A stretch of 63,882 bases of DNA, the filler included, from Rhabdomonas costata (lineage: Eukaryota): assembly GCA_019059605.1 (NCBI GenBank). It is 52 parts of 52 records of this genome, joined end to end, with 100 filler letters (N's around TTAATTAATTAA, not from the genome) between each part and the next. Parts side by side here need not be neighbours in the genome. Positions count along the whole stretch, not along the records: positions 11,080 to 12,210 come from JAHMHO010027079.1; 51 more parts are not named here. The stretch is one strand, 5' to 3'. This document shows positions 1 to 63,882 of the stretch, in pieces (the stretch's first letter is position 1; the number at the start of each line of letters is the position of its first letter). The notes under the pieces are model-generated. The model was given only the letters and a program-made list of their open reading frames with translations. It was not told where the DNA came from and made no database searches. A program made the position numbers and the translations under genes.

Positions 1-1131
1 GGTGTGGTGGTCCTGTTGGGCCTTGATTTATTTCGGTTTTTTTCGAACGGCATGCCGACCACGGGCATTTTCCTTGTCGCTTGATATGATTTTCTTACCG
101 GCGCAAGGAAGTGCGCATTGCACCAGCCCAGGAGTCAAATGCGTGCGGTACTGTGCCTCAATGGCATGCTCACGGTCGGCTTAAGACGAAGCAATTGTGT
201 CCGCAGTAGAGGTCGTCAATAGGGGAAAGGAGGTGAAGGAAAGCCGTGCAAGTCATCTCTGGCGTCATCCCCAGTGTACATTATACCCACTCGCATGAGC
301 CACCAACTTTTAGATAGCAACGAAGCAGGCGCATTAGAGCTTCTCCTTCTCTCCCCTTTTCGAAAAGTCTTTCTGGCATTTTCTGCGTGATGCCCGCGCG
401 TCGGGGGCCGACCTGCTTGCTGGTGCTGGGCTTTGCCCTGACCACAATTTGCGATCTGGCGGCCAGTGCGGTGCTGTTTCTATGTGGGAACCACTGGAGC
501 CTGCCTTCGCCCATCCCCTGGGGCCAGCTGTGGGAGTTCCACACCCAGGCCCTGGACTGTGTGGTGCTGGCGGTCTGCCGGGCTTCTCTGTGTGGGCTTC
601 TGGGGATCGCCGCCGTGGCGGTGGGGAGCACTCACAGAGAGGTGGGATCTGAGGCAAGCGGTAGGGTGACAAGCGAGGGCTACCAGCCACTTCGAAGTTC
701 CGGGGAGGTAGAGCTGAGCGAGGAGCTGAAGCGGGACATGGTAGGGACCCATCTGATCCCTCACTCCTCTGTTCCAAAAAAAAAGAGATGTCTTGCTTGT
801 CAACCCACAACAATGAGCGGTCAAGGGTGGACCCTATATATCGCCGATCCCGCCCCGGGGGGGAACTGTAAAACCGGATCTTCAACCGAGGCTTGGTTCA
901 TTCCCTATTTACAGACATATGTGTGTGATGTTGAGTGGTATTATGGAATCATGCTGTTCCTTGGACTTGTTAATTATTACTAAGACGAGCCACAATAATG
1001 TGTGCACAGTGAGACGTTTTTCGGTCAAGCGCTGTGCGCATGGGGAATTTAATGGATCGAGCGGTTCACCCCCTCCCCCTACCCCCTCCTCCAAAACTAC
1101 ACCAATTAAATTCTGTCATAATACAACCACA

Positions 1132-1231
1132 NNNNNNNNNNNNNNNNNNNNNNNNNNNNNNNNNNNNNNNNNNNNTTAATTAATTAANNNNNNNNNNNNN
1201 NNNNNNNNNNNNNNNNNNNNNNNNNNNNNNN
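1132..1231. other. Artificial contig linker (N-run + TTAATTAATTAA + N-run); first of 51 such linkers
   Basis: The same 100-nt spacer recurs every ~1230 nt through the window. TTAATTAATTAA stops all six frames, and the flanking sequences are unrelated. Confidence 0.99.
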
Positions 1232-2975
1232 GTTTTGTTTTCATTGCAATCCCCTCTCCGCAGAAAGTGGGACACACATATATCCGATACTGTATCAGAG
1301 CAAGGACAAGGGTACCGTTCCAATCTAATTGGTTCTCGGTGCCCATTTATTCTCCCATTCCGTTTTCCTCCCCCTCGCCTGTGCGAGGGTGCTCAGGTTG
1401 CAACACCAAACCGAGGCAACCGACCACTTCAGTGCCCGCGGTGTACTGCAGATATGGCAACGGGATGCTGAATTATGGACATTCACAACAGAGCAACCTT
1501 CTGAAATGGTACAAGAAAAGTGGTGCGCAACAGGAACCTGCTCACCTCATGCATGGAAATTCGAAACGATGCAGTGCAAAAACCAAACCTTGGGCATGTC
1601 CTGGTGCAATAAAGACGGGTGCGACACAGCAAAGACACAGCAATGCTCATTGCATCAACTTCTAGACAGATCATCACACGTGATAGAGAGAGAGGTGGAG
1701 ACCCGTAGCGCAGAAACCACCGGCACCGGTCGTTGACCTGCTTGTGGAGGGTATCTAGCTGGCACCCGTAGTATCTCCACTGGGGCGGCGGGACGTAAAT
1801 CTTCATCCAAATCGTTTTCCAGGCCTTTTTGTTCGCGAAAAGAAAATACCATTGCGCATCTGCTAAACGGAAGAAGAAAGAAGAGCTCGCGGGAGATCGA
1901 AGGAGCTGAATGGAATACTTTTGAATCTTTACTGTGTTGTGTGCCCAGACTGCCGTTCCTTGGGGCGCATGTAAAGCGCTCTCTGCATATGTTGGCTTGC
2001 ACAGGTTGCAGAGAGAGAAAAGCGCAATTATCGGTAGCACTCCGGTACGATGTTGGCTTGTACATGAAGCACTGCAAACTTATCCACAGCACCAGTGTGT
2101 CTTAGAAAACCAAAGCACCGCACAAGACCTGCTCCAAGTAGAATCGAGTCAGTCCATGCCATATCTGCACGTGCATCGCGTACATATTGAACGCATCGTT
2201 CTGAAACACGCTCAAGTGGAAGACTTCCAGACACCCGGCCACCAAGTTGGCCACTCGACCCACGCGCAGGTACACCTCAGAGACGTTCAGTAACCCCCGC
2301 GCCGACGCCTCGCAGGCGAACTGCCGGCTCAAAGGGTACAGGCCTGGGAGCCCAACAAAAACNNNNNNNNNNNNNNNNNNNNNNNNNNNNNNNNNNNNNN
2401 NNNNNNTTAATTAATTAANNNNNNNNNNNNNNNNNNNNNNNNNNNNNNNNNNNNNNNNNNNNTTGTTGTTGTTTTTGCATGTCAATGTGAATTCGCCGAA
2501 AGAGCTGCGGCTCCACAGGGAGAAATGTGTTAAACAACTTTTTTTATTGTTGGTTATTTTCATTGATATTTTTCTCTTAATGGGATGAACCATTTTGCTC
2601 CAGATTATTGATGGAATTGTTGGGACTGCTTTGGCTTGGCCTTCTCACTCAGGTGGAATTGTGGAAATATGGAATTGGAATTATTTGTTTGTATTTTGGA
2701 TGCTCGTTTGCCCCTTTAGGAATTTCGGGAGAATCCGAGCAGAAAGTGCGAACCCTGTTCAGCACTGCCATGCTTGCGGTGTGTCCCTTGCCTTCGTCCC
2801 TGCTTTTACGATAGGTCTGTTTTTTTTTCACAAGATCTCATCGTCAAAAGCGCTTGAATGTTCTGCTGCCAGCAGCAGGCAGCAGGGAGAATCATCGGGA
2901 GAATCATTGGATGGAATTGGCTTGTCATCCCCCACCCGCCGAATTATCCGTAGTTTTGGCCAAGTGATTGGATAA

Positions 2976-3554
<579 letters not shown>

Positions 3555-6500
3555 GTGTGAAAATATCCTTGCATCTTTCTTCCCCACCACACCNNNNNNN
3601 NNNNNNNNNNNNNNNNNNNNNNNNNNNNNNNNNNNNNTTAATTAATTAANNNNNNNNNNNNNNNNNNNNNNNNNNNNNNNNNNNNNNNNNNNNGTGGTGT
3701 GGGATTGTGCAGTCCGGGAGTCAGACAGATACTCACCGGACACACGATGAGATACATCATAGAAAGGTGCCGTACGATTCCTGAACACTCGAAAGACGCC
3801 CCCGCGGGGACAACCACAACAACAGCAAGATCCCATCACATAAAAAAAGCAAAAAAAAAAAACTGTAGAAAACGTCCAGCGGTTCCTGTAGCATAAAAAA
3901 ATAAAGACGATAAGATCAGAGGGCTCTCACAAAGCACTTGCGCAATTGAATGAAACAGGCAGTGGAAAAAAAGGCGCTGCTGCACGGATCTTCGCCGACT
4001 TTTGCAGAGGGTATGGGCAAAAGGAATCAAACTCTTAAAAAAAATTTAAGAATTTGGAAGTTCTCGCCCTCTCCTCGCCTATGACATGAAGGAACATAAA
4101 TGACAAACTAGCAGTCCTCTTATGGGGTATGCATTCCTGGTAATTCCACAATTTGTGTGGGATTCTTCCATATTGGAGTGAAAGAGCTTGCCCCGAAAAA
4201 TGAAAGCCAAGATTCTCTCCGCACATCACTAAGGTCGTAGCACAAACCAGACTAAACGCAAAATTGAGTGAAGGTGAACTTATTAAGCAGCGAATACGGA
4301 TAAAAAACCTCGTTCTTTCTTGTCCCCATGGAATCAAGTGTGCGCGCAAGCGTGACATCAAAGGAGACCAAATTGGGGACCAGAAACGGACGTCCACGGG
4401 GTGATGTGCCATGCCACAGGTGACCACAAAATGCATCCCCTCCAGTGAGCCCCCGGCCTTTTCCGGAAAGGTCGGTTCCCAAAGGGACGGAAACACCCAG
4501 CCTTGTCTACCGGCCAGTGCTCTGGCGGGCCTTCTTCGCCCGGGCCTGGCTTTGGAAGAACCGCCCCAGGGATCCCTCTAAAGTACAGGCAAAGAGTAGG
4601 GCGGGGAGGCCTGGAAACAAGTGCACACTACGCGGGAGCGTACAAAGATACCTCCCATGAATGGTGCCAAGGGCAAAACAGGCAGCCCGATCGTTAGAAA
4701 AATCAGACAGAGTGCACACAACTCAAACAAAAAGGCCACAGCAACCACACCTCAGGGAAAATCCCAAAGGGTGAGATTTGAGAATCTGAGAATGTGAGAA
4801 TGTTAATAAAAAGTCCCAAACACCNNNNNNNNNNNNNNNNNNNNNNNNNNNNNNNNNNNNNNNNNNNNTTAATTAATTAANNNNNNNNNNNNNNNNNNNN
4901 NNNNNNNNNNNNNNNNNNNNNNNNTGTGTGTTGGAGAGAACCTCGGCGAACAAATGCGTACAGACGGATGCTTTTGCGATACTTTGCTTGACTGTATGGC
5001 GATATGATGAATGCCGATTCCAAATAAAGTCGTCCGCTTTGATCCCAGTTGTCGCGTGCACATTGAGAAGATCTGCAAAGAACGAGTATGTAACAGAGAA
5101 AATGCCTGCTTTGACGATCTTTTGCTTTCTCAGGGGGTGAGGCGAGAGGCTAACCACCCGAGGTTTCGCCGGGGCAGGCCCATCCGAGGAACTTTGAGCC
5201 GACTGGACTTTATGCCGGGCTGGCTTCACCACGAGCCACGGCAGTACTCCGCGCCGCCTGGGCTGCAGTGGCCCCCGTACTTACATGCGGAGACCGTTCC
5301 CCTCTCCCGGGACCTGCTCCACGCCTTACGGAAGTGTCTGCCCTTTCCCCCTCCCCACTCTCTCCCTTCCAAGTTGACGCGACGCCTGTGAACGTGACGG
5401 CTGGTAGCGACCGCGGCCCAGAAAACTTAGTTGCAATAGGTTCTGTGGGGTGCGATGAAGTGCGATCAGTGGCAGTGGCGGAGCAGGGATTTGGGGCCGA
5501 ACCTAGACTGATCTATAGCGAAGTGCGGGACGTATCCACAGGTCCTGTGCGTTTGTGCCTGTTGTGATTCTGGGGATGTGCGTCTTTTTGTGTATCTTTG
5601 CTGAGGTAGAACTTGATCCATGTTGCGAGGGGAGGGAGGGGAGCATGAAAAAACGGTACCGGTGCACGAGTCGTAGCCATAGGTATGTTTGAGTTGCAAT
5701 GCCGTTGTCCTTGAGCCTGGATAGTTCTTCTTCTCTTCGTGTGACTTGCAGGGCGGACTATGGTGGGCTTCTCGGGCGTGGGCTTCGTGGAGAGGGGCTG
5801 AGGCTGGCCCATGAGCACTTTGTGTGGCAGCCCCGCTCCGGGGTGCTGCAGACTGTCCTGCGCACCGTGGAGTGCCGCCTGCGCCTAGCCTCCGGAGCAA
5901 ACCACACCACCCCCGCTGCCGGCGGCGGCGGCGGAGCTGCCCCTTCCGCTGACCCTTCTTTGCGAAAGGTGTGCACCTCACTTTCTCTGTTGGGCTCAAA
6001 GATTGGCTTTAAAGAAAGTAGGAAAGGAAAAAGCGGTGGATGTCAACCAAAAAAANNNNNNNNNNNNNNNNNNNNNNNNNNNNNNNNNNNNNNNNNNNNT
6101 TAATTAATTAANNNNNNNNNNNNNNNNNNNNNNNNNNNNNNNNNNNNNNNNNNNNCCTCGGTGGCGTTCATGAGCAGCCCGTACCTATACTCCAGCCTGC
6201 AAAGTTTGTGTGCAGCCTGCGTGCGAGGGCGTATGTGTGCCTTTGCCTCCGCACAAACCATGCCCCGAAACAGTTGGCTTTCCAAGAAGGGCCGCGGACG
6301 AGGAGGTGCAAGACGTGCGGGCCAACTGCCTCTGCCCCGCTCGTTGATCCATGCTCACAATTCCACACAGTCTTCCGCTTCCAATGCAAAGGGAACAGTT
6401 TCAGAATTGTGAAAATGGCAGAGGCCCTTCATTCGCTTAACGTCGGCAGTTCTCTAGAGTGTTACTTCCCCACCCCAGTTTTTTCATTTTAAATGAACAT

Positions 6501-8797
6501 TGTTGACTTACCTTCCAACTCGATGATCGGCCATCGTCTTTTGCAAATGTTTTATATGACAGTCTTGGTACGAAAAGTCTTGATTTATACTGAAACATAA
6601 ATTTTGGTGGGTTTAACGCAAAAGTCTTGGTATTTATACGCTTTTATACAAAAGGGCGACAATAAATTCGGGTTTTACTGAACCTGGGAGATGGGGATGT
6701 GCAGTCCCACCCGTCTCACACTCGAAGCCCTGATCTGCACCAAAAAGCCGTTGTGAGATGGCTGAAAGATACGGAGGGGAGGGGGTAAATAATCTTGTGA
6801 TCCTTCCAGGCCTTAAAAAGAACCGCCCCTACCCCTATGTTTGCGTTGCGTTGCAATACGCTTTGGGTTGCGTGTGAAGTTGTGACGAGTGTGCGTTTGC
6901 GGGAAACGCCCCCGTTTCTCCCACTCCCAGGGTTTCGTGGCGTTGTTTCGTGCTTCTCTGTGTCGTGGACCATTGGACGATGGAGGCATAAGTGCATGTA
7001 TGCCCCCCCTCTATCAAGTGCATTTATGGCCCCCTACCTCGCCACATACCCCCCAATCCCGGGAACCGTGCATCGCCACCTACCTCCCTGCAAATCCATA
7101 TATCGCGGTGGACACTTTTATTTAGCTAACTCAAAAAGTAGGATGTGGCCAATCTAGTGCACACCAAATACCAGTTTCTCACCTGGAAAACTCCTGAAAA
7201 CCCAAATCTAGAGGAAAAATGGTAAAACTTGGCTTGAAAAGACTCAAATCAAGATTAGGGCGAAGTTCAGGTGCTTAACAACAAACNNNNNNNNNNNNNN
7301 NNNNNNNNNNNNNNNNNNNNNNNNNNNNNNTTAATTAATTAANNNNNNNNNNNNNNNNNNNNNNNNNNNNNNNNNNNNNNNNNNNNGCACTATGTTGAAG
7401 CCTAGCAACACCCAGAAATAGAGAATTTAGTATGTGACATTTCGAACAGAAGTCTTTGTAGCCTATATGCATTTCGCGGTTCCTTCGCGACTTCGTGTGA
7501 TGCGCTGTCAGTTCTCAACTCTCTGTTCAGTGTAGCCTGACGTAGTTTTTGCTGCGGGTGCATCTTTTCGAGGAATTCGTTTTCCTTTGTGTGTGTGCGT
7601 GTGCAGAAGAAGGAGCTCAAAGACATGGCGCAACGGCTGTCTAACTTCGCAGGTTTACGAATTCTTTCAGATTCGTCCTGTTTCCGATGTGGTTCTGTCA
7701 GTATCGCCCATTGCGCTGCTGCACATTTTTGTGTCAAAGCTCTGTGATAGCGCGAGTGGCACTTGGTTGTGGCAGTGCCCTCCCGAATAGTTGCCCGTCA
7801 TTCTGTGTGATTTCAGATCGGCATATAATGGAGTCCCTTCGCTATGCTGCAGTTTTACTGCGCTTGAAAACGAAATGTGCTTGTCTTGTGCGTTTCGGGG
7901 CACAAATCCTGAACTGGGTTGGCCTCTATCATTCATTTGTTTAAACTGTGATTGCCATTCTGCCATTCACATGTAGGCAATGCTTCGCCAAACTTGCTGC
8001 TCTCCCGCAGGTCAAATCAACTACCGAATGAGTGCTGACACGTACGTTCAGCTCAATAGCGTGTTTCTTGATGTGATGGCCTGACGATCGTGACGATCGT
8101 GACGAGCGCGGGTGCTTGTGGGTGTGGACATCGTGATTTTGACTTGAACACGTGTCTGGAGCACAGTTCCTGGACATTACTTGCTGTTTTTTGTTCGGAT
8201 GAGGCATATTTGAAACTTTATCAGGATGTGTTCCTGTTCGGAAACACAAGCTTGGATGTGACGCTTTCGAACGGCTTCAATGGGTCGCAAATGACTAAAA
8301 GCAAGCAAATGGTGAAGGGAAACAGACACAAGACCAAGGCAACTTGACAGGTTGAAAGGCGACGTGTTGTTTCTTCCTGCACAACTGCCCAGTATTCGTT
8401 CGGTTACCATTACTTAATGTGCAAATGAATTTCGTTGTCGCTCGCGCAAATTACACATTCACTACTCGTGGTTTGCTCCAATTCATTCTCCCGGCTTGGG
8501 CTTGTGCCCCCACCCCCNNNNNNNNNNNNNNNNNNNNNNNNNNNNNNNNNNNNNNNNNNNNTTAATTAATTAANNNNNNNNNNNNNNNNNNNNNNNNNNN
8601 NNNNNNNNNNNNNNNNNTTGTTGTTTGCGGATAAGGTAGTGAGGTGGTTGGGTGCCACAGCCCATTTGAGCTTTCAGAGGTAAGTTTGATAGTCGCGCAC
8701 TCCGTTTGGTAACAATGCGAAGATATTCATCATCAAAATACTGAGTCCCGTTTTTCATGTCTTGTGCAGATGTGCAATATTTGTTGCTTACTTCCAG

Positions 8798-9421
8798 CCT
8801 GGAGGCATGGTCGTGCTCTCCACATTCAACAAAACGGCTCTCTCTTACCTCCTCGGAGTCATCGCGGCGGAGTATATACTGAGAGTGGCTAAGCCGTACG
8901 CAGCTCGCTTTCCCATTTCCTGCACTTTTGCCCCACCATCGCTTGCGAAACCGGGGCAGAATCTCTCAGTGTGGTGCAAAACGTCCCCTAGTATCAACAT
9001 GTCATGACAGTAATGGCACTCTGCGTACTTTTGCCAGACCTGCGCCCCCGGGTTCCAGCGCAGCGTCAGTAATTTTAGGGTAATTTCAGTATCTCACTGC
9101 CCAGAGTAAAGTGGGACACCCTGTAATCCTTGATGCTGCGGAGGATGAAATCTGGTGGAAGTCAAGAAGGGTAAAGGAGTCGAGAAAGTGTAAATGAGCA
9201 TTACCATTCGCAGGTGAACATATGGCTAGGCCTCCGGGCATACATCCCCCAAGCATCTATTGAAGCTGCTAAGCTGCTGGCATAGAGTGGCCCATCAGCA
9301 GCTCGTAGGTTGTCATACTTGAGAATTAATTGCTTCCACGAAATGCTCTTTCTCTGCTTCAGGGGAACGCATGACTGGGGTAAGTTCATCGCCCCAGAGA
9401 CGGTGGAAAACTTCCTGGCCG
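8798..9421 (+). CDS. COQ3: Ubiquinone biosynthesis O-methyltransferase (COQ3/UbiG), two exons (8798-8895 and 9363-9421)
   Basis: Splicing the GT-AG intron 8896-9362 gives PGGMVVLSTFNKTALSYLLGVIAAEYILRVAKP-GTHDWGKFIAPE. This matches the COQ3/UbiG pattern STxNxT..AEY.L..P.GTH.W.KF..P. Confidence 0.9.
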
Positions 9422-9596
9422 GTAAGCTTGTCGTTGCCCTGCTTGTCGTTCGGGAGCAAAGTCCTTTGCGGCACTTTCAGATCACCATCCGATCATTCGA
9501 CTATCAAGCACTCTCGAAATTCCGCTACCCGTCGGCTTTTGGTCAAAAACTTGTTGCGCTGCCATCATGTTATTGACCCGCAAACGACAGATTACC

Positions 9597-9597
<1 letters not shown>

Positions 9598-9628
<31 letters not shown>
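9598..9628 (+). repeat. (GAT)n microsatellite
   Basis: About 10 tandem GAT units, probably intronic. Confidence 0.9.
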
Positions 9629-10481
9629 TTTTACCTGCATGATGATGCTTCTACGTGTGTTTTGCGACCTAACGACTGATGATGGAAATACGCTTTAAGA
9701 AACGCACAAACACGCACGCATTCCTGCGTCCCCCACCCCCAACCAAAANNNNNNNNNNNNNNNNNNNNNNNNNNNNNNNNNNNNNNNNNNNNTTAATTAA
9801 TTAANNNNNNNNNNNNNNNNNNNNNNNNNNNNNNNNNNNNNNNNNNNNGTTTTTTTTGCTGTGGAGTGGTACTGTCGTGGTGAGGCCTCGAGAGAGCGTG
9901 TGTGCGGGGATAGTGCAACCATACAGACACAAAGACGCGCATCACAACACAACTGTCCCGAAGTCAAAGAAGAAAATCCAAAATGGCTGGCTCACTTGGG
10001 TCCCAATATGCCACGGACCGGGTTTGATATCCTCCATTTTGGCAGGTGAATGATCTCTCTGAAAGAAATGAAAGGTTACGGTATTTCGGGAATCAGTGTG
10101 CCAGAATCTACGCAAGTCCCTGGAGTCTTGGTGTGTGGGAGACTTCTTACACAACTCCTTACAAATGGGGCAGGCCAACCCAACGATGCCATGATGAGAT
10201 GGGCAGTGACTGCTTAGTTAGCTATACCGAATGAACCCCCTCCCCCCTCCCCTCTCCTCTTCGTGACTCCTCATCGATCAGCTTGGTCCAGGGTCCATAG
10301 CTTAATCGCTTTTTTGCCAAATCATAATGGCGTACAAAACCTCCGTCCGACTGATCGATATGGTGCGTTTCAAGGGAACGGGGTGTTTCGTAGGGCAAGC
10401 TCCCGTGACTCCACGCATCGAGACAGAACCAAACGGGGGGTACGGAGTGGGGCAGTGGAAAATGGGAGCAGCCCGGCACAC

Positions 10482-10603
10482 CCAGCAGCGCCATTACGGC
10501 GACCCAGGAGATGATCTGCACCGGGTCTCCGACGTGCACAATGTCTCTGAAGTAGTACACCAAGTAGACTTGCCCGGAGAGCCCGGCGTTGAAGAGGCAT
10601 CGG
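10482..10603 (-). CDS. Membrane protein exon, probably an MFS transporter
   Basis: AG/GT-bounded exon reading RCLFNAGLSGQVYLVYYFRDIVHVGDPVQIISWVAVMALLG, which resembles MFS TM7-TM8 (..YY.RD..). Confidence 0.45.
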
Positions 10604-11166
10604 CTAAGGCAGGCCCATGAGAAGTCCCTGAAAGTGTGCAGCGAAGGCTTTGAAAGAAAGGGCTCTCAGGCTTTACATCTAAACCTGAGCCGAGGAAAGA
10701 GATCATAGCCACCAAAGAAATGTCTCAGCTGCCGGTACGCCCGCAACACACATAAGACATAGGGAGAAGCCCATTGCATCCGTCCCATTCCACGACGACA
10801 AATGAAATCATATTCCTCTCGTTTCTCGTTCCGAAGCTCCTGCAGGGAAAGCCGCAGTCTTTCGTTGTGAGTAGGGTTCTTCCGTGGGGACGACTGGCAT
10901 CACGACGGTTCCAGCCAGCGGACAAATGGTCGCTGCAGAGCTTCCGTTTCGGAAAAGGTGATTTCGATCCCCACACAAANNNNNNNNNNNNNNNNNNNNN
11001 NNNNNNNNNNNNNNNNNNNNNNNTTAATTAATTAANNNNNNNNNNNNNNNNNNNNNNNNNNNNNNNNNNNNNNNNNNNNTGTGTTGTTGTATCAGGATAT
11101 AGTCCAAGTTATTGAATCATGACTTATTTATATTAAATAATAAAGTCGTTGTATCCTGATACAACG

Positions 11167-11259
11167 ACTTGGACTATATCCTGATACAACGACTTTATTA
11201 TTTAATATAAATAAGTCATGATTCAATAACTTGGACTATATCCTGATACAACAACTTTA
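11167..11259 (+). repeat. 31-bp direct repeat, two copies (one mismatch) with a 31-bp spacer, plus a partial copy at 11153-11170
   Basis: acttggactatatcctgatacaac(g/a)acttta occurs at 11167-11197 and 11229-11259. Confidence 0.85.
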
Positions 11260-11346
11260 ATATTTTATTTTTCTTTTTTTTTGGTCTTAAATTTTATTTT
11301 TTTAATATATATCATATTTAATCTTGAATCAAATAATTTATTATTT

Positions 11347-11460
11347 TACGATTTAGACCAGTTACACCGTAATCCGAAACTTGATAATTCTTTATAAAAA
11401 GATTTATCAATTGTGACTTTACAGTGGTTTGTTAAGGAGGATTACGACTCCTATTTATTC
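11347..11460 (-). ncRNA. Putative omegaRNA (reRNA): scaffold ~11367-11460 plus guide ~11347-11366
   Basis: Immediately 3' of the Fanzor stop is a hairpin AGGAG-tcgtaatc-CTCCT (11452-11435). Its loop CGTAATC is complementary to GATTACG (11374-11368), forming a pseudoknot. A second hairpin TTGATAA...TTATCAA spans 11410-11381, and the scaffold ends in ...GGATTACGG at 11367. Confidence 0.7.
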
Positions 11461-12210
11461 TTTTTTATTTTTCTATGCTCTTGATGTATATCCCTCTACT
11501 TCCATTCACATCACGATCTATGTGAATTCCACAATTTGTGCAATTATAACTTTTTGATCCACCTAGATCTTCTTTTATTGATCCACACATACTGCACATT
11601 TTACTCGTGTATTTCTCGTCTACACATTTATATTTTACTTCTCGTATTCGACACTTATATTGGAGTCGTTGTCTAAATTCATATAATCTTATTATTTGAG
11701 CCATTTTTTTCGTCCTATCTTGTAAATTATTCACGTTTTTATTACTTATTATACCTTTGGTACTTAAATTCCCAATTAGTATTTTTTCGTAATTTGACGT
11801 TAAATAATTTATTGTTTTCCAATGTATTTCATTCATCAAATTCCTTATTTTTTTATTACATCTTGATTCTATCTTCTTCCTTTTATGATATGGTACTTCT
11901 TTTCTTTTTTTAATTTCTTCACTTTTGTCGATATATTTATTCATTGTTTGCGTTATATTTTTCCCTATTTCAACTACTTTTTTTTCTGTTATTCCTGTTA
12001 ATAATGTTCTTATTCCTGGATCTAAACTTATTACCTTATTTTTTTTCTTTTTCTTTTTCTCTATTTCTACGTTTTCAGACGTATATAAGTAATATTTATT
12101 ATTTTGTAATATTTATTATTTTTATATACTAATCGACTGTCCTTTGTAATAGTCGAAAAATCAAATTTTTGACCATTATAATATCCAGTTACTGTTCCCA
12201 ACCCCAACAC
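11367..12210 (-). mobile_element. Right part of an IS607-like/Fanzor2 transposon, right end inferred at 11367
   Basis: A TnpB/Fanzor ORF followed by a structured 3' region ending in NGG, as expected for an IS607-family end. The contig is far more AT-rich than its neighbours. The left end and any transposase lie outside the contig. Confidence 0.6.
11465..12201 (-). CDS. tnpB: Fanzor2 / IS607-type TnpB RNA-guided endonuclease, 5'-truncated by the contig end, with one frameshift at 12089-12122
   Basis: The frame stays open upstream of the listed ATG (11944) to 12112, adding ...KNKVISLDPGIRTLLTGITEKKVVEIG (RuvC-I D at 12020-12022). It continues through HWKTINYLTSNYEKILIGNLS (G at the canonical RuvC-II E site), VDEKYTSK (shifted E at 11615-11617), a CSMC...CTNC zinc finger and IDRDVNGSRGI (RuvC-III D at 11510-11512). 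Upstream of the duplication another frame reads LGTVTGYYNGQKFDFSTITKDSRLVYKNNKYY. Confidence 0.93.
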
Positions 12211-14008
12211 NNNNNNNNNNNNNNNNNNNNNNNNNNNNNNNNNNNNNNNNNNNNTTAATTAATTAANNNNNNNNNNNNNNNNNNNNNNNNNNNNNNNNNN
12301 NNNNNNNNNNGGGTGGTTTTGTGATGTCGTGACACTACCCCAATTTGGCCAATTTGGTATGCAGAAAAAAAGGCGATTCTGAACACTCCGAAAGGACGAA
12401 GGTAAACTGGGTGACTGGGACAGTTTGTTTGAACAGTGTGTTCGAAAGACCATGATAACGCGAAAAGATTTGCTGCGCCCTGTGGGACAGATTTCGGGTG
12501 GCTTCTAAATTTTCCTTAATTCCGAGCAAGAAGAAAAATGCACAATATCACTTTACTCACTCCTGAGTATGCATACCTGCATTGCATCCGTGCGTCCAAC
12601 GAACACCCTTTTCGATGCAATATGTGAAACCCTTTCACTCCAAACACGTGAGCAGAAACCTCTGTTCGGAAAGACCTCGAAGAAAAATCTCCTTGAGAAT
12701 TACAACAGGCAGTTCGCCACATGGTGGCGACGGTCATCGTCACATGACAACTATGTTGAAAAAGAAGCAAAGGGGGGGGGGGGGCGAGTCAGCAACCGTG
12801 ACGGCATCCTTTTGCAAGGGAGCCCTAACATCAGGTGACAACAAGTTCAGGGGGTTCAAGGAAGAAGTGGGCCTCCTCGAGAAGAAAGCGTTGCCCAAAC
12901 GGGGGATTACAAGTTACAAGTTATGATCGCTCCGAAACGACTCCACCCCTTGTCCACTCGGCGCAGCCTGGTATGCAGGACCAGAACAACGGGTCATTCC
13001 CCTCCTCTTTGCACAGTATAACCTCCTGTAGCACAGCATAACCCCCTCTTGCACAGTATGACCTCCGCTTTAGGTTCCAGGTTAATTTAACAGCAGGAGG
13101 TTAGTTTAACTGTTTTCGGAACAAACTGCGGCACCAGGCATCAGGGTCAGCACCAAACAGCTTTTACAAGAAACGCGAGGAAAACCAGTGTGGCTGGCAA
13201 AAGGCGAACACACAAGGCAAGCTCATCCCGAGAAAGCTTTGGGAGCAAAGCAGTCCCTCCACTTAGTTAACTTTAAACCAAAGGCGAAGCACAGGATGAG
13301 GGGCTCAGGCATACTTGCGCTATTTAACCAGTCAGTGTGGATGCGAATTGGTGGACCGTTAAGGACTTGTTAGGTCGTCTCAGTCCGAAAATCTTGGGAA
13401 ACTGACGTGGTCTATTTCACTAGATTTTCGGACACCAACAANNNNNNNNNNNNNNNNNNNNNNNNNNNNNNNNNNNNNNNNNNNNTTAATTAATTAANNN
13501 NNNNNNNNNNNNNNNNNNNNNNNNNNNNNNNNNNNNNNNNNGTGGTGGGTGTGTTTGGGGGGGTGGGGTGGGTGGCGTGCCCTATCCAGGATTTTGGTGC
13601 CCCCCGAAGCCACGACAAAGGTATTGGGACAGCACTGCCAAATTTTTGGGTCAGAACGCAAGGGCGATGAACGGTTCCCAGGTGATGGCAATACAAAAGG
13701 GATTTGAATAGTTTACGTGCGAAGGCCTGCACCGCGGAGGCCAGTCCCGCGGCGCGGCCGGAGCGGGGGGGATGGGCGGACGCATGTTCCATGGAGTGGG
13801 CGATGCTCCGTTTTAGCCCTGCGAAACGGTGCTAAACGTCCGAATCAGACACACACACCCAAACACCACGAGTCGGCGTGGCTAGGCAAAGGGGGAACTC
13901 ACTCATTCGAAGCCAGAAAGGTCCACAGAAGCCGTTTGAAGAACCGGTTGCATACTTAGATCGCTGTTCCTACAGAGTTTGGGTGAGCTTGGGGGAGGGG
14001 GCGCTTAC

Positions 14009-14205
14009 CCCGTCCGGGTCTGAGCCCCCAAGGGTGATCACTGCAGAGCTTTCCTCCTGCAGGGTGGCCTGAGTGGCGCCCTCGAGATCGGGCATCACAG
14101 GAGAGAACGGTACGTCCACAGAAACCACGCCCCCAATCCGTGGGTGGGTGTAGTTCGACGTGAACACGGGGATCTGCGCGGGGAGGTTCGACAGTGGGGC
14201 GCACA
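14009..14205 (-). CDS. Exon of an extracellular protein with the start of an Ig/cadherin-like repeat
   Basis: AG/GT-bounded exon ending ...QATLQEESSAVITLGGSDPDG, resembling the T.ED....I.L.G.D.DG start of cadherin-like/Big_9 repeats. Confidence 0.45.
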
Positions 14206-17200
14206 CTTGCCCTCGCTTTTGCCCTTCAAGTGAATAGCAATAGCGCACGGAGATGCGCATCATGATCCATTCTTAGCTATTGGCAGTTTTTATTGAATGT
14301 CGACGTTTTTCTGGTTTCCTTTTCTACCACTCGCCCACTTTTCGGCTTCATCGCCCAGCGTTTTGGCTGTGTAGTCTTCAAAATGGAAATTCGTGAAGAG
14401 AAGATTCCTCGAAGCAGTGGTGGTGAACGACTGCAGCCACAATTGTCTGGAAGAATGGTTCTCTTTATTTGCCCTATGTTGATTATTTGGTGCTGTTTTT
14501 CGCCGCGGTAGAAGAATGGTGTGGAGAGTTAAGATGCTTGCATGTCACGGAAGTGGGAAATTGTTGAACAGCATGTGGAATTCTTGAGTAAGAGTCTTGG
14601 TTTGGCAGGAGGGGAGAGCGCTAGGAAACCAAGACTCTTACTCAAGAATTCCACATGCTGTTCAACAACAACNNNNNNNNNNNNNNNNNNNNNNNNNNNN
14701 NNNNNNNNNNNNNNNNTTAATTAATTAANNNNNNNNNNNNNNNNNNNNNNNNNNNNNNNNNNNNNNNNNNNNGTTTTTTGTTGTCGCCGCGGGTACAAAA
14801 ACATCAACAAGCTGTGGGAACACGCAGATAGCCAAACAAATCGTTCGTTACATACTTTCGCATAGCAGGCTACACCGTAAACAGAGTTTTTAACCACGGC
14901 ACACCCCAGGATGCCGCGAAGGGCCACCGGCATAAATATAGGCTAAAAAGACTTCTGTTCGAATTGTCAGATACTAAATTCTCAGTTTCGGGGTGTTACT
15001 AGCCTTACTTTCTTTGTCTTAACTCTTTTCAGCGCGTTTGGACAAGCTTCGGAAGTCGTAGCATGGCCGGCTCTGTTTTGTTCTGCGGTCGCTTTCTTGC
15101 TGCCTCCTTTGGGGGCCTGCCATTTCTTCGCTTGAGGCAGAACCTTTTTGACTGTTGATTGATCTGATTGCTCGTGTTGTGCCAGTGCTGTGTACAATGA
15201 CCTTTGGACCATTTGCTGTGTGGAATGCCGCACTTTGCCTGCTGTGTCGTGGACAAGCGGAACGAGTTCTTTTTCATTCAGCTTTCAGGAGAAAGAGCTA
15301 TCCGACTCCCTTTGGTCAGTCGCTGTATATCCTTCCAATTTGCCGTCGTTGGGCATCCGTCAGTCGATTTTGTGATTAATTTGGATTTCACTGGGTTTAA
15401 CAGCTTACATGCTTTTGGTTTGGGTGACTGGGGCAATGCATACGTTTGTACATGTATTGTCATTCACTTCCGCAACCCCAAGCAGCAAAAATATCGAGTC
15501 ACCTTTCCAACAAAATTCCCGTCATGTGTGAACGGCCTTCTTACCATCTCCCCAGTGTCGCTCGAGACTTCAGATCCATGATTTGAGACCTGGAAATCGC
15601 ACGTTCGTGGGTGGGAAGCTGCGGCAAAACTCCGTTCGCCTGCACCAGGGTTGCCTTGTTTTGCACCATGGCGTTTGGGATAACGTCGCCAGCTTCGGAG
15701 GTGCCAAAGAACAACCTTCAGGAGCACCTGGAATGGTTCAAAACAACCCAGCAGACGCGATTGGAATTGGTGGCCAAGGGCCCCGTAGTTTCTTCGTATG
15801 TTGTACTCCTCTTGAAGCAGCCCCTGCTTGCACAAGTTCTTTTGACGCGGTCAACCATGTGGGCAAGGTCAGCCAGTGCTAGAGAAATTTGGTCAAAACC
15901 ACCNNNNNNNNNNNNNNNNNNNNNNNNNNNNNNNNNNNNNNNNNNNNTTAATTAATTAANNNNNNNNNNNNNNNNNNNNNNNNNNNNNNNNNNNNNNNNN
16001 NNNTTGGGCATCACTATCGTGGACAGGTGGATAGCAATACTCGATCAACCGCTACTAGAACCCAGGCATGAACGCGTAATGGCTGTGCATGCGAATGTGC
16101 ACACATACCTGCGAGAATCAGGACAAGACGTACAGCACAGAAGCGGTAAACTGATGCATCCATTACCACCATTACCACGGTCCTGGATACACGGCCTTCT
16201 TTCCAGCCCGCTTGCCATGGGCTCAGCACCGCTGCAAATCCACAGAAAGGAGCGCACACCACGAGGGCGTACCGGAGATCCTGCGGTCGGGGCACATCGC
16301 CAGAAAGCCGTTCAAGAGGTCGAACCCTCCCTTCTCGGACAGAAACACCCGGCTGCCGTCAAAGCATGTCCCCGCCTGAGGGAACCTCCGCCTAAGCTCA
16401 CCAGGCCTGTGACCGCAGAAAGAGGAGCCATGACCCCGAATCCGCAAACATCTCTACTTATTCCGTAATGTGTGTGTGTGTGTGTGTCAAATATGCAGCC
16501 CTCGTTAGTTCGTTTCCCTCAGTCTCTGCTCTTCAGTCTTTTTGCTGTGGATGCCTTGCTGTGGAGAGGCAGATTGCAGAGATTGCATGAGAGTGCAAGC
16601 ATCGGTGTCCAAATACAGCGTTGTTAATTTGTTCTGTACATAATGGTAACCTCAAAATAAGCCTTCTTCAACGCAACGATGTCCACGGAGGAGAACAAAG
16701 GTGTGTCGTTGCTTTGACGAGCCGCGAGGAGAAGCGTCTTGCTTTTATGTAAGTAACACCCAGAAACTCTGAAAAGAGTATGTGACGGTTTTCCATTCGT
16801 CTTAGTCTTTTTGACATATTTATGCGGTTGTCTGAGGATGTGATATGTAAGGAACCGGAAAGTTTTCTTGGTGGTGAACCTAAAAAAGCAGGAGGATATG
16901 GAGGGTTTTGAAGGGATTCTTGCGCTGAAGACGCGATTTTTTCCGGGTGATTCCGTGTTTGTGATCTTTGAAGCAAATACTGTAAATTCAGCGAACGGCT
17001 GTTTGTGATGGGTTTAAACCCAGCCATGTGTTGGTGCAGATCTGAGTTTACGGTGTAACGTACTTTATATACTTGTTGCTCACGCGCACACATCTCCGAA
17101 GGTGCTCGCTCTTCTTCTTTGCTTTCTGCACGTTCTNNNNNNNNNNNNNNNNNNNNNNNNNNNNNNNNNNNNNNNNNNNNTTAATTAATTAANNNNNNNN

Positions 17201-17246
17201 NNNNNNNNNNNNNNNNNNNNNNNNNNNNNNNNNNNNGTGGGTTGGG

Positions 17247-17459
17247 TGAAATGCCGTTTTCTATGCCGTTTCGAGTCTCCTTATTTATGGAAAATCGATA
17301 CGCCGATAGAAAATCGAACGGAAAAATGTGGAAATGGACAAATGAAATGCCGTTTTCAAATGCCGTTTTCGATGGAAAACCGATATGTTTATGGAAAACC
17401 GAACGGAAATAATGTTGAATAATTATGTTAAATATATATAATGTTGAATAATTATGTTA

Positions 17460-17496
<37 letters not shown>

Positions 17497-18358
17497 GTTT
17501 TCTAATTTTTTTAACCTTATAAAGTATATAGAATTTAAAATATATTAAATATTTACATATATAAATATGTATTTTACAATTTGTAAACTTAAATATGTAT
17601 CTCAAAATATGTCTAATACTCAATACACATATTATATAAATATGCATATATATAATTTATTTATGTAAAAATTTTATATATAATGTTCTACCCAACACAT
17701 ATTTATACATTAAAATAAATACAATTACAAAAAAAAACAATATATATCTCAAAACAAACAAATACACACGTTATATTATATATAATATAATCTTTTTATT
17801 AGTGTATATAATGTATGATAATACAACTGTTTTTTTTGCTCCGAATACACAACTTATATGTAAGTATATGCATAGTTTTTTTTAGCCCATTTGGGCATGT
17901 TTATTTATGCTTAGCCCATTAGGTTTAGTATTCTTCTTCTCTAGCCGTGCAAGTGCAACTTTTCTAACATTTATTCTCGGGACATTATCAATTAGCTCTC
18001 GTACGGACAGTTTTACTCGCATCCTATAGTGGTGATAGAGTAACGCCTCAATGCATGTCCTCACTGCTGCCGCATAGCATATACCTACAAATACAGAGAG
18101 ATTAATTTGATAAGAGATCTAGAGAGAAAGAGTGATACGAGAGTAAAAAGAATTTTTTCATTACTTTGATCAAAGAGATTACAGAGTGTATATCAATGCT
18201 TAGTTGAGCGTAACCAAGGTTTGAAATGCCATTTTTGATGCCGTTTCGAGTCTCTTCATTTATGGAAAATCGATACGCCGACGGAAAATTGAACGGAAAA
18301 ATGTGAAAATGGGCAAATGAAATGCCGTTTTCAAATGCCATTTTCGATGGAAAACCGA
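17247..18358 (+). repeat. Pair of 137-bp direct repeats (17247-17383 and 18222-18358) flanking an extremely AT-rich core
   Basis: Hand alignment gives 11 mismatches in 137 bp with no gaps and a period of 975 bp. Each copy contains AAATGCCGTTTT sub-repeats. Confidence 0.9.
17882..18084 (-). pseudogene. Papain-like (C1) cysteine protease fragment
   Basis: After a ttgtag acceptor the frame reads (G)ICYAAAVRTCIEALLYHHYRMRVKLSVRELIDNV, resembling papain GSCWAF...IE......LSEQELVDC. It stops shortly afterwards. Confidence 0.45.
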
Positions 18359-20093
18359 CCACAACAANNNNNNNNNNNNNNNNNNNNNNNNNNNNNNNNN
18401 NNNNNNNNNNNTTAATTAATTAANNNNNNNNNNNNNNNNNNNNNNNNNNNNNNNNNNNNNNNNNNNNTCCCAGCCCAGCGCCCTCTGCTCCCCCCGGGAA
18501 CCTGTCGGAGCAGCGCTTCGCCGAGGCTCTGTCTGTATTGGAGCCCGTGAAAGGGGCGGGCATCCCACCACGCACCCCCACGCGAGTTCCCGTGGCGCAG
18601 GCCAGTGGTGAGTGCGCTGGATTCCTCCTCCACGGGTAATTTTGTATTTTGAATTACGTGCTCCTGATACGTGCGGGTTGTCAAGACCGGCTTTCTTTTT
18701 TTCCACAAGTGTAAAAACAAAAATGACGCCATCATTCAGGGCGAGTTTCAGTGGACAAAAAGGAGAGGGGATGAGCATTGTGCCGTCTTGTGGACATTCG
18801 ATTCGGGCAGGCAGTTTGGGCAGGAGAATTTCAGTTAAAAATCCTGTATAAGACCCAGACCTTGCGAGTGTTCGAAGGCCTCAGTGTTTGGGATTTCTTT
18901 TTACGAGCAGGAGTTTACCTTTAATGAACATGGAACTGAGGGATGGAGAGCGCATCATCTGGTCTGCTGATTTCTTGTGTAAATGACGTGCTCGTGATGT
19001 TGTTCATTGATGACGATGGGCCGCTTCGTCTAACCTTTGCTGCAGTTTTTGTAGTACATCCGTAAAGAACTACTCACAGTTCTATGTGAAGTGTAGTTCT
19101 GTACAGGTGCACTACTGAAATTTTTCAAGTTCGCAAAAATAAATGGCATATAAAATTTCAAAAATAGTAAGAAGAAAATGTGCCTTATCGAGTTCATTTC
19201 GGGGACCCCCTATTACGGTGCTCTGATCCAGGGTATGGATGCATTGAGGGTGTTGCGCCGGTGGAGTGGGGCGCGCCCACCCACACAAACATGCGCGAAG
19301 GGCACGTGCATTGCCACCTAACCCCTTGCGAGGTCTTCTGCCATGCCATTCTGTTTTAACAGGTGGACGAGACGTTCACCTTGTCCCAAAAATGGGTCCC
19401 TAAAAATGCACTCTAATTGGAGCGGTCCAAAAAATACACTTGATTAAGGGGGGGTCCCCCAGAACACCCCAGCTTGGGTTGAAGGGATCGCCGCTGAAAA
19501 GAGCGAGAGCTTTTGCTTTGGGTGGAGGTTGAAGTGTGTGTGCGTGTGGCTCGAATGGTTTGGCGCTGATCAAGGTACTGTGAGCAAACCCACAACACNN
19601 NNNNNNNNNNNNNNNNNNNNNNNNNNNNNNNNNNNNNNNNNNTTAATTAATTAANNNNNNNNNNNNNNNNNNNNNNNNNNNNNNNNNNNNNNNNNNNNTG
19701 TGGGTTTGGTGGAGTTGAGGAGGACTGGACCTGCACGCGATGTCCCTGCTGATGTTGGGGACCAGGTACCGCATTGACAAGGTGATGGGCTATCCCAGCC
19801 CATCACCTTGTCAATGCGGTACCTGGTCCCCAACATCAGCAGGGACATCGCGTGCAGGTCCAGCCCTCCTCAACTCCACCAAATCCGCGCCTACCAGCCC
19901 TGTAACCGGTCGCTGGAATGAACCACGTTTTAGTTGAAGTTGACCTCACGTTTCTCCTTTTGAGGAAGAGAAGCTCCCGCTGAATCAGTGGTAGTGCAGT
20001 CACAGCCTTATGTGCAGTCCCTCCTCAACTCCGCTTTGTTCTTCGCCTCCCCGTCTTCCCGGAAAACTGACCCTCCCTTCCTACCTCTCTCAG

Positions 20094-20265
20094 GTACTTC
20101 CACACTCAGAAGCAACTCTGGCTTGGCAAGGGTCTGCAGTATACGGGGTACCGTCCCACTGGCATGAACGACAGCAGCTTTGTGCTGGCCTGCAACACCA
20201 CTCACCTGACGGACTTCTCGGTTCACGCTATCAAAATGATCTACGACCCGCCTACCGAGCTGGTG
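20094..20265 (+). CDS. Exon encoding a GPS (GAIN autoproteolysis) motif, PKD1/REJ-like surface protein
   Basis: After a ctctcag acceptor it reads YFHTQKQLWLGKGLQYTG...FVLACNTTHLTDFSV, with the W...G and C...HL/T.F signature of GPS motifs. Confidence 0.7.
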
Positions 20266-21025
20266 GTAGGGCTTTCACCCCCACCCCACTCTCCATTGCG
20301 TGTTGTTTTCTGGGAAGTTACAATGTCATCTTCGGAGTTTCCGGTCCATTTTCCCTCTTAAGTACCTCTCCTGGTGTTTATTGGAGCGAGGCACGACCGA
20401 TCGATTGCACCCAGTAGCCCCCCTTTTTGTTTCACCGCCTTTTACAACCCTCCTCCTCGGTTAGTTTTACCATACTCCCTTCGTTAATCCCTTCGGTAAA
20501 AGTGCTTGCATTTGCTTCCCTGCCCACCCTTGAATCATTTGCATAACTTTTTTTTCAGGATGTTGTTAGTGTCATCGTCTTATCTCGAAGTTTTGGTTGC
20601 TTGTTTTGTCCAACCCCCGCCCTCGGGACCACTTTTCTTTGCTTCACAGCGTAACTTTTTTTAACTGCAAAGAAAACCCGGAGGGGAGTCACCACCTCAA
20701 TGATGGGCCCACATTTTGTATTGCAAAGAAAGCGTTTGCTAAATCCCCAGCAGCCGAAAACGACTGCAGCCCATCGTCCAAGCGTGCTTCCGCTCCGTAT
20801 GAATTGGGGGACTTTCTGGGGCTTTCGCANNNNNNNNNNNNNNNNNNNNNNNNNNNNNNNNNNNNNNNNNNNNTTAATTAATTAANNNNNNNNNNNNNNN
20901 NNNNNNNNNNNNNNNNNNNNNNNNNNNNNTGTGGTTTTTGTGCAGCTCTCATATCCGTGCATTTCCGGGAAAATGCTTGGATTCTTCTGGTCTTCTGTTA
21001 TGATGTGATCCGTTTTTCGTTGCAG

Positions 21026-21281
21026 GCGGAGCAACGTTGCTCAGGAGAAGCGCTATGACGTGCTGAGTTTCACCACCAGCCCCTTCCCAACGGAGCTGGA
21101 GGTCATCGGCCGGGTCTCGGCTGTGCTCTACTTCGCGTCCACTAGCGCCGTGCCGGACTTCTTTGTGAGGCTTTGTGAGGTGAACCCACGGCGTGGCTCC
21201 TCAGTCAACATCTGTGATGGCTACCTTAGAGTGAAGCCAGACACGGGATATCTGCTGCCCGACCGCACCCGCCGTGTGGAG
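21026..21281 (+). CDS. CocE/NonD family hydrolase, C-terminal (PepX_C) domain exon
   Basis: AG/GT-bounded exon reading EKRYDVLSFTTSPFPTELEVIGRVSAVLYFASTSAVPDFFVRLCEVNPRRGSSVNICDGYLRV. This matches the CocE pattern DVL.FT..PL...LEV.G.V...L...S...D.D...RL..V.P.G.S....DG..R. Confidence 0.85.
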
Positions 21282-21369
21282 GTGTTGACTTTTTGCTGAA
21301 AAGCGCTCTGCAATCCTTGATGTGTCTTGTGTGAGCTTGTGACACAGCTCCATTGTCCACGATATTGTC

Positions 21370-21890
21370 CACGATGCGTGCGTCTCACGAAACCCCAGTT
21401 GGCTCTCCATTCAACAATGCTCCCGATCCTTGTGCAGCGGTGCTAACCCTACGGGAGGACACAGAAGCGCACCGAGGAGCGCAGGTGCCTTGTGTGTGTT
21501 GCACCTCAAAACACGAGTATGAATGTGGAACTGTGCGCGGATGGGGAGCGGACCGTGAACTTGCGGAACCGATATGCGTCGTTTCCGCCCTGATGTGTCG
21601 TCAGGGTTAAGGCATCGAGGAGGGTTAGTGGGTGCAGTTGAGTTATTGTAGTGGAGTCGTGGCTCGTGGCTTTGAGAGGCAGGGTGGGTCAGGATGTGTT
21701 GATCAGTAAGCGGAGGCATAACCGGGGGAGGTTTGGAGAAGCTGATGCGGTGGGACCGTTCACCATCATTAAAAAGATTACGGAGACGACCTTTGTGCTG
21801 GACATTCCACAGGAGGTACGAGAGAGTGCGCATCCAGCGATCTCATCCGGGGCGATTAAACGGGTATTCAGTGTTTCCACAAGAATTTGA
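21370..21890 (+). mobile_element. Degenerate Ty3/Gypsy integrase C-terminal region (GPF motif), downstream of the CocE exon donor
   Basis: RVGQDVLISKRR...VGPFTIIKKITETTFVLDIPQEVRESAHPAISSGAIKR resembles the GPY/F module of Gypsy integrases. The upstream frames are broken and the left boundary is approximate. Confidence 0.7.
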
Positions 21891-22160
21891 ACTTCTTGCA
21901 CCTTCAGGGGAGTTCCACTTGGACCTCAAACACAGAGTCACTTGTGTTGACGGGCGTTAGCTCTGAAGTTACCCTTTAGCCCCGGACCTCAGTTGACTTT
22001 TTGCTTGCAGGAACTGTGACCCAAAAGTGGCGTCTCTTACATAAGTTGAACCCCCACACANNNNNNNNNNNNNNNNNNNNNNNNNNNNNNNNNNNNNNNN
22101 NNNNTTAATTAATTAANNNNNNNNNNNNNNNNNNNNNNNNNNNNNNNNNNNNNNNNNNNN

Positions 22161-22287
22161 CCAGGCGCAGTCCACGTTTTCCTCGGGGTACAGGTAGTAG
22201 TCGGCGATAGTATGCTTTTGCTGCTGTGATGCCGGACACTGCTCTTCCAAGGGCCCGTATTATAGCCCGCAGCACTTTATTGGCCAT
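22161..22287 (-). mobile_element. Possible non-LTR retrotransposon remnant (post-RT region)
   Basis: ANKVLRAIIR...YYRRLLPVPRGKRGLRL resembles the L.LP...GGLGL motif that follows the RT domain. The match is short and degenerate. Confidence 0.35.
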
Positions 22288-23929
22288 GGTGTGACTGGCG
22301 GCGTGACGAAAGGCAAGAATGACTCTGCACGAAGGGGCAGGGGCGTGGAGGGCTGCGGTTTGTGTGGGCCATTCTGTCCTCCTTCTTTCCCGTGATCTCT
22401 CCTCAGTTGTAATTCTATCCTGTCACACAAACTTCTGCGCGCTTTTTTGTGTAGCATTTCGTGAACCTTGCCCCTGCGGCGCTTTGCTGACTTACTCTGG
22501 CTCGGAATTGTGCACACACTTCTGAGTGGTTGTTGATACAAGCATATGCACAGACTGAACAGGCGAGCGCACGCGCATCAAACGCACATCCAAACACACA
22601 CAGGCATGCTGCAACTGCTGAACGCGCTTGCTTTCACACTCGCGATGACCTGAAATATCTCCGACGGAGGCTTTCCCGCCCGATCGTAAAGCAAGCTATT
22701 CTCTCCTAAACATCCGCACACGCATGTGACAGTAGTCCGGAGGCGTACACGTACAAACCCTTTGGAACTCACTACACTCAGCAAGAAATGCACAGTGACA
22801 GTCCAAAATCCTACGAATAGAGCGATAGCCAGTGCAGAATTCAAAGGTGGGTTGCCGGGCAACATACAGTCTCCCTCCAGCTATCATGCGTGTGTTTCTA
22901 CCAGTTCGGGCTTCTTTGCAATTTTCCTGGTACTGTGGTGTGGTGTATGAAAGATGTAGGCCTTGCCATTTGAAGGAATTTTGCATCAGAAATCACGCCC
23001 GATTGCTACCTGATCTCGCAGAGTTTTTCTTCGTGCTCCCGTTCGCTGGCTTTTGCCGTGCTAGTTTTTACTGTTGTGCTGTTTTCCATAACGTGACGTG
23101 CGTTGCAATGCCTGTTTTTACGATTTTGCACCTCAATGGCACAACTCTGTATGCTTTGAGCTCCGGATTTTCCAATAGATTGAGAACTGCGTGAACTAAG
23201 TGCCGTCCACAAGATCGATTGCAGCACGCATTTAAGGAGCTCTCACAACAACATTCGTCACGGCTACTGTCCTCTTCCGAAACTGCCAAAANNNNNNNNN
23301 NNNNNNNNNNNNNNNNNNNNNNNNNNNNNNNNNNNTTAATTAATTAANNNNNNNNNNNNNNNNNNNNNNNNNNNNNNNNNNNNNNNNNNNNGTTTGTTGC
23401 TCTCCTGGGAACGGCAATGACGACGAGTACTGGAGGCAATCGTAAAATTCTGCTCTGCAACTCATCCTGTAAATGCCGTTCCCAGGAGAGCAACAAAAGC
23501 ACCTAGTAGCCGCCCTTGTAGAAGCTGCCGTGCGGACCGGTCGCCACAGACCACTTGCCAAGGCGCCTCCATGCGACCAGCTCGCCTGAAAGTTCTTCAG
23601 ATCTTACTCATTGAAGAAGCAACCTCATGGAACTACAAGGAAATAAAACAGAAAGTTCATGCACGAGGCAAGCCTGACCTGAAGAAGGGGTTCACAAGTG
23701 AAGCGGTAGGAAGAAATTGTGCATGCACTCCCCCCTGTGCTACGGCGCTGGGCGCCACTCCCTTCAAAATCACCCACGCACGCGGGCAGCCTGCCCTGTG
23801 CGCTGGAGGGCATTCTTTGGGTTCCGTGGACCTCCTGGGTTCGAGTCTTGGCTGACGAGGTTAGGAGGTTCAGTGAAGCAAATTATATTTTCGGGTGCAT
23901 TTTTGCAAAACGGTAGGTGCAGAGTCGGC

Positions 23930-24046
23930 CTCTGCGGTGAGGTCCAGGGCCCCGGCCTGCATCGTGGGCCCCGCCAGTACCTCCGCCATCTCATCATTGC
24001 GGATCACAAACGCCGCCACCCCGAAAGCGGTGCGGCCACGGCTGTC
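23930..24046 (-). CDS. Ankyrin-repeat-like exon
   Basis: After a ttttcag acceptor it reads DSRGRTAFGVAAFVIRNDEMAEVLA, matching the D..G.T....A......E....L pattern. Confidence 0.45.
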
Positions 24047-26237
24047 CTGAAAACCACACCCAAGAAACCGTTTTAGAAACACATTCCCAACAAGCTCACT
24101 TATAGGGGTGGGGGGCGACACAGAAAGGAAGGGGCACATCCCTCTGAATGGCACTGAAGCAAATGCATAGCAGCAGGTTTATGTGTTCTGAACCTAAGAT
24201 CCAGAGGGAAAAGGAGTATGTGCGTATATGGGGCATCTTCACCTACACTGAACACGGATGAAGTGGCGTGGGACTTGCGCATCCCGAAAGGCAATTCTAT
24301 TCACACAAGAGACTCAGATATGACAATCAAATCAACCCCACATTTGCTAGCCTGAGGTACATTCATTTTATCTACTTAAGAGGGGTTAAAAAACCATTTG
24401 GCCGTGCAAAACGTTTACCGACTTCCTCGCCATAATTCATGAGGACCCAGTTGGCACCGCAGCGACCAAAAATGCCACTGGGCCGTGAGAGGCATTGCCC
24501 TTCCTGTTGCAACCACCCACACNNNNNNNNNNNNNNNNNNNNNNNNNNNNNNNNNNNNNNNNNNNNTTAATTAATTAANNNNNNNNNNNNNNNNNNNNNN
24601 NNNNNNNNNNNNNNNNNNNNNNGGTTGGTGGGGGCAAGGCTGATGTGCCTTTCAGCTGACGACAGCTTTGGAGACCGGCCAACGCTGGAAACAATTTTTC
24701 CTGTTGGACAATATGGCGGTGGTGCAATAAGGGGCAACCCCTCCCTTCCCCCCCAAGGTCACGTTCCCGCCTAGCCTCCCACTTCGGCTGCGCAGACTGG
24801 CCCCTGGTTGCATTTTAAGGAGCTGTCGAACAATAATCCGCTGGCGAGCATTGGCACAGTTTACCCAATCCTTGTCAAGTCATAAAGTTTTCCCCACTTT
24901 TCTCTTACCACATACCACTTGTCAAAAGCAACCATACTCCCCCCCTCCCAACCTCACTTGACTCACGATTCTCCAAGATGCTGAGGACTGCGCACCTCGG
25001 CCCATTTTCGATATCAATCGCCATAAATACGGAGACATCACCCTCAGGCGCTCCACACACACAATGAGTTGGGTGTAAAGGGTAAACTCTGGTACGGATA
25101 CTGTCACCGAAGTTGGCGCGAATCCACATCACGGTCTATCATGATGGTCTCTCGATTAGGCGTTAGGCTGAAGGCAACTCTCAACTGTGGCCCCACCCCA
25201 CCCAGATCTTCCCCTGTGAAACATGGGGGCCAGCAGGCACCTGGTTGGGGACAAAAGTTGCCTCGGCGCGCTGAAATGGCGGGGTCTCGTTCCGTGGTGA
25301 AACTTTGGATGGCAAGTGGGAAGGGTCAAACACACACACTCACAATCACATTCAAACTTACTCGATTGCATATGTATCCCCAAACACTCACGTTTGTAGG
25401 ACAGCGGTGGGAGAGACGGGGGGGAGCGCGGCTTACGGGCTCTTTCCCGTGAGTGAGCTGGTAGGCCAACTGGGTGGACAGGCCCAGCCGCAGCCCCATA
25501 AGCAAGCCCGTGTTGAGGGTGAAGTGACCCGTCACAAACACTTTGCCCAACGAGTCCTTCAACAGGGATTGATTCGTCTTCACCGCTGACGACGGCACAA
25601 AAAAAGATAGCACCCCCCCCCCCAATTGAGGATTTTACGGACCCTACAGGGTGTCTCGTGTCATATTAGGACATGGCAGGCCTTGCAGGGGTCAGGGAGC
25701 AATGCACCGTGCCCCCCACGACTTTTCTCAGAATGCGTAACTTATCCCCACTCNNNNNNNNNNNNNNNNNNNNNNNNNNNNNNNNNNNNNNNNNNNNTTA
25801 ATTAATTAANNNNNNNNNNNNNNNNNNNNNNNNNNNNNNNNNNNNNNNNNNNNGGTTTGGTGGACATCACGGAGCCGGACCTGCCGGCCTCTGGAGCGGA
25901 GGAGCCTGTCAGTGGGGCCAGCGCGTTCTGCAGCAATGGTGGCGGGCCGAAAAGCGATGTCCACCGCAAGAGCTGGATGTCCGCGAGCAGTACGGCTGCA
26001 GGTAATGAGCAATGAGCCATGCATTTGAAGTCTTCGGGTTGGGTAAACCGGATGACACCCGGGCCTTCCTGGTATGAATCTTGATGATGAGAACTGTACG
26101 CAATTTTCTCTCCATGATGCACCTGCATCACATTCCCTCACGACTCTACGGTTCTCCGTTTTCCCATGGCTTGCCATACACTGCGCGCTGTTCTGTGTGA
26201 ATTTCCTTGGTTGCTTTTGCTGTCGCTGGATTGCGAG

Positions 26238-26484
26238 GGCCGTTTCCTTGACTACCTCTATCCCATAGATGAGATGTTCTCGGGCCACGTTCGGCAGCTC
26301 AACACCTTCCAGGTGGTCAGCCCCGCGGCCCGCAGCGGTGGGGCGGGTGCCACCCTGGCCGACATAGAGCCTATGATAATCTTCGAGGGCCAGCTGGGGA
26401 TGGGCAAGAGCATGCTGGCCGTGGACCTGCAAAACCAGTGGCCGTTGCTGCCTGTTATGGTGGCTACCGCCAGCGAGCATGAGC
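26238..26484 (+). CDS. P-loop NTPase exon (STAND/AAA-like)
   Basis: MIIFEGQLGMGKSMLA is a hydrophobic strand followed by a Walker A GxxGxGKS. The exon ends at a gtaggt donor. Confidence 0.65.
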
Positions 26485-28383
26485 GTAGGTCAGTTCTATT
26501 ATTCTTTTATCTGCCGCCCCCCCCCCCTGGAACTTCAAATAAATGAATCCTCAAGGAATCATGACGGGAGGATCACACCAGTGGCCAGGGGTGTATTTCG
26601 TGGATGGAATGATTGACCCAAGGGTGTTCACCGATTTGATCTTGGAGTTAACTTCGACAACCGAACACAATTCGGGGTGAGACGACATGATTGCGGTCAA
26701 ATTGCCTTCCTCAACGACCTGGAGTGGTTTGGTACGGTCGGCTACACCACACAGTGATGCAGCCGAAGTCGGCACACCAGGGTTGGAAAAACCCTCCCTC
26801 CCTCATGCAATTGAAAGACCATGTCTTCCACTCAAATGTCGTGTGCCATTCCAACTGAAACATTCCCCTTTCAAATCAAAAGAGAACTTTGGCACGCGAC
26901 ACAACCAATCAGGGAAGCAAACTGGGGAGCAGAGGCCCATTTCGGTTAAACTTTCATTTGCCTCTGTTTTTCCCCTATCAAACNNNNNNNNNNNNNNNNN
27001 NNNNNNNNNNNNNNNNNNNNNNNNNNNTTAATTAATTAANNNNNNNNNNNNNNNNNNNNNNNNNNNNNNNNNNNNNNNNNNNNGATCTCTCATGACACCG
27101 CCTAGGTGGATGACTCACAATCCCGGAGCCAGGTGAGTAAGTGGAACTCACCTTCCCTCTCCTCGTCCAAATTATCGCTGGTGACTCTGCCGCAGTGGGC
27201 GCCGCCGAACTCCTTCAACCCCAGCCCCTGGGAAGCGGAGGAGAAGTACTCCGCCCTCTAATCATCGGCCTCATTCTTCTGCAAAAAATCAAGGTGACAA
27301 TGATGCCAACAAAAAGCCAAAAAAAGCGGAAGGACTCCAGGAAGACTCCAGGGAGAAGCCATCCTCTCGTAGTGACAGGGACAGTTCCAGGAAGGGATCT
27401 TCTGCGTTCAACAAGAAAAGCCGTAGCACCGAACATGATGAAGGGCACGTTTCGGAGCGGCCTCCTGCTGCGCAGAGCTCCTCGGCAGCTCGGTCACCCG
27501 CCACCGCGGAGGATGACGAGTGGACCGTAGTTGACAGAACAGGTTCCCCTCCCTTTCTTCCCAGCGGTTCTCACCTCTGTTCCGGCTGAACGGTTTGCAG
27601 GTGTCAACTTAACTCACTGCCGAGAATCCACACCCACACACCCACACACCCATCCCCACACATGCACCCACCGACGCACCGACCCACCCACACACACACG
27701 TGCCAAAGGCAAAAGGCATTGCCTAGGAGAGGTCTCCAGTGGTCTTTTGGTCCAGTGTGCTTCTGGTCCAGTGGGCTTTTGAACTCATACCAGCGACCCT
27801 GCACATCGAGCGGCATACTTACTTTAAAATATGTGGGCTGATAGAGTTGTGCCTTTTTGTGCGTATTCAGGCTGAGAAAGTGGAACGTTGATGGAGTTCG
27901 ACGCGTTCGACGAGCGGACAGGACGGCGCTCATCACGCGCGTTTTTGATACTTCTGTCAAAGGGCAAACACACCGGTCTGAGGGTGGCAGGGTTTTGGGA
28001 TTGTGTCTTTAATGGCTCCAATCCTGCTGCTTCGCCCTCGGACTGTGAATTTCGCGTTTCGATGCTTCACTGTGTACTGTAAAATGCTGGTTACTTTTGA
28101 TTCCGGGATAGTTTGAATGGCTACAGTCGGCAAAAAAAACTTTCCCTTGCCGAGAGCAGCTTTTCAGCGCGGCATTGTCCAAATTAAATGAATTTCAGTG
28201 GACCCCACAAACANNNNNNNNNNNNNNNNNNNNNNNNNNNNNNNNNNNNNNNNNNNNTTAATTAATTAANNNNNNNNNNNNNNNNNNNNNNNNNNNNNNN
28301 NNNNNNNNNNNNNGTTTTTTTTTCTTTTCTTTTCTTTTCTTTTCAGCGACTGCCTTGCCTTCTGCATGCCTTTGCCTTTGTGG

Positions 28384-28838
28384 GTGATGGATGATCCCGT
28401 GTTCACAGCTGACGGTCATACCTACTCTCGGCGGGCCATCAGCCAGTGGTTCATCCAGTGTCCTGCGGAAGTTCCCACCTCCCCTAACACAGGTCGTCTG
28501 TGTGTGTGTGTGCTGGCATCCCTGTCTTTTCGCCAGCCACCTTTTGCTGAGCAAACGAAAAACTTGTCAAATACAAGCGCAGGAAAATGTTTCAGTCTTT
28601 CTCTCTCTGCTCTTTTCTCTGGTTTTGCGAGAAGGCCAAGGGGTCTCTGGGTCCTTGACCCTCGCCCACTCGAATTCTTTCGCCTCTGCAGGGCTTCCTT
28701 TGCCCACCCTCACCCTGATTGGGAACCACAACCTGAAGCTGCAGGTGCAGCGGTGGAGGGAGCAGACCGGGCGGCCTCCACCAACTCCCGCCCCGCTGTG
28801 CTCCCCAGAGGCCCCCGCACCTCGCAGCGGAGTCTCAG
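28384..28838 (+). CDS. U-box domain E3 ligase, two exons (~28384-28492 and 28692-28838)
   Basis: Splicing the GT-AG intron 28493-28691 gives VMDDPVFTADGHTYSRRAISQWF...TSPNTG-LPLPTLTLIGNHNLKLQVQRW, a canonical U-box. Confidence 0.9.
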
Positions 28839-29604
28839 GTCTCTGGCTATGCTGGTAGAGTATTTCGTTTTTTGTGCTCACGTGAATCAGCTGAAGTTAA
28901 GACATTTGCTGATTTTTCGCTTCTAACTTTTCGAAAATAAGAGACTGTGTGATTCAACGCTCTGCGTTTTGCTGTGCTTTTTGGGTTGACAAAGGTGCCG
29001 ACCCATCAGAAGGTCCCTTAGGAACTTTTACGTATAATCAGAGTGTTTCTCTTCCTCTTCTGTTTGTCGCTTCAGGTTCGGCGGCAGTTGGCAGCAGTGG
29101 TAGCAGAACAGATGATTTGTCTCCAGCAATACGGTCTGCCAAAGAAAGGAGGAAAGGGGGCGGGGATCGCTGCTTCGTCATTGTTGGGAAATGGCTCTCC
29201 TTGGAAAACATTTCAGCACCACCACCACTCCACTCCCGCCATTCACTTTGCTTTGTATCACCTACCCCCCCCCCCCCCCCCCCGCCGGCATGGGAACTTC
29301 GGCCACCATCCTTGGAACATCCAAGGCGTCGTGGGCGAAACCGTCGGACAGCTCCAAAGCTGTGTGTTGGATGGAAAGAAAAGCCCATCATTGCATCATT
29401 TCTTCTTCTGAATATTTTCAGGTGTCTTTCCGATTAGTGGGTTNNNNNNNNNNNNNNNNNNNNNNNNNNNNNNNNNNNNNNNNNNNNTTAATTAATTAAN
29501 NNNNNNNNNNNNNNNNNNNNNNNNNNNNNNNNNNNNNNNNNNNACAAATGCCTCAGTGCAACGAAGAAAGGGGAAGCGAGGATGCTGCTGAAACATCAGA
29601 GAGG

Positions 29605-30650
29605 CTACGGCGGAGGATGGTGGACCCATTCGAGGCCGCCGCCGGCACGCAGTTCCTCGAGCACGGCACCCAAGTCCAGAATCTGGGGCGGCACAGCCAC
29701 TGGGATACCGCCCGGTGCGGCAACGAGAGCCGGGAGAGGAAGGAAGGGTCGGCCTGCGGGTGCGCCGCCTGGAGGCCAGTAAGCGGGGTTCGGGGCGCCA
29801 TTCGCGATAACCTGGCCGAACTCCAGCACAGGGGAGGGGATCGGGGCACCCCCAGCAGGGTTGCGCAACACCGTCCACGCGTACAGGCGGCGACACTCGT
29901 TCGTCGCGTCGTCGTGCAGCTTGACCAAGATGACGAATTGCAGGGTGGGTATGTCCTGGAGGAGCGTCTGAGCACGCGAGCTCAGCTGGCCGGCAGTTTG
30001 GGATGCACCAACCTAAAGCGGCATAAAGTCATCTATACTCTTTGTATACTGCCCAACCCCAAGAGTGATGCAATACGTACATGACTCGGCTTTCAGCTCT
30101 GACTAACTCTCATCCCCGGCTTGATATGCTGCTGTGCCACTGCAAGCCTTTCAGAGGTAGGGAAGATAGCATCTAGAATAGAATTATATGGCAGGCATAC
30201 CTCAAGTGCAATGGCGTAGTGGTTGGCGCCCGTGGGCAACACGCAGCCGACGTGAGCGTCTGGACTTAGATTGGGGCGTCCAGGCGGAGTAATGATTCGG
30301 CCCAGCCCGACCACGTAGCCGTGCGGCCGGTAGATGCCCGTCAGAAGGCCGCGGATTTCGGCGCGTGTTATTCCATGGGACGTGATGCAGGCCTCGCGGA
30401 CGATCACCTGCTTGTTCACCTCGTCATAATCGACGCGCAGCCCATTCTCGGAGTCGGCGAGCCACTGGTTGAAGAGGTGGACACTCACATTGTGGCCGAT
30501 TCTGAAGGGGCACAGCCCGCGGTCGCACTGAAGGGCGATGGCCTGGAGAGCAGCGTCATCAGGAGGGAAAATAATTTCGTTCTGCGGTGGAGCCACCCCA
30601 GAAGGACCTACGGAGTCAGTCTCCGACGGCGCGGAAGAAAATGAAGCCAT
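29605..30650 (-). CDS. Uma2-like PD-(D/E)xK restriction-endonuclease-fold protein, two exons (30650-30201 and 30012-29605), ~285 aa
   Basis: Removing a 188-nt GT-AG intron (30200-30013) joins two ORFs in frame: ..SHG..NLSPDAHVG..HYAIALE|VGASQTAGQLSSRAQTLLQDIPTLQFVILVKL.. This fits the Uma2 pattern H...PD...hhhEVg.Sq...L...a......v..vilik. Confidence 0.75.
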
Positions 30651-32015
30651 GGGAGGTAGCAAACCAAAAAAGGNNNNNNNNNNNNNNNNNNNNNNNNNNN
30701 NNNNNNNNNNNNNNNNNTTAATTAATTAANNNNNNNNNNNNNNNNNNNNNNNNNNNNNNNNNNNNNNNNNNNNGTAGGGTTGTGTCGCGATACTCGAACT
30801 TTGAGCTCGTCACAGCAGACGTTTGTGCGATGGTTAGGATGTGATGAGGAATGTGGGAGTCCGTTTTTCACTCATGCGGTGAGGGGGAATTTGTTTTTAA
30901 TGCTGTGAGTCGATTTTGGTATCGTCCTAGTGCCTTAAGAATACGAAAGCCCCATGAGCTCAACAGTTCGTTCTTTCCTTCGGAGAGGGGGGGGCGTGTG
31001 TGTGTGTGTGTGTGTGTGTGTGACAGAGTTTCGGCCCTGAATGGCGGGGGTGTTGTGAGGAAGGCAATGGTTTCTGCCGTAAGGAGGAGCTGTTGTATTG
31101 AGAGGGGGGCGTTTCACGTTTCATACCGTTTTAACACCATTAAACGATCAATTATTTTTTATAAAAAACGTTGGCATCTAGAAAGCAGTACAGCAGTAAA
31201 CATAACCCTCCTTTGGAAAACTTGCATCACGTAACCTAACCCCCTATTTAGAACACCAAACAATTGTGTGTTTAACGCTGTTAAATGTTCACCACCGTTG
31301 AACAACAAAAGTCAAACCGGGCTGACTAAACACGACATGGCTGTGTAAACGCACGACACAGGCAACGAGAGAGTTGTGGTGGCATCCCGAGTGCCCACGC
31401 ACCCTCGCTTCCGGCCACAGGCTCAGAGTTTCCACTTTCCAGTTTCACTCTCTTCACTTCGCTTCGCTGGGGCACCGCACCACGAGAGAGCAGAGCGAGA
31501 GGGTCGCACCGTCGAGCCATCGTCGCGAGGCTTGTCCTTGTCTGCCTTGCCTTCCTCCAGGAGGCACCTGTGATGTATTGGGGCACGTTCGGAAAACTCA
31601 CCGTAAGGTGGTGAAATGTGAAGCCCAATGGGTTTGATCGGCCATTTCGGACTTGCTCTCCGGTCATTTTTGTCACTGGTCTCATCAACATTACAGATCA
31701 GCTCACTTCTTCCTCTGGCTCTCAGGACTTCTCCTGCGAGCAGACACGGCTTTGGGAGATGCCACCCATCTGCAATATCCGCATTATCCCGGGACCCCAA
31801 ATGAATTTTTTTTCCCTTTTGTTGACCCTTGCGGCTGTTGCTCTAACAAAGTCGAGAGCAATTCGGACACACCCAGGGAATGGCGGCAACGCGAAACCCA
31901 ACAAANNNNNNNNNNNNNNNNNNNNNNNNNNNNNNNNNNNNNNNNNNNNTTAATTAATTAANNNNNNNNNNNNNNNNNNNNNNNNNNNNNNNNNNNNNNN
32001 NNNNNGGTGTGGTGG

Positions 32016-32416
32016 GTGTGCTCTACCCACGCTTGGATGTGCGGCCTCAGCAGCACCCTTCCCAGGGTGAAGCACACCGACGCCCCGGCCAGCGCCCCAG
32101 TGTACACTGGGAGGAACCCCTGCCACCCAAACACGTACCCCGCCGTCAGCAGCACCAGACCGTACCCCAGCATCGGGGGAAACGATGTCAGGAAGGCTCC
32201 GAAGCACAGCACAACCATTGCCTTTGGCCCCTTCCGAGCCTCCACCCACTGCACCACGTCCAGAATAACGCCGGCTAGGCCATGGCGGTGGGTGTACACC
32301 ATAGCTGCCGCGCAGCTCAGGCCGGCGAGGAGAACTAGGGCAACCGCAGACGCGGCAAGGGACTGCCGGGAGCACAGTCGGGTGGGGCCATTGGAAGGGA
32401 CAGGAAATGCTCCCAT
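32016..32416 (-). CDS. TVP38: TVP38/TMEM64 family (VTT/DedA domain) membrane protein, 5' part
   Basis: LTSFPPMLGYGLVLLTAGYVFGWQGFLPVYTGALAGASVCFTLGR matches the SFPP..GY......G..FG..G......G...G....F..GR signature. Confidence 0.85.
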
Positions 32417-33468
32417 GAGGGAGGACCCCCACCACCCCTGCCGCGTCGCAAAGCGCCGCGAGGGGCTTGGGGAGCGATGCCGGTGGGCAATGGTTGGCAC
32501 CGCTCTCTCGCTCTCACTCTCCCCAATTCTAAAGGCAAACACAAACACACAGGCAAACACTCTAACAAAGCACCACAAACTCCTCAGAAAAGAGATACCT
32601 GTCAGAGTCAGGAAAAACAACATAAAAGGGGCATGCGAGGGGGCAAGGAAATGGGAACGTCTGCGCGCTTGCACTAACCACACCCCAGATTTAACCGGGT
32701 ATTCTCACTTGAGCCACACGGGGGAATGAGGAAAGTGCGAATAAGGCATTAAAGAGGAAGAAAAGTGACAACTAAGACATAGGCTGCAGGGTAGTGATAT
32801 AACAGAAGGATGCTGCAGAAGCGTTAGAATGCATGCGTAACGACCGCAATACAAGCACCGCAGGAAGTGTACGTCGAAGAGGGGAGGGATATTCCCGAAT
32901 CAAAGCATTGATCATCTATTTTTGCGCGCGTCAATGGCCACGATAGGATAGGCATGTGAGGAAGGGGAGGCAGTCAGAATGGCGGTATATTCGGTTCAAA
33001 GTTTGTTAGCTCTGTTGAGCATTACACACACTTTCCGGTCGTCGCGACTCGAGCCAACCACCCGGTTTTCCTTTCCCAACTCGTCCCCACAGGCAAAAAG
33101 AAAAGGAGGACTCACCAATGAAATAACACCCCACCNNNNNNNNNNNNNNNNNNNNNNNNNNNNNNNNNNNNNNNNNNNNTTAATTAATTAANNNNNNNNN
33201 NNNNNNNNNNNNNNNNNNNNNNNNNNNNNNNNNNNATCCCCCTTGACCCCCTTGAGGGGGGGGGTCTGATGAGTCGCGGGAGGGGATTTAACTCTGTACC
33301 TGGTGCAGGTTGGAATCTAGGAACTGTGCCGGAATTTCGCAAACGTGATACTGCAATTCGGGTGCACTGGGTTTTTTTTGGGGTGACAATTACCATTGGT
33401 AAGTCGGCCCTAATGACATGATCTCCTGTGTCTGGTCTGTGCTGTATTGAATGGCCAGGTGTTGTGCA

Positions 33469-34355
33469 GGTGTTCTTCTTCCTTGGCTCGCAGCAGAACC
33501 AGCGGCTGCCAGTCCACATCGGACGTGCTGCGGTCTACTTACCTTCTGCTGCGGCAGTGCACCCCGCGGGACTCCCCGCACGCCCTGAGGCTGCTGCTGC
33601 TGTACCTGATCCGACACCTGACCTCGGTACACACCGCGAGGGTCTGCGGGAAGAGCCCGATCAACCTGATGGTCAGCGAGCTGGAGGCCCTCACGGACTA
33701 CTGGCCCTCTGGCGCAAGCTCACCGCAGGCGCTCTGCTCAGCCTCCGAGGTGCTAACAAACCTCCATCATCGTTGATCTTTTGCTGCGCGGCGACAGGGT
33801 TTCGAGAATTACGTCGAAATTACATAAAACTACATGAAATGACATGTATGTATTGGTCCGCAGAAGCCGAAATGCGGCATTCACGTTGTTGGAATCAATC
33901 GGCTCTTTTGGGAGGAAACCGTCGTCCTATGGCTCGAATGCGACTCTGCTGGCAAAATAAACTACATTCTTAAAAGTGTGCTCAGCGCACACCTCACTTT
34001 TATGTCTGCTTTACCTATCTGTTGTGCGGTGATTCCATGTGGAGGACCTTTAACGTTGATGTGATTACTTCGTCTTTTCTTTCTCTCCCTTTCAGGCTGG
34101 TGTCATCTCGCACTGTTGTGGGGCCCTAATGTCTCTCATCGGGGCTGTACTGAACAACTACTCCCTGCTGTGCGAGGCACGGTACCTCCCGCTGTGGCAC
34201 GACCATCCCTCGCAGTTTCGACTGATGAGCTTCCACCCGCGGCAGAAGAAGTGGGACCTTTTTCTGTGGCGGTGGCTTTCCTACCTGGACTTTGCTGTGC
34301 AAACCCTGCCCGCAGGCCCCCCAGGCGGCTGGGAGGTGCTCCACCACCTGAACCA
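33469..34355 (+). CDS. Exons of an uncharacterised protein
   Basis: GC-rich, AG/GT-bounded open blocks (e.g. DVLRSTYLLLRQCTPRDSPHALRLLLLYLIRHL and MSLIGAVLNNYSLLCEARYLPLWHDHP). No family recognised, and boundaries are approximate. Confidence 0.4.
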
Positions 34356-36153
34356 CACCACAACANNNNNNNNNNNNNNNNNNNNNNNNNNNNNNNNNNN
34401 NNNNNNNNNTTAATTAATTAANNNNNNNNNNNNNNNNNNNNNNNNNNNNNNNNNNNNNNNNNNNNGGGGGTTTTTCTCAGGATTTTGATTTGCAGCGTCC
34501 TCCACCGCATCGCCTTCTCTTCCTCTCCTGGGGGGCTAGCGCTGCTGCGGTGGGAACATTTCTCCTTCTTTCTTTCTCTTTACCTTTCTGTATGATATCA
34601 GCCTCCCTCCCAGTATGTTTGGTTTTTGTTGTTTCCGTTGCTGCTGTTCTTTTTCCTGCAGGGGGTTTTTGAAAACTGTCCCAGGAAACAGAAACCTGTC
34701 TCTCGATTTCTCTCATGGGGTGAGTGCTTCGGAGGAGGGAAGGAAGGCCTGTGGTGGTTGTGTGTATTCCCCGGCCCCTCCAGTGATTGGGGGTATCACT
34801 TGAGGGGAGGGGGTACTGTTTTTGGAAGGTGCCTTTCACTTCTCTCTCTCCCCCCTCCGAAAACCCTCCATTGCCTTGCCCGTGCTGCTGTGCACGGGTC
34901 TACCACAGAATATTCCCTTGAGATATCTCTCTCCCTTGTACAGTTCTTCTTTGGGGATATGCCGTAGCATGTGAGGTGTGGGGAGTCCCTGGATCACTGC
35001 CTTCCTTCAGGCGACTCGTTTTTTCTGAGACACAGAAGCCACTTCTGGCCGAGCCTTTGGTAGGCGAGGTCTCGGGCTCCCCCTCCAACTCCCCTCTCTG
35101 AGTGGAATGCAAGCGGGAGGCCGCGGTGAACTATGTCGAATCGGGTTAGGTCGATCACCTGACCCCCAACCCGGTCCAGCCCTCGTTCCCGCCGCCATGC
35201 CGCATCAGCTCTGAATGTCGATTTTTTCCCCACCACCTTTTTTTTCGCGCAGTTGCCGACTTGTACGAGTAGGGTAGTGCACCTTTTCTCTTTTTTTATT
35301 TTTTGTGTTCCATTTTCTTTTCTTTTTTTGCTCTCTTTCTCTTCTTTTTATTTCCTTTCCTTTCCTTTGTTCCCACTGCTGTGCTTGTTTTTGCTGCATT
35401 TGCCTTGTGGAGGTGATGGGGAGAGTGCTCCTGGATCGAGCCGTTATTGTTTCGGCCCCCGCGCAGTCCGGAATGGGTGGCGGATCGCGGGGGCTTTCCT
35501 GGTGCCCTGTGCTGTACAGCGTTTGTTTTCTGCACTGCCTTTGGGCCGCCCCACCAAAGCGTGGCGCGCCAAAAAAACCCACCCACACCCAACACNNNNN
35601 NNNNNNNNNNNNNNNNNNNNNNNNNNNNNNNNNNNNNNNTTAATTAATTAANNNNNNNNNNNNNNNNNNNNNNNNNNNNNNNNNNNNNNNNNNNNTGTTT
35701 GTGGCTTCTGGATGGAGGCACATTCACACAGATGAAACCACTCTGCATCACCAATGCCAGAAAGTTGGGAAGAATATCTAAGCCTCACCACGGGTTAGGT
35801 TTCTGCATTCCGTCCATATAAACTGAACGGGGTACAGTCTGCTCAACCAACGCAAAGGCAAAGAGACCACAGTGGAACGGGTGGATAAGGTGGATAAGGT
35901 TGAGGGTATTTACTCGGCGGTGCAACCAGCATTGGGCTGCTAACGCACGCCGGCTGCAGCGGAGCACCTGCTCTGGAGGAAGGGCGCGATGCAGCGAAGT
36001 TAGCTTGGTGCGGACAAGCCGCAGTGCTTGGGCCCGTAGGTCCTCCAGGGTTTTGGACTCCTCCATCGCGGCCACAATGGCCTGCAAAGGGCAGTGGAGC
36101 AACTGAAACTGAGTGCCGCTGCGGCGAACCCCTTCCCCCGAGATTACATATTT

Positions 36154-36310
36154 CCCTTCTTCGGGAGAGGACTCCTGCGGTGGCCATTCATCCACTTTCC
36201 ATTTCCCTTTTCATTTGCAGTGCACACAAATAACCCTTCTTCGGGAGAGGACTCCTGCGGTGGCCATTCATCCACTTTCCATTTCCCTTTTCATTTGCAG
36301 TGCACACAAA
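36154..36310 (+). repeat. Exact 77-bp tandem duplication (80-bp period)
   Basis: cccttcttcgggagagg...gtgcacacaaa occurs at 36154-36230 and 36234-36310. Confidence 0.9.
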
Positions 36311-39187
36311 CAACACACAAAACTACGAGTAGTTAATGAGAGCCGGCGAACGACGGCTGGAAACCTGAGGGCGACCAATGGTGTCGGTTAGAAGGGGTAT
36401 TGGGCGCACAGCTGGAACGCTGGAACGTGCCTAGTGTGGTAGGTAGCTGGAGTGTAAGTATCTAGGGTAGGCTCCCATATCACATTATCACCCGGCAGTG
36501 GGCTGTAGCCGGGTTCCTGGAAGAGGGCCCGAAAGTCACGGGCGACAAGCATGAGAAACACAGTCATGGCATATTCAGTGGGGCATCGAGGCTCTTCCCA
36601 GCGGAGATCATCTTCCTTCCTTTAGGTTCCGTCGGGCACGAGGTCTACGCCCTTGTCTTCAGCCTTTTGAGCAACGTGCAGACACGAGGGCAACATGTAA
36701 ACAACCTGTCTCCACCGGTCGAACATCCCCGTGTTCTGCACATGGGCCAGGACCAGCTCCGCAGGGTCCCCAGACAGTGCCAACGGGCCAGCGACGGCCA
36801 TTTGGGATTCCGCTCCACCCCCACANNNNNNNNNNNNNNNNNNNNNNNNNNNNNNNNNNNNNNNNNNNNTTAATTAATTAANNNNNNNNNNNNNNNNNNN
36901 NNNNNNNNNNNNNNNNNNNNNNNNNTGTGTTTTTGGGCAGAAACAAAGGCGAAAAGGTAAACCATGGAAAGCAGAAACCAAAAAGAGGAGAGGTTGGGGG
37001 AGTGGGAGTAGTGTACTCGGAGCAGCCGGGCGCAGCTGGAGCTCCTCCCTAAGGCCACGGGAAGTCTCGCGTTCCACAAGCAGCTGCTCGTCTTTCGTGC
37101 AGCACAGCTGGTGTAGCTGGACAAACTTCTGACGCAGTGACTCCAGCTCTGCATTTAGCTCCCTACCAAAAAAACAAATCGCCCCCGGCTATGAACACCC
37201 CAGCTGACATGAGGGGAGTTTTCGTACAGCACCCACTAGTGTCGCGCCTCCCACTTGCCATGAGTCACACAGAAATAAGTTTTGTCGGTGACTTTTGCAC
37301 CTCATATTGTTCCCTTATGTCTCCCTCTGGGGCCTAAGCCAACCTGGCGAATCCACGGAACAAAAATCTCAATCACAGTGTTCGGAGCTTTGGTGATTGA
37401 TGTGTTCCTGGGTCGCGTTTACCCGAAAGCCCGAAAGAAACTCTTGGAAAGCAAATTGAAGAGAACAAAACCTTCACCATTCTCCAGGTGAGACTGTCTG
37501 AGCATGAGAAGCATTGAACATTCCTCGCATGAATTTTTTTCATTTTGCGTTTGTGCCTTGACTTCTCTGTTCTCGATTTGTGTTGACTCTTGTATTTCTG
37601 CACGCATTGTTCGCTCATGTGTGAAGCATCTGCCTGAAATCTCTGCCAAAGTAGCCAAAACAAGAACAAGCGCAACAAGCCTGATTCGCCTCTGTTCTTC
37701 CGGGCTTTCTCCGCCGCCATGCGAAGCCTCGCGGGTCCTGGAAGGATGGGAGACCTCGTTCTGCGCTCGGCTTGCGCGAGACTCGCGAAGGGCCTTCTCT
37801 GCCACTGCCAGCTGCTGGTCTTTGTGCTCTATCATCACTGTGAAGTATTCGATCAGATCCATCACTTGCCTGAAACGGGCGAGTGAAGTGGAGCGAAAAC
37901 CCCGCACAAAACACAGCAATTTCAGAATACACCTGCTGATCGAGCTTTTCCAAGTGGTGTGTATGCGACAGGAGCCCTGACCTCACACGGAAAGATGTGA
38001 AAGAGAAAATTCTGGCGATGAAGACCTGTCCTTGGAGTTGTCTCCCCACCACCACNNNNNNNNNNNNNNNNNNNNNNNNNNNNNNNNNNNNNNNNNNNNT
38101 TAATTAATTAANNNNNNNNNNNNNNNNNNNNNNNNNNNNNNNNNNNNNNNNNNNNTTTGTTGTGTTGTTCCATTTCCGTTTTTTCTGGGGTTCGTTTTGC
38201 TTGTTGTTGTATTTGCATTCTTCTCATGTGTACGACGATGCTGTGTATGCTGCGGCCCCCAAACGGCAGTCACCGCCACACCTTCGGCCTCAAAGCCACC
38301 GAAAATTCGCCGTTCACCCCAGCCGCCAGTACAAAGTATGCTGTGCAATTTGTGTTCAAATGTTGCAACCACGGTTATTAGGAAGGTATCCGCGCAACGA
38401 ACGTCGCTAAATCTCACCTTTGAGGCACCGCGGCAAGTTTTCGCATAATTCACATTCCAGCCGTTATTCTCGCTTCTAACATCACCCAAAAGTTCCGTGG
38501 GGCGAAACACTCTTGTGTCAAACAGTCTCCAGACGAAAAGACGAAAAGGCAGCACAAAGATCACCACAATGTCTTCGAGAAAGGCCATCTTCTCCAAATC
38601 AAAGGACGCGATAGCGTCGCTGAGTTCCACGGCGACCTGCAAAAGGAGCGAGGAAGCACAGAAGCGCATTTAACACACCGACGTTGGAAACGGGCCGAAT
38701 TAATTATGCTTTCCCGGCCAGGTTGCCACAAAAAGCAAAAAGACGTCAACGCGGATCACTGGAAGGAGAGGGTTTTACCCTTTTCTCTCTTCTTTCTTGG
38801 GATTCTGGGGTGGGATTGCGTGGTGCAAAATGCCTCTGGTTGTTGGAGTGAGTGAGTCCGAGTGGTGCCAGGGGTCACGAACGCACGATTGGTGGTTTTG
38901 TGGAAATTTCTTGCACCCGGGGTTTGGAATTCTGGATTCGGGGTGCTGGAGTACGAGTATCTTTCGAGATATGCTGTTGGCGGGTTGGTGCTGGTATTTG
39001 GGGCTTTGGTGTTGGATTTGTGAATTCAGGTGTTTGGGTTTGGAGTAGATGCGATGGCGGTGCATCGGTGGGTTAGGAGTGGTATCTGGGTGCTTGGAGT
39101 GTGGGGTGAACCCAACCAAGATGCGAACCCAAACACCCACACTAGAAATTCCAACACCAAAATGCATAAAATTCCCAATCAAGAACC

Positions 39188-39223
39188 AACCCTAACCCTA
39201 ACCCTAACCCTAACCCTAACCCT
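39188..39223 (+). repeat. Interstitial telomere-type repeat (AACCCT)6, equivalent to TTAGGG
   Basis: Six perfect units. Confidence 0.85.
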
Positions 39224-42200
39224 GTCCTCAGCCCAATTCCACCTTCCAAGTCACCACTGGCCCCATACCTGCAACCAGCCCCTAACNNNNNNNNNNNNNN
39301 NNNNNNNNNNNNNNNNNNNNNNNNNNNNNNTTAATTAATTAANNNNNNNNNNNNNNNNNNNNNNNNNNNNNNNNNNNNNNNNNNNNTTTTGTCTCTGTGC
39401 TGCTCGACATTTTTTCCAAGGAGTGGTGAGTGAGTCACTTCCTCTCTCACGTGCGTATTTTCCGTTGCTCTTGCGGTGAGCACACACCCCATTGACCAAA
39501 TCCGTTTCCCTCACGTCCTCGAAATGGATTTCGAGGACGGCGTCCTCTCATTCAACAGCATCCCGGAGACCCAGGCGAAGGTTCCACCTTCCAAGAAGTG
39601 CCTAGAGTTTCTCAACAGCTTTGCTGCGGTAGCTCCCGCTCCTCTCCACTTCACCCCCCCCTCTCTCTCCCGTCCGCTCACGCTTGCCACCAGCTCCGCA
39701 GCTCCACGCCACGATGCAAACTTATCAGCGTGGTTCCCGGTGACGAAAGACACAGTGGCCATCTGCTGTGCAGTTCGGTATTATTCCTAGTCGCAGATCC
39801 CGTGGTCGATGGTAAGCATTATTTGCATTGTCTGTGCGCAAGAGACTGTTGATAAGACACCCCACTCCCCCCCACGTACCATCACCCGATCACCGCCATT
39901 TTTTTCGTTGCTCTTTTTCAGCGGACGCATCGAGGGCACGGATCTTCCCATTTGAATAGTCTGGTCAGCGGAGGTTTTTCGCGCGGGAAAGTGGCCAAGA
40001 CAAACTTTGCTGCCTCGCGACGGAAACAAGCACATCTGACTCCTTTGCATTACTCTTTGCGGGCTTCGCCCAAATTTTTACAATCTGCCCTCCATTTTTG
40101 CCCCCTCTTTCTCTCTCTCTCTCTTGCCCTGCTGCAGACCCATCAGCTCAAGAATCTACCCGATGAAGGGGACTTCTGCCCTGTGAAGACCGTCGCGATG
40201 GTTGTGGACGCGCTGAAGGTGACGCGCCGCAGCACGGACCTCTTTCTGCTGCGGCTGCGGAGGTTTGTGCACCGGTCGCTTCAGCTCTCGGCATGGATCC
40301 GGCGCTGGCTTCGAGCCCGCGACTGTGCCGTAACCAAGGTGTGCCCCATTCCCCAACCTTGCTTCTGATGGATTTTTTTGGCATGTTTGTCGATGCTGTT
40401 GTGCAACGCCTGCTACCCCCAGCGAGTTAACACTATAAAGAAGCTTTTATCCCATATGGGATAAAAGCTTCTTTATAGTGTTAACTCGCTGGGGGTAGCA
40501 GGCGTTGCACAACACANNNNNNNNNNNNNNNNNNNNNNNNNNNNNNNNNNNNNNNNNNNNTTAATTAATTAANNNNNNNNNNNNNNNNNNNNNNNNNNNN
40601 NNNNNNNNNNNNNNNNCCGCCAAGCGCACGCCCGCCGCATATGTGACGGTCACCCCCGCGTGCTTGAAGAGAAAGCGCAAAAAAGCCTCAGGATCGAGGC
40701 GTGAATCTAAAGCTCTCGAACGATAAGTGGTTGAGGAACCACTCCATTGCAAAAGGCCCTTTTTTTGATGGCTCGATTCAAAAGGCTCGGGAGCGCTGAA
40801 GTGTGCAGAAGGAAAAGTCAACCATGCGAGAAGACACATGAGTTCTGGTGTGGCCCACGACAAACGTCTCTCGTCTGTTCCATCGATGTCAAGCCTAATG
40901 CACTGCCTGATTCTATTGCATTTGCACCACGTCCCTCTGATCAAAGGTTGGTGAATCGTCGTCCGTGAGCCGGCTGAAAGTGGGACGACCAGGATGGCGG
41001 TGCCGACAGGAGCGTCCGGGTCATCGGATTATCTGCCATGAAGAATTCCAAGAAACGTCTTGGGGTCACGAAGGAAATTTCGGTTCTCAAAAAGGTTTAC
41101 CAAAACTTTTTCTTCCCTTCCCTTGCCTTGATGAGGTGGTTTGCCTTGTGCCGCACACATGACGCTTGCTTGTTTGCGTAATATTGGCACCCCGTACGTG
41201 CGGGAATGCCCAAGTCAAGATCTATCTTTATTTACCGACAACTTACTGATGTTGATGCCGTTTTGCAGGATCCTACACTGAAGGCTTTTTGATTCACAAG
41301 GCTTACCAAAACTAACGGCCAAACTATGTGCCTCGCCGTCGAAAAATTCCACAAAATAGCGGAAAAGTAAGCTTAATGTCTGCTTAAAGCTGACTTCCCC
41401 AACCGATGCCCACAGCACTGACAATCTCCGACTGGAAAATCAGGTGTTGACAACCCCAGCACCTCTTACCGCACAGGAGAAAGTGTACTCTGTACTGCTA
41501 TCAATCATCCTCATCCTCAGGCTCATCCTCATGGAGTGCGATGCGATCCACGTGGCTGCTGATTCCTTGCATGTCCTCCATTCCTATCGTCCGATTCTGA
41601 TTTCGCCCGAGGAGCCAGAGGAGAGAAGCCTGCGTTCTGCAAGGCTGCCCAAAGGATGGGTTCGCTCACCGGAACCTCAACCCTGGCGAAACCATTCAGG
41701 TACTTAGCCACGTCCTGTGGATCCATCTGCTCTACCACACCCCACCNNNNNNNNNNNNNNNNNNNNNNNNNNNNNNNNNNNNNNNNNNNNTTAATTAATT
41801 AANNNNNNNNNNNNNNNNNNNNNNNNNNNNNNNNNNNNNNNNNNNNGTGGTGGGTGTGTTTGGTATGCTGTTGCGAGGAGCAGGCGAGAAGAAGCGAGAG
41901 GGATGAATATGACAGACCAGCAGTTCATGCAAGCTATCACGATGGAGGCAGGCACGCAAGGCAGGAGGAGGATGGATGGAGAAGAGGGGAGGGAAAACTC
42001 GAGAGACCCTCCCCGCATGGCACCTGACGAGGAGAGGATGCCGCTGACTATATAGTGCCGATTTTTGTGGCCAGCCACCAACCCTCAGTAATGTACAAAG
42101 CCAAGCCAAGGCAACCCGTAGTTGCAATGGGACTGAGGGACAGGAGAAGAGAGCAGAGGATTGTGGGGGAGGGAGGATTCGTTCGTTGGCTGTGGAGGCG

Positions 42201-43281
42201 GAAACGGCAACGGTATTCACGTGGGGCCGTTAGTAGGGTGCGACCCAGCCGAACTTCCAGGTCATCTTCGGGGGTGCAGCGGGGGTGGCGGCCTTGCTCC
42301 GGCGCAGGAGGTCCGCCGCGATTACGTCCGAGGAGTGGCCCTGCACGTACTCCTGCATCCCAACCGAAATGCGGTGCAGGAAGAAGAGAGGCTCGCGCCA
42401 AAAGTCGTGGGGAAAAAAGACAAAGGCAGTTCACAGTGTTCACTCCCTCGCACCCAGTGCGCGGGACAAAGGTTTGGATGGTTTTGTGCTTGGCGCTTGC
42501 AATGTACTGGCCGGTAGTGAACTTTCGCGGAACCAAATCCCGAAGGACGAGTGCGGCCGGTCACAGGGCGGAGATCACTCACTCGCACATGAAACTGGTG
42601 TCTAAGGTGTGGCAAAGAAGGCACACAGGTGGGGCGAGCATGCATGTATGGTGTGATTGATATCATACAAATGCATGTGTGTGCGTCGGGAAACCCGTGG
42701 CACGTGAAGAGCCGCGAGAATGCGGCACGCGCTCGGCTCCACACACAAACACACAACACTGTGCATCACCGCCCCACCCCTCCACACACACTTAGGGAGG
42801 TAGGGGACGAGAGAGGAGAGAGAACCTCCAGAGAGGCAATCCCCTTGTCCAGGGAACCCTCCAGGATCAAGCGCACGGCATCGTGGTACAGTGTGAAGGG
42901 ATCCAACCGTTCCGAGTCAAGCGAGCCCGAGGAGTACAACCTAAGCCCACCAAAACAAAGCGAGTAAACAAAAAANNNNNNNNNNNNNNNNNNNNNNNNN
43001 NNNNNNNNNNNNNNNNNNNTTAATTAATTAANNNNNNNNNNNNNNNNNNNNNNNNNNNNNNNNNNNNNNNNNNNNTGTTTGTGGGCCCCCAATCACCGTC
43101 AATTCGCTTAAAAGGATCTCAAGGTTTCTCTATCAATTGACGCAACGCAACGCAGTTCCCGCTGCCTTGCGTCAATTGATAGAGAAACCTTGAGATCCTT
43201 TTAAGCGAATTGACGGTGATTGGGGGCCCAAAATAAACTAACACGGAAAAAGGTCTAAAATGAACAAAAGGAGGGACTTAC

Positions 43282-43418
43282 CCAGAAATAGGAATGCCAT
43301 GAACTGCACCGCCACGCTGGAGAAGAAGCCGCTCTGGGTGCTCATGTCGATGTGGTAGTACACGCTGCCCAGCAGGGTGGCCACCACGGCGACGAGCATG
43401 ATCCGAGTGAAGTTGTAC
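43282..43418 (-). CDS. ABCG/PDR transporter, ABC-2 membrane domain exon
   Basis: AG/GT-bounded exon reading YNFTRIMLVAVVATLLGSVYYHIDMSTQSGFFSSVAVQFMAFLFLG, matching the YN..R.......L.G..Y TM1 motif. Confidence 0.8.
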
Positions 43419-46400
43419 CTAAGGTGTGCATGCAAAGGGAGAGAGAGAAAAATGAGAGAGAAGAAGAAGAAGAGTGAGAAAAGACAAGGAGTACACAGAC
43501 AACGGCTGAGCATGGTACATCGGTCGGTTAAGGTCACCAAAACAGTGGTGTGGAGTGCCCGTCCACACCAATGCGTTGTAACGCGGTGCACTAGGTAGGT
43601 ATTCGAACAGAAGACTTGCAGATGGAGACACACTCTTCTTGTTTGAGGCATGTGGCGGTGGACAGATAGATATGCCAAGGATCGATCGTTCCTGCGGGAA
43701 GTGAGGCGCTGGCTACCCTCTGCTATCCTATGCTTATGCTTTCCTATGTGGCTGCCTGGGCAGTGGGGCCCTCCGGGCGTGGTTCCGTCCGTCCCCCGCC
43801 CCTCGCACAATTCACCTACGAGAGGATGGCCTTGGCGCCTCCCTCACCATTGCACTACTTGCACTACTAAATCCGGACTTTCAACAAAAGTCCCAAGGCA
43901 TGCCCCAGCAGGCATTGCACTTCCCAGATTTACAGTCGCAAAAACGCTGAGGCCCAACCTGGCTATCCCCGCTCTGCAAGGGGCGAGAGACTGAAGGGAA
44001 ACGAGGATTTGGGTAGGAAGGATTCGCGGTGAATTGGACACCACTGGTGCTGGGCACCCAGTAAGACACTACAAGACGCACAACAGGAGAACAGAATGGT
44101 AACGCAATGGCGAAAAAGGGAATGCATCTCTCTGTTCTCCTGTTGTGCGTCTTGTAGTGTCTTACTGGGTGCCCAGCACCAGTGGTGTCCAATTCACCAC
44201 CAACCNNNNNNNNNNNNNNNNNNNNNNNNNNNNNNNNNNNNNNNNNNNNTTAATTAATTAANNNNNNNNNNNNNNNNNNNNNNNNNNNNNNNNNNNNNNN
44301 NNNNNGGGGGGGGGGGGTCTGGCGGACAAAGCGAGGACCATTTCTCTTTCTTTTTTCTTCTCAAAAGATGTTTTCCTGTGTAGCTCTCTCTGTGCCGTGT
44401 CTTCCTCCTGTAAAATATTGCACTTTACTTTTACGTTTTTTTGTAATTTTTTCACTTTGCGTTGTGCACCATATCGCGCGCGCGCACACACACTTCAGTT
44501 ATTAGTTGTCAAAATGCTGCCAAGCGAAATCCACTCTATAAGCCAGAAAGCACGCTTGATGAAACATTCACCCAGCGAATCAGGCAAAGTTTTGGGTCGA
44601 AGGTAATGGCCTCAATGTGACGCTGTCTGTCAGGCTTTGCCTTATATGCTGAAGCCCGGAGCAGCACCACAAGAACACACACAGAAGCGCACACACACGC
44701 CTCTGTACGAGTGCGTCCTTCCACGCCCTCAGGTTGCGGGAGCGCTGCGGGCTGGGCCTCCTGGAGTTGCTCTAGGGGGCGGCGGTTTGGCGGGAAGGGA
44801 CGTTGGGCCAGGCTTTGAGCCCCCCATGGTCTCCGCTCCCGGGGAGGAGGACAAGGGCCACCCTCTCCACGGTGCCCTGCAGGTGACCAAGAGGAAAGGG
44901 GGGGGGGATGTGTGGTAGGTAGGGTTTCAGGGTACCCCGCCCATGGGCGTGGTAGCATGGAGCAGAGTTCTGTGAGAGTCAGTAGAACTCCGATTACTCC
45001 AGAGCCAGTCCAGCATGACAGAAACTGAACGACCACACGCAGTCAGGAGCTTGCGCAATAGAGTCTGCCTTGGCTTTCAGCGAGTGGTATACACCGCACC
45101 GGCGAGCAGTCGGCAGGGTACATTCCCTAATTCAGAAGCTGAGGGCGAGCAGAGGACGGAGACACTAGCTCCCCGTTAGCCTGCTAATCGCCCAGCGCAT
45201 CCGTCATCCGTTTTGTAGAGGGGGGGTGTGGACCATTTCTCCTCAGCTCTCCATTTCTTTTCGCGGAAGTTTCTTTTCTATTCAATCCATTGACTTTTCC
45301 TGTGCTTTCCAGTGTTGCTGTGTGCTCGCAGGCTCTGCCAGCAAGGTCCCCTATTCAGCCCACCCTGTCTTCTGTTCCACGTCATGACCAGAGCCAACGC
45401 ACCACAACCCACCTAGGAACACAACGAAGCCAATAANNNNNNNNNNNNNNNNNNNNNNNNNNNNNNNNNNNNNNNNNNNNTTAATTAATTAANNNNNNNN
45501 NNNNNNNNNNNNNNNNNNNNNNNNNNNNNNNNNNNNTGTTGTTGTGGTCCGTGGGCTGGAGGCCCCTAACAATGCCGGGCCGACCGCCAGTGTCCGCTCC
45601 AGCTCCTTGGATGTCACGCGTCTTCCGTCTGGGCTGGAGCTAGTCGAGCTCTGACCTGAGAAGAAAGGAGCCATCCTTCTTTTTAAACCCGCGTTGACGG
45701 TCCTCTGTCTGGCTTCTGAATTCTGCGGATGCGAATAGACAACCTTGTCCTGGCATCCTTGTCTCTCACTTCTGCGCTTGCTTTTATACAACCTGCGCTA
45801 CCCTCTGGAGCCCGCGGGGAGTGCATCAGGGCTGCTGTGATTTTCCACAGCAACTGGTGTTGTATGGTCTCCAACTCCTCCCTCTCTTTCGCTTCCTGTA
45901 AGGTTTTTTGGCGCTGAAAGACAATCTACGAATTCCCTTTGGGAACGTGGTGCACATTGTCGCGGGCTCAATTTCCCTTTCTCTGCGTCTCATTTTCTCC
46001 CATCCCCTCGCTCAGGCGTGTCTGGGCCTGCGAGCTTCCATGCACAATCCCACAATCCCATTGCTTCCTGTCCATTGCATTCCGCTCCGAACTTTTCACG
46101 TTGGTGCTGACATGACTGAACACTCTTGAAACCCACATGGATTGTCTCCGCACGCGTTCGCACGCGTTCGGTGCTCTACCTTTTTATATCAGGTGTGCTC
46201 GTTCTCTTGCGTAGAGACTAAGGAAAGAGTCAGGCGAGCCGGTGGGACTGGCCTCCCACCCGCAAAACACGGGTGTGTGTATTGCATATGGGTGTGTTTT
46301 GGGTGAAGTCTATCCACACCGGGTTGTGGTGCCCGGGGGACCTTGCAAGGTCACCTTTGTGCACACGACCGATCCCACCCCACCCCCATACTCTCAAGTT

Positions 46401-47535
46401 AAACTTACCAAGCACACACCGCACCATCATACCCGCATCAGCAACCCGGAACAAGCAGCACACCACCCACCCCATGATCCGCACACAGAATAGTAGCAAC
46501 TCACCGTATACACGCACTCGTACTTTCGCCCTCATCAATACTCTCGCCAATGACGTCGCCCCCACTGCCTCTGATGTTTCCGATGGTGTGGTGGACCAGG
46601 AGACGTGCGTCTCTTTGGTATATTTCCATTCTTATGCAACCTGGAGTGCCCTCGGGGCGGGGCTGGNNNNNNNNNNNNNNNNNNNNNNNNNNNNNNNNNN
46701 NNNNNNNNNNTTAATTAATTAANNNNNNNNNNNNNNNNNNNNNNNNNNNNNNNNNNNNNNNNNNNNTGTTGGTTTGTATGTTGGCCGCTATGGCCCCCAC
46801 GACCCGGAACCTCGAGGACGAAGTGTATGGACAACTTGTTCCATCTTCGACGGAGCGATCTACACGAAATGCCTCCAGGAAAATCCTCGCAACCACGCTA
46901 CCATCTCTGTCGCGGGGGCTGCTTTAACGGTTCCACACCTGTGATTCGTGGGAATCCATCTGCCCAGCAAACCTGCCTAGCCACCGTGCCATCCAAAATG
47001 GATCTTTGTGTTTCTGGCACAAACGCCGATTTATTGGTTTTGCATTGCAAAATTCGTGTGACACTGGTTGCGAAATGCAACTACCCTTGCAGGACTGGGA
47101 CTGCGCAAGACATTATATTAAATTGGGAGGCACGTGGACATGTGCAAAGAAAAAAAGGGAAAACACTTGCGGCCACAAGGTTGTCTCTTTGCGAGGTAGC
47201 GAACGGCGTGGCCACAAGACAAGGTTCAGGCTCAGGAGGTGAGCGCTGAGGAGGAAGAAAGGACCCACTGACAAAGAGGTGAAGAGGGGGAGGGGGGGGT
47301 CAGGCGGACTCCATCCCCCAAGCAGAGCTCGCTTCAACACTTCCTCTCCATCACTTCCAAAACCTCTCTATAGGCCCATACGGAGAGGGCACAGCGGTAT
47401 CCAAAATACCACAGATGTGCTCACGCCGTTTTTTCTTTTGAAGGGAGGAGGGCTGAGAATATCCCCTGTGAGTGTGTCCCCCCCCTAGCCCCTCTCCCGT
47501 TCTCTTCCCTCCCTGGCCTTGGGAGAGAGAATAGT

Positions 47536-47662
47536 TTAGAGATAGTAGAAGCCCGTCGAGAGGTACTTGGGGATGATCGGGGTGGGGTCCCTGTGGGTGC
47601 CGACAAACTTGGCCATCCGGCCGGCATACTCGCACACGCTGGGCATCTTGATCGTGCCAAAC
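47536..47662 (-). CDS. Argonaute/PIWI family protein, last exon
   Basis: After a tgcaag acceptor it reads FGTIKMPSVCEYAGRMAKFVGTHRDPTPIIPKYLSTGFYYL*, which aligns by eye with the PIWI C-terminus G.IRVPAPCQYAHKLAFLVG......L...LYYL*. It is too short to appear in the ORF track. Confidence 0.8.
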
Positions 47663-50600
47663 CTTGCAAGGAAACGGAGAATTTCACAGCACCCTCCGCA
47701 CAAGCGCGCCCATTCCGCCTGAGTTCACCACTTCCCCACCATCACGCAGAAAAACATCAAACATCAAATGATAACCTGTTCCAGAACTAAAAACACAGCA
47801 ACAGTGGACGACAGATTCTCGCACAGGGGTATGAACAATCGCACTGCGAAAAAACCACCTCACACCATGACAGAATAAGAGGCGTGCGCATCCTCTNNNN
47901 NNNNNNNNNNNNNNNNNNNNNNNNNNNNNNNNNNNNNNNNTTAATTAATTAANNNNNNNNNNNNNNNNNNNNNNNNNNNNNNNNNNNNNNNNNNNNGGGT
48001 TGGTGTTAATGCATATGTTTGTCCGCGTCACCTCAAAAAGTCGCAAACGAAAAAAAAAACACCTCCAGGTTAAACCCAGTTTTTTCACCACCCCTTTTTT
48101 AGCTTCTAAGTCCGAAAATGCCTAATTTAGAGTGTACTTTTTGTTTCGTTTGCGACTTTTTGGGGTGACGCGGACAAACATATGCATTAACAGCAAGCAT
48201 CCACTAAATCTCCCCGTTTGATTTTGATGGGATCCGGTATGCTTTGCTTAAGGCTTTGATGTGCTTTTTACGTTTCAAAAAACTATACTAAACTCTCTTT
48301 TGTTTGGAAATTGTTCTCCTTTTTCGAACCCCGCAACTTTTGGACCCTTTCGCGATGCCTGGCTCAAGCCCCATCTTCCTCTTCTCGATCTCTGCTCTCA
48401 CTCTCCTGAGTTCCTGGCTCTCCTCTTCAACTTCCCCGGTTTTTCTAACCTACCTACCGGTGCTCTCGGCGTTGATGGTGTGCCCATACTCTTGACCACC
48501 ACAAAGTAGAAACTGCCCGTTTATGAGCTCTGCATGGCCCTTTTGTCCGCCCCTCACACCATGTGTGCAGATGACAGACAAGCCAAGCCTGATCCCGCAT
48601 TGAACCACACGGCGCTTCTACCTGAAGTTTCCTTTCGGTGGCTCGGGGTGTCTCTCACTCAGCACCCCTCTCCAGCGCAACTTTTGCCATACCGCTCGGG
48701 ATCCGTTCGGGGACCATTGCCTTTGTTTCTCTTCCATTGACAAGCGACGACCTCGGTAAGGATCTTGGAGTCCCCTGCAGGAGTCCCCCTTTTTTGTCGA
48801 GTCCGTTGAGCGTCCTCACCTTGCACTCGACGGTTCCCTCAGTCATCCCCCTAATTTCATTCTCTTCTTGTCGGGCGTATTCAAAGGTTTTGCCACAGAG
48901 AAAACACAGGGTACATCTCAAAAAGGTAGAGTCAGAAGAGGTTTATCGGACTGCTGGGTGGGGCTCTCTTCCGGTCGTGAATGAGACGACCAGAGCCTGG
49001 AGTAAAAGCCCTATTAAGTTTGGGCTCAGCCTTGAGCAAGTCGACTGGCCTTTTGTTCAGGAGAGTTTTCTGGGACTTAGTCGCCGCCTATCCTTTCTCA
49101 TAGCTCACACGGCTGCCAACCAACANNNNNNNNNNNNNNNNNNNNNNNNNNNNNNNNNNNNNNNNNNNNTTAATTAATTAANNNNNNNNNNNNNNNNNNN
49201 NNNNNNNNNNNNNNNNNNNNNNNNNGGTTTCACATAACGGCTTCGGCTTCTACCCACCCACACCTGCAAAGACAGAGGTGACCCCGAACAGGGTCCCCTC
49301 TCTCGCTGCAATCAAGCAGCGGCCATATACGGCACGTCTTAACACAGCTTGAAGGCTGTGGTACACAGCCTAATCCTGTGTGTCAGCGCGGAGCTTACAT
49401 TGATACCATGCAATTAAATGGTGTATGCTGGGGTCTTATGGAAACTTTCTTGCTGATTTTCTTCGTGAATTCGAATACGGCAGTACGTGAGTAAGGAGCC
49501 TATGTGTATTTTCGGATAAGAAATGCACAGCAAGCAAGCAGCCAAACCTCAGCCTTCACGGGCGCCTCGGAGGCTGTGACTTTCTGCCACAGCTCCAACA
49601 AGGCTTGACCCACCTTCTCCGCGCTGAACATGGGCTGCGAGTGGTTCGCAATCGGGGTCTTGGGGTGGATGGCGGAGTAGCGCCAGCCCAGGATGGTGGT
49701 TGCCAGGTGGTGTGCCAGGGTGTAGGTGTCCGTCAGGGGGTGGGGAATGTAGGGCGAAGTCACCGGCTTTGTCATCTCCGTTGGGGTCGACAACTTGAAT
49801 ACGAGAACACGTAACGTGAGTGAAAAGCAAACTGCGAAAAAAGGAGGTTGATTCCAGACTGGTTCGCTTCGATACCAAAGTTTTTTTTAAAATCGGAAGG
49901 GGGCAACAGGCGCATCGAAGCTCAGCACCTCAACAAAGAGCCGTCCCACGTGCGGCTGAGCAGCACAGAGGGTTTACCAAAAGCTTCCATTGCATACCCT
50001 CTCACTCTGTGGACTGCGTTGCTTAGCCAACCACCCCCTAACTGATCCTGACTGAGCAAACCCGGAGCGAAGGAAGCATCGTCTGCATCATGCTCTGGTC
50101 AAATGAGTCCGAAACCTCCGGAGATCGGTTCAGCTGGTCTGCCAGGCTCTGCGAGCATATAAATGCAAAGGCCGAACAGCTCAAAAAGAAAAACGCAGTT
50201 ATCTTCCACCGGATTCGACTGTAATCACAAAAGAAAGGGTACCCCCCCCCACACACACACGCACCAGATAGGCCAGGGGATACCGGTCCGTGCGCAAGAC
50301 ACGGCGGGAAGAGAAAAGCTCCGCCACCGCGGCCGGCCGTGGCAGCCACAACACANNNNNNNNNNNNNNNNNNNNNNNNNNNNNNNNNNNNNNNNNNNNT
50401 TAATTAATTAANNNNNNNNNNNNNNNNNNNNNNNNNNNNNNNNNNNNNNNNNNNNGGTGTGTTGTGCCCGACCGTCGGGAGTCACTCGCTTCACCCTGCA
50501 CCCACACATACGCAACGCAGAACATGTGTCGCGGGGTACCTGGGTAATATTGTCTTCACTTCAAAAGTGAGAACTTTTCATGATTTCGGACTTCAGTGAA

Positions 50601-53179
50601 AAAAAAGCTCGAAAAAGGAAAACATAACCGAATCTTCTTCTTCACCCTGTCCCGTTGCGGTGCCTTACCCGTGTTTGTCACTCTGAATGTCAGAAATTGA
50701 AGCGGGCCATATTATCACCCCACAGCATAAAACCATATTATCAACCCACAGCATCAAAGGCAGAACAGGGCACCATGCAACAAATTCCCTATTCTCCACG
50801 GGAGCCAGCACTTGCTTGAACCGTGAACGTGGGATCAGTAGTTCGTGGTGATGGTGTCAGGAGGTTTCAGTGAACCTCTGTTGCTCACTCTCATGCTTCT
50901 GCCATCCGTTGCCATCCGTGGTGCTAGGCTGAAACTTGACGCCCCCCCCCCCCAGTGACCCACTAACGGAGCGCAACGGCCTTCGGTGACTTTGCCCCTG
51001 AAGGACGATAAACACAATTTCCTAGGAGATGGCAATAAAAAAGGGATGGAATTATTTTCGGTGCGGAGGCCGGCGGCCGCGGCGGCCGAACGGCCAGAGG
51101 CCGTGGAGGTGCGTGGGCGGGGAAGTGCCCCTGGGATTGATTGCCCTCTGGACCCAATATCCAGGGATTCGTTCACGGGGAGGAGGGTCGAGTTTCAGCT
51201 TAACGCACATAACACCGATCCCATACGTTGCACACACACACACACACACACGAAACAATTCCATGCATAACCCAAACCACAAGCATTTGCATTAAAAAAG
51301 GAATGTAATGAAAGATTAGAATGTTCTTGGCAGTTCACCCTCAACGCGCACGCCTTCTCTTCCTTGACCTCCGGAGAATCCGAGGGATGCTCCGGGTCCT
51401 CCACTCGAGTCGCGTCCACGACCATCTCCTCTCGGGTGGTGCCGGGCTCCTCCTTCACCTTCACCCGCCCCTTGTCTTTGTCCTTCTCCTCAGGCTCGGC
51501 CTTCGCGGCAGCATCAGTGCCCCTGTCGCCTTCTACAGCGGTCTTGCTACCCGTACTGCCGCTGCCCCGCCGCTCCCGCANNNNNNNNNNNNNNNNNNNN
51601 NNNNNNNNNNNNNNNNNNNNNNNNTTAATTAATTAANNNNNNNNNNNNNNNNNNNNNNNNNNNNNNNNNNNNNNNNNNNNTTGCGTGGATGGCTGCCTGA
51701 GCCTCTTCGCGGAGGCTGTGGAGGCGCTTCTGTTGGCTCACCGTAAAAAGGTCTTTCTCGTCTTTGCCTTTAGTTTGCGTTCCCCTTTTCGTGAAATTGT
51801 GGTTCTGTCTACCGGTTTTTACGTAAGGCCATGACCTGGATTCCACTCGGTCGCTCAGCAATGCCATGAGAACGGTCAACCTGCGGTGATGTGTTCTGTT
51901 CTGTTCAAATGACCTATCTCCCATTCTGTTGGCATGGTCACGGCGTTGACGACAGGACGAGAGAATCACATCCCATCACCCCACTATCGCCATAAAGCGA
52001 GACAAGGCTCCACCCTCTCAACTTGCACTCTCTCTTATGAAGCCTTCATACGTACTGAAGAACGTTGACCCTGCCTTAGCCCGCAAATTTCGTTGATTTC
52101 TGATAGTCAGGTGCCCTCGTCAGTATCCGCCCCCTTCACCTAACTCTGCAGCGTTTTGTCAAATTCTCCTCGGCGAAAAAAAGGAGACCACTGAGCTACG
52201 GCCCATCCCTCTGGTAGTCAACACCCACGGCTGGGTTCAAGCCCTGGGATGGGCCACCACCCTGGCCGTGATTCAACTGGTACGGCCTGCCGCAGTGATA
52301 GTGTGTGGGGACCCCAATGGGGATGTTCTGCTCCCGCTCGATCCGGCGGAGGTATCGAAGACCCCTTCACTAGTGCTGAGTCCCGAGGCGGCCGCGCACC
52401 TGGCGAAAGCAGAGTTTGAGGTGTGGCCTTTTTAATTTTTTATACTTCGTTCAAAGGACTGCTACTTTCATCTCTCCTTCCCACCAGCATCGGTCCCGCC
52501 CGCCCACTTTTGGAGGCTGTGAACTATTGCATCCCGTGGTGCTGTGCAGCTGCCTTGCCTTGCCTTACGGGTGTTGGTAGTAGAGCGGAGTTTTCCAGAA
52601 GGTCGCAAAAGAAACGCGCTGAGTGCAGAGGGCCTGTGTGAACTCGGCTTGTTCGGAGCTTCGCTGAGGTGGTGATGCCAGACGTCATTGAGAGAGGATC
52701 TCGTTTCTGGAGAGGGTTAGAGGATGTCACATTGGCCATCAGTCTGTCAAGTCACCACAGCACCTATCCCACCGTGACCCACCCCAAACTCTGTTGACCC
52801 CCAACAAACCNNNNNNNNNNNNNNNNNNNNNNNNNNNNNNNNNNNNNNNNNNNNTTAATTAATTAANNNNNNNNNNNNNNNNNNNNNNNNNNNNNNNNNN
52901 NNNNNNNNNNTTGGTGTGTTTGGGGGTGTGTGTACGCGTTCGATACATTTGCATTTCATTTTATAAATGAGAAGAATGACCGGTTGCTGTACTGATTGAA
53001 TGCAAGGAAGCAAGTGATCATCCGAAAAGTTGGGACCTAGCTGGTCTTTTCACCGTTTTATTGAACAGAGAAACTTTTTGCAGAGCATCTTCAGATTCAG
53101 ATTTTCGAATCAATGCTCGGTGATCACATTCTGGCTAGTCCGTTTTTTTTGCTTTGGACATGACTGCGGCCGCTCACAG

Positions 53180-53595
53180 ATGTGGCCGCAGCTCAAGAGC
53201 CAGATCTACTCTGCCCTGGCGCTGAGAGCGTGCATGATTGTCGTGCCCTCATACTTTGACTACGTCCGTGTCAGAAACTTTCTGGACAACACGGACCGCC
53301 AGACCTTCCGCGAGCTCTGCGAGTACCTGTCTTTTTGTCAAACCAAACCCCGCCAACAATGCTTTCGTTTGAACCATTGAATTGTGTATTGAATGCTCAG
53401 CCTGTTGACAACGTAAAGAGGGCAGAGGGTTTGGGCGTCTTGGCGGATTACATGGGCTTCTTGCTCACTGGATTATTATTTTCTTTCAAGTTCTTCCTGT
53501 TGGGTTCCCTCCAGGTATACCCCAGCCAAGGAATGCATTTTCGCGCAGAAGGACTTCGGCCGCGGGTTGTTCCCTCTTCTGCTAATGACTGAGCG
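53180..53595 (+). CDS. UTP25: U3 snoRNA-associated protein 25 (UTP25/DIEXF), two exons (53180-53322 and 53515-53595)
   Basis: Spliced translation MIVVPSYFDYVRVRNFLD...FRELCE-YTPAKECIFAQKDFGRGLFPLLLMTER matches the PSYFD.VR.RN...EY......F..G...LL.TER pattern. Confidence 0.9.
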
Positions 53596-55544
53596 GTACT
53601 GGTTCTTTAAACGGTATCCGCAGCCCACCCGTCCGCTCGACGACGTCATAGTTTAAGCCCGCTTGTTCTGTTCTGACGAGCAAACCTTGCATTGAACTCA
53701 CAACATTGCGTGCGGTGGTGGAGTCGTGGTAACTGTTGTTAAGAGTGGTAGCTTTTGTTCCCACTGGTAATCTTCTCCTCACAGCAGCCAGTGACAGCAC
53801 CTCCTCACAAGTACTGAATTAATACGGTGGTTACCACCACCAACAATTGCTACCACCGTCTCTACTCTGTCGCACAACAACTTGAACCGATGCACCGATT
53901 TCAGGATTTCTGTTTTTCTACCTGCTTGGCTTTTTGCTTTCCCTTTATGCTGGATTTGCTTCACAGGTATCCCATTCGCTCCGCGGCGCGGGCCATTTTT
54001 TACTCCCCGCCCTTCAGTGAGCTGTGCTTTCAAACCCACANNNNNNNNNNNNNNNNNNNNNNNNNNNNNNNNNNNNNNNNNNNNTTAATTAATTAANNNN
54101 NNNNNNNNNNNNNNNNNNNNNNNNNNNNNNNNNNNNNNNNGGTGGTTGGTGGTGAGATTCGGGAGGAGTTTGAGATGTGGGTCGCGGTTGAGGGGCTTTC
54201 ACAGCAGTTATACGGGTGGGAAAAACGGCATCGCGCCCGCCAAACCCACAGGAAGCGATTGTGAATTCGCAGGTTTCTGGTCATTCCCAAATTTCTCTCA
54301 CAACAAAAAAAGAAACATCGGAGTGAGCAAGAAAAGGGCAAGCAGTCAGGCTGGACCTTGGGGGGCCGGAGCTTCCACGACTGCTGAGGCCGCTGAAGAG
54401 CTACATGACAACCCCACAGGCAATAGCTGCGTCTCTGCAACCCGCTCCCCTGGGCCAGTCAATGCCTCCGCGCCGAGCGGAACCAGCAGCAAGGCCGCTG
54501 TGGTGGCGGCGGGCGGCGTCTCGTCCACGGAAAACTCTTATGGAAGAAACAAGTACGAGTGGATTTCGAGCCTCGGATTTTGAGCCCCTCCAAGAACAGG
54601 TGCATAACTGCGGTTCCCTCCAGGGGTTTTCTGGAGCCCCTCGCCCCTCTTGAAGGCGTTCATGCCAGATTTTGAACACTTAACCTAATTGAACTAGCAC
54701 CTTGCGCCTTGGAGCGCGGAGCGACATCATGGACCCAACTGCAGAGGACCAGTGCGTGGCCGCATCTCCCTCTTGCCTCTGTTGAGATCAATTGCCCGTC
54801 CTGGGGGTGCGTACAGCCTCCTGACCGCTACGAGATGATTAACATGTCTGCAGACACGTTGCCATTACCTACCAGGGGCTCCAAGATGCACTGAGTGTAT
54901 GTGTGTGAATCCAAACCAGCACCAGCGCCAGAGATGCATATCAAAAACTCCCTTGTAAGCGTTTGAAACGCAGCACTCCATCACCTGTCCCATGTCCCGG
55001 TAACACAATGAACTGTCCAAACAACACGAGGGGCATACGGCTTGGTGAGGTCTCATGACGCGGAGATGGTCTTGGTATCCTTAGCCTTGCCAGAATGTCC
55101 GCAGCGTTCAGGGTTTCACCACAGCCGCAGGCATCCGCGGCCGTCCCTTTACCGAGGCCTACGGAAGGCATCTGGCTCCCTGCAGAGTGGAGCAAGCCGG
55201 AAAAAAACACAGCAAAGTTCATCGTGACAGGTTGTCCGAGATGGACGTCAGTGCAGAACTAAACCACAACNNNNNNNNNNNNNNNNNNNNNNNNNNNNNN
55301 NNNNNNNNNNNNNNTTAATTAATTAANNNNNNNNNNNNNNNNNNNNNNNNNNNNNNNNNNNNNNNNNNNNTGTGGTTTGGCGGAAGACCTTTCGGAGGAG
55401 ATGTCAGAGGGGTGTTCAGAGACAACGGTCAGCAGTATTCGGAGAGGGGCATGGAGTACCCCTGTTCCGTTGTTCGTCTTGCCATTCCAGAGGAACGTAA
55501 GGGAAGTGGTGGTGTTACTTTCTGATCTTCCAGACCCTCCCACC

Positions 55545-55900
55545 CCTCAGCCATTAATGTTCCTTCCGTTGTGGATTGTGAATACGCAGGTACGAGCGCT
55601 GTTAGATTCCGGAGCTTCAGATTCGTTTATAAGTCAAGAAGTGGTGCAGAGATTCCGTTGCATAAGTACCCGTTGCAGCAAAGGCTCACGTTGAAAGTAG
55701 CGAATGGAGAAGGACTCCCCGTGACCCATTTTGTGCGAATTGTCGGGAAATTAGGTACCATGCCGATTAAGTTGTTATTGAAAGTGATTCAGACGGCAAT
55801 TCCAGTGGTACTTGGATATCCGTTTTTGACGAGGCTACAGCCACAGATAGATTGGAAGCGTAGGTGTGTCAAGGTTTGGAGAGGCGGAAGGATTTACAAC
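55545..55900 (+). mobile_element. Ty3/Gypsy LTR retrotransposon aspartic protease region, frameshifted
   Basis: VRALLDSGASDSFIS (DSG at ~55605) is followed, after a frameshift near 55655, by LKVANGEGLPV...VVLGYPFLTRLQPQIDWKRR, a typical retropepsin. Confidence 0.88.
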
Positions 55901-56639
55901 ATTCATGCGCTTCCAGCAGTGGATTCTTTCAGAATTACGTGCCTAACCACAGGGATGATGCAAACCAAGCCGGATGAAGTTTTTCCAGAGCTTCCACATA
56001 TCACTCAAGTATGGAAAGGGTCGGGGTTGTGCCCCCCTGGTTCCAGAGTAGCAGGGGATGAGGGGATCGACACCCCAAATGACCCAGGCGTCAACACGGC
56101 TGGAAGTCGTTTGGTTGCAGAAAGAAGCGAGCCCATGGTGATGAACGTTCCACAGGGTGCGGAGTCTCTTCCAGAGTTGATTCCAGAGGGTGCTATTTCC
56201 ACAGTGGAGGTGGAAGAAGTCACTCCAACTAAACAGGACCAGCGAGCCATAGCCTAAGTGGAAGGTCGAAAGGAAGTTGCGAGATTCGCCCAGGAATGAA
56301 GTAGAGAAGTTAATTGAGGAGGTGGACCACAGCATTTGTGGCCCCTCTTGCGCGGTGTTGCCAACACCTCCAGAGATCGAGAAGTTAAACCAAGAATTTA
56401 CGCACATCTTTCCAGCGTCAGTTCCCGGAGGGTTACCACCTTCCACTTAGGCTATGGCTCGCTGGTCCTGTTTAGTTGGAGTGACTTCTCCCACCCCACA
56501 NNNNNNNNNNNNNNNNNNNNNNNNNNNNNNNNNNNNNNNNNNNNTTAATTAATTAANNNNNNNNNNNNNNNNNNNNNNNNNNNNNNNNNNNNNNNNNNNN
56601 GTGGGGTGTGGGAGGGGGAGGGGGGTGATGCGGCAGGAC

Positions 56640-57167
56640 CTGCTCCTTCAGAAGCTGCCTCAGATCGGCAACCTCGTCCTTGAGCTCATCCACCAAGCGA
56701 ATGTTAAGCACTTCATTGACCTGCACATGAAAACATAAGCAAAAAGGGCCAACGGCATTGAGACATGGCAAACAGCGTCTTCCCACTACGGTGGCCATTT
56801 TTCGCGGACCCATCCACCCTTACGCCCACCTTCAGTGGAGGACAGGAAGAAGGAATGGGAGGAACCAATTTATGGTGAGGGTCGAAAGAATCCAAAATAC
56901 ATTGTGGCACGAGACAATGAGTATATCCTCGACAATGCAGCGCATCGTATGGGCTTACCTCGCATTCTGCGGACTCTTATTCCAATTCGATAAGCACAAC
57001 TTAAAGTTACACAGCGAGATTTAGCGGAGGAGGAGAAATCCTGCACACCGTGGCTTCGTTCACGATGCACTTCGCCCTAGCGGCGTAGCGCAGTGTGTTC
57101 TGGGTCTCCTCAAAGGACTGCGGGTGCGGACTGGCGGTGGCCAGCATGATCGTCTTGCTGTTGCCCC
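56640..57167 (-). CDS. Kinesin motor C-terminus and neck (kinesin-3-like), two exons (57167-57049 and 56720-56640)
   Basis: Spliced translation GGNSKTIMLATASPHPQSFEETQNTLRYAARAKCIVNEAT|VNEVLNIRLVDELKDEVADLRQLLKEQ, with GT-AG boundaries. Confidence 0.92.
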
Positions 57168-60100
57168 CTTTGAAGGCAGTGCGCAAGAACCAGAAGCCGC
57201 TCCAAATGGCTCAGCGCTCTCGCTGTTGGCTTCTTGTATTCCGCCAGCTCGAGAGCCATCCTCCTCCTCTTTATGATGGTGCTGCCTGTCACCCCGTCTC
57301 TCCACTCCACCACTTCCAACTTCATTCAACTTCATTTTTTCAACTTCATTCAAACCCAACATTTGTCTGAATCTTCATTCCGAAAAACTTTTATACAAAC
57401 AAGACAGAGTACGCGCAAACCCCCAAACCCTAAACCACCAAAGCACCGAGTAAACCCATGAAAAAAAAAGCACATGCCCCCGCCCCCTCAAAGGGCAGTA
57501 AAAAAATAAGTAAGGGCGCGCAGCGCTAAGGGGTCCCGTAACGAAACAAGGGTGCATGCTCATCCCAACATGGATTACACCTACTTCGAGAAAGGGGAGG
57601 TTTGCCGCTATTGCAACCAACCGAAACACCACTTTACCCAAGAGGCCGAATTTCCCTCATTTTCACCCCTTTTTGAAGCCCTTTTCGACGCCAAAATGCC
57701 CCCTTTTCAAGGCTTTTTGCCCCCAAAAACNNNNNNNNNNNNNNNNNNNNNNNNNNNNNNNNNNNNNNNNNNNNTTAATTAATTAANNNNNNNNNNNNNN
57801 NNNNNNNNNNNNNNNNNNNNNNNNNNNNNNGCGCATTGCGCGCTGGCTGTTGCCTGGTTGACTGGTTGACTGGTTGGTGGTGACCACTGGGGACTGACTG
57901 GCGCACGCGCTGTTGGCCACGGGTGCTCGCGAGAGGTGCCGTTGGAGCGAACGGTGCCGTGGGGAACCGAAATCGGCTCACCACCGAACGTTCCACATCT
58001 GGTAACCTCCCTTCTGCCCCACGGGTGTGTGTGTGTGTGTGTGTGTGGTGTCCAACACTGTATGTCAGAAGGCAATGAATGATTTCCCTAGGATTCGGAA
58101 ATCCAGCGGTCGAGTTCCAAGCCACTCCTCCAACTGGGGTGCAGAGGATACTACAGGTCTCGAAAGATATTCCTCTGTGGCTACGCCCGGACGACGGAAC
58201 GTACCACCTTAGGGTGGGGAGTGACGGAGTGACACGTGTAGAAGATGGTGGTAGTGAACGGAAGCACCTTAGGGTGGTGGAGTGAACAGGAGTGAGAGGA
58301 GTGATGTGAGGGACCGAACATCACGACGTCAAGAGGAGGAACGGACCGCGCAGCGGGGAGTGACGACGATGGATGTTAAAGTGGTAATGTTGATGTCGTC
58401 ACATTCACACTCGTCACACTCCCTCCGGTCGTGTTCCTCCTGTTCATGTTCCTCCTGTGTCGACTCTCACTTCGTTCGTGTCTCCTTCTACCTGCTGAAA
58501 AAGAGGAACCGTCGCTGATACCCCAAGAACCCAAAATGGGATTCTCACAGATCCTGTGGGAGGAACCACTCGGAGTTTATTGTCTTGCACAGATTCATTA
58601 AGGGGTAGCTGCAAGCACAAACACAACTGTTCTTGCAGCAATACAGAAGGGAAATTTATTTACATTGGAAAGGCAGATGATAGGCTCTCCATACGGTTAA
58701 TGAGGGAGAAGAAGAACAGACGCTCGAGAATGGCAATGGTGAATGGATCCAGGATGGATGATGGAGAAGAAAACATAAAAGATGTTGCTCGCTGTTGCAT
58801 TATATCCTTAAAGCGGTGATTGAAGCCCAAATGGATGTTAGTGGGTAATGTTTGCCACGAAATCGATAGCGCTCCATTTTTTGATAGCGCTCCAAAATGT
58901 GCCCGTCTGGTGGGTGTTCTGTCTGCTGAAAGCTTCGGTTCCCAGCAGCAGGTCGGTATCATNNNNNNNNNNNNNNNNNNNNNNNNNNNNNNNNNNNNNN
59001 NNNNNNTTAATTAATTAANNNNNNNNNNNNNNNNNNNNNNNNNNNNNNNNNNNNNNNNNNNNGGTCCGGACCGGACCCAACATTGACCTTAGAACTCTAG
59101 AGTGTCGGGTTGGGGGTCATATTTGGTGGTATGGTGGTACTCCTGAGATGAGTTTGTTGGCCCCTACCCGGCCTCGGATTCCTTCTCTACGCCAAGGTCC
59201 CTTTTTGGCCCTTTTAAGGGCATTTTCGACTTCGAAAAGAATTTCTTTTGGTGAGCTAAAGGGCGGAAGTACTCTTGCCCAGCACGCCCAATAAAAAATC
59301 GAAAATCGAAAATTTTACAAAAACTTCAAACCTTTTTTTCAGACCTTTGCACTCCTGCATACTGAGCCTGAGCTTTCGGTCGGGCTGTTTACTGAAGGGT
59401 AGAGCCTGGGAGTAGTTCATGCTGGCCGGCTGGAGTGGGTTGGTGCTTCGGTATAGAGCCACGCTAGAGGCCATTTCAGGGCCATGGGGTGTTTTTGGGC
59501 CCTTTTGACAGGCTTGGAAGGAGTTTTTGTTTTTGCACCCGCTTGCGTTTTGACAAGAGAAAGAACTGTAGGCTCGCCCACCTGCACGCCGGTGTGCCAG
59601 CAACGGTTTTTCTTTTTCTTTTTTGTTGTTTTTGCAGCCGCAGCTGGGTGGGGTACTGCGTGATGCTGCTGTGGAATTTCCTCATCCTATGGTGTGCCGT
59701 GCGGAGGGGGATGAGGGGATAACTCCTTTTTGTACGTTTTTGTTCGGTCTTGATTCGTCGATTCATCTTTTCATGGACTACTTTTCATGGACTACTATCT
59801 TTTCATGGACTAAGACGCCCACGCGCTCAACACCCACTCACCGATCTACCCACCCACCACACCACTTGTGGTTGTTGCAAAGAAGCCACCTACATTGCAA
59901 GTGAGGCCCCTATCCCTAACCGCACTTGCAATGCAATGTCTATATCTCACTTTGCATTTATGCCACCGTCACTTTCCGCCTGAATTTGGACACTAGAATT
60001 TGCTTGGTGTCGGTGTTTTGCCTCATGTTAGATTTTCATGTCTTCTACTGTTGCGAATTCTCTGTTGTTTTTTTCTTAGCAACTGCAGTCTTGCTGGGCA

Positions 60101-62758
60101 CTTGTGTGAAGCACATAGTGCCTTGGCTGACACCACTTTTACGTATTTTGTGTTTTCGCTCTTTCTCGTCTGCGTGCCAGCCATGCCATCTTNNNNNNNN
60201 NNNNNNNNNNNNNNNNNNNNNNNNNNNNNNNNNNNNTTAATTAATTAANNNNNNNNNNNNNNNNNNNNNNNNNNNNNNNNNNNNNNNNNNNNTGTTTGTT
60301 GTGCAGGTGAGCCAGCTGCTGCACCTCCCGGTCCTTCTCCTCCAGCTTTGCTCGCAGCACGCTCACCTGCACAACGGAAGTACACTGCTCTCCCATTCGG
60401 CGTGACGGTACCCTCGAATGGGGGTAGGAGCATTAGAGCACTTATTTTCAAATCCTACGCTATATAGGTGAACTGGAGAATAACCTGGGTTCCGCAAGCA
60501 ACAACAGCGACGACAACAAAAAATCTTGGCACACTGGCGTCAGGAGAGAGACGATACTGCTTCGGCCGAGGCCGCACTGAGAATCTCCCAAACTTGCCCG
60601 GAGTCTCTATGCTTTATAAGTTGAGACCCTTGAGTTTTTTCCTAACTACCCGGGTGAAGTTCTGGTGAGCCAGGCCTTCCAGCTGCGGGCACAAGGTCAA
60701 CTCTGAAATAAGCCGTTAACAGTAATCTGCAAAAGAAGTGGGGGGTGTGGGCAAACACGCGACCTGCAGTCCAGACTCTGTGCCTTCGTACCGCTGCCGG
60801 CCGTGCTCGAAGATGAGGTCGTCGACCTTATTTTCGCGAAGCTCCTGCTGGAGTTGCGTCGCAGCTGAGGGTCACACCGCAGTGGTATGGAGGTGAGGGA
60901 AAGGTGAGACTAGCCTAGAATTTACCGCGCAAACACTGGTCAGTTGTGTACGAGTTGACAACTTTACCTCTTATCTGACCTGTCTCGCACGCACGAATCA
61001 AACATCAAATAGAACCAACCAGATGCTGACGAGGAGGGGTTGGGCCCAGTGGCACACTAACAGATCTCTGTAAGCTCGTTGGCATCCCGCTACAGCAAAA
61101 TCCAGAATCGTTCACAGAGCTCCAGCATCTCCGAGGCAAGCGCATGGTTCCCAGGTAACAGCGATAGTTCTAGTACAGCAAAAAAATGAGGCAGCCTTCT
61201 CCCAAGTATTCCGTATCGTCGAGATCGCTAGATTGCCATGAATCGTAGAAACAGCAAGATCAATTTCTCCAATTGTAGAGGGCCACTCTAACCCGATCGG
61301 AGCTCTGAACGGGGCCTGGGGCCGGGATTTTTCCTAACGCCGCCTCTGTTTGAGATTCCGGTTCACAACAAATGCCACAAATTCCATTGCATTGCAATAG
61401 GCTGCCTCGCTTAAACACAAAANNNNNNNNNNNNNNNNNNNNNNNNNNNNNNNNNNNNNNNNNNNNTTAATTAATTAANNNNNNNNNNNNNNNNNNNNNN
61501 NNNNNNNNNNNNNNNNNNNNNNTAATTACGTAAAATATTACGAAGGCTCGGCTTAAAGGCTTGGCTTAGACATACGTCTTATGATATATGTTGCGATTAT
61601 CGTAAAATAGTTATTGCGCAATTGCTTGTTTCAACGCAGATACAGATGTTGTCAATTGCTGAGCAACAAGTTTGATATCTTGTGATGCGATCATAACTGT
61701 CAGTTGTTGAACAGTTTATTCTTTTGTAAGACGTTCGACTTTTTTGTCAATTCTCTTTTTTGACCGTTGAATACGATTCTTTGTCGTAGTATGGCATACA
61801 TTTGAAAATTTCATCTCTTATTTCGTGTGGAATTTTTGGTCCGTTTCTGTCGAAAATCATCAGATCGATAAATGTCTAGTTTTGTTCTCTTTCAACATCC
61901 GAGGTAGGCAGGGGTGCGGATCCCGGTGCGGCCACCCCACAGTGGCTGCCCGAAGTCATAGAGATGAGCGTTGTAGCCTCCCCTCCGTGAGTCCTACTCG
62001 AGGGTGGGGTTTTCTCTGGGCGAGTCCCCATCCCCTGCCTCCAGGGTTTGTTGTTGTTTCCTAACTCTTTGCCTTTCGCACACTGCGACTCCCGACAAGT
62101 ACAGGAGGTTCCCAGAGGGGCCTCGGTCGGAGTGTGTGGGCGTTTATGGGAGTGGACTCCTTTGTAGTTGCTGCTGTTGTCTTGTTTCATCAGTGTCTTC
62201 CTTCATTGACTGCTTGAAAGCTTTTGTTATTGTTCCTCCCTTCAAACTGTACTTTTTTCCCGCACTCACGTTCTCCGCTTCTCTTTGCATTTGTGCGGCT
62301 GTTGTGTGCGCCGGACTTTGAACACTGGTGTGTCATTAGTATGTTGGTACCCTTCTCTTTCAACATCATCATACATATTAAGAGCGTAATATATATAATA
62401 TTCTTCATTATCATTCTGATCATCGTAATAATCGTAATCACTGTCAGGATTATATTATCCATCACATTCGTAGTACGTTCCTTCGAACATTGTTGTGTGT
62501 TATGATGCTGTAGTTTGCAGTATCAATTGCTTTTGAAAATTATAGTGTATCAACAATTGCAAAATAATATTATTTCAATTTTTATGTATATAAATAAATT
62601 ATATTCCATAAAAACAATTTATAATACATATTTCTGTATATTACTACTTGTNNNNNNNNNNNNNNNNNNNNNNNNNNNNNNNNNNNNNNNNNNNNTTAAT
62701 TAATTAANNNNNNNNNNNNNNNNNNNNNNNNNNNNNNNNNNNNNNNNNNNNGTGTTTG

Positions 62759-63286
62759 TGTGCTGGTCGCCGCCGCGGAGCTGCTGCTCTTCTCTATCCA
62801 AGCCCCCGTGAACGGTCTCCTGCTGAGGTCTGTGTGCCCTTTTTCAGTTGCCCGGTTCCTCTCCGCCAATCCGTCATGCACATGGACATCTGTCACACTG
62901 GAGGATCGGCAAATGCAATTCTGCAATCCCTTTATCGAGGTTTACAAAGGGTATGCCTGCCGATTGAGTACACTGTTATTGTAACCTTCTTATTTCCATT
63001 TGCTGGTGGTCTAATGAACAGCGGATTTCGGCGTTGGTGCAGTTCTTGTGTTTATGGAAGAAAAAGAAGGAAAAGCCATGCTCAAACGAGGAGGGGCAGT
63101 TCACTGCGCTTCGGTATATGACATGTGTGGTGGGCCTCTTCTCGATGTGTGTGTGTGTGTGTGTGTGTGTGAATGTGTGTGCTCCATCACAGCATCGTAG
63201 ACGTTGACCTGCGCAACCTGGCAATGTCCTTCAACGTGCTGGTGATTCACCTGCTCGGGGACTTTCCGTCACCGCTGCTCGTTGGA
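62759..63286 (+). CDS. Spinster-family MFS transporter, two exons (~62759-62827 and 63193-63286)
   Basis: Spliced translation AELLLFSIQAPVNGLLL-SIVDVDLRNLAMSFNVLVIHLLGDFPSPLLVG matches the Spinster E...F...P.N......R..A......IH..GD.PSP..G pattern. Confidence 0.85.
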
Positions 63287-63882
63287 GTATGGTCCAGCTG
63301 CCTTTACAGAAACTTTCCGAAGCCCTGGCGTTTCTTTCGGCACAAGAAAAATCAACGGTCGGCACAATCTGCTCGAATTGCAGGAAGAGGTGCGAACGGA
63401 AGGTGATTTTTTTTGGCAGAGCCACTGGCGTCTGTTTACCAAATTCAAAGCTCGCCTTCGCCAACTTCACTGCACTATTCATCATTTTCACCACCGGGGC
63501 CTTACTAAGAAACACGGGCATTTACATTTTTTTGACTAAAAACGGCAACCTCCGGTTCATAGACCAAATGGTCCTCTGCATTGGAAACATCTCACTACCT
63601 GTCACTTTTCATCCGAAAGGGGATTATGTTTCAGGTCGCCGTTTTCTATGGACAAGATGTGCTCCTCCCCCCCTCCACCACACAGTTGCTGTTTGCTCTC
63701 TGTCCTCGTCTTGTCGAAGATTTCCCGACAGGTTGGGCATGTGCACTTGTTCAGCTTGCTTGCGTCCTGACAACGCGTTGATGGCTCCTGTGCTTTGGGG
63801 TTGGGTCGCGGGGGTCGGGGGCTTGCAGTTCTTGTCGGATCACTTCTTTAATCGCTCCCTGCAAGCCCCCGACCCCCACAAC

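What the first reader, a model, noticed from the sequence alone, without database searches (positions are those of the whole stretch)
11347..12201. Fanzor2/TnpB RNA-guided nuclease locus with rearranged RuvC and an adjacent omegaRNA
Seen: the 159-aa ORF extends in frame upstream to include RuvC-I (VISLDPGIRT). It also carries ILIGNLS, VDEKYTSK, a CxxC..CxxC zinc finger and DRDVNG, followed by a structured non-coding region. Known: TnpB (the Cas12 ancestor) and its eukaryotic/viral Fanzor homologues are RNA-guided DNA endonucleases whose guide RNA overlaps the transposon right end. Fanzors have G/P at the canonical RuvC-II Glu and an alternative Glu further downstream (52 residues here), and Fanzor2 derives from IS607 TnpB. 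Inference: this is a Fanzor2 OMEGA system with an intact D-E-D triad, possibly a new orthologue from a poorly sampled host or its virus.
Basis: partly seen in the sequence, partly recalled or inferred. Interest (0 to 1): 0.95.

Follow-up and report, generated by a model that had tools for sequence, protein, structure and literature searches.

The report
Broken giant-virus-type Fanzor2 gene fragment
A 1.1-kb, very AT-rich contig holds the rear half of a Fanzor2-type RNA-guided nuclease gene with its guide-RNA scaffold and transposon end, of a kind common in giant viruses, but the copy is cut off and frameshifted.

Summary
The window is 52 unrelated ~1.13-kb contigs joined by spacers. The finding occupies one of them (11080-12210, 25.7% GC; most others ~50%). 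It meets the published Fanzor/pro-Fanzor signature: DPG, Gly at the canonical Glu, alternative Glu 52 residues on and six before the first CxxC, then RuvC-III Asp. Its closest solved structure, by sequence and by predicted fold, is mimivirus Fanzor2 (9b0l). In trees it groups with copies on giant-virus contigs, apart from 19 genuine bacterial TnpBs. Downstream I located the transposon right end (…TATCAAGTTTCGGATTACGG, last G at 11367) and an omegaRNA pseudoknot kept by compensatory changes (26 of 32 elements; control 14 of 256). However, about 216 N-terminal residues lie beyond the contig edge, and the frame is broken at an exact 17-nt tandem duplication. The RNA scaffold is the shortest of those compared and lacks one helix. 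No TnpA or viral hallmark gene can be seen on so short a contig, and reads could not be checked. Verdict: a real but degraded new member of a known kind, of moderate to low interest.

The parts
11080..12210 (.). One independent 1131-bp contig (25.7% GC), bounded by N/TTAATTAATTAA spacers. Everything described here lies inside it.
   Evidence: 52 pieces of 1125-1133 bp. This piece has 25.7% GC; 49 of the others have 47.7-59.8%.
12070..12210 (-). 47 codons in a different frame that run off the contig end. They are homologous to residues 220-251 of the full-length relative P0001. About 216 N-terminal residues are missing.
   Evidence: (26 of 32 identical, E 2e-16).
12089..12122 (.). Exact tandem duplication of 17 nt (2 copies). 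The reading frame changes here.
   Evidence: family D3, 100% identity, spacing 17.
11465..12112 (-). Open frame of 215 codons plus stop: the split RuvC domain with a zinc-finger (TNB) insert.
12020..12022 (-). RuvC-I Asp (residue 31, in the DPG motif). Aligns with L79 D324.
   Evidence: (invariant). D324A abolishes cleavage according to PMC10530073.
11771..11773 (-). Gly (residue 114, in ILIGNLS) at the canonical RuvC-II Glu position.
   Evidence: invariant in 30 sequences.
11615..11617 (-). Alternative RuvC-II Glu (residue 166, in VDEKYTSK), six residues before the first CxxC. Aligns with L79 E467.
   Evidence: E467A abolishes cleavage according to PMC10530073.
11531..11596 (-). CxxC...CxxC zinc finger (C173, C176, C191, C194).
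   Evidence: PF07282; all four Cys invariant.
11510..11512 (-). RuvC-III Asp (residue 201, in DRDVNG). Aligns with L79 D501.
11367..11464 (-). 98 nt from the stop codon to the right end: the omegaRNA scaffold region. Its 5' boundary is not determined and may lie inside the ORF.
11435..11452 (-). First hairpin, AGGAG-UCGUAAUC-CUCCU. Its loop GUAAU (11445..11441) is the 5' strand of the pseudoknot.
11381..11410 (-). Hairpin UUGAUAAAUCUUU/AAAGAAUUAUCAA. Its 3' arm is part of the conserved terminal motif.
   Evidence: in both MFE and centroid structures; model hit 11410-11376.
11367..11397 (-). Conserved right-end module TTATAAAGAATTATCAAGTTTCGGATTACGG. AUUAC (11373..11369) is the 3' strand of the pseudoknot. 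The terminal GG is 11368..11367.
   Evidence: information content falls from 2 bits to 0.48 or less after the GG; E 3.8e-07.
11347..11366 (-). Flank immediately beyond the right end. By analogy with TnpB/Fanzor2, this is the ~20-nt guide portion of the omegaRNA (inferred).
   Evidence: Position relative to the boundary. Scaffold and guide layout of ApmFz2 from PMC11832414.
11083..11255 (.). Long inverted repeat (79-nt arms, 97% complementary, 15-nt spacer) in the flank, ending 3 nt from the contig edge. Probably not part of the element.

Best explanation
The contig carries the right-hand part of an IS607-lineage Fanzor2 element that sits in very AT-rich DNA, most likely a giant-virus (NCLDV) genome or DNA derived from one, sequenced together with a ~50% GC organism. 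Three things are present. One is the C-terminal ~53% of the nuclease gene: the split RuvC with the rearranged D-E-D site, plus the zinc finger. The second is the omegaRNA scaffold after the stop codon, whose first hairpin loop forms a pseudoknot with the five nucleotides before the terminal GG. The third is the transposon right end at 11367, followed by flank that would serve as the guide. In an intact element, the protein binds this RNA and cuts DNA that matches the guide next to a G-rich TAM, which helps the element persist (mechanism taken from ApmFz2 and TnpB work). This particular copy is probably decaying. The frame is broken at a 17-nt tandem duplication, and the RNA scaffold is about half the usual length and lacks one long-range helix. 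Shown here: homology, motifs, fold, the right-end boundary, pseudoknot covariation and phylogenetic placement. Inferred: viral origin, the guide, activity and pseudogene status.
For: Family: Pfam, NCBIfam and PHROG hits. Signature: the sequence matches the published pattern DPG-x(120-160)-E-x6-CxxC-x(12-18)-CxxC-x(4-8)-D (pattern from PMC10711439). Structure: phmmer to 9b0l_P gives E 1.1e-23, with D31, E166 and D201 opposite D324, E467 and D501. The AF2 model has pLDDT 85 and pTM 0.77. Its top Foldseek hit is the ApmFz2 ternary complex 9b0l_P (E 1.9e-13, TM 0.70), followed by TnpB and Cas12f. Placement: in the 186-row tree the window lies in a 95* set of 55 rows: itself, 38 metagenome, 11 IMG/VR and 5 labelled prokaryotic. 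Of those five, L083 is nearly identical to a GVMAG contig. The three 'Methylomonas MAG' rows come from a bin whose contig 47 has an NCLDV capsid gene, found in 0 of 14 control genomes. In the curated 48-row IQ-TREE the 19 bacterial rows form one side of a branch (support 87), and the window lies in a 98* set of 22 rows with no bacteria. Context of relatives: L010 (60% identical over the best segment) lies beside NCLDV capsid and VLTF3 genes. Seven of 14 loci examined have a divergent upstream ORF, and all 7 are MerR + Resolvase, the IS607 TnpA type. L001 lies on a 1.15-Mb contig with a locus GC of 25.7%. Composition: ORF 26.4%, scaffold 29.6% and flank 22.6% GC, against ~50% for most other pieces. 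RNA and right end: the motif occurs in 24 of 219 3' flanks, in 0 reverse-complement controls and in 0 of 219 upstream controls. The conservation boundary is sharp. The pseudoknot complement is found in 26 of 32 elements with their own sequence, against 14 of 256 with a foreign one, across several compensatory classes including the window's own. A model built without the window finds one hit, 26.7 bits, E 3.8e-07, with the next at 4.8 bits. The layout agrees with the ApmFz2 omegaRNA, which has a pseudoknot between the 5' region and positions -4 to 0.
Against: No NCLDV hallmark gene, TnpA or left end is on the contig, so viral origin rests on relatives and base composition. The closest relatives (P0001-P0004 and P0006; 53-71% identity) are unnamed metagenome proteins whose DNA context I could not fetch. 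NCBIfam guided_TnpB scores 99.7 bits, just under its cut-off of 100, as expected for a fragment. In my trees the clade that appears to hold isolate mimivirid copies (L056/L057/L077) is not resolved as sister to the window's clade (support 49), so monophyly of 'Fanzor2' against the bacterial pro-Fanzors is not shown here. Folding energy alone is weak (z about -2). The terminal GG was part of my search criterion, so its invariance is partly by construction. The frameshift and the short scaffold could be assembly errors, and reads could not be examined.
Confidence: 0.72

Rival explanations
1. The element is intact and active in the organism. On this reading the frameshift, and perhaps the short scaffold and the palindromic contig end, are errors of a low-coverage short-contig assembly, and the rest of the gene lies on an unassembled neighbour.
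For: All catalytic and zinc-binding residues are intact in the 215-codon frame. The 47 codons upstream are still 81% identical to P0001. The pseudoknot is kept by its own compensatory pair. Long stem-loops of Fanzor2/TnpB RNAs are reported to be dispensable (PMC11832414 passages). L038 and L167 also lack the second helix.
Against: An exact 17-nt tandem duplication is not a typical short-read error. The 5' strand of the second helix, present in 22 of 32 elements, is absent, and the scaffold is the shortest of those with a pseudoknot loop. The nearest NCLDV-linked copy, L010, is also degraded: three frames, and NLG in place of DPG. That shows such copies do decay.
Confidence: 0.25
2. It is a resident Fanzor2 copy of a cellular eukaryote's own genome, either in an AT-rich compartment or within an endogenised giant-virus insertion, rather than DNA of a free virus.
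For: Fanzor2 copies are known in eukaryotic genomes such as molluscs and algae (PMC10711439, PMC10530073). Two other pieces of the window also have lower GC, 28.7% and 39.9%. Degraded copies are typical of endogenised DNA.
Against: The flank beyond the right end is also 22.6% GC, unlike the bulk of the assembly. The nearest relatives with known context are on giant-virus contigs, and many have an IS607 TnpA. The other low-GC piece examined is a non-coding repeat and shows no homology to the relatives.
Confidence: 0.2
3. It is a bacterial IS607 TnpB ('pro-Fanzor') from a contaminating or symbiotic AT-rich bacterium.
For: DPG + alternative-Glu TnpBs exist in bacteria (PMC10711439). Five rows labelled as prokaryotic MAGs fall in the window's clade. 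A Rickettsiales MAG and a Parachlamydia MAG carry more distant relatives.
Against: Genuine bacterial genomes reach only 26-33% identity, and all 19 sampled form the other side of the curated tree. Of the 'prokaryotic' rows in the window's clade, one bin contains an NCLDV capsid gene, one contig is nearly identical to a GVMAG contig, and one is a 1.4-kb contig.
Confidence: 0.06

Closest known systems
Acanthamoeba polyphaga mimivirus Fanzor2 (ApmFz2 / ApmFNuc, 'TnpB-like protein L79', PDB 9b0l)
   Same: Best PDB match by sequence (E 1.1e-23) and by predicted fold (E 1.9e-13, TM 0.70). DPG Asp, Gly at the canonical Glu, alternative Glu six residues before the zinc finger, and RuvC-III Asp all align. 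The omegaRNA lies after the ORF, with a pseudoknot between its 5' part and its last nucleotides, and the element end is G-rich. Relatives of the window carry an IS607 TnpA.
   Different: Only about 33% identity over the aligned part. It belongs to a different, mainly metagenomic subclade. The scaffold is about 98 nt after the stop, against about 205 nt in ApmFz2. The N-terminal half, which holds the RuvC-R, thumb, NLS, REC and WED parts, is missing, and the frame is broken.
Unnamed metagenome proteins P0001-P0004 (457-468 aa) and IMG/VR giant-virus copies L001-L011
   Same: 57-71% (P0001-P0004) and 42-60% (IMG/VR) identity. Same motifs. The IMG/VR copies and other fetched loci share the right-end module and the pseudoknot.
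   Different: Those proteins are full length. Most elements have 130-166 nt between the pseudoknot loop and the end, plus the AAACTTG/CAAGTTT helix. The window's pseudoknot pair, GUAAU/AUUAC, was seen in no other element.
Bacterial IS607 TnpB with rearranged site ('pro-Fanzor', e.g. cyanobacterial; ISXfa1-type)
   Same: Same DPG + alternative-Glu signature, IS607 association, pseudoknotted reRNA and GG-type end (PMC10711439 passages).
   Different: 26-33% identity, and on a separate side of the tree.
Fanzor1 (e.g. Spizellomyces punctatus SpuFz1, PDB 8gkh)
   Same: Same superfamily and the same rearranged catalytic site.
   Different: Fold matches appear only at rank 30 and below (E 3.5e-04 or weaker, TM about 0.4). 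According to PMC11832414, Fanzor1 RNAs lack the pseudoknot that is present here.

Membership tests
TnpB superfamily (OrfB_IS605 + Cas12f1-like TNB) | Split RuvC domain with a zinc-finger insert, recognised by family profiles | tested here: met
   PF07282 70.1 bits (cut-off 26.3) and PF01385 41 bits (cut-off 30.5). NF040570 99.7 bits against a cut-off of 100 on a fragment.
TnpB superfamily (OrfB_IS605 + Cas12f1-like TNB) | RuvC/RNase H-like fold | tested here: met
   AF2 pLDDT 85. 36 PDB matches at E <= 0.001, led by ApmFz2, TnpB and Cas12f. Distances between the three acidic residues could not be measured, because no coordinates are returned.
Fanzor / pro-Fanzor lineage (Yoon et al. 2023) | DPG motif at RuvC-I | tested here: met
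   VISLDPGIRT. D31 and G33 are invariant and P32 is at least 90% conserved in A1.
Fanzor / pro-Fanzor lineage (Yoon et al. 2023) | Non-acidic residue at the canonical RuvC-II Glu, with an alternative Glu six residues before the first CxxC | tested here: met
   G114 and E166, 52 residues apart. E-x6-C spacing. The full published pattern matches.
Fanzor2 (as opposed to bacterial pro-Fanzor TnpB) | Encoded in a eukaryote or a eukaryotic virus | tested here: inconclusive
   Indirect only: tree placement with NCLDV-context copies and 23-30% GC in the gene, scaffold and flank. No hallmark gene on the contig. No genome held. Reads not available.
Fanzor2 (IS607-type) | Associated IS607 serine recombinase (MerR HTH + Resolvase TnpA) | not testable with these tools
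   The contig ends inside the nuclease gene. Among relatives, 7 of 14 loci examined have it, in divergent orientation.
Fanzor2 (IS607-type) | omegaRNA after the ORF, with a pseudoknot between a 5' element and the last nucleotides of the scaffold | tested here: met
   Loop GUAAU (11445..11441) pairs with AUUAC (11373..11369). Across elements, 26 of 32 with their own sequence against 14 of 256 with a foreign one.
Fanzor2 (IS607-type) | Defined right end with a terminal GG, after which conservation stops | tested here: met
   The GG itself was part of the search criterion. The drop in conservation after it and the conserved T and A at positions -6 and -5 were not.
Fanzor2 | N-terminal extension (RuvC-R, thumb, NLS) with REC and WED domains | not testable with these tools
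   About 216 N-terminal residues lie beyond the contig end.
Fanzor2 | RNA-guided, TAM-dependent DNA cleavage | not testable with these tools
   Needs biochemistry. This copy is truncated and frameshifted.
Fanzor1 | Larger protein with REC and RuvC insertions, RNA without a pseudoknot, carried by eukaryotic transposon families | tested here: not met
   SpuFz chains appear only at rank 30 or below. A pseudoknot is present. Relatives are 430-480 aa.

The most novel reading that the evidence does not exclude
The window's copy, and possibly its unsampled closest relatives, may be a naturally minimised Fanzor2 omegaRNA. It has about 79 nt between the pseudoknot strands, against 104-207 nt in the other elements compared here and about 190 nt in ApmFz2. 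It keeps only the first hairpin, one further hairpin and the pseudoknot. It belongs to a large environmental giant-virus Fanzor2 subclade that is only about 33% identical to ApmFz2. That subclade has a simple, recognisable right end (a tandem TATCAAG motif, then GTAACGG) whose last bases co-vary with the hairpin loop. If functional, this would be a compact natural scaffold for a nuclease of about 460 aa.
Probability: 0.2. Interest if true: 0.5.

Novelty: new member of a known kind. Interest (0 to 1): 0.3.

Why it matters
Fanzor2 nucleases are compact eukaryote- and virus-borne RNA-guided enzymes of interest for genome editing and for the evolution of TnpB and Cas12. This copy adds little by itself, since it is truncated and frameshifted on a 1.1-kb contig, with full-length relatives at up to 71% identity already in public data. 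Three by-products are useful. First, a large environmental giant-virus subclade has a sharply defined right end and a pseudoknot supported by several compensatory classes, which allows omegaRNA boundaries to be called from sequence alone. Second, the contig signals giant-virus-like DNA within this assembly. Third, some 'bacterial' MAG contigs that carry these genes are mis-binned giant-virus DNA.

Tried and rejected
1. Own-genome search: no genome is held.
Read support for the duplication, depth and contig extension therefore stay unchecked.
3. Single-protein scan of viral contigs: 284 pattern hits, none a relative. The alignment-based scan worked.
4. Rfam: nothing at gathering thresholds in the whole window. 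At E <= 1, only sub-threshold plant-miRNA-like and Wolbachia-sRNA matches to the long inverted repeat. I read these as generic long-hairpin matches.
5. nhmmer with the 3' region found nothing. blastn gave mostly low-complexity AT hits, but it did reveal the short conserved motif.
6. The metagenome scan gave no relative closer than 49-56% identity.
7. A search for the window's exact right-end sequence in viral contigs gave 0 hits. A version with 4 N gave 37 hits, but none of the 37 loci encodes a homologue, so these were chance matches.
8. The RNAalifold consensus on the 75-nt terminal alignment gave no base pair, so model R1 is sequence-only.
9. The long inverted repeat has no copy elsewhere in the window and no exact copy in viral contigs. 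Its role is unexplained.
10. No other piece of the window carries the missing N-terminal half.
11. Both look-ups of earlier findings returned nothing.
12. Supplementary files of the papers were not seen. The Fanzor2 sequence lists in them might already include members of this subclade.
Full report
**What the window is.** The 63,882-base window is 52 separate contigs of 1125-1133 bp, joined by N/TTAATTAATTAA spacers. The finding lies wholly inside one of them, 11080-12210. That piece has 25.7% GC, while 49 of the other 51 pieces have 47.7-59.8%. Nothing in neighbouring pieces can serve as genomic context. No whole genome is held for the window.

**The observation.**
- On the minus strand, the 159-aa ATG-ORF (11465-11944) is open upstream to 12112, which gives 215 codons.
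- The Gly at the canonical Glu position and the alternative Glu are exactly 52 residues apart.
- Profile searches leave no doubt about the family: PF07282 at E 1.8e-19 and PF01385 at E 2.6e-10; NCBIfam 'RNA-guided endonuclease TnpB family' at E 2.1e-28, 99.7 bits against a cut-off of 100; PHROG 506 at E 1e-34.

**How the gene is damaged.**
- A further 47 codons upstream (12210-12070) lie in another frame and run off the contig. They match residues 220-251 of the 457-aa relative P0001, with 26 of 32 identical.
- About 216 N-terminal residues are therefore simply not on the contig. No other piece of the window holds them.
- The frame change falls at an exact tandem duplication of 17 nt, 12089-12105 and 12106-12122.

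**Which kind of TnpB.**
- Yoon et al. 2023 (PMC10711439; passages read) define the Fanzor/pro-Fanzor lineage by two features: a DPG RuvC-I motif, and an alternative Glu six residues before the first CxxC. They give an explicit pattern for it.
- The window's frame matches that pattern: D31, G114, E166, C173 and D201. So do 125 of the 133 proteins stored at that point. These residues are invariant in a 30-sequence alignment.
- The window's fragment aligns to PDB 9b0l chain P, 'TnpB-like protein L79', at E 1.1e-23. D31, E166 and D201 lie opposite D324, E467 and D501.
- Jiang et al. 2023 (PMC10530073; passages read) report that D324A and E467A abolish cleavage by this mimivirus enzyme.
- An AlphaFold2 model of the 215 residues, built with that alignment, has mean pLDDT 85 and pTM 0.77.
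- Its best Foldseek match in the PDB is the same entry, the A. polyphaga mimivirus Fanzor2 ternary complex (E 1.9e-13, TM 0.70, 33% identity). ISFba1 TnpB, Cas12f and ISDra2 TnpB follow. Fanzor1 (SpuFz) appears only from rank 30.
- I could not measure distances between the three acidic residues, because the tool returns no coordinates.

**Where it comes from.**
- A search among longer proteins found 211 relatives at E <= 0.001 among 1818 candidates. The best is 71% identical, and most are 430-480 aa and unnamed.
- An alignment-based scan of IMG/VR returned 121 relatives among 187 pattern hits. The closest (42-60% identity) lie on contigs named as giant-virus MAGs or on very large AT-rich contigs, for example 1.15 Mb with a locus GC of 25.7%.
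- The same scan of one genome per prokaryotic species returned 245 relatives among 303 hits. Genuine bacterial chromosomes (Dehalococcoidia, Caldilineaceae, Chromatiaceae, Anabaenopsis) reach only 26-33% identity.
- The few 'prokaryotic' hits at 43-46% identity are doubtful. One 1.6-kb contig is nearly identical to a giant-virus MAG contig. The 'Methylomonas' bin has an NCLDV major capsid gene on contig 47, the contig that also carries one of its copies, while 0 of 14 control genomes match.
- In a FastTree of 186 rows, the window lies in a 99* group with five metagenome proteins. That group sits inside a 95* set of 55 rows: the window, 38 metagenome, 11 IMG/VR and the five doubtful 'prokaryotic' rows.
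- In a curated 48-row IQ-TREE (quick search), the 19 bacterial rows form one side of a branch (support 87). The window lies in a 98* set of 22 rows that holds no bacterium.
- One caveat: the small clade L056/L057/L077 is not resolved relative to the bacterial side (support 49). I believe from recall of a genome length that L057 is an isolate mimivirid.
- Relatives supply the context that the window lacks. L010, 60% identical over its best segment, lies beside genes with NCLDV capsid and VLTF3 domains. Seven of 14 loci examined have a divergent upstream ORF, and all seven carry MerR plus Resolvase domains, the IS607 TnpA type.
- Within the window's contig the ORF, the region from stop to right end, and the flank have 26.4%, 29.6% and 22.6% GC. 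The element therefore sits in AT-rich DNA, not in the ~50% GC bulk.

**The RNA and the transposon end.**
- Folding energy alone is unimpressive (z -2.24 and -1.91).
- Comparison with the 3' flanks of relatives is informative. A motif, TTATMAAGAAWTATCAAGTTT, occurs in 24 of 219 flanks, on the coding strand, 90-265 nt (mostly 106-180) after the stop. It occurs in none of the reverse-complemented flanks and in 0 of 219 upstream/internal control stretches.
- Anchoring on the motif recovers 35 ends: the window plus 34 loci.
- Across the 32 distinct sequences among the 34 that extend 40 nt beyond the end, conservation runs through ...GTAACGG and then collapses, from 2.0 bits at CGG to 0.48 bits or less at every later position. 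The GG was part of my search criterion; the collapse after it was not.
- This is the right end. In the window its last G is 11367, 98 nt after the stop.
- A model built from 31 relatives only finds a single significant match in the whole window, 11410-11376 on the minus strand (26.7 bits, E 3.8e-07). The next best scores 4.8 bits.
- Shortly after the stop, most elements have a small hairpin whose loop is the exact complement of the five bases before the terminal GG. This holds for 26 of 32 distinct sequences with their own end, against 14 of 256 when another class's end is used.
- The pair changes together across classes: GUUAC/GUAAC, GAUAC/GUAUC, GCUAC/GUAGC, GUUAU/AUAAC and GUCAU/AUGAC. The window has its own pair, GUAAU/AUUAC, with the hairpin at 11452-11435.
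- This matches the cryo-EM description of the ApmFz2 omegaRNA. There the first 45 nt of a 205-nt scaffold form a pseudoknot with positions -4 to 0, the long stem-loops are thought dispensable, and the TAM is GGG (PMC11832414; passages read). It also matches the prediction of a conserved pseudoknot in Fanzor2 RNAs (PMC10711439).
- A second long-range helix (AAACTTG with CAAGTTT, also with compensatory variants) is present in 22 of 32 sequences but not in the window.
- The window's 79 nt from pseudoknot loop to end is the shortest in the set, where the others are mostly 104-177 nt.
That is an inference.

**Mechanism.** In an intact element of this kind, the nuclease binds the scaffold transcribed from its own 3' end. 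It then uses the read-through flank as a guide to cut matching DNA beside a G-rich TAM. This is shown for ApmFz2 and for TnpB, but not here. For this copy, the broken frame, the missing N-terminal half and the shortened RNA make a decaying remnant the most likely reading. An assembly artefact cannot be excluded without reads. The nearest NCLDV-linked copy, L010, is also degraded.

**Novelty and score.** This is a new member of a known kind. Fanzor2 genes in giant viruses, their rearranged site, their IS607 link and their pseudoknotted RNA are all in print (PMC3627910, search listing and abstract only; PMC10530073, PMC10711439 and PMC11832414, passages read). I did not see the papers' supplements, which may already list members of this subclade. 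The modest additions are the explicit right-end motif and pseudoknot covariation for a large environmental subclade, the unusually short scaffold, and evidence that some bacterial MAGs carrying these genes include giant-virus contigs. Interest: 0.3.

Noticed in passing
window 1-63882: The window is not one stretch of genome. It is 52 contigs of 1125-1133 bp, apparently sorted by length, joined by N...TTAATTAATTAA...N spacers. Neighbouring pieces say nothing about each other.
   Followed up: yes
window 11083-11255: A long inverted repeat (79-nt arms, 97% complementary, 15-nt spacer) with nested copies of CTTGGACTATATCCTGATACAAC (three in the piece). It starts 112 nt beyond the element's right end and ends 3 nt from the contig edge. 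There is no copy elsewhere in the window and no exact copy in IMG/VR. It could be a terminator-like hairpin, a MITE or an assembly effect.
   Followed up: partly
window 11358-11366: The first bases of the flank beyond the right end read TGTAACTGG, which resembles the clade's consensus end GTAACGG. This may be chance, or a remnant or preferred target.
   Followed up: no
L081, L082, L084 (GTDB 'Methylomonas sp.' MAG; G001 contig 47): This bacterial MAG carries three copies of the giant-virus-type gene. Contig 47, which also carries L084, has an NCLDV major capsid gene (PF04451, 38.6 bits; 0 of 14 control genomes). The bin appears to contain giant-virus contigs.
   Followed up: partly
L083 (MAG 'bacterium isolate WB6_1A_297', 1590 bp) and L007 (GVMAG contig): The two copies are nearly identical (branch lengths 0.0095 and 0). 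A 20% GC contig filed under a bacterial MAG matches a giant-virus MAG.
   Followed up: no
L010:5212-6270: This is the copy closest to the window that is physically linked to NCLDV capsid and VLTF3 genes. It is itself degraded: its homology is spread over three frame segments, and RuvC-I reads NLG instead of DPG.
   Followed up: partly
L168, L171, L218 (three metagenome contigs): The three are identical over the last 34 nt up to the terminal CGG, then have unrelated flanks. That is what recent transposition of one element family into different sites would give.
   Followed up: no
L001, L002, L003, L007, L008, L009, L011: The IS607-type TnpA (MerR + Resolvase) lies directly upstream of the nuclease gene on the opposite strand (divergent), not co-directional.
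   Followed up: partly
window 17237-18367: A second very AT-rich piece (28.7% GC). It looks non-coding, with short tandem repeats (29-nt unit x2.1, 13-nt units, (AT)18). It shows no significant similarity to the Fanzor relatives.
   Followed up: partly

What the first reader, a model, noticed from the sequence alone, without database searches (positions are those of the whole stretch)
11347..11460. Pseudoknotted omegaRNA scaffold ending in ACGG, with a predictable guide
Seen on the minus strand: AGGAG-T-CGTAATC-CTCCT ... TTGATAAATCTTTTTATAAAGAATTATCAA-GTTTCG-GATTACG-G | TGTAACTGGTCTAAATCGTA. The 7-nt loop of the first hairpin pairs perfectly with GATTACG ~70 nt downstream, which is notable for a GC-containing motif in such AT-rich DNA. 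Known: TnpB/Fanzor omegaRNAs form a pseudoknot with the nucleotides just before the guide, and IS607 ends terminate in GG. Inference: the element ends at 11367, the guide is TGTAACTGGTCTAAATCG..., and the scaffold is compact (~95 nt).
Basis: partly seen in the sequence, partly recalled or inferred. Interest (0 to 1): 0.88.

Follow-up and report, generated by a model that had tools for sequence, protein, structure and literature searches.

The report
Giant-virus Fanzor2 guide RNA scaffold

Summary
The window is 52 unrelated ~1.1-kb contigs joined by spacers. The finding lies in one AT-rich contig (11080-12210, 25.7% GC).

On the minus strand this contig holds the C-terminal 215 aa of a Fanzor2/IS607-type TnpB. 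Its closest solved structure is mimivirus L79 (ApmFz2, PDB 9b0l, E 1e-23). A 98-nt non-coding tail follows the gene.

In the tail, a 5-bp hairpin (11452-11435) carries a loop, CGTAATC, that pairs perfectly with GATTACG (11374-11368), just before a terminal G (11367).

In 69 distinct homologous tails, mostly from giant-virus and metagenome contigs:
- The same loop-to-end helix covaries: 86% of cells are paired, 5 of 7 pairs show compensatory changes, and slid controls give 33-45%.
- 68 of 69 tails end in CGG.
- Copies with different flanks lose similarity within 2 nt of CGG in 44 of 48 pairs.

This matches the published ApmFz2 omegaRNA architecture and the pseudoknot reported for IS607 TnpB. 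It is a new member of a known kind.

Caveats: the nuclease gene here is cut by the contig end and frame-shifted by a 17-bp tandem duplication. The RNA's 5' end, its expression, the guide length and the TAM are all inferred. The scaffold is among the shortest in the family.

The parts
11465..12112 (-). C-terminal 215 codons plus stop of a Fanzor2 / IS607-type TnpB gene. It covers RuvC-I Asp, the rearranged catalytic Glu, RuvC-III Asp and the CxxC...CxxC zinc ribbon.
   Evidence: Pfam PF07282 (E 1.8e-19) and PF01385 (E 2.6e-10). 71% identical to residues 246-457 of P0001. PDB 9b0l_P 'TnpB-like protein L79', E 1.1e-23. D31, E166, D201 and four Cys are invariant in 27 sequences.
12070..12210 (-). 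Upstream piece of the same gene in another reading frame, running off the contig end.
   Evidence: 81% identical to P0001 residues 220-251. About 219 N-terminal residues are missing because the contig ends at 12210.
12089..12122 (.). Exact 17-bp tandem duplication that shifts the reading frame of the nuclease gene.
   Evidence: the repeat finder family D5: two 100% identical copies at a spacing of 17. Both frames carry the same NNKYY stretch of the homologue.
11367..11452 (-). Conserved omegaRNA scaffold core, 86 nt from stem 1 to the terminal G. The true 5' end of the RNA is unknown and may lie further upstream.
   Evidence: The 3'-end profile hit ends at this boundary (E 1.3e-5). Covariance model R1 matches 11359-11456 on the minus strand at 48.1 bits, but the window's row is one of the 30 the model was built from, so that match follows by construction. 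Family alignments A2 and A4.
11435..11452 (-). Stem 1: AGGAG (11452-11448) pairs with CTCCT (11439-11435), closing an 8-nt loop.
   Evidence: Sequence. A hairpin at this place recurs in the family with compensatory changes in 3 of 5 stem pairs.
11440..11446 (-). Pseudoknot 5' strand, CGTAATC, inside the loop of stem 1.
   Evidence: 7 of 7 Watson-Crick pairs with 11374-11368. Family covariation.
11381..11410 (-). Terminal hairpin (13 bp, one bulged A, loop TTAT). Its 3' arm plus the following GTTT match the family's subterminal motif (..ATCAAGTTT).
   Evidence: The fold forms this hairpin. In relatives the same 3' motif is repeated in inverted form near the left end.
11368..11374 (-). Pseudoknot 3' strand, GATTACG.
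   Evidence: As above. This 6-mer type (GATTAC) is unique among the 69 scaffolds, and the loop has changed with it.
11367..11368 (-). Terminal GG of the right end: the last conserved bases, and the IS607-type crossover dinucleotide.
   Evidence: 68 of 69 distinct scaffolds end in CGG. Copies diverge here.
11347..11366 (-). Predicted guide, i.e. the flank sequence TGTAACTGGTCTAAATCGTA. The start is inferred from homology; the 20-nt length is assumed.
   Evidence: The first variable position after CGG in relatives. ApmFz2's guide is given as nt 1-21. No RNA data.

Best explanation
The region is the right end of an IS607-like insertion element of a giant virus (Imitervirales-like, AT-rich). It encodes the omegaRNA (reRNA) scaffold of the element's Fanzor2 nuclease.

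Shown here:
- The ORF is a Fanzor2 homologue with an intact catalytic triad and zinc ribbon in the part that is present.
- The 98 nt after the stop codon carry the family's conserved layout. In order: a 5-bp stem 1; an H-type pseudoknot (7 bp here) between the stem-1 loop and the bases just before the terminal G; a hairpin in the 60-nt connecting loop; a GTTT-type linker; and a CGG end.
- In relatives, the similarity between copies stops at CGG.

Inferred:
- The RNA is transcribed through the right end into the flank.
- The pseudoknot forms the core that the WED/RuvC groove of the protein grips, as in the ApmFz2 structure.
- The roughly 16-21 nt of flank starting at 11366 act as the guide.
- The complex cuts an element-free copy of the site next to a short G-rich TAM. 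That TAM is GGG in ApmFz2, and the left ends of relatives begin with GGG. Cutting there favours retention or spread of the element.

This particular copy may be inactive, because its nuclease gene is frame-shifted in the assembly.
For: Protein:
- Pfam OrfB_IS605 plus Cas12f1-like TNB.
- Best solved relative is ApmFz2 (9b0l), E 1.1e-23. D31, E166 and D201 align to D324, E467 and D501.
- 211 homologues of 378 aa or more, the best 71% identical.
- 22 viral loci, 12 of them on contigs tagged GVMAG.
- Bacterial genomes reach only about 26-35%, apart from a few low-GC contigs labelled as MAGs.

Pseudoknot:
- RNAalifold on A2 predicts only this helix: 6 pairs, 5 of them with compensatory changes.
- A4 holds 69 distinct scaffolds chosen by a 3'-end profile alone. 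There 86.0% of pseudoknot cells are paired and 5 of 7 pairs change on both sides.
- The five core pairs hold in 62-67 of 68 sequences.
- Whole-structure covariation score is 0.439 against 0.176 for shuffles (0 of 500 reach it). Slid controls give 33-45% paired.
- The exact complement of the fixed-register 6-mer is present near the stop codon in 42 of 69 scaffolds, against 5.4% in the cross-locus control and 4.1% for shuffled 6-mers.

Boundary:
- 48 pairs of related scaffolds with different flanks were compared. The alignment ends exactly at CGG in 32, at +1 in 9, at +2 in 3 and at +6 to +10 in 4.
- 68 of 69 scaffolds end in CGG.

Element type:
- Relatives L045 and L043 carry a divergent MerR-HTH plus Resolvase ORF.
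- 15 of 15 mapped left ends start with GGG.
- 13 of 13 elements with both ends mapped share a 9-23-nt subterminal inverted repeat.

Literature:
- The ApmFz2 omegaRNA has a pseudoknot between its 5' region and nt -4 to 0. The catalytic Glu is rearranged and the TAM is GGG (PMC11832414, passages).
- The pseudoknot is required for IS607 TnpB activity and is conserved in Fanzor2, and the invariant flank base is part of the scaffold (PMC10711439, passages and section 25).
Against:
- No second copy of this element, no empty site and no left end are available. The contig is 1131 bp, no genome is held, and the flank 24-mer has no exact match in viral contigs.
- The nuclease gene is truncated and frame-shifted, so function in this copy is doubtful.
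- In the fixed register, 27 of 69 scaffolds lack a perfect 6-mer complement. By eye, most of these pair in a register shifted by one, or with a G-U pair. One subgroup pairs through the terminal GG instead.
- 10 loci with at least 188 nt downstream gave no hit to the 3'-end profile and were not assessed.
- The covariance model recovered only 19 matches in 93 sources, and the 30 sequences it was built from match by construction.
- Alignment A2 was picked with a rule that required a pseudoknot, so only A4 counts as an unbiased test. A4's 3'-end profile was itself built from A2.
Confidence: 0.9

Rival explanations
1. A relic. The sequence is an omegaRNA gene by descent, but in this copy it no longer works, because the cognate nuclease gene is broken. 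Alternatively, the break is an assembly error.
For: A 17-bp exact tandem duplication splits the homology to P0001 into two frames. The contig stops inside the gene.
Against: The scaffold itself is intact: stem 1 has 5 of 5 pairs and the pseudoknot has 7 of 7 Watson-Crick pairs. The C-terminal 215 codons are open with all invariant residues present. A short-contig assembly can create such duplications. Another intact copy in the same virus could supply the protein in trans.
Confidence: 0.3
2. The hairpins are Mimiviridae-type transcript-end signals (palindromes at which viral mRNAs are cut and polyadenylated), not parts of a guide RNA.
For: In Mimiviridae, polyadenylation occurs at hairpin-forming palindromes that end transcripts (PMC4402537, abstract seen in the listing). 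Two hairpins follow the stop codon here.
Against: A transcript-end hairpin does not explain why the loop of the first hairpin covaries with the last bases before the element boundary, 60-370 nt away. It also does not explain why that distal strand always sits directly before CGG. The two roles could coexist.
Confidence: 0.03
3. The conservation reflects only DNA signals for the IS607 serine recombinase at the right end, with no RNA role.
For: The ..ATCAAGTTT part of the tail is repeated in inverted form near the left end in 13 of 13 elements with both ends mapped, as expected of recombinase-binding sites. The terminal GG is the crossover dinucleotide.
Against: The last 6-7 bases before GG vary (21 different 6-mers in 69 scaffolds). 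By my reading of the 15 left-end sequences printed (not computed), they track the stem-1 loop and not the left end. This is the signature of RNA pairing. The homologous pairs are seen in the ApmFz2 cryo-EM structure.
Confidence: 0.04
4. Chance complementarity in AT-rich DNA.
For: 0.9% of simulated 130-nt sequences show a comparable feature, so the window alone is not conclusive.
Against: The feature recurs at the same two places, with different sequences, in dozens of relatives.
Confidence: 0.01

Closest known systems
ApmFz2 (Acanthamoeba polyphaga mimivirus L79 Fanzor2) with its omegaRNA, PDB 9b0l (PMC11832414)
   Same: - Same protein family: E 1.1e-23 over residues 300-508.
- Same catalytic triad with the Glu moved about 50 residues towards the C terminus.
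- A pseudoknot between a 5' stem-loop region and the bases just before the guide.
- The invariant G:C pair and the neighbouring U:A or C:G pair of this family sit where the paper places G(-192):C(-2) and C(-191):G(-3).
- A G-rich left boundary in relatives matches the GGG TAM.
   Different: - The ApmFz2 scaffold is 205 nt with long stem-loops. Here it is 86 nt from stem 1 to the end (98 nt from the stop codon), with one internal hairpin.
- The predicted pseudoknot helix is longer here: 7 bp against pairing with nt -4 to 0.
- Protein identity is low.
- Here the gene is incomplete, and there is no biochemical or structural evidence.
IS607 TnpB reRNA, e.g. ISXfa1 of Xylella fastidiosa (PMC10711439)
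   Same: - The guide RNA is encoded at the right end and runs past the transposon boundary.
- A pseudoknot between an apical loop and the roughly five bases next to the guide is needed for activity.
- The invariant flank base of the dinucleotide crossover is part of the scaffold.
- Relatives of the window's element carry a MerR-HTH plus Resolvase TnpA.
   Different: The ISXfa1 host is bacterial and its reRNA is about 150 nt. The window's relatives lie in giant-virus contigs. Bacterial homologues found here are only about 26-35% identical.
ISDra2 TnpB omegaRNA (IS200/IS605)
   Same: A pseudoknot next to the guide forms the scaffold core and is gripped by the WED domain (as summarised).
   Different: It has a canonical RuvC-II Glu, a Y1 transposase, and a scaffold that ends exactly at the transposon end. 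Its TAM is TTGAT.
Fanzor1 (SpuFz1) omegaRNA
   Same: A eukaryotic TnpB-derived RNA-guided nuclease with its guide encoded at the element end.
   Different: The SpuFz1 omegaRNA lacks the pseudoknot.

Membership tests
Fanzor2 / IS607-type TnpB nuclease | RuvC fold of OrfB_IS605 type plus a C-terminal zinc-ribbon (TNB) domain | tested here: met
   PF01385 E 2.6e-10 and PF07282 E 1.8e-19, both above their curated cut-offs. Four Cys are invariant.
Fanzor2 / IS607-type TnpB nuclease | Rearranged catalytic Glu: E467 of ApmFz2, in the motif before TSK..C, with no Glu at the canonical RuvC-II place | tested here: met
   E166 of the fragment is invariant in 27 sequences and aligns to E467. The canonical place reads IGNLS. 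D31 and D201 align to D324 and D501 (residue numbers from the paper).
Fanzor2 / IS607-type TnpB nuclease | Complete protein with the N-terminal extension, REC and WED domains | tested here: inconclusive
   Only residues matching about 220-457 of P0001 are on the contig, and they sit in two frames because of a 17-bp duplication.
Fanzor2 / IS607-type TnpB nuclease | Encoded by a eukaryote or a eukaryotic virus | tested here: inconclusive
   The contig is unplaced: 1131 bp, 25.7% GC among contigs of about 50% GC, and no genome is held. Relatives lie on giant-virus contigs up to 1.15 Mb, 12 of 22 tagged GVMAG.
omegaRNA (reRNA) of TnpB / Fanzor2 | Encoded at the 3' end of the nuclease gene and running to the element's right end | tested here: met
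   The conserved tail starts within about 13 nt of the stop codon and ends at the family's CGG boundary.
omegaRNA (reRNA) of TnpB / Fanzor2 | Pseudoknot between an apical loop and the bases adjoining the guide | tested here: met
   7 Watson-Crick pairs in the window. Family covariation: 86% of cells paired and 5 of 7 pairs compensatory in 69 scaffolds. RNAalifold predicts the helix.
omegaRNA (reRNA) of TnpB / Fanzor2 | Copies of the element diverge directly after the scaffold, which is where the guide begins | tested here: met
   Met in relatives: 44 of 48 pairs end within 2 nt of CGG. It could not be tested for the window's own element, because no second copy was found.
omegaRNA (reRNA) of TnpB / Fanzor2 | The RNA is made, binds the nuclease, and directs TAM-dependent cleavage | not testable with these tools
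No biochemical data exist for this clade.
IS607-family insertion element | Serine-recombinase TnpA (MerR-type HTH plus Resolvase domain) next to tnpB | tested here: inconclusive
   Present and divergent in relatives L045 and L043. Absent from other relatives of about 1.66 kb. The window's contig ends before this position.
IS607-family insertion element | A matching dinucleotide (GG) at both ends, and no long terminal inverted repeats at the very tips | tested here: met
   Right end: GG in the window and CGG in 68 of 69 scaffolds. Left end: GGG in 15 of 15 relatives, but not present in the window.

The most novel reading that the evidence does not exclude
The window, together with its nearest relatives L023 and L024 (61-64% protein identity), defines a naturally minimal Fanzor2 guide scaffold. 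It is about 85-105 nt: stem 1, one hairpin and a pseudoknot (7 bp in the window, about 5 bp in L023 and L024). That is less than half the 205-nt ApmFz2 scaffold. If the real RNA has no essential part upstream of stem 1 and the clade's nucleases are active, this would be the shortest natural Fanzor2 scaffold I am aware of, but I ran no literature search for scaffold lengths. It would be a ready-made compact chassis for editing tools.
Probability: 0.35. Interest if true: 0.4.

Novelty: new member of a known kind. Interest (0 to 1): 0.3.

Why it matters
The case shows that a reader of raw sequence can correctly call a pseudoknotted guide-RNA scaffold and its guide boundary.

The survey made to test it also adds comparative support for the Fanzor2 pseudoknot across 69 distinct giant-virus-type elements. 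So far that pseudoknot was known from one cryo-EM structure and from manual annotation. The survey further shows:
- The bases before the terminal GG are free to vary as long as the loop follows.
- The right-end recombinase motif overlaps the scaffold.
- Scaffold length ranges from about 50 to about 400 nt.

The practical value is modest. Short natural scaffolds like this one may interest people who engineer compact Fanzor2 editors. Nothing here changes the current picture of how these systems work.

Tried and rejected
- Own genome: none is held.
- Earlier notes of this scan: none by place or by sequence.
- Rfam: no family reaches its gathering score anywhere in the window. At E up to 10, the only match over the finding is rox2 at 18.5 bits against a gathering score of 55, taken as chance. 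The microRNA-like matches all lie on the flank palindrome.
- Single-protein scan of viral contigs: no relative. Only the alignment-based scan worked.
- Phage records by blastn: no match.
- Covariance model R1 (stem 1 only, 150 positions): only 19 matches at E <= 0.01 in 93 sources. That is too insensitive for a census, so I used a 3'-end profile HMM instead.
- Empty-site search: the 24-nt flank has no exact match in viral contigs.
- Search for elements with the same pseudoknot sequence: 3 matches, all in unrelated DNA of 41-66% GC with no hairpin context, rejected as chance.
- The heuristic hairpin/pseudoknot finder mis-assigned several loci, e.g. L013, L017, L018, L030, L034 and L084. It required a pseudoknot, so I do not use its counts as evidence.
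- Identity of the other contigs: 9 long ORFs gave only two matches, U-box just above its curated cut-off and VTT below it. The host was not identified.

Full report
**What the window is.** The window is not one locus. It consists of 52 pieces of 1125-1133 bp joined by runs of N around TTAATTAATTAA. The finding lies in piece 11080-12210, which has 25.7% GC. All but two of the other pieces have 48-60% GC. The exceptions are 17237-18367 (28.7%) and 61523-62651 (39.9%). No whole genome is held for the window, and earlier notes of this scan hold nothing on it. Everything about this element therefore has to be learned from 1131 bases and from relatives elsewhere.

**The observation.** On the minus strand the stop codon of an ORF ends at 11465. 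After 12 bases comes:
- AGGAG (11452-11448)
- T (11447)
- CGTAATC (11446-11440)
- CTCCT (11439-11435)
- 24 unstructured bases
- a 13-bp hairpin with one bulged A (11410-11381)
- GTTTCG (11380-11375)
- GATTACG (11374-11368)
- G (11367)
- TGTAACTGGTCTAAATCGTA from 11366

The loop heptamer and the distal heptamer are perfect reverse complements.

Taken alone, the feature is only moderately unlikely. 173 of 20000 simulated 130-nt sequences with the contig's first-order composition had a comparable hairpin-loop complement. The nested minimum-energy fold of the 98-nt tail has z = -3.1.

The geometry is that of a classical H-type pseudoknot: stem 1 of 5 bp, 1 unpaired base, stem 2 of 7 bp, no base before the 3' arm of stem 1, and a 60-nt connecting loop that holds the second hairpin. 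That reading of the geometry is mine.

**The gene.**
- The ORF 11465-12112 (215 codons, stop to stop) matches Pfam OrfB_IS605 and the Cas12f1-like TNB zinc ribbon.
- Among proteins of 378 aa or more, 211 relatives were found, most of those listed 430-480 aa long. The best, P0001 (457 aa), is 71% identical.
- The closest solved structure is 9b0l_P, 'TnpB-like protein L79', at E 1.1e-23 for the fragment and 1.5e-42 for P0001. This is the Acanthamoeba polyphaga mimivirus Fanzor2 of PMC11832414.
- That paper (passages read) names the catalytic triad Asp324, Glu467 and Asp501, with the Glu shifted 50 residues from its canonical TnpB place. In the alignments these are D31, E166 and D201 of the fragment. 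All three are invariant in 27 family members, as are the four zinc-ribbon cysteines. The canonical Glu position reads IGNLS.
- The gene is incomplete in two ways. The contig ends inside it. In addition, an exact 17-bp tandem duplication at 12089-12122 puts the stretch matching P0001 220-251 and the stretch matching 246-457 in different frames. I cannot tell whether this is a real lesion or an assembly error.

**Relatives and their setting.**
- An alignment-based scan found 22 loci in IMG/VR, 12 of them on contigs tagged GVMAG and some on contigs up to 1.15 Mb.
- It found 293 relatives in metagenome contigs, of which 80 were fetched.
- In prokaryotic genomes the family reaches only about 26-35% identity (Dehalococcoidia, Caldilineaceae and others). 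The exceptions are a few low-GC contigs labelled as bacterial or archaeal MAGs that carry the viral-type tail.
- In relatives L045 and L043 the nuclease gene is preceded by a divergent ORF with MerR-type HTH and Resolvase domains, which is an IS607-type TnpA.
- Elements measure about 2.0-2.3 kb, or about 1.66 kb without room for that gene.
- The family is therefore the giant-virus branch of IS607-like elements carrying Fanzor2.

**The boundary.** Many relatives occur as several copies in different surroundings.
- Local alignment of the region after the stop codon ends at ...CGG again and again.
- The boundary was then set independently with a 3'-end profile. Among 48 pairs of related scaffolds with different flanks, the alignment stops exactly at the final G in 32, one base later in 9, two later in 3, and 6-10 later in 4. 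The last four appear to be chance similarity of the flanks.
- Nine same-locus duplicate pairs were skipped.
- 68 of 69 distinct scaffolds end in CGG and one ends in CGT.
- In the window the profile places the boundary at 11367.
- Because IS607 recombines within a matching dinucleotide, and the invariant flank base is part of the scaffold in ISXfa1 (PMC10711439, section 25), which of the two G's belongs to the 'element' is a matter of definition. The variable sequence, and hence the presumed guide, starts at 11366.

**The pseudoknot, first test.** A heuristic that looked for a hairpin loop complementary to bases before a CG gave 30 tails of similar size. MAFFT aligned these cleanly at both ends (A2). 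On A2, RNAalifold predicted one structure only, the long-range helix between the loop and the last bases. It has 6 pairs, 5 of them with compensatory changes. My own counts gave 89% of pseudoknot cells paired. These 30 were chosen by a rule that demanded such pairing, so this test is biased.

**The pseudoknot, second test.**
- I built a profile of the last 32 columns only and searched the region after the stop codon in all 103 sources. 82 had a hit, 79 reached the end of the profile, and 69 were distinct. The profile columns came from A2, so this selection is not fully independent of the first rule. It does not use the pairing.
- Of the 21 without a hit, 11 have fewer than 115 nt of downstream sequence. 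The other 10 (L007, L017, L020, L022, L030, L035, L038, L040, L054, L087) have at least 188 nt and were not assessed further. Three hits (L025, L091, L093) did not reach the profile end and were dropped.
- The 69 tails were aligned from just before the stop codon (A4), with no reference to the pairing.
- On A4 the pseudoknot helix has 86.0% of cells paired, and 5 of 7 pairs change on both sides. The five core pairs hold in 63, 67, 67, 62 and 64 of 68 sequences. The two outer pairs hold in 39 of 68 and 45 of 65.
- For stem 1 plus the pseudoknot together, the covariation score is 0.439 against 0.176 for shuffles (0 of 500 reach it). Sliding the 3' partner by 1-3 columns drops pairing to 33-45%.
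- Rows that MAFFT misplaced at the 5' hairpin (for example L096 and L099, the CCGCT-loop group, and L015, whose hairpin lies before the extracted start) count against the structure in these figures.

**A stricter test.** I asked whether the exact complement of the six bases before GG occurs between 30 nt before and 100 nt after the stop codon. It does in 42 of 69 scaffolds. The cross-locus control, using other loci's different 6-mers, gives 221 of 4094 (5.4%). Shuffled 6-mers give 4.1%. By eye, the 27 misses mostly pair in a register shifted by one base, through a G-U pair, or, in one subgroup, through the terminal GG. I did not quantify this. There are 21 different 6-mers among the 69 scaffolds. 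The window's GATTAC is unique, and its loop has changed with it.

**Loci outside the tested set.** Some loci that played no part in building the profile show the same arrangement. Three copies in a contig set labelled Methylomonas MAG, one labelled Nitrosopumilaceae MAG, and one labelled Rickettsiales MAG (31% protein identity) all have it. The last has an 8-bp loop-to-end match (read by eye).

**Comparison with what is known.**
- The ApmFz2 paper states that the first 45 nt of the 205-nt scaffold form a pseudotriplex and a pseudoknot with positions -4 to 0. Base-specific contacts go to G(-192):C(-2) and C(-191):G(-3).
- Counting the final G as 0, the family's invariant G:C pair lies at -2 (30 of 30 in A2, 63 of 68 in A4). 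The neighbouring pair at -3 is U:A or C:G. The helix found here is therefore the one seen in the structure; that equivalence is my inference.
- The NAR paper shows that the pseudoknot is required for ISXfa1 TnpB activity and annotates it in Fanzor2 RNAs.
- Fanzor1 lacks it.

**What differs here.** The main difference is size. The scaffold measures 98 nt from the stop codon to the end, against a family median of 159 and a range of 52-395. From stem 1 to the end it is 86 nt. Only L015 (72) and L023 (84) are shorter, and L088 (98) and L024 (104) are close (heuristic). ApmFz2's scaffold is 205 nt. The true 5' end of the RNA is unknown.

**Mechanism and rivals.**
- Best reading (about 0.9): this is a right-end-encoded omegaRNA. 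Its pseudoknot core is held by the nuclease, and its guide is the flank from 11366. It directs cleavage of element-free sites next to a G-rich TAM. All 15 left ends mapped in relatives start with GGG, the TAM reported for ApmFz2.
- The ..ATCAAGTTT part of the tail recurs in inverted form near the left end in 13 of 13 elements with both ends mapped. The same DNA therefore probably also serves the recombinase. This explains part of the sequence conservation but not the loop-to-end covariation.
- Mimiviridae end their mRNAs at palindromic hairpins (PMC4402537, abstract in the listing). That could apply to the hairpins here as well, but it too does not explain the covariation.
- This copy may be a relic (about 0.3), given the broken gene.

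**What could not be done.**
- No RNA data were available.
- No own-genome search was possible.
- No empty site or second copy was found.
- Supplementary files of the papers were not seen. They may hold the ApmFz2 and other Fanzor2 RNA sequences and TAM data, which would allow a direct base-by-base comparison.

Noticed in passing
window 1-63882: The window is a chain of 52 separate contigs of 1125-1133 bp, joined by N runs around TTAATTAATTAA. Neighbouring pieces are unrelated, so context outside 11080-12210 says nothing about this element.
   Followed up: yes
window 11083-11255: A large palindrome (79-nt arms, 97% complementary, 15-nt spacer) sits at the contig end, about 110 nt beyond the scaffold. 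It is built of repeated GTTGTATCAGGATA-type units and gives sub-threshold microRNA-precursor matches in Rfam. It could be an assembly fold-back, a repeat of the virus, or a Mimiviridae-type transcript-end hairpin.
   Followed up: partly
window 12089-12122: An exact 17-bp tandem duplication shifts the frame of the Fanzor2 gene. Both frames keep the same NNKYY stretch of the homologue.
   Followed up: yes
L045, L048, L050, L058, L061, L062, L004, L018, L002, L081, L084, L043, L044, L030, L035 (left ends): All 15 mapped left ends begin with GGG, preceded by T in 12 and A in 3. GGG is the TAM reported for ApmFz2. This fits insertion into, or retention at, TAM-bearing sites, with the crossover in the last two G's.
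   Followed up: partly
L045, L058, L061 and others; window 11375-11393: The 3' arm of the terminal hairpin plus the GTTT linker (..AAAGAAATATCAAGTTT) recurs in inverted form 20-30 nt inside the left end, with 9-23-nt matches in 13 of 13 elements. The recombinase's subterminal repeat and the guide-RNA scaffold therefore share the same bases. No chance control was run for the 9-nt cases.
   Followed up: partly
L010, L013, L014, L036, L039, L041, L042, L074: This subgroup has a stem-1 loop containing CCGC(T), or CTGCT in L042 and L074. Its tail ends in AGCGG and seems to pair through the terminal GG itself, which is a register shifted relative to the rest of the family (read by eye).
   Followed up: no
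L107-L109, L127, L106, L174 (genome contigs): Contigs labelled as bacterial or archaeal MAGs (Methylomonas, Nitrosopumilaceae, Pararhizobium, Rickettsiales) carry this Fanzor2. All except the Pararhizobium one (L106) also show the viral-type tail. GC is 31-41%, and there are three copies with different flanks in the Methylomonas bin. They may be giant-virus contigs binned with cellular genomes.
   Followed up: no
window 17237-18367: The other AT-rich contig (28.7% GC) has similar ORF-like stretches (..GFPSK.AFENGISF.HFHIFPF..) at both of its ends on the same strand. This is a direct repeat at the two contig ends. No relation to the Fanzor2 contig was seen.
   Followed up: no
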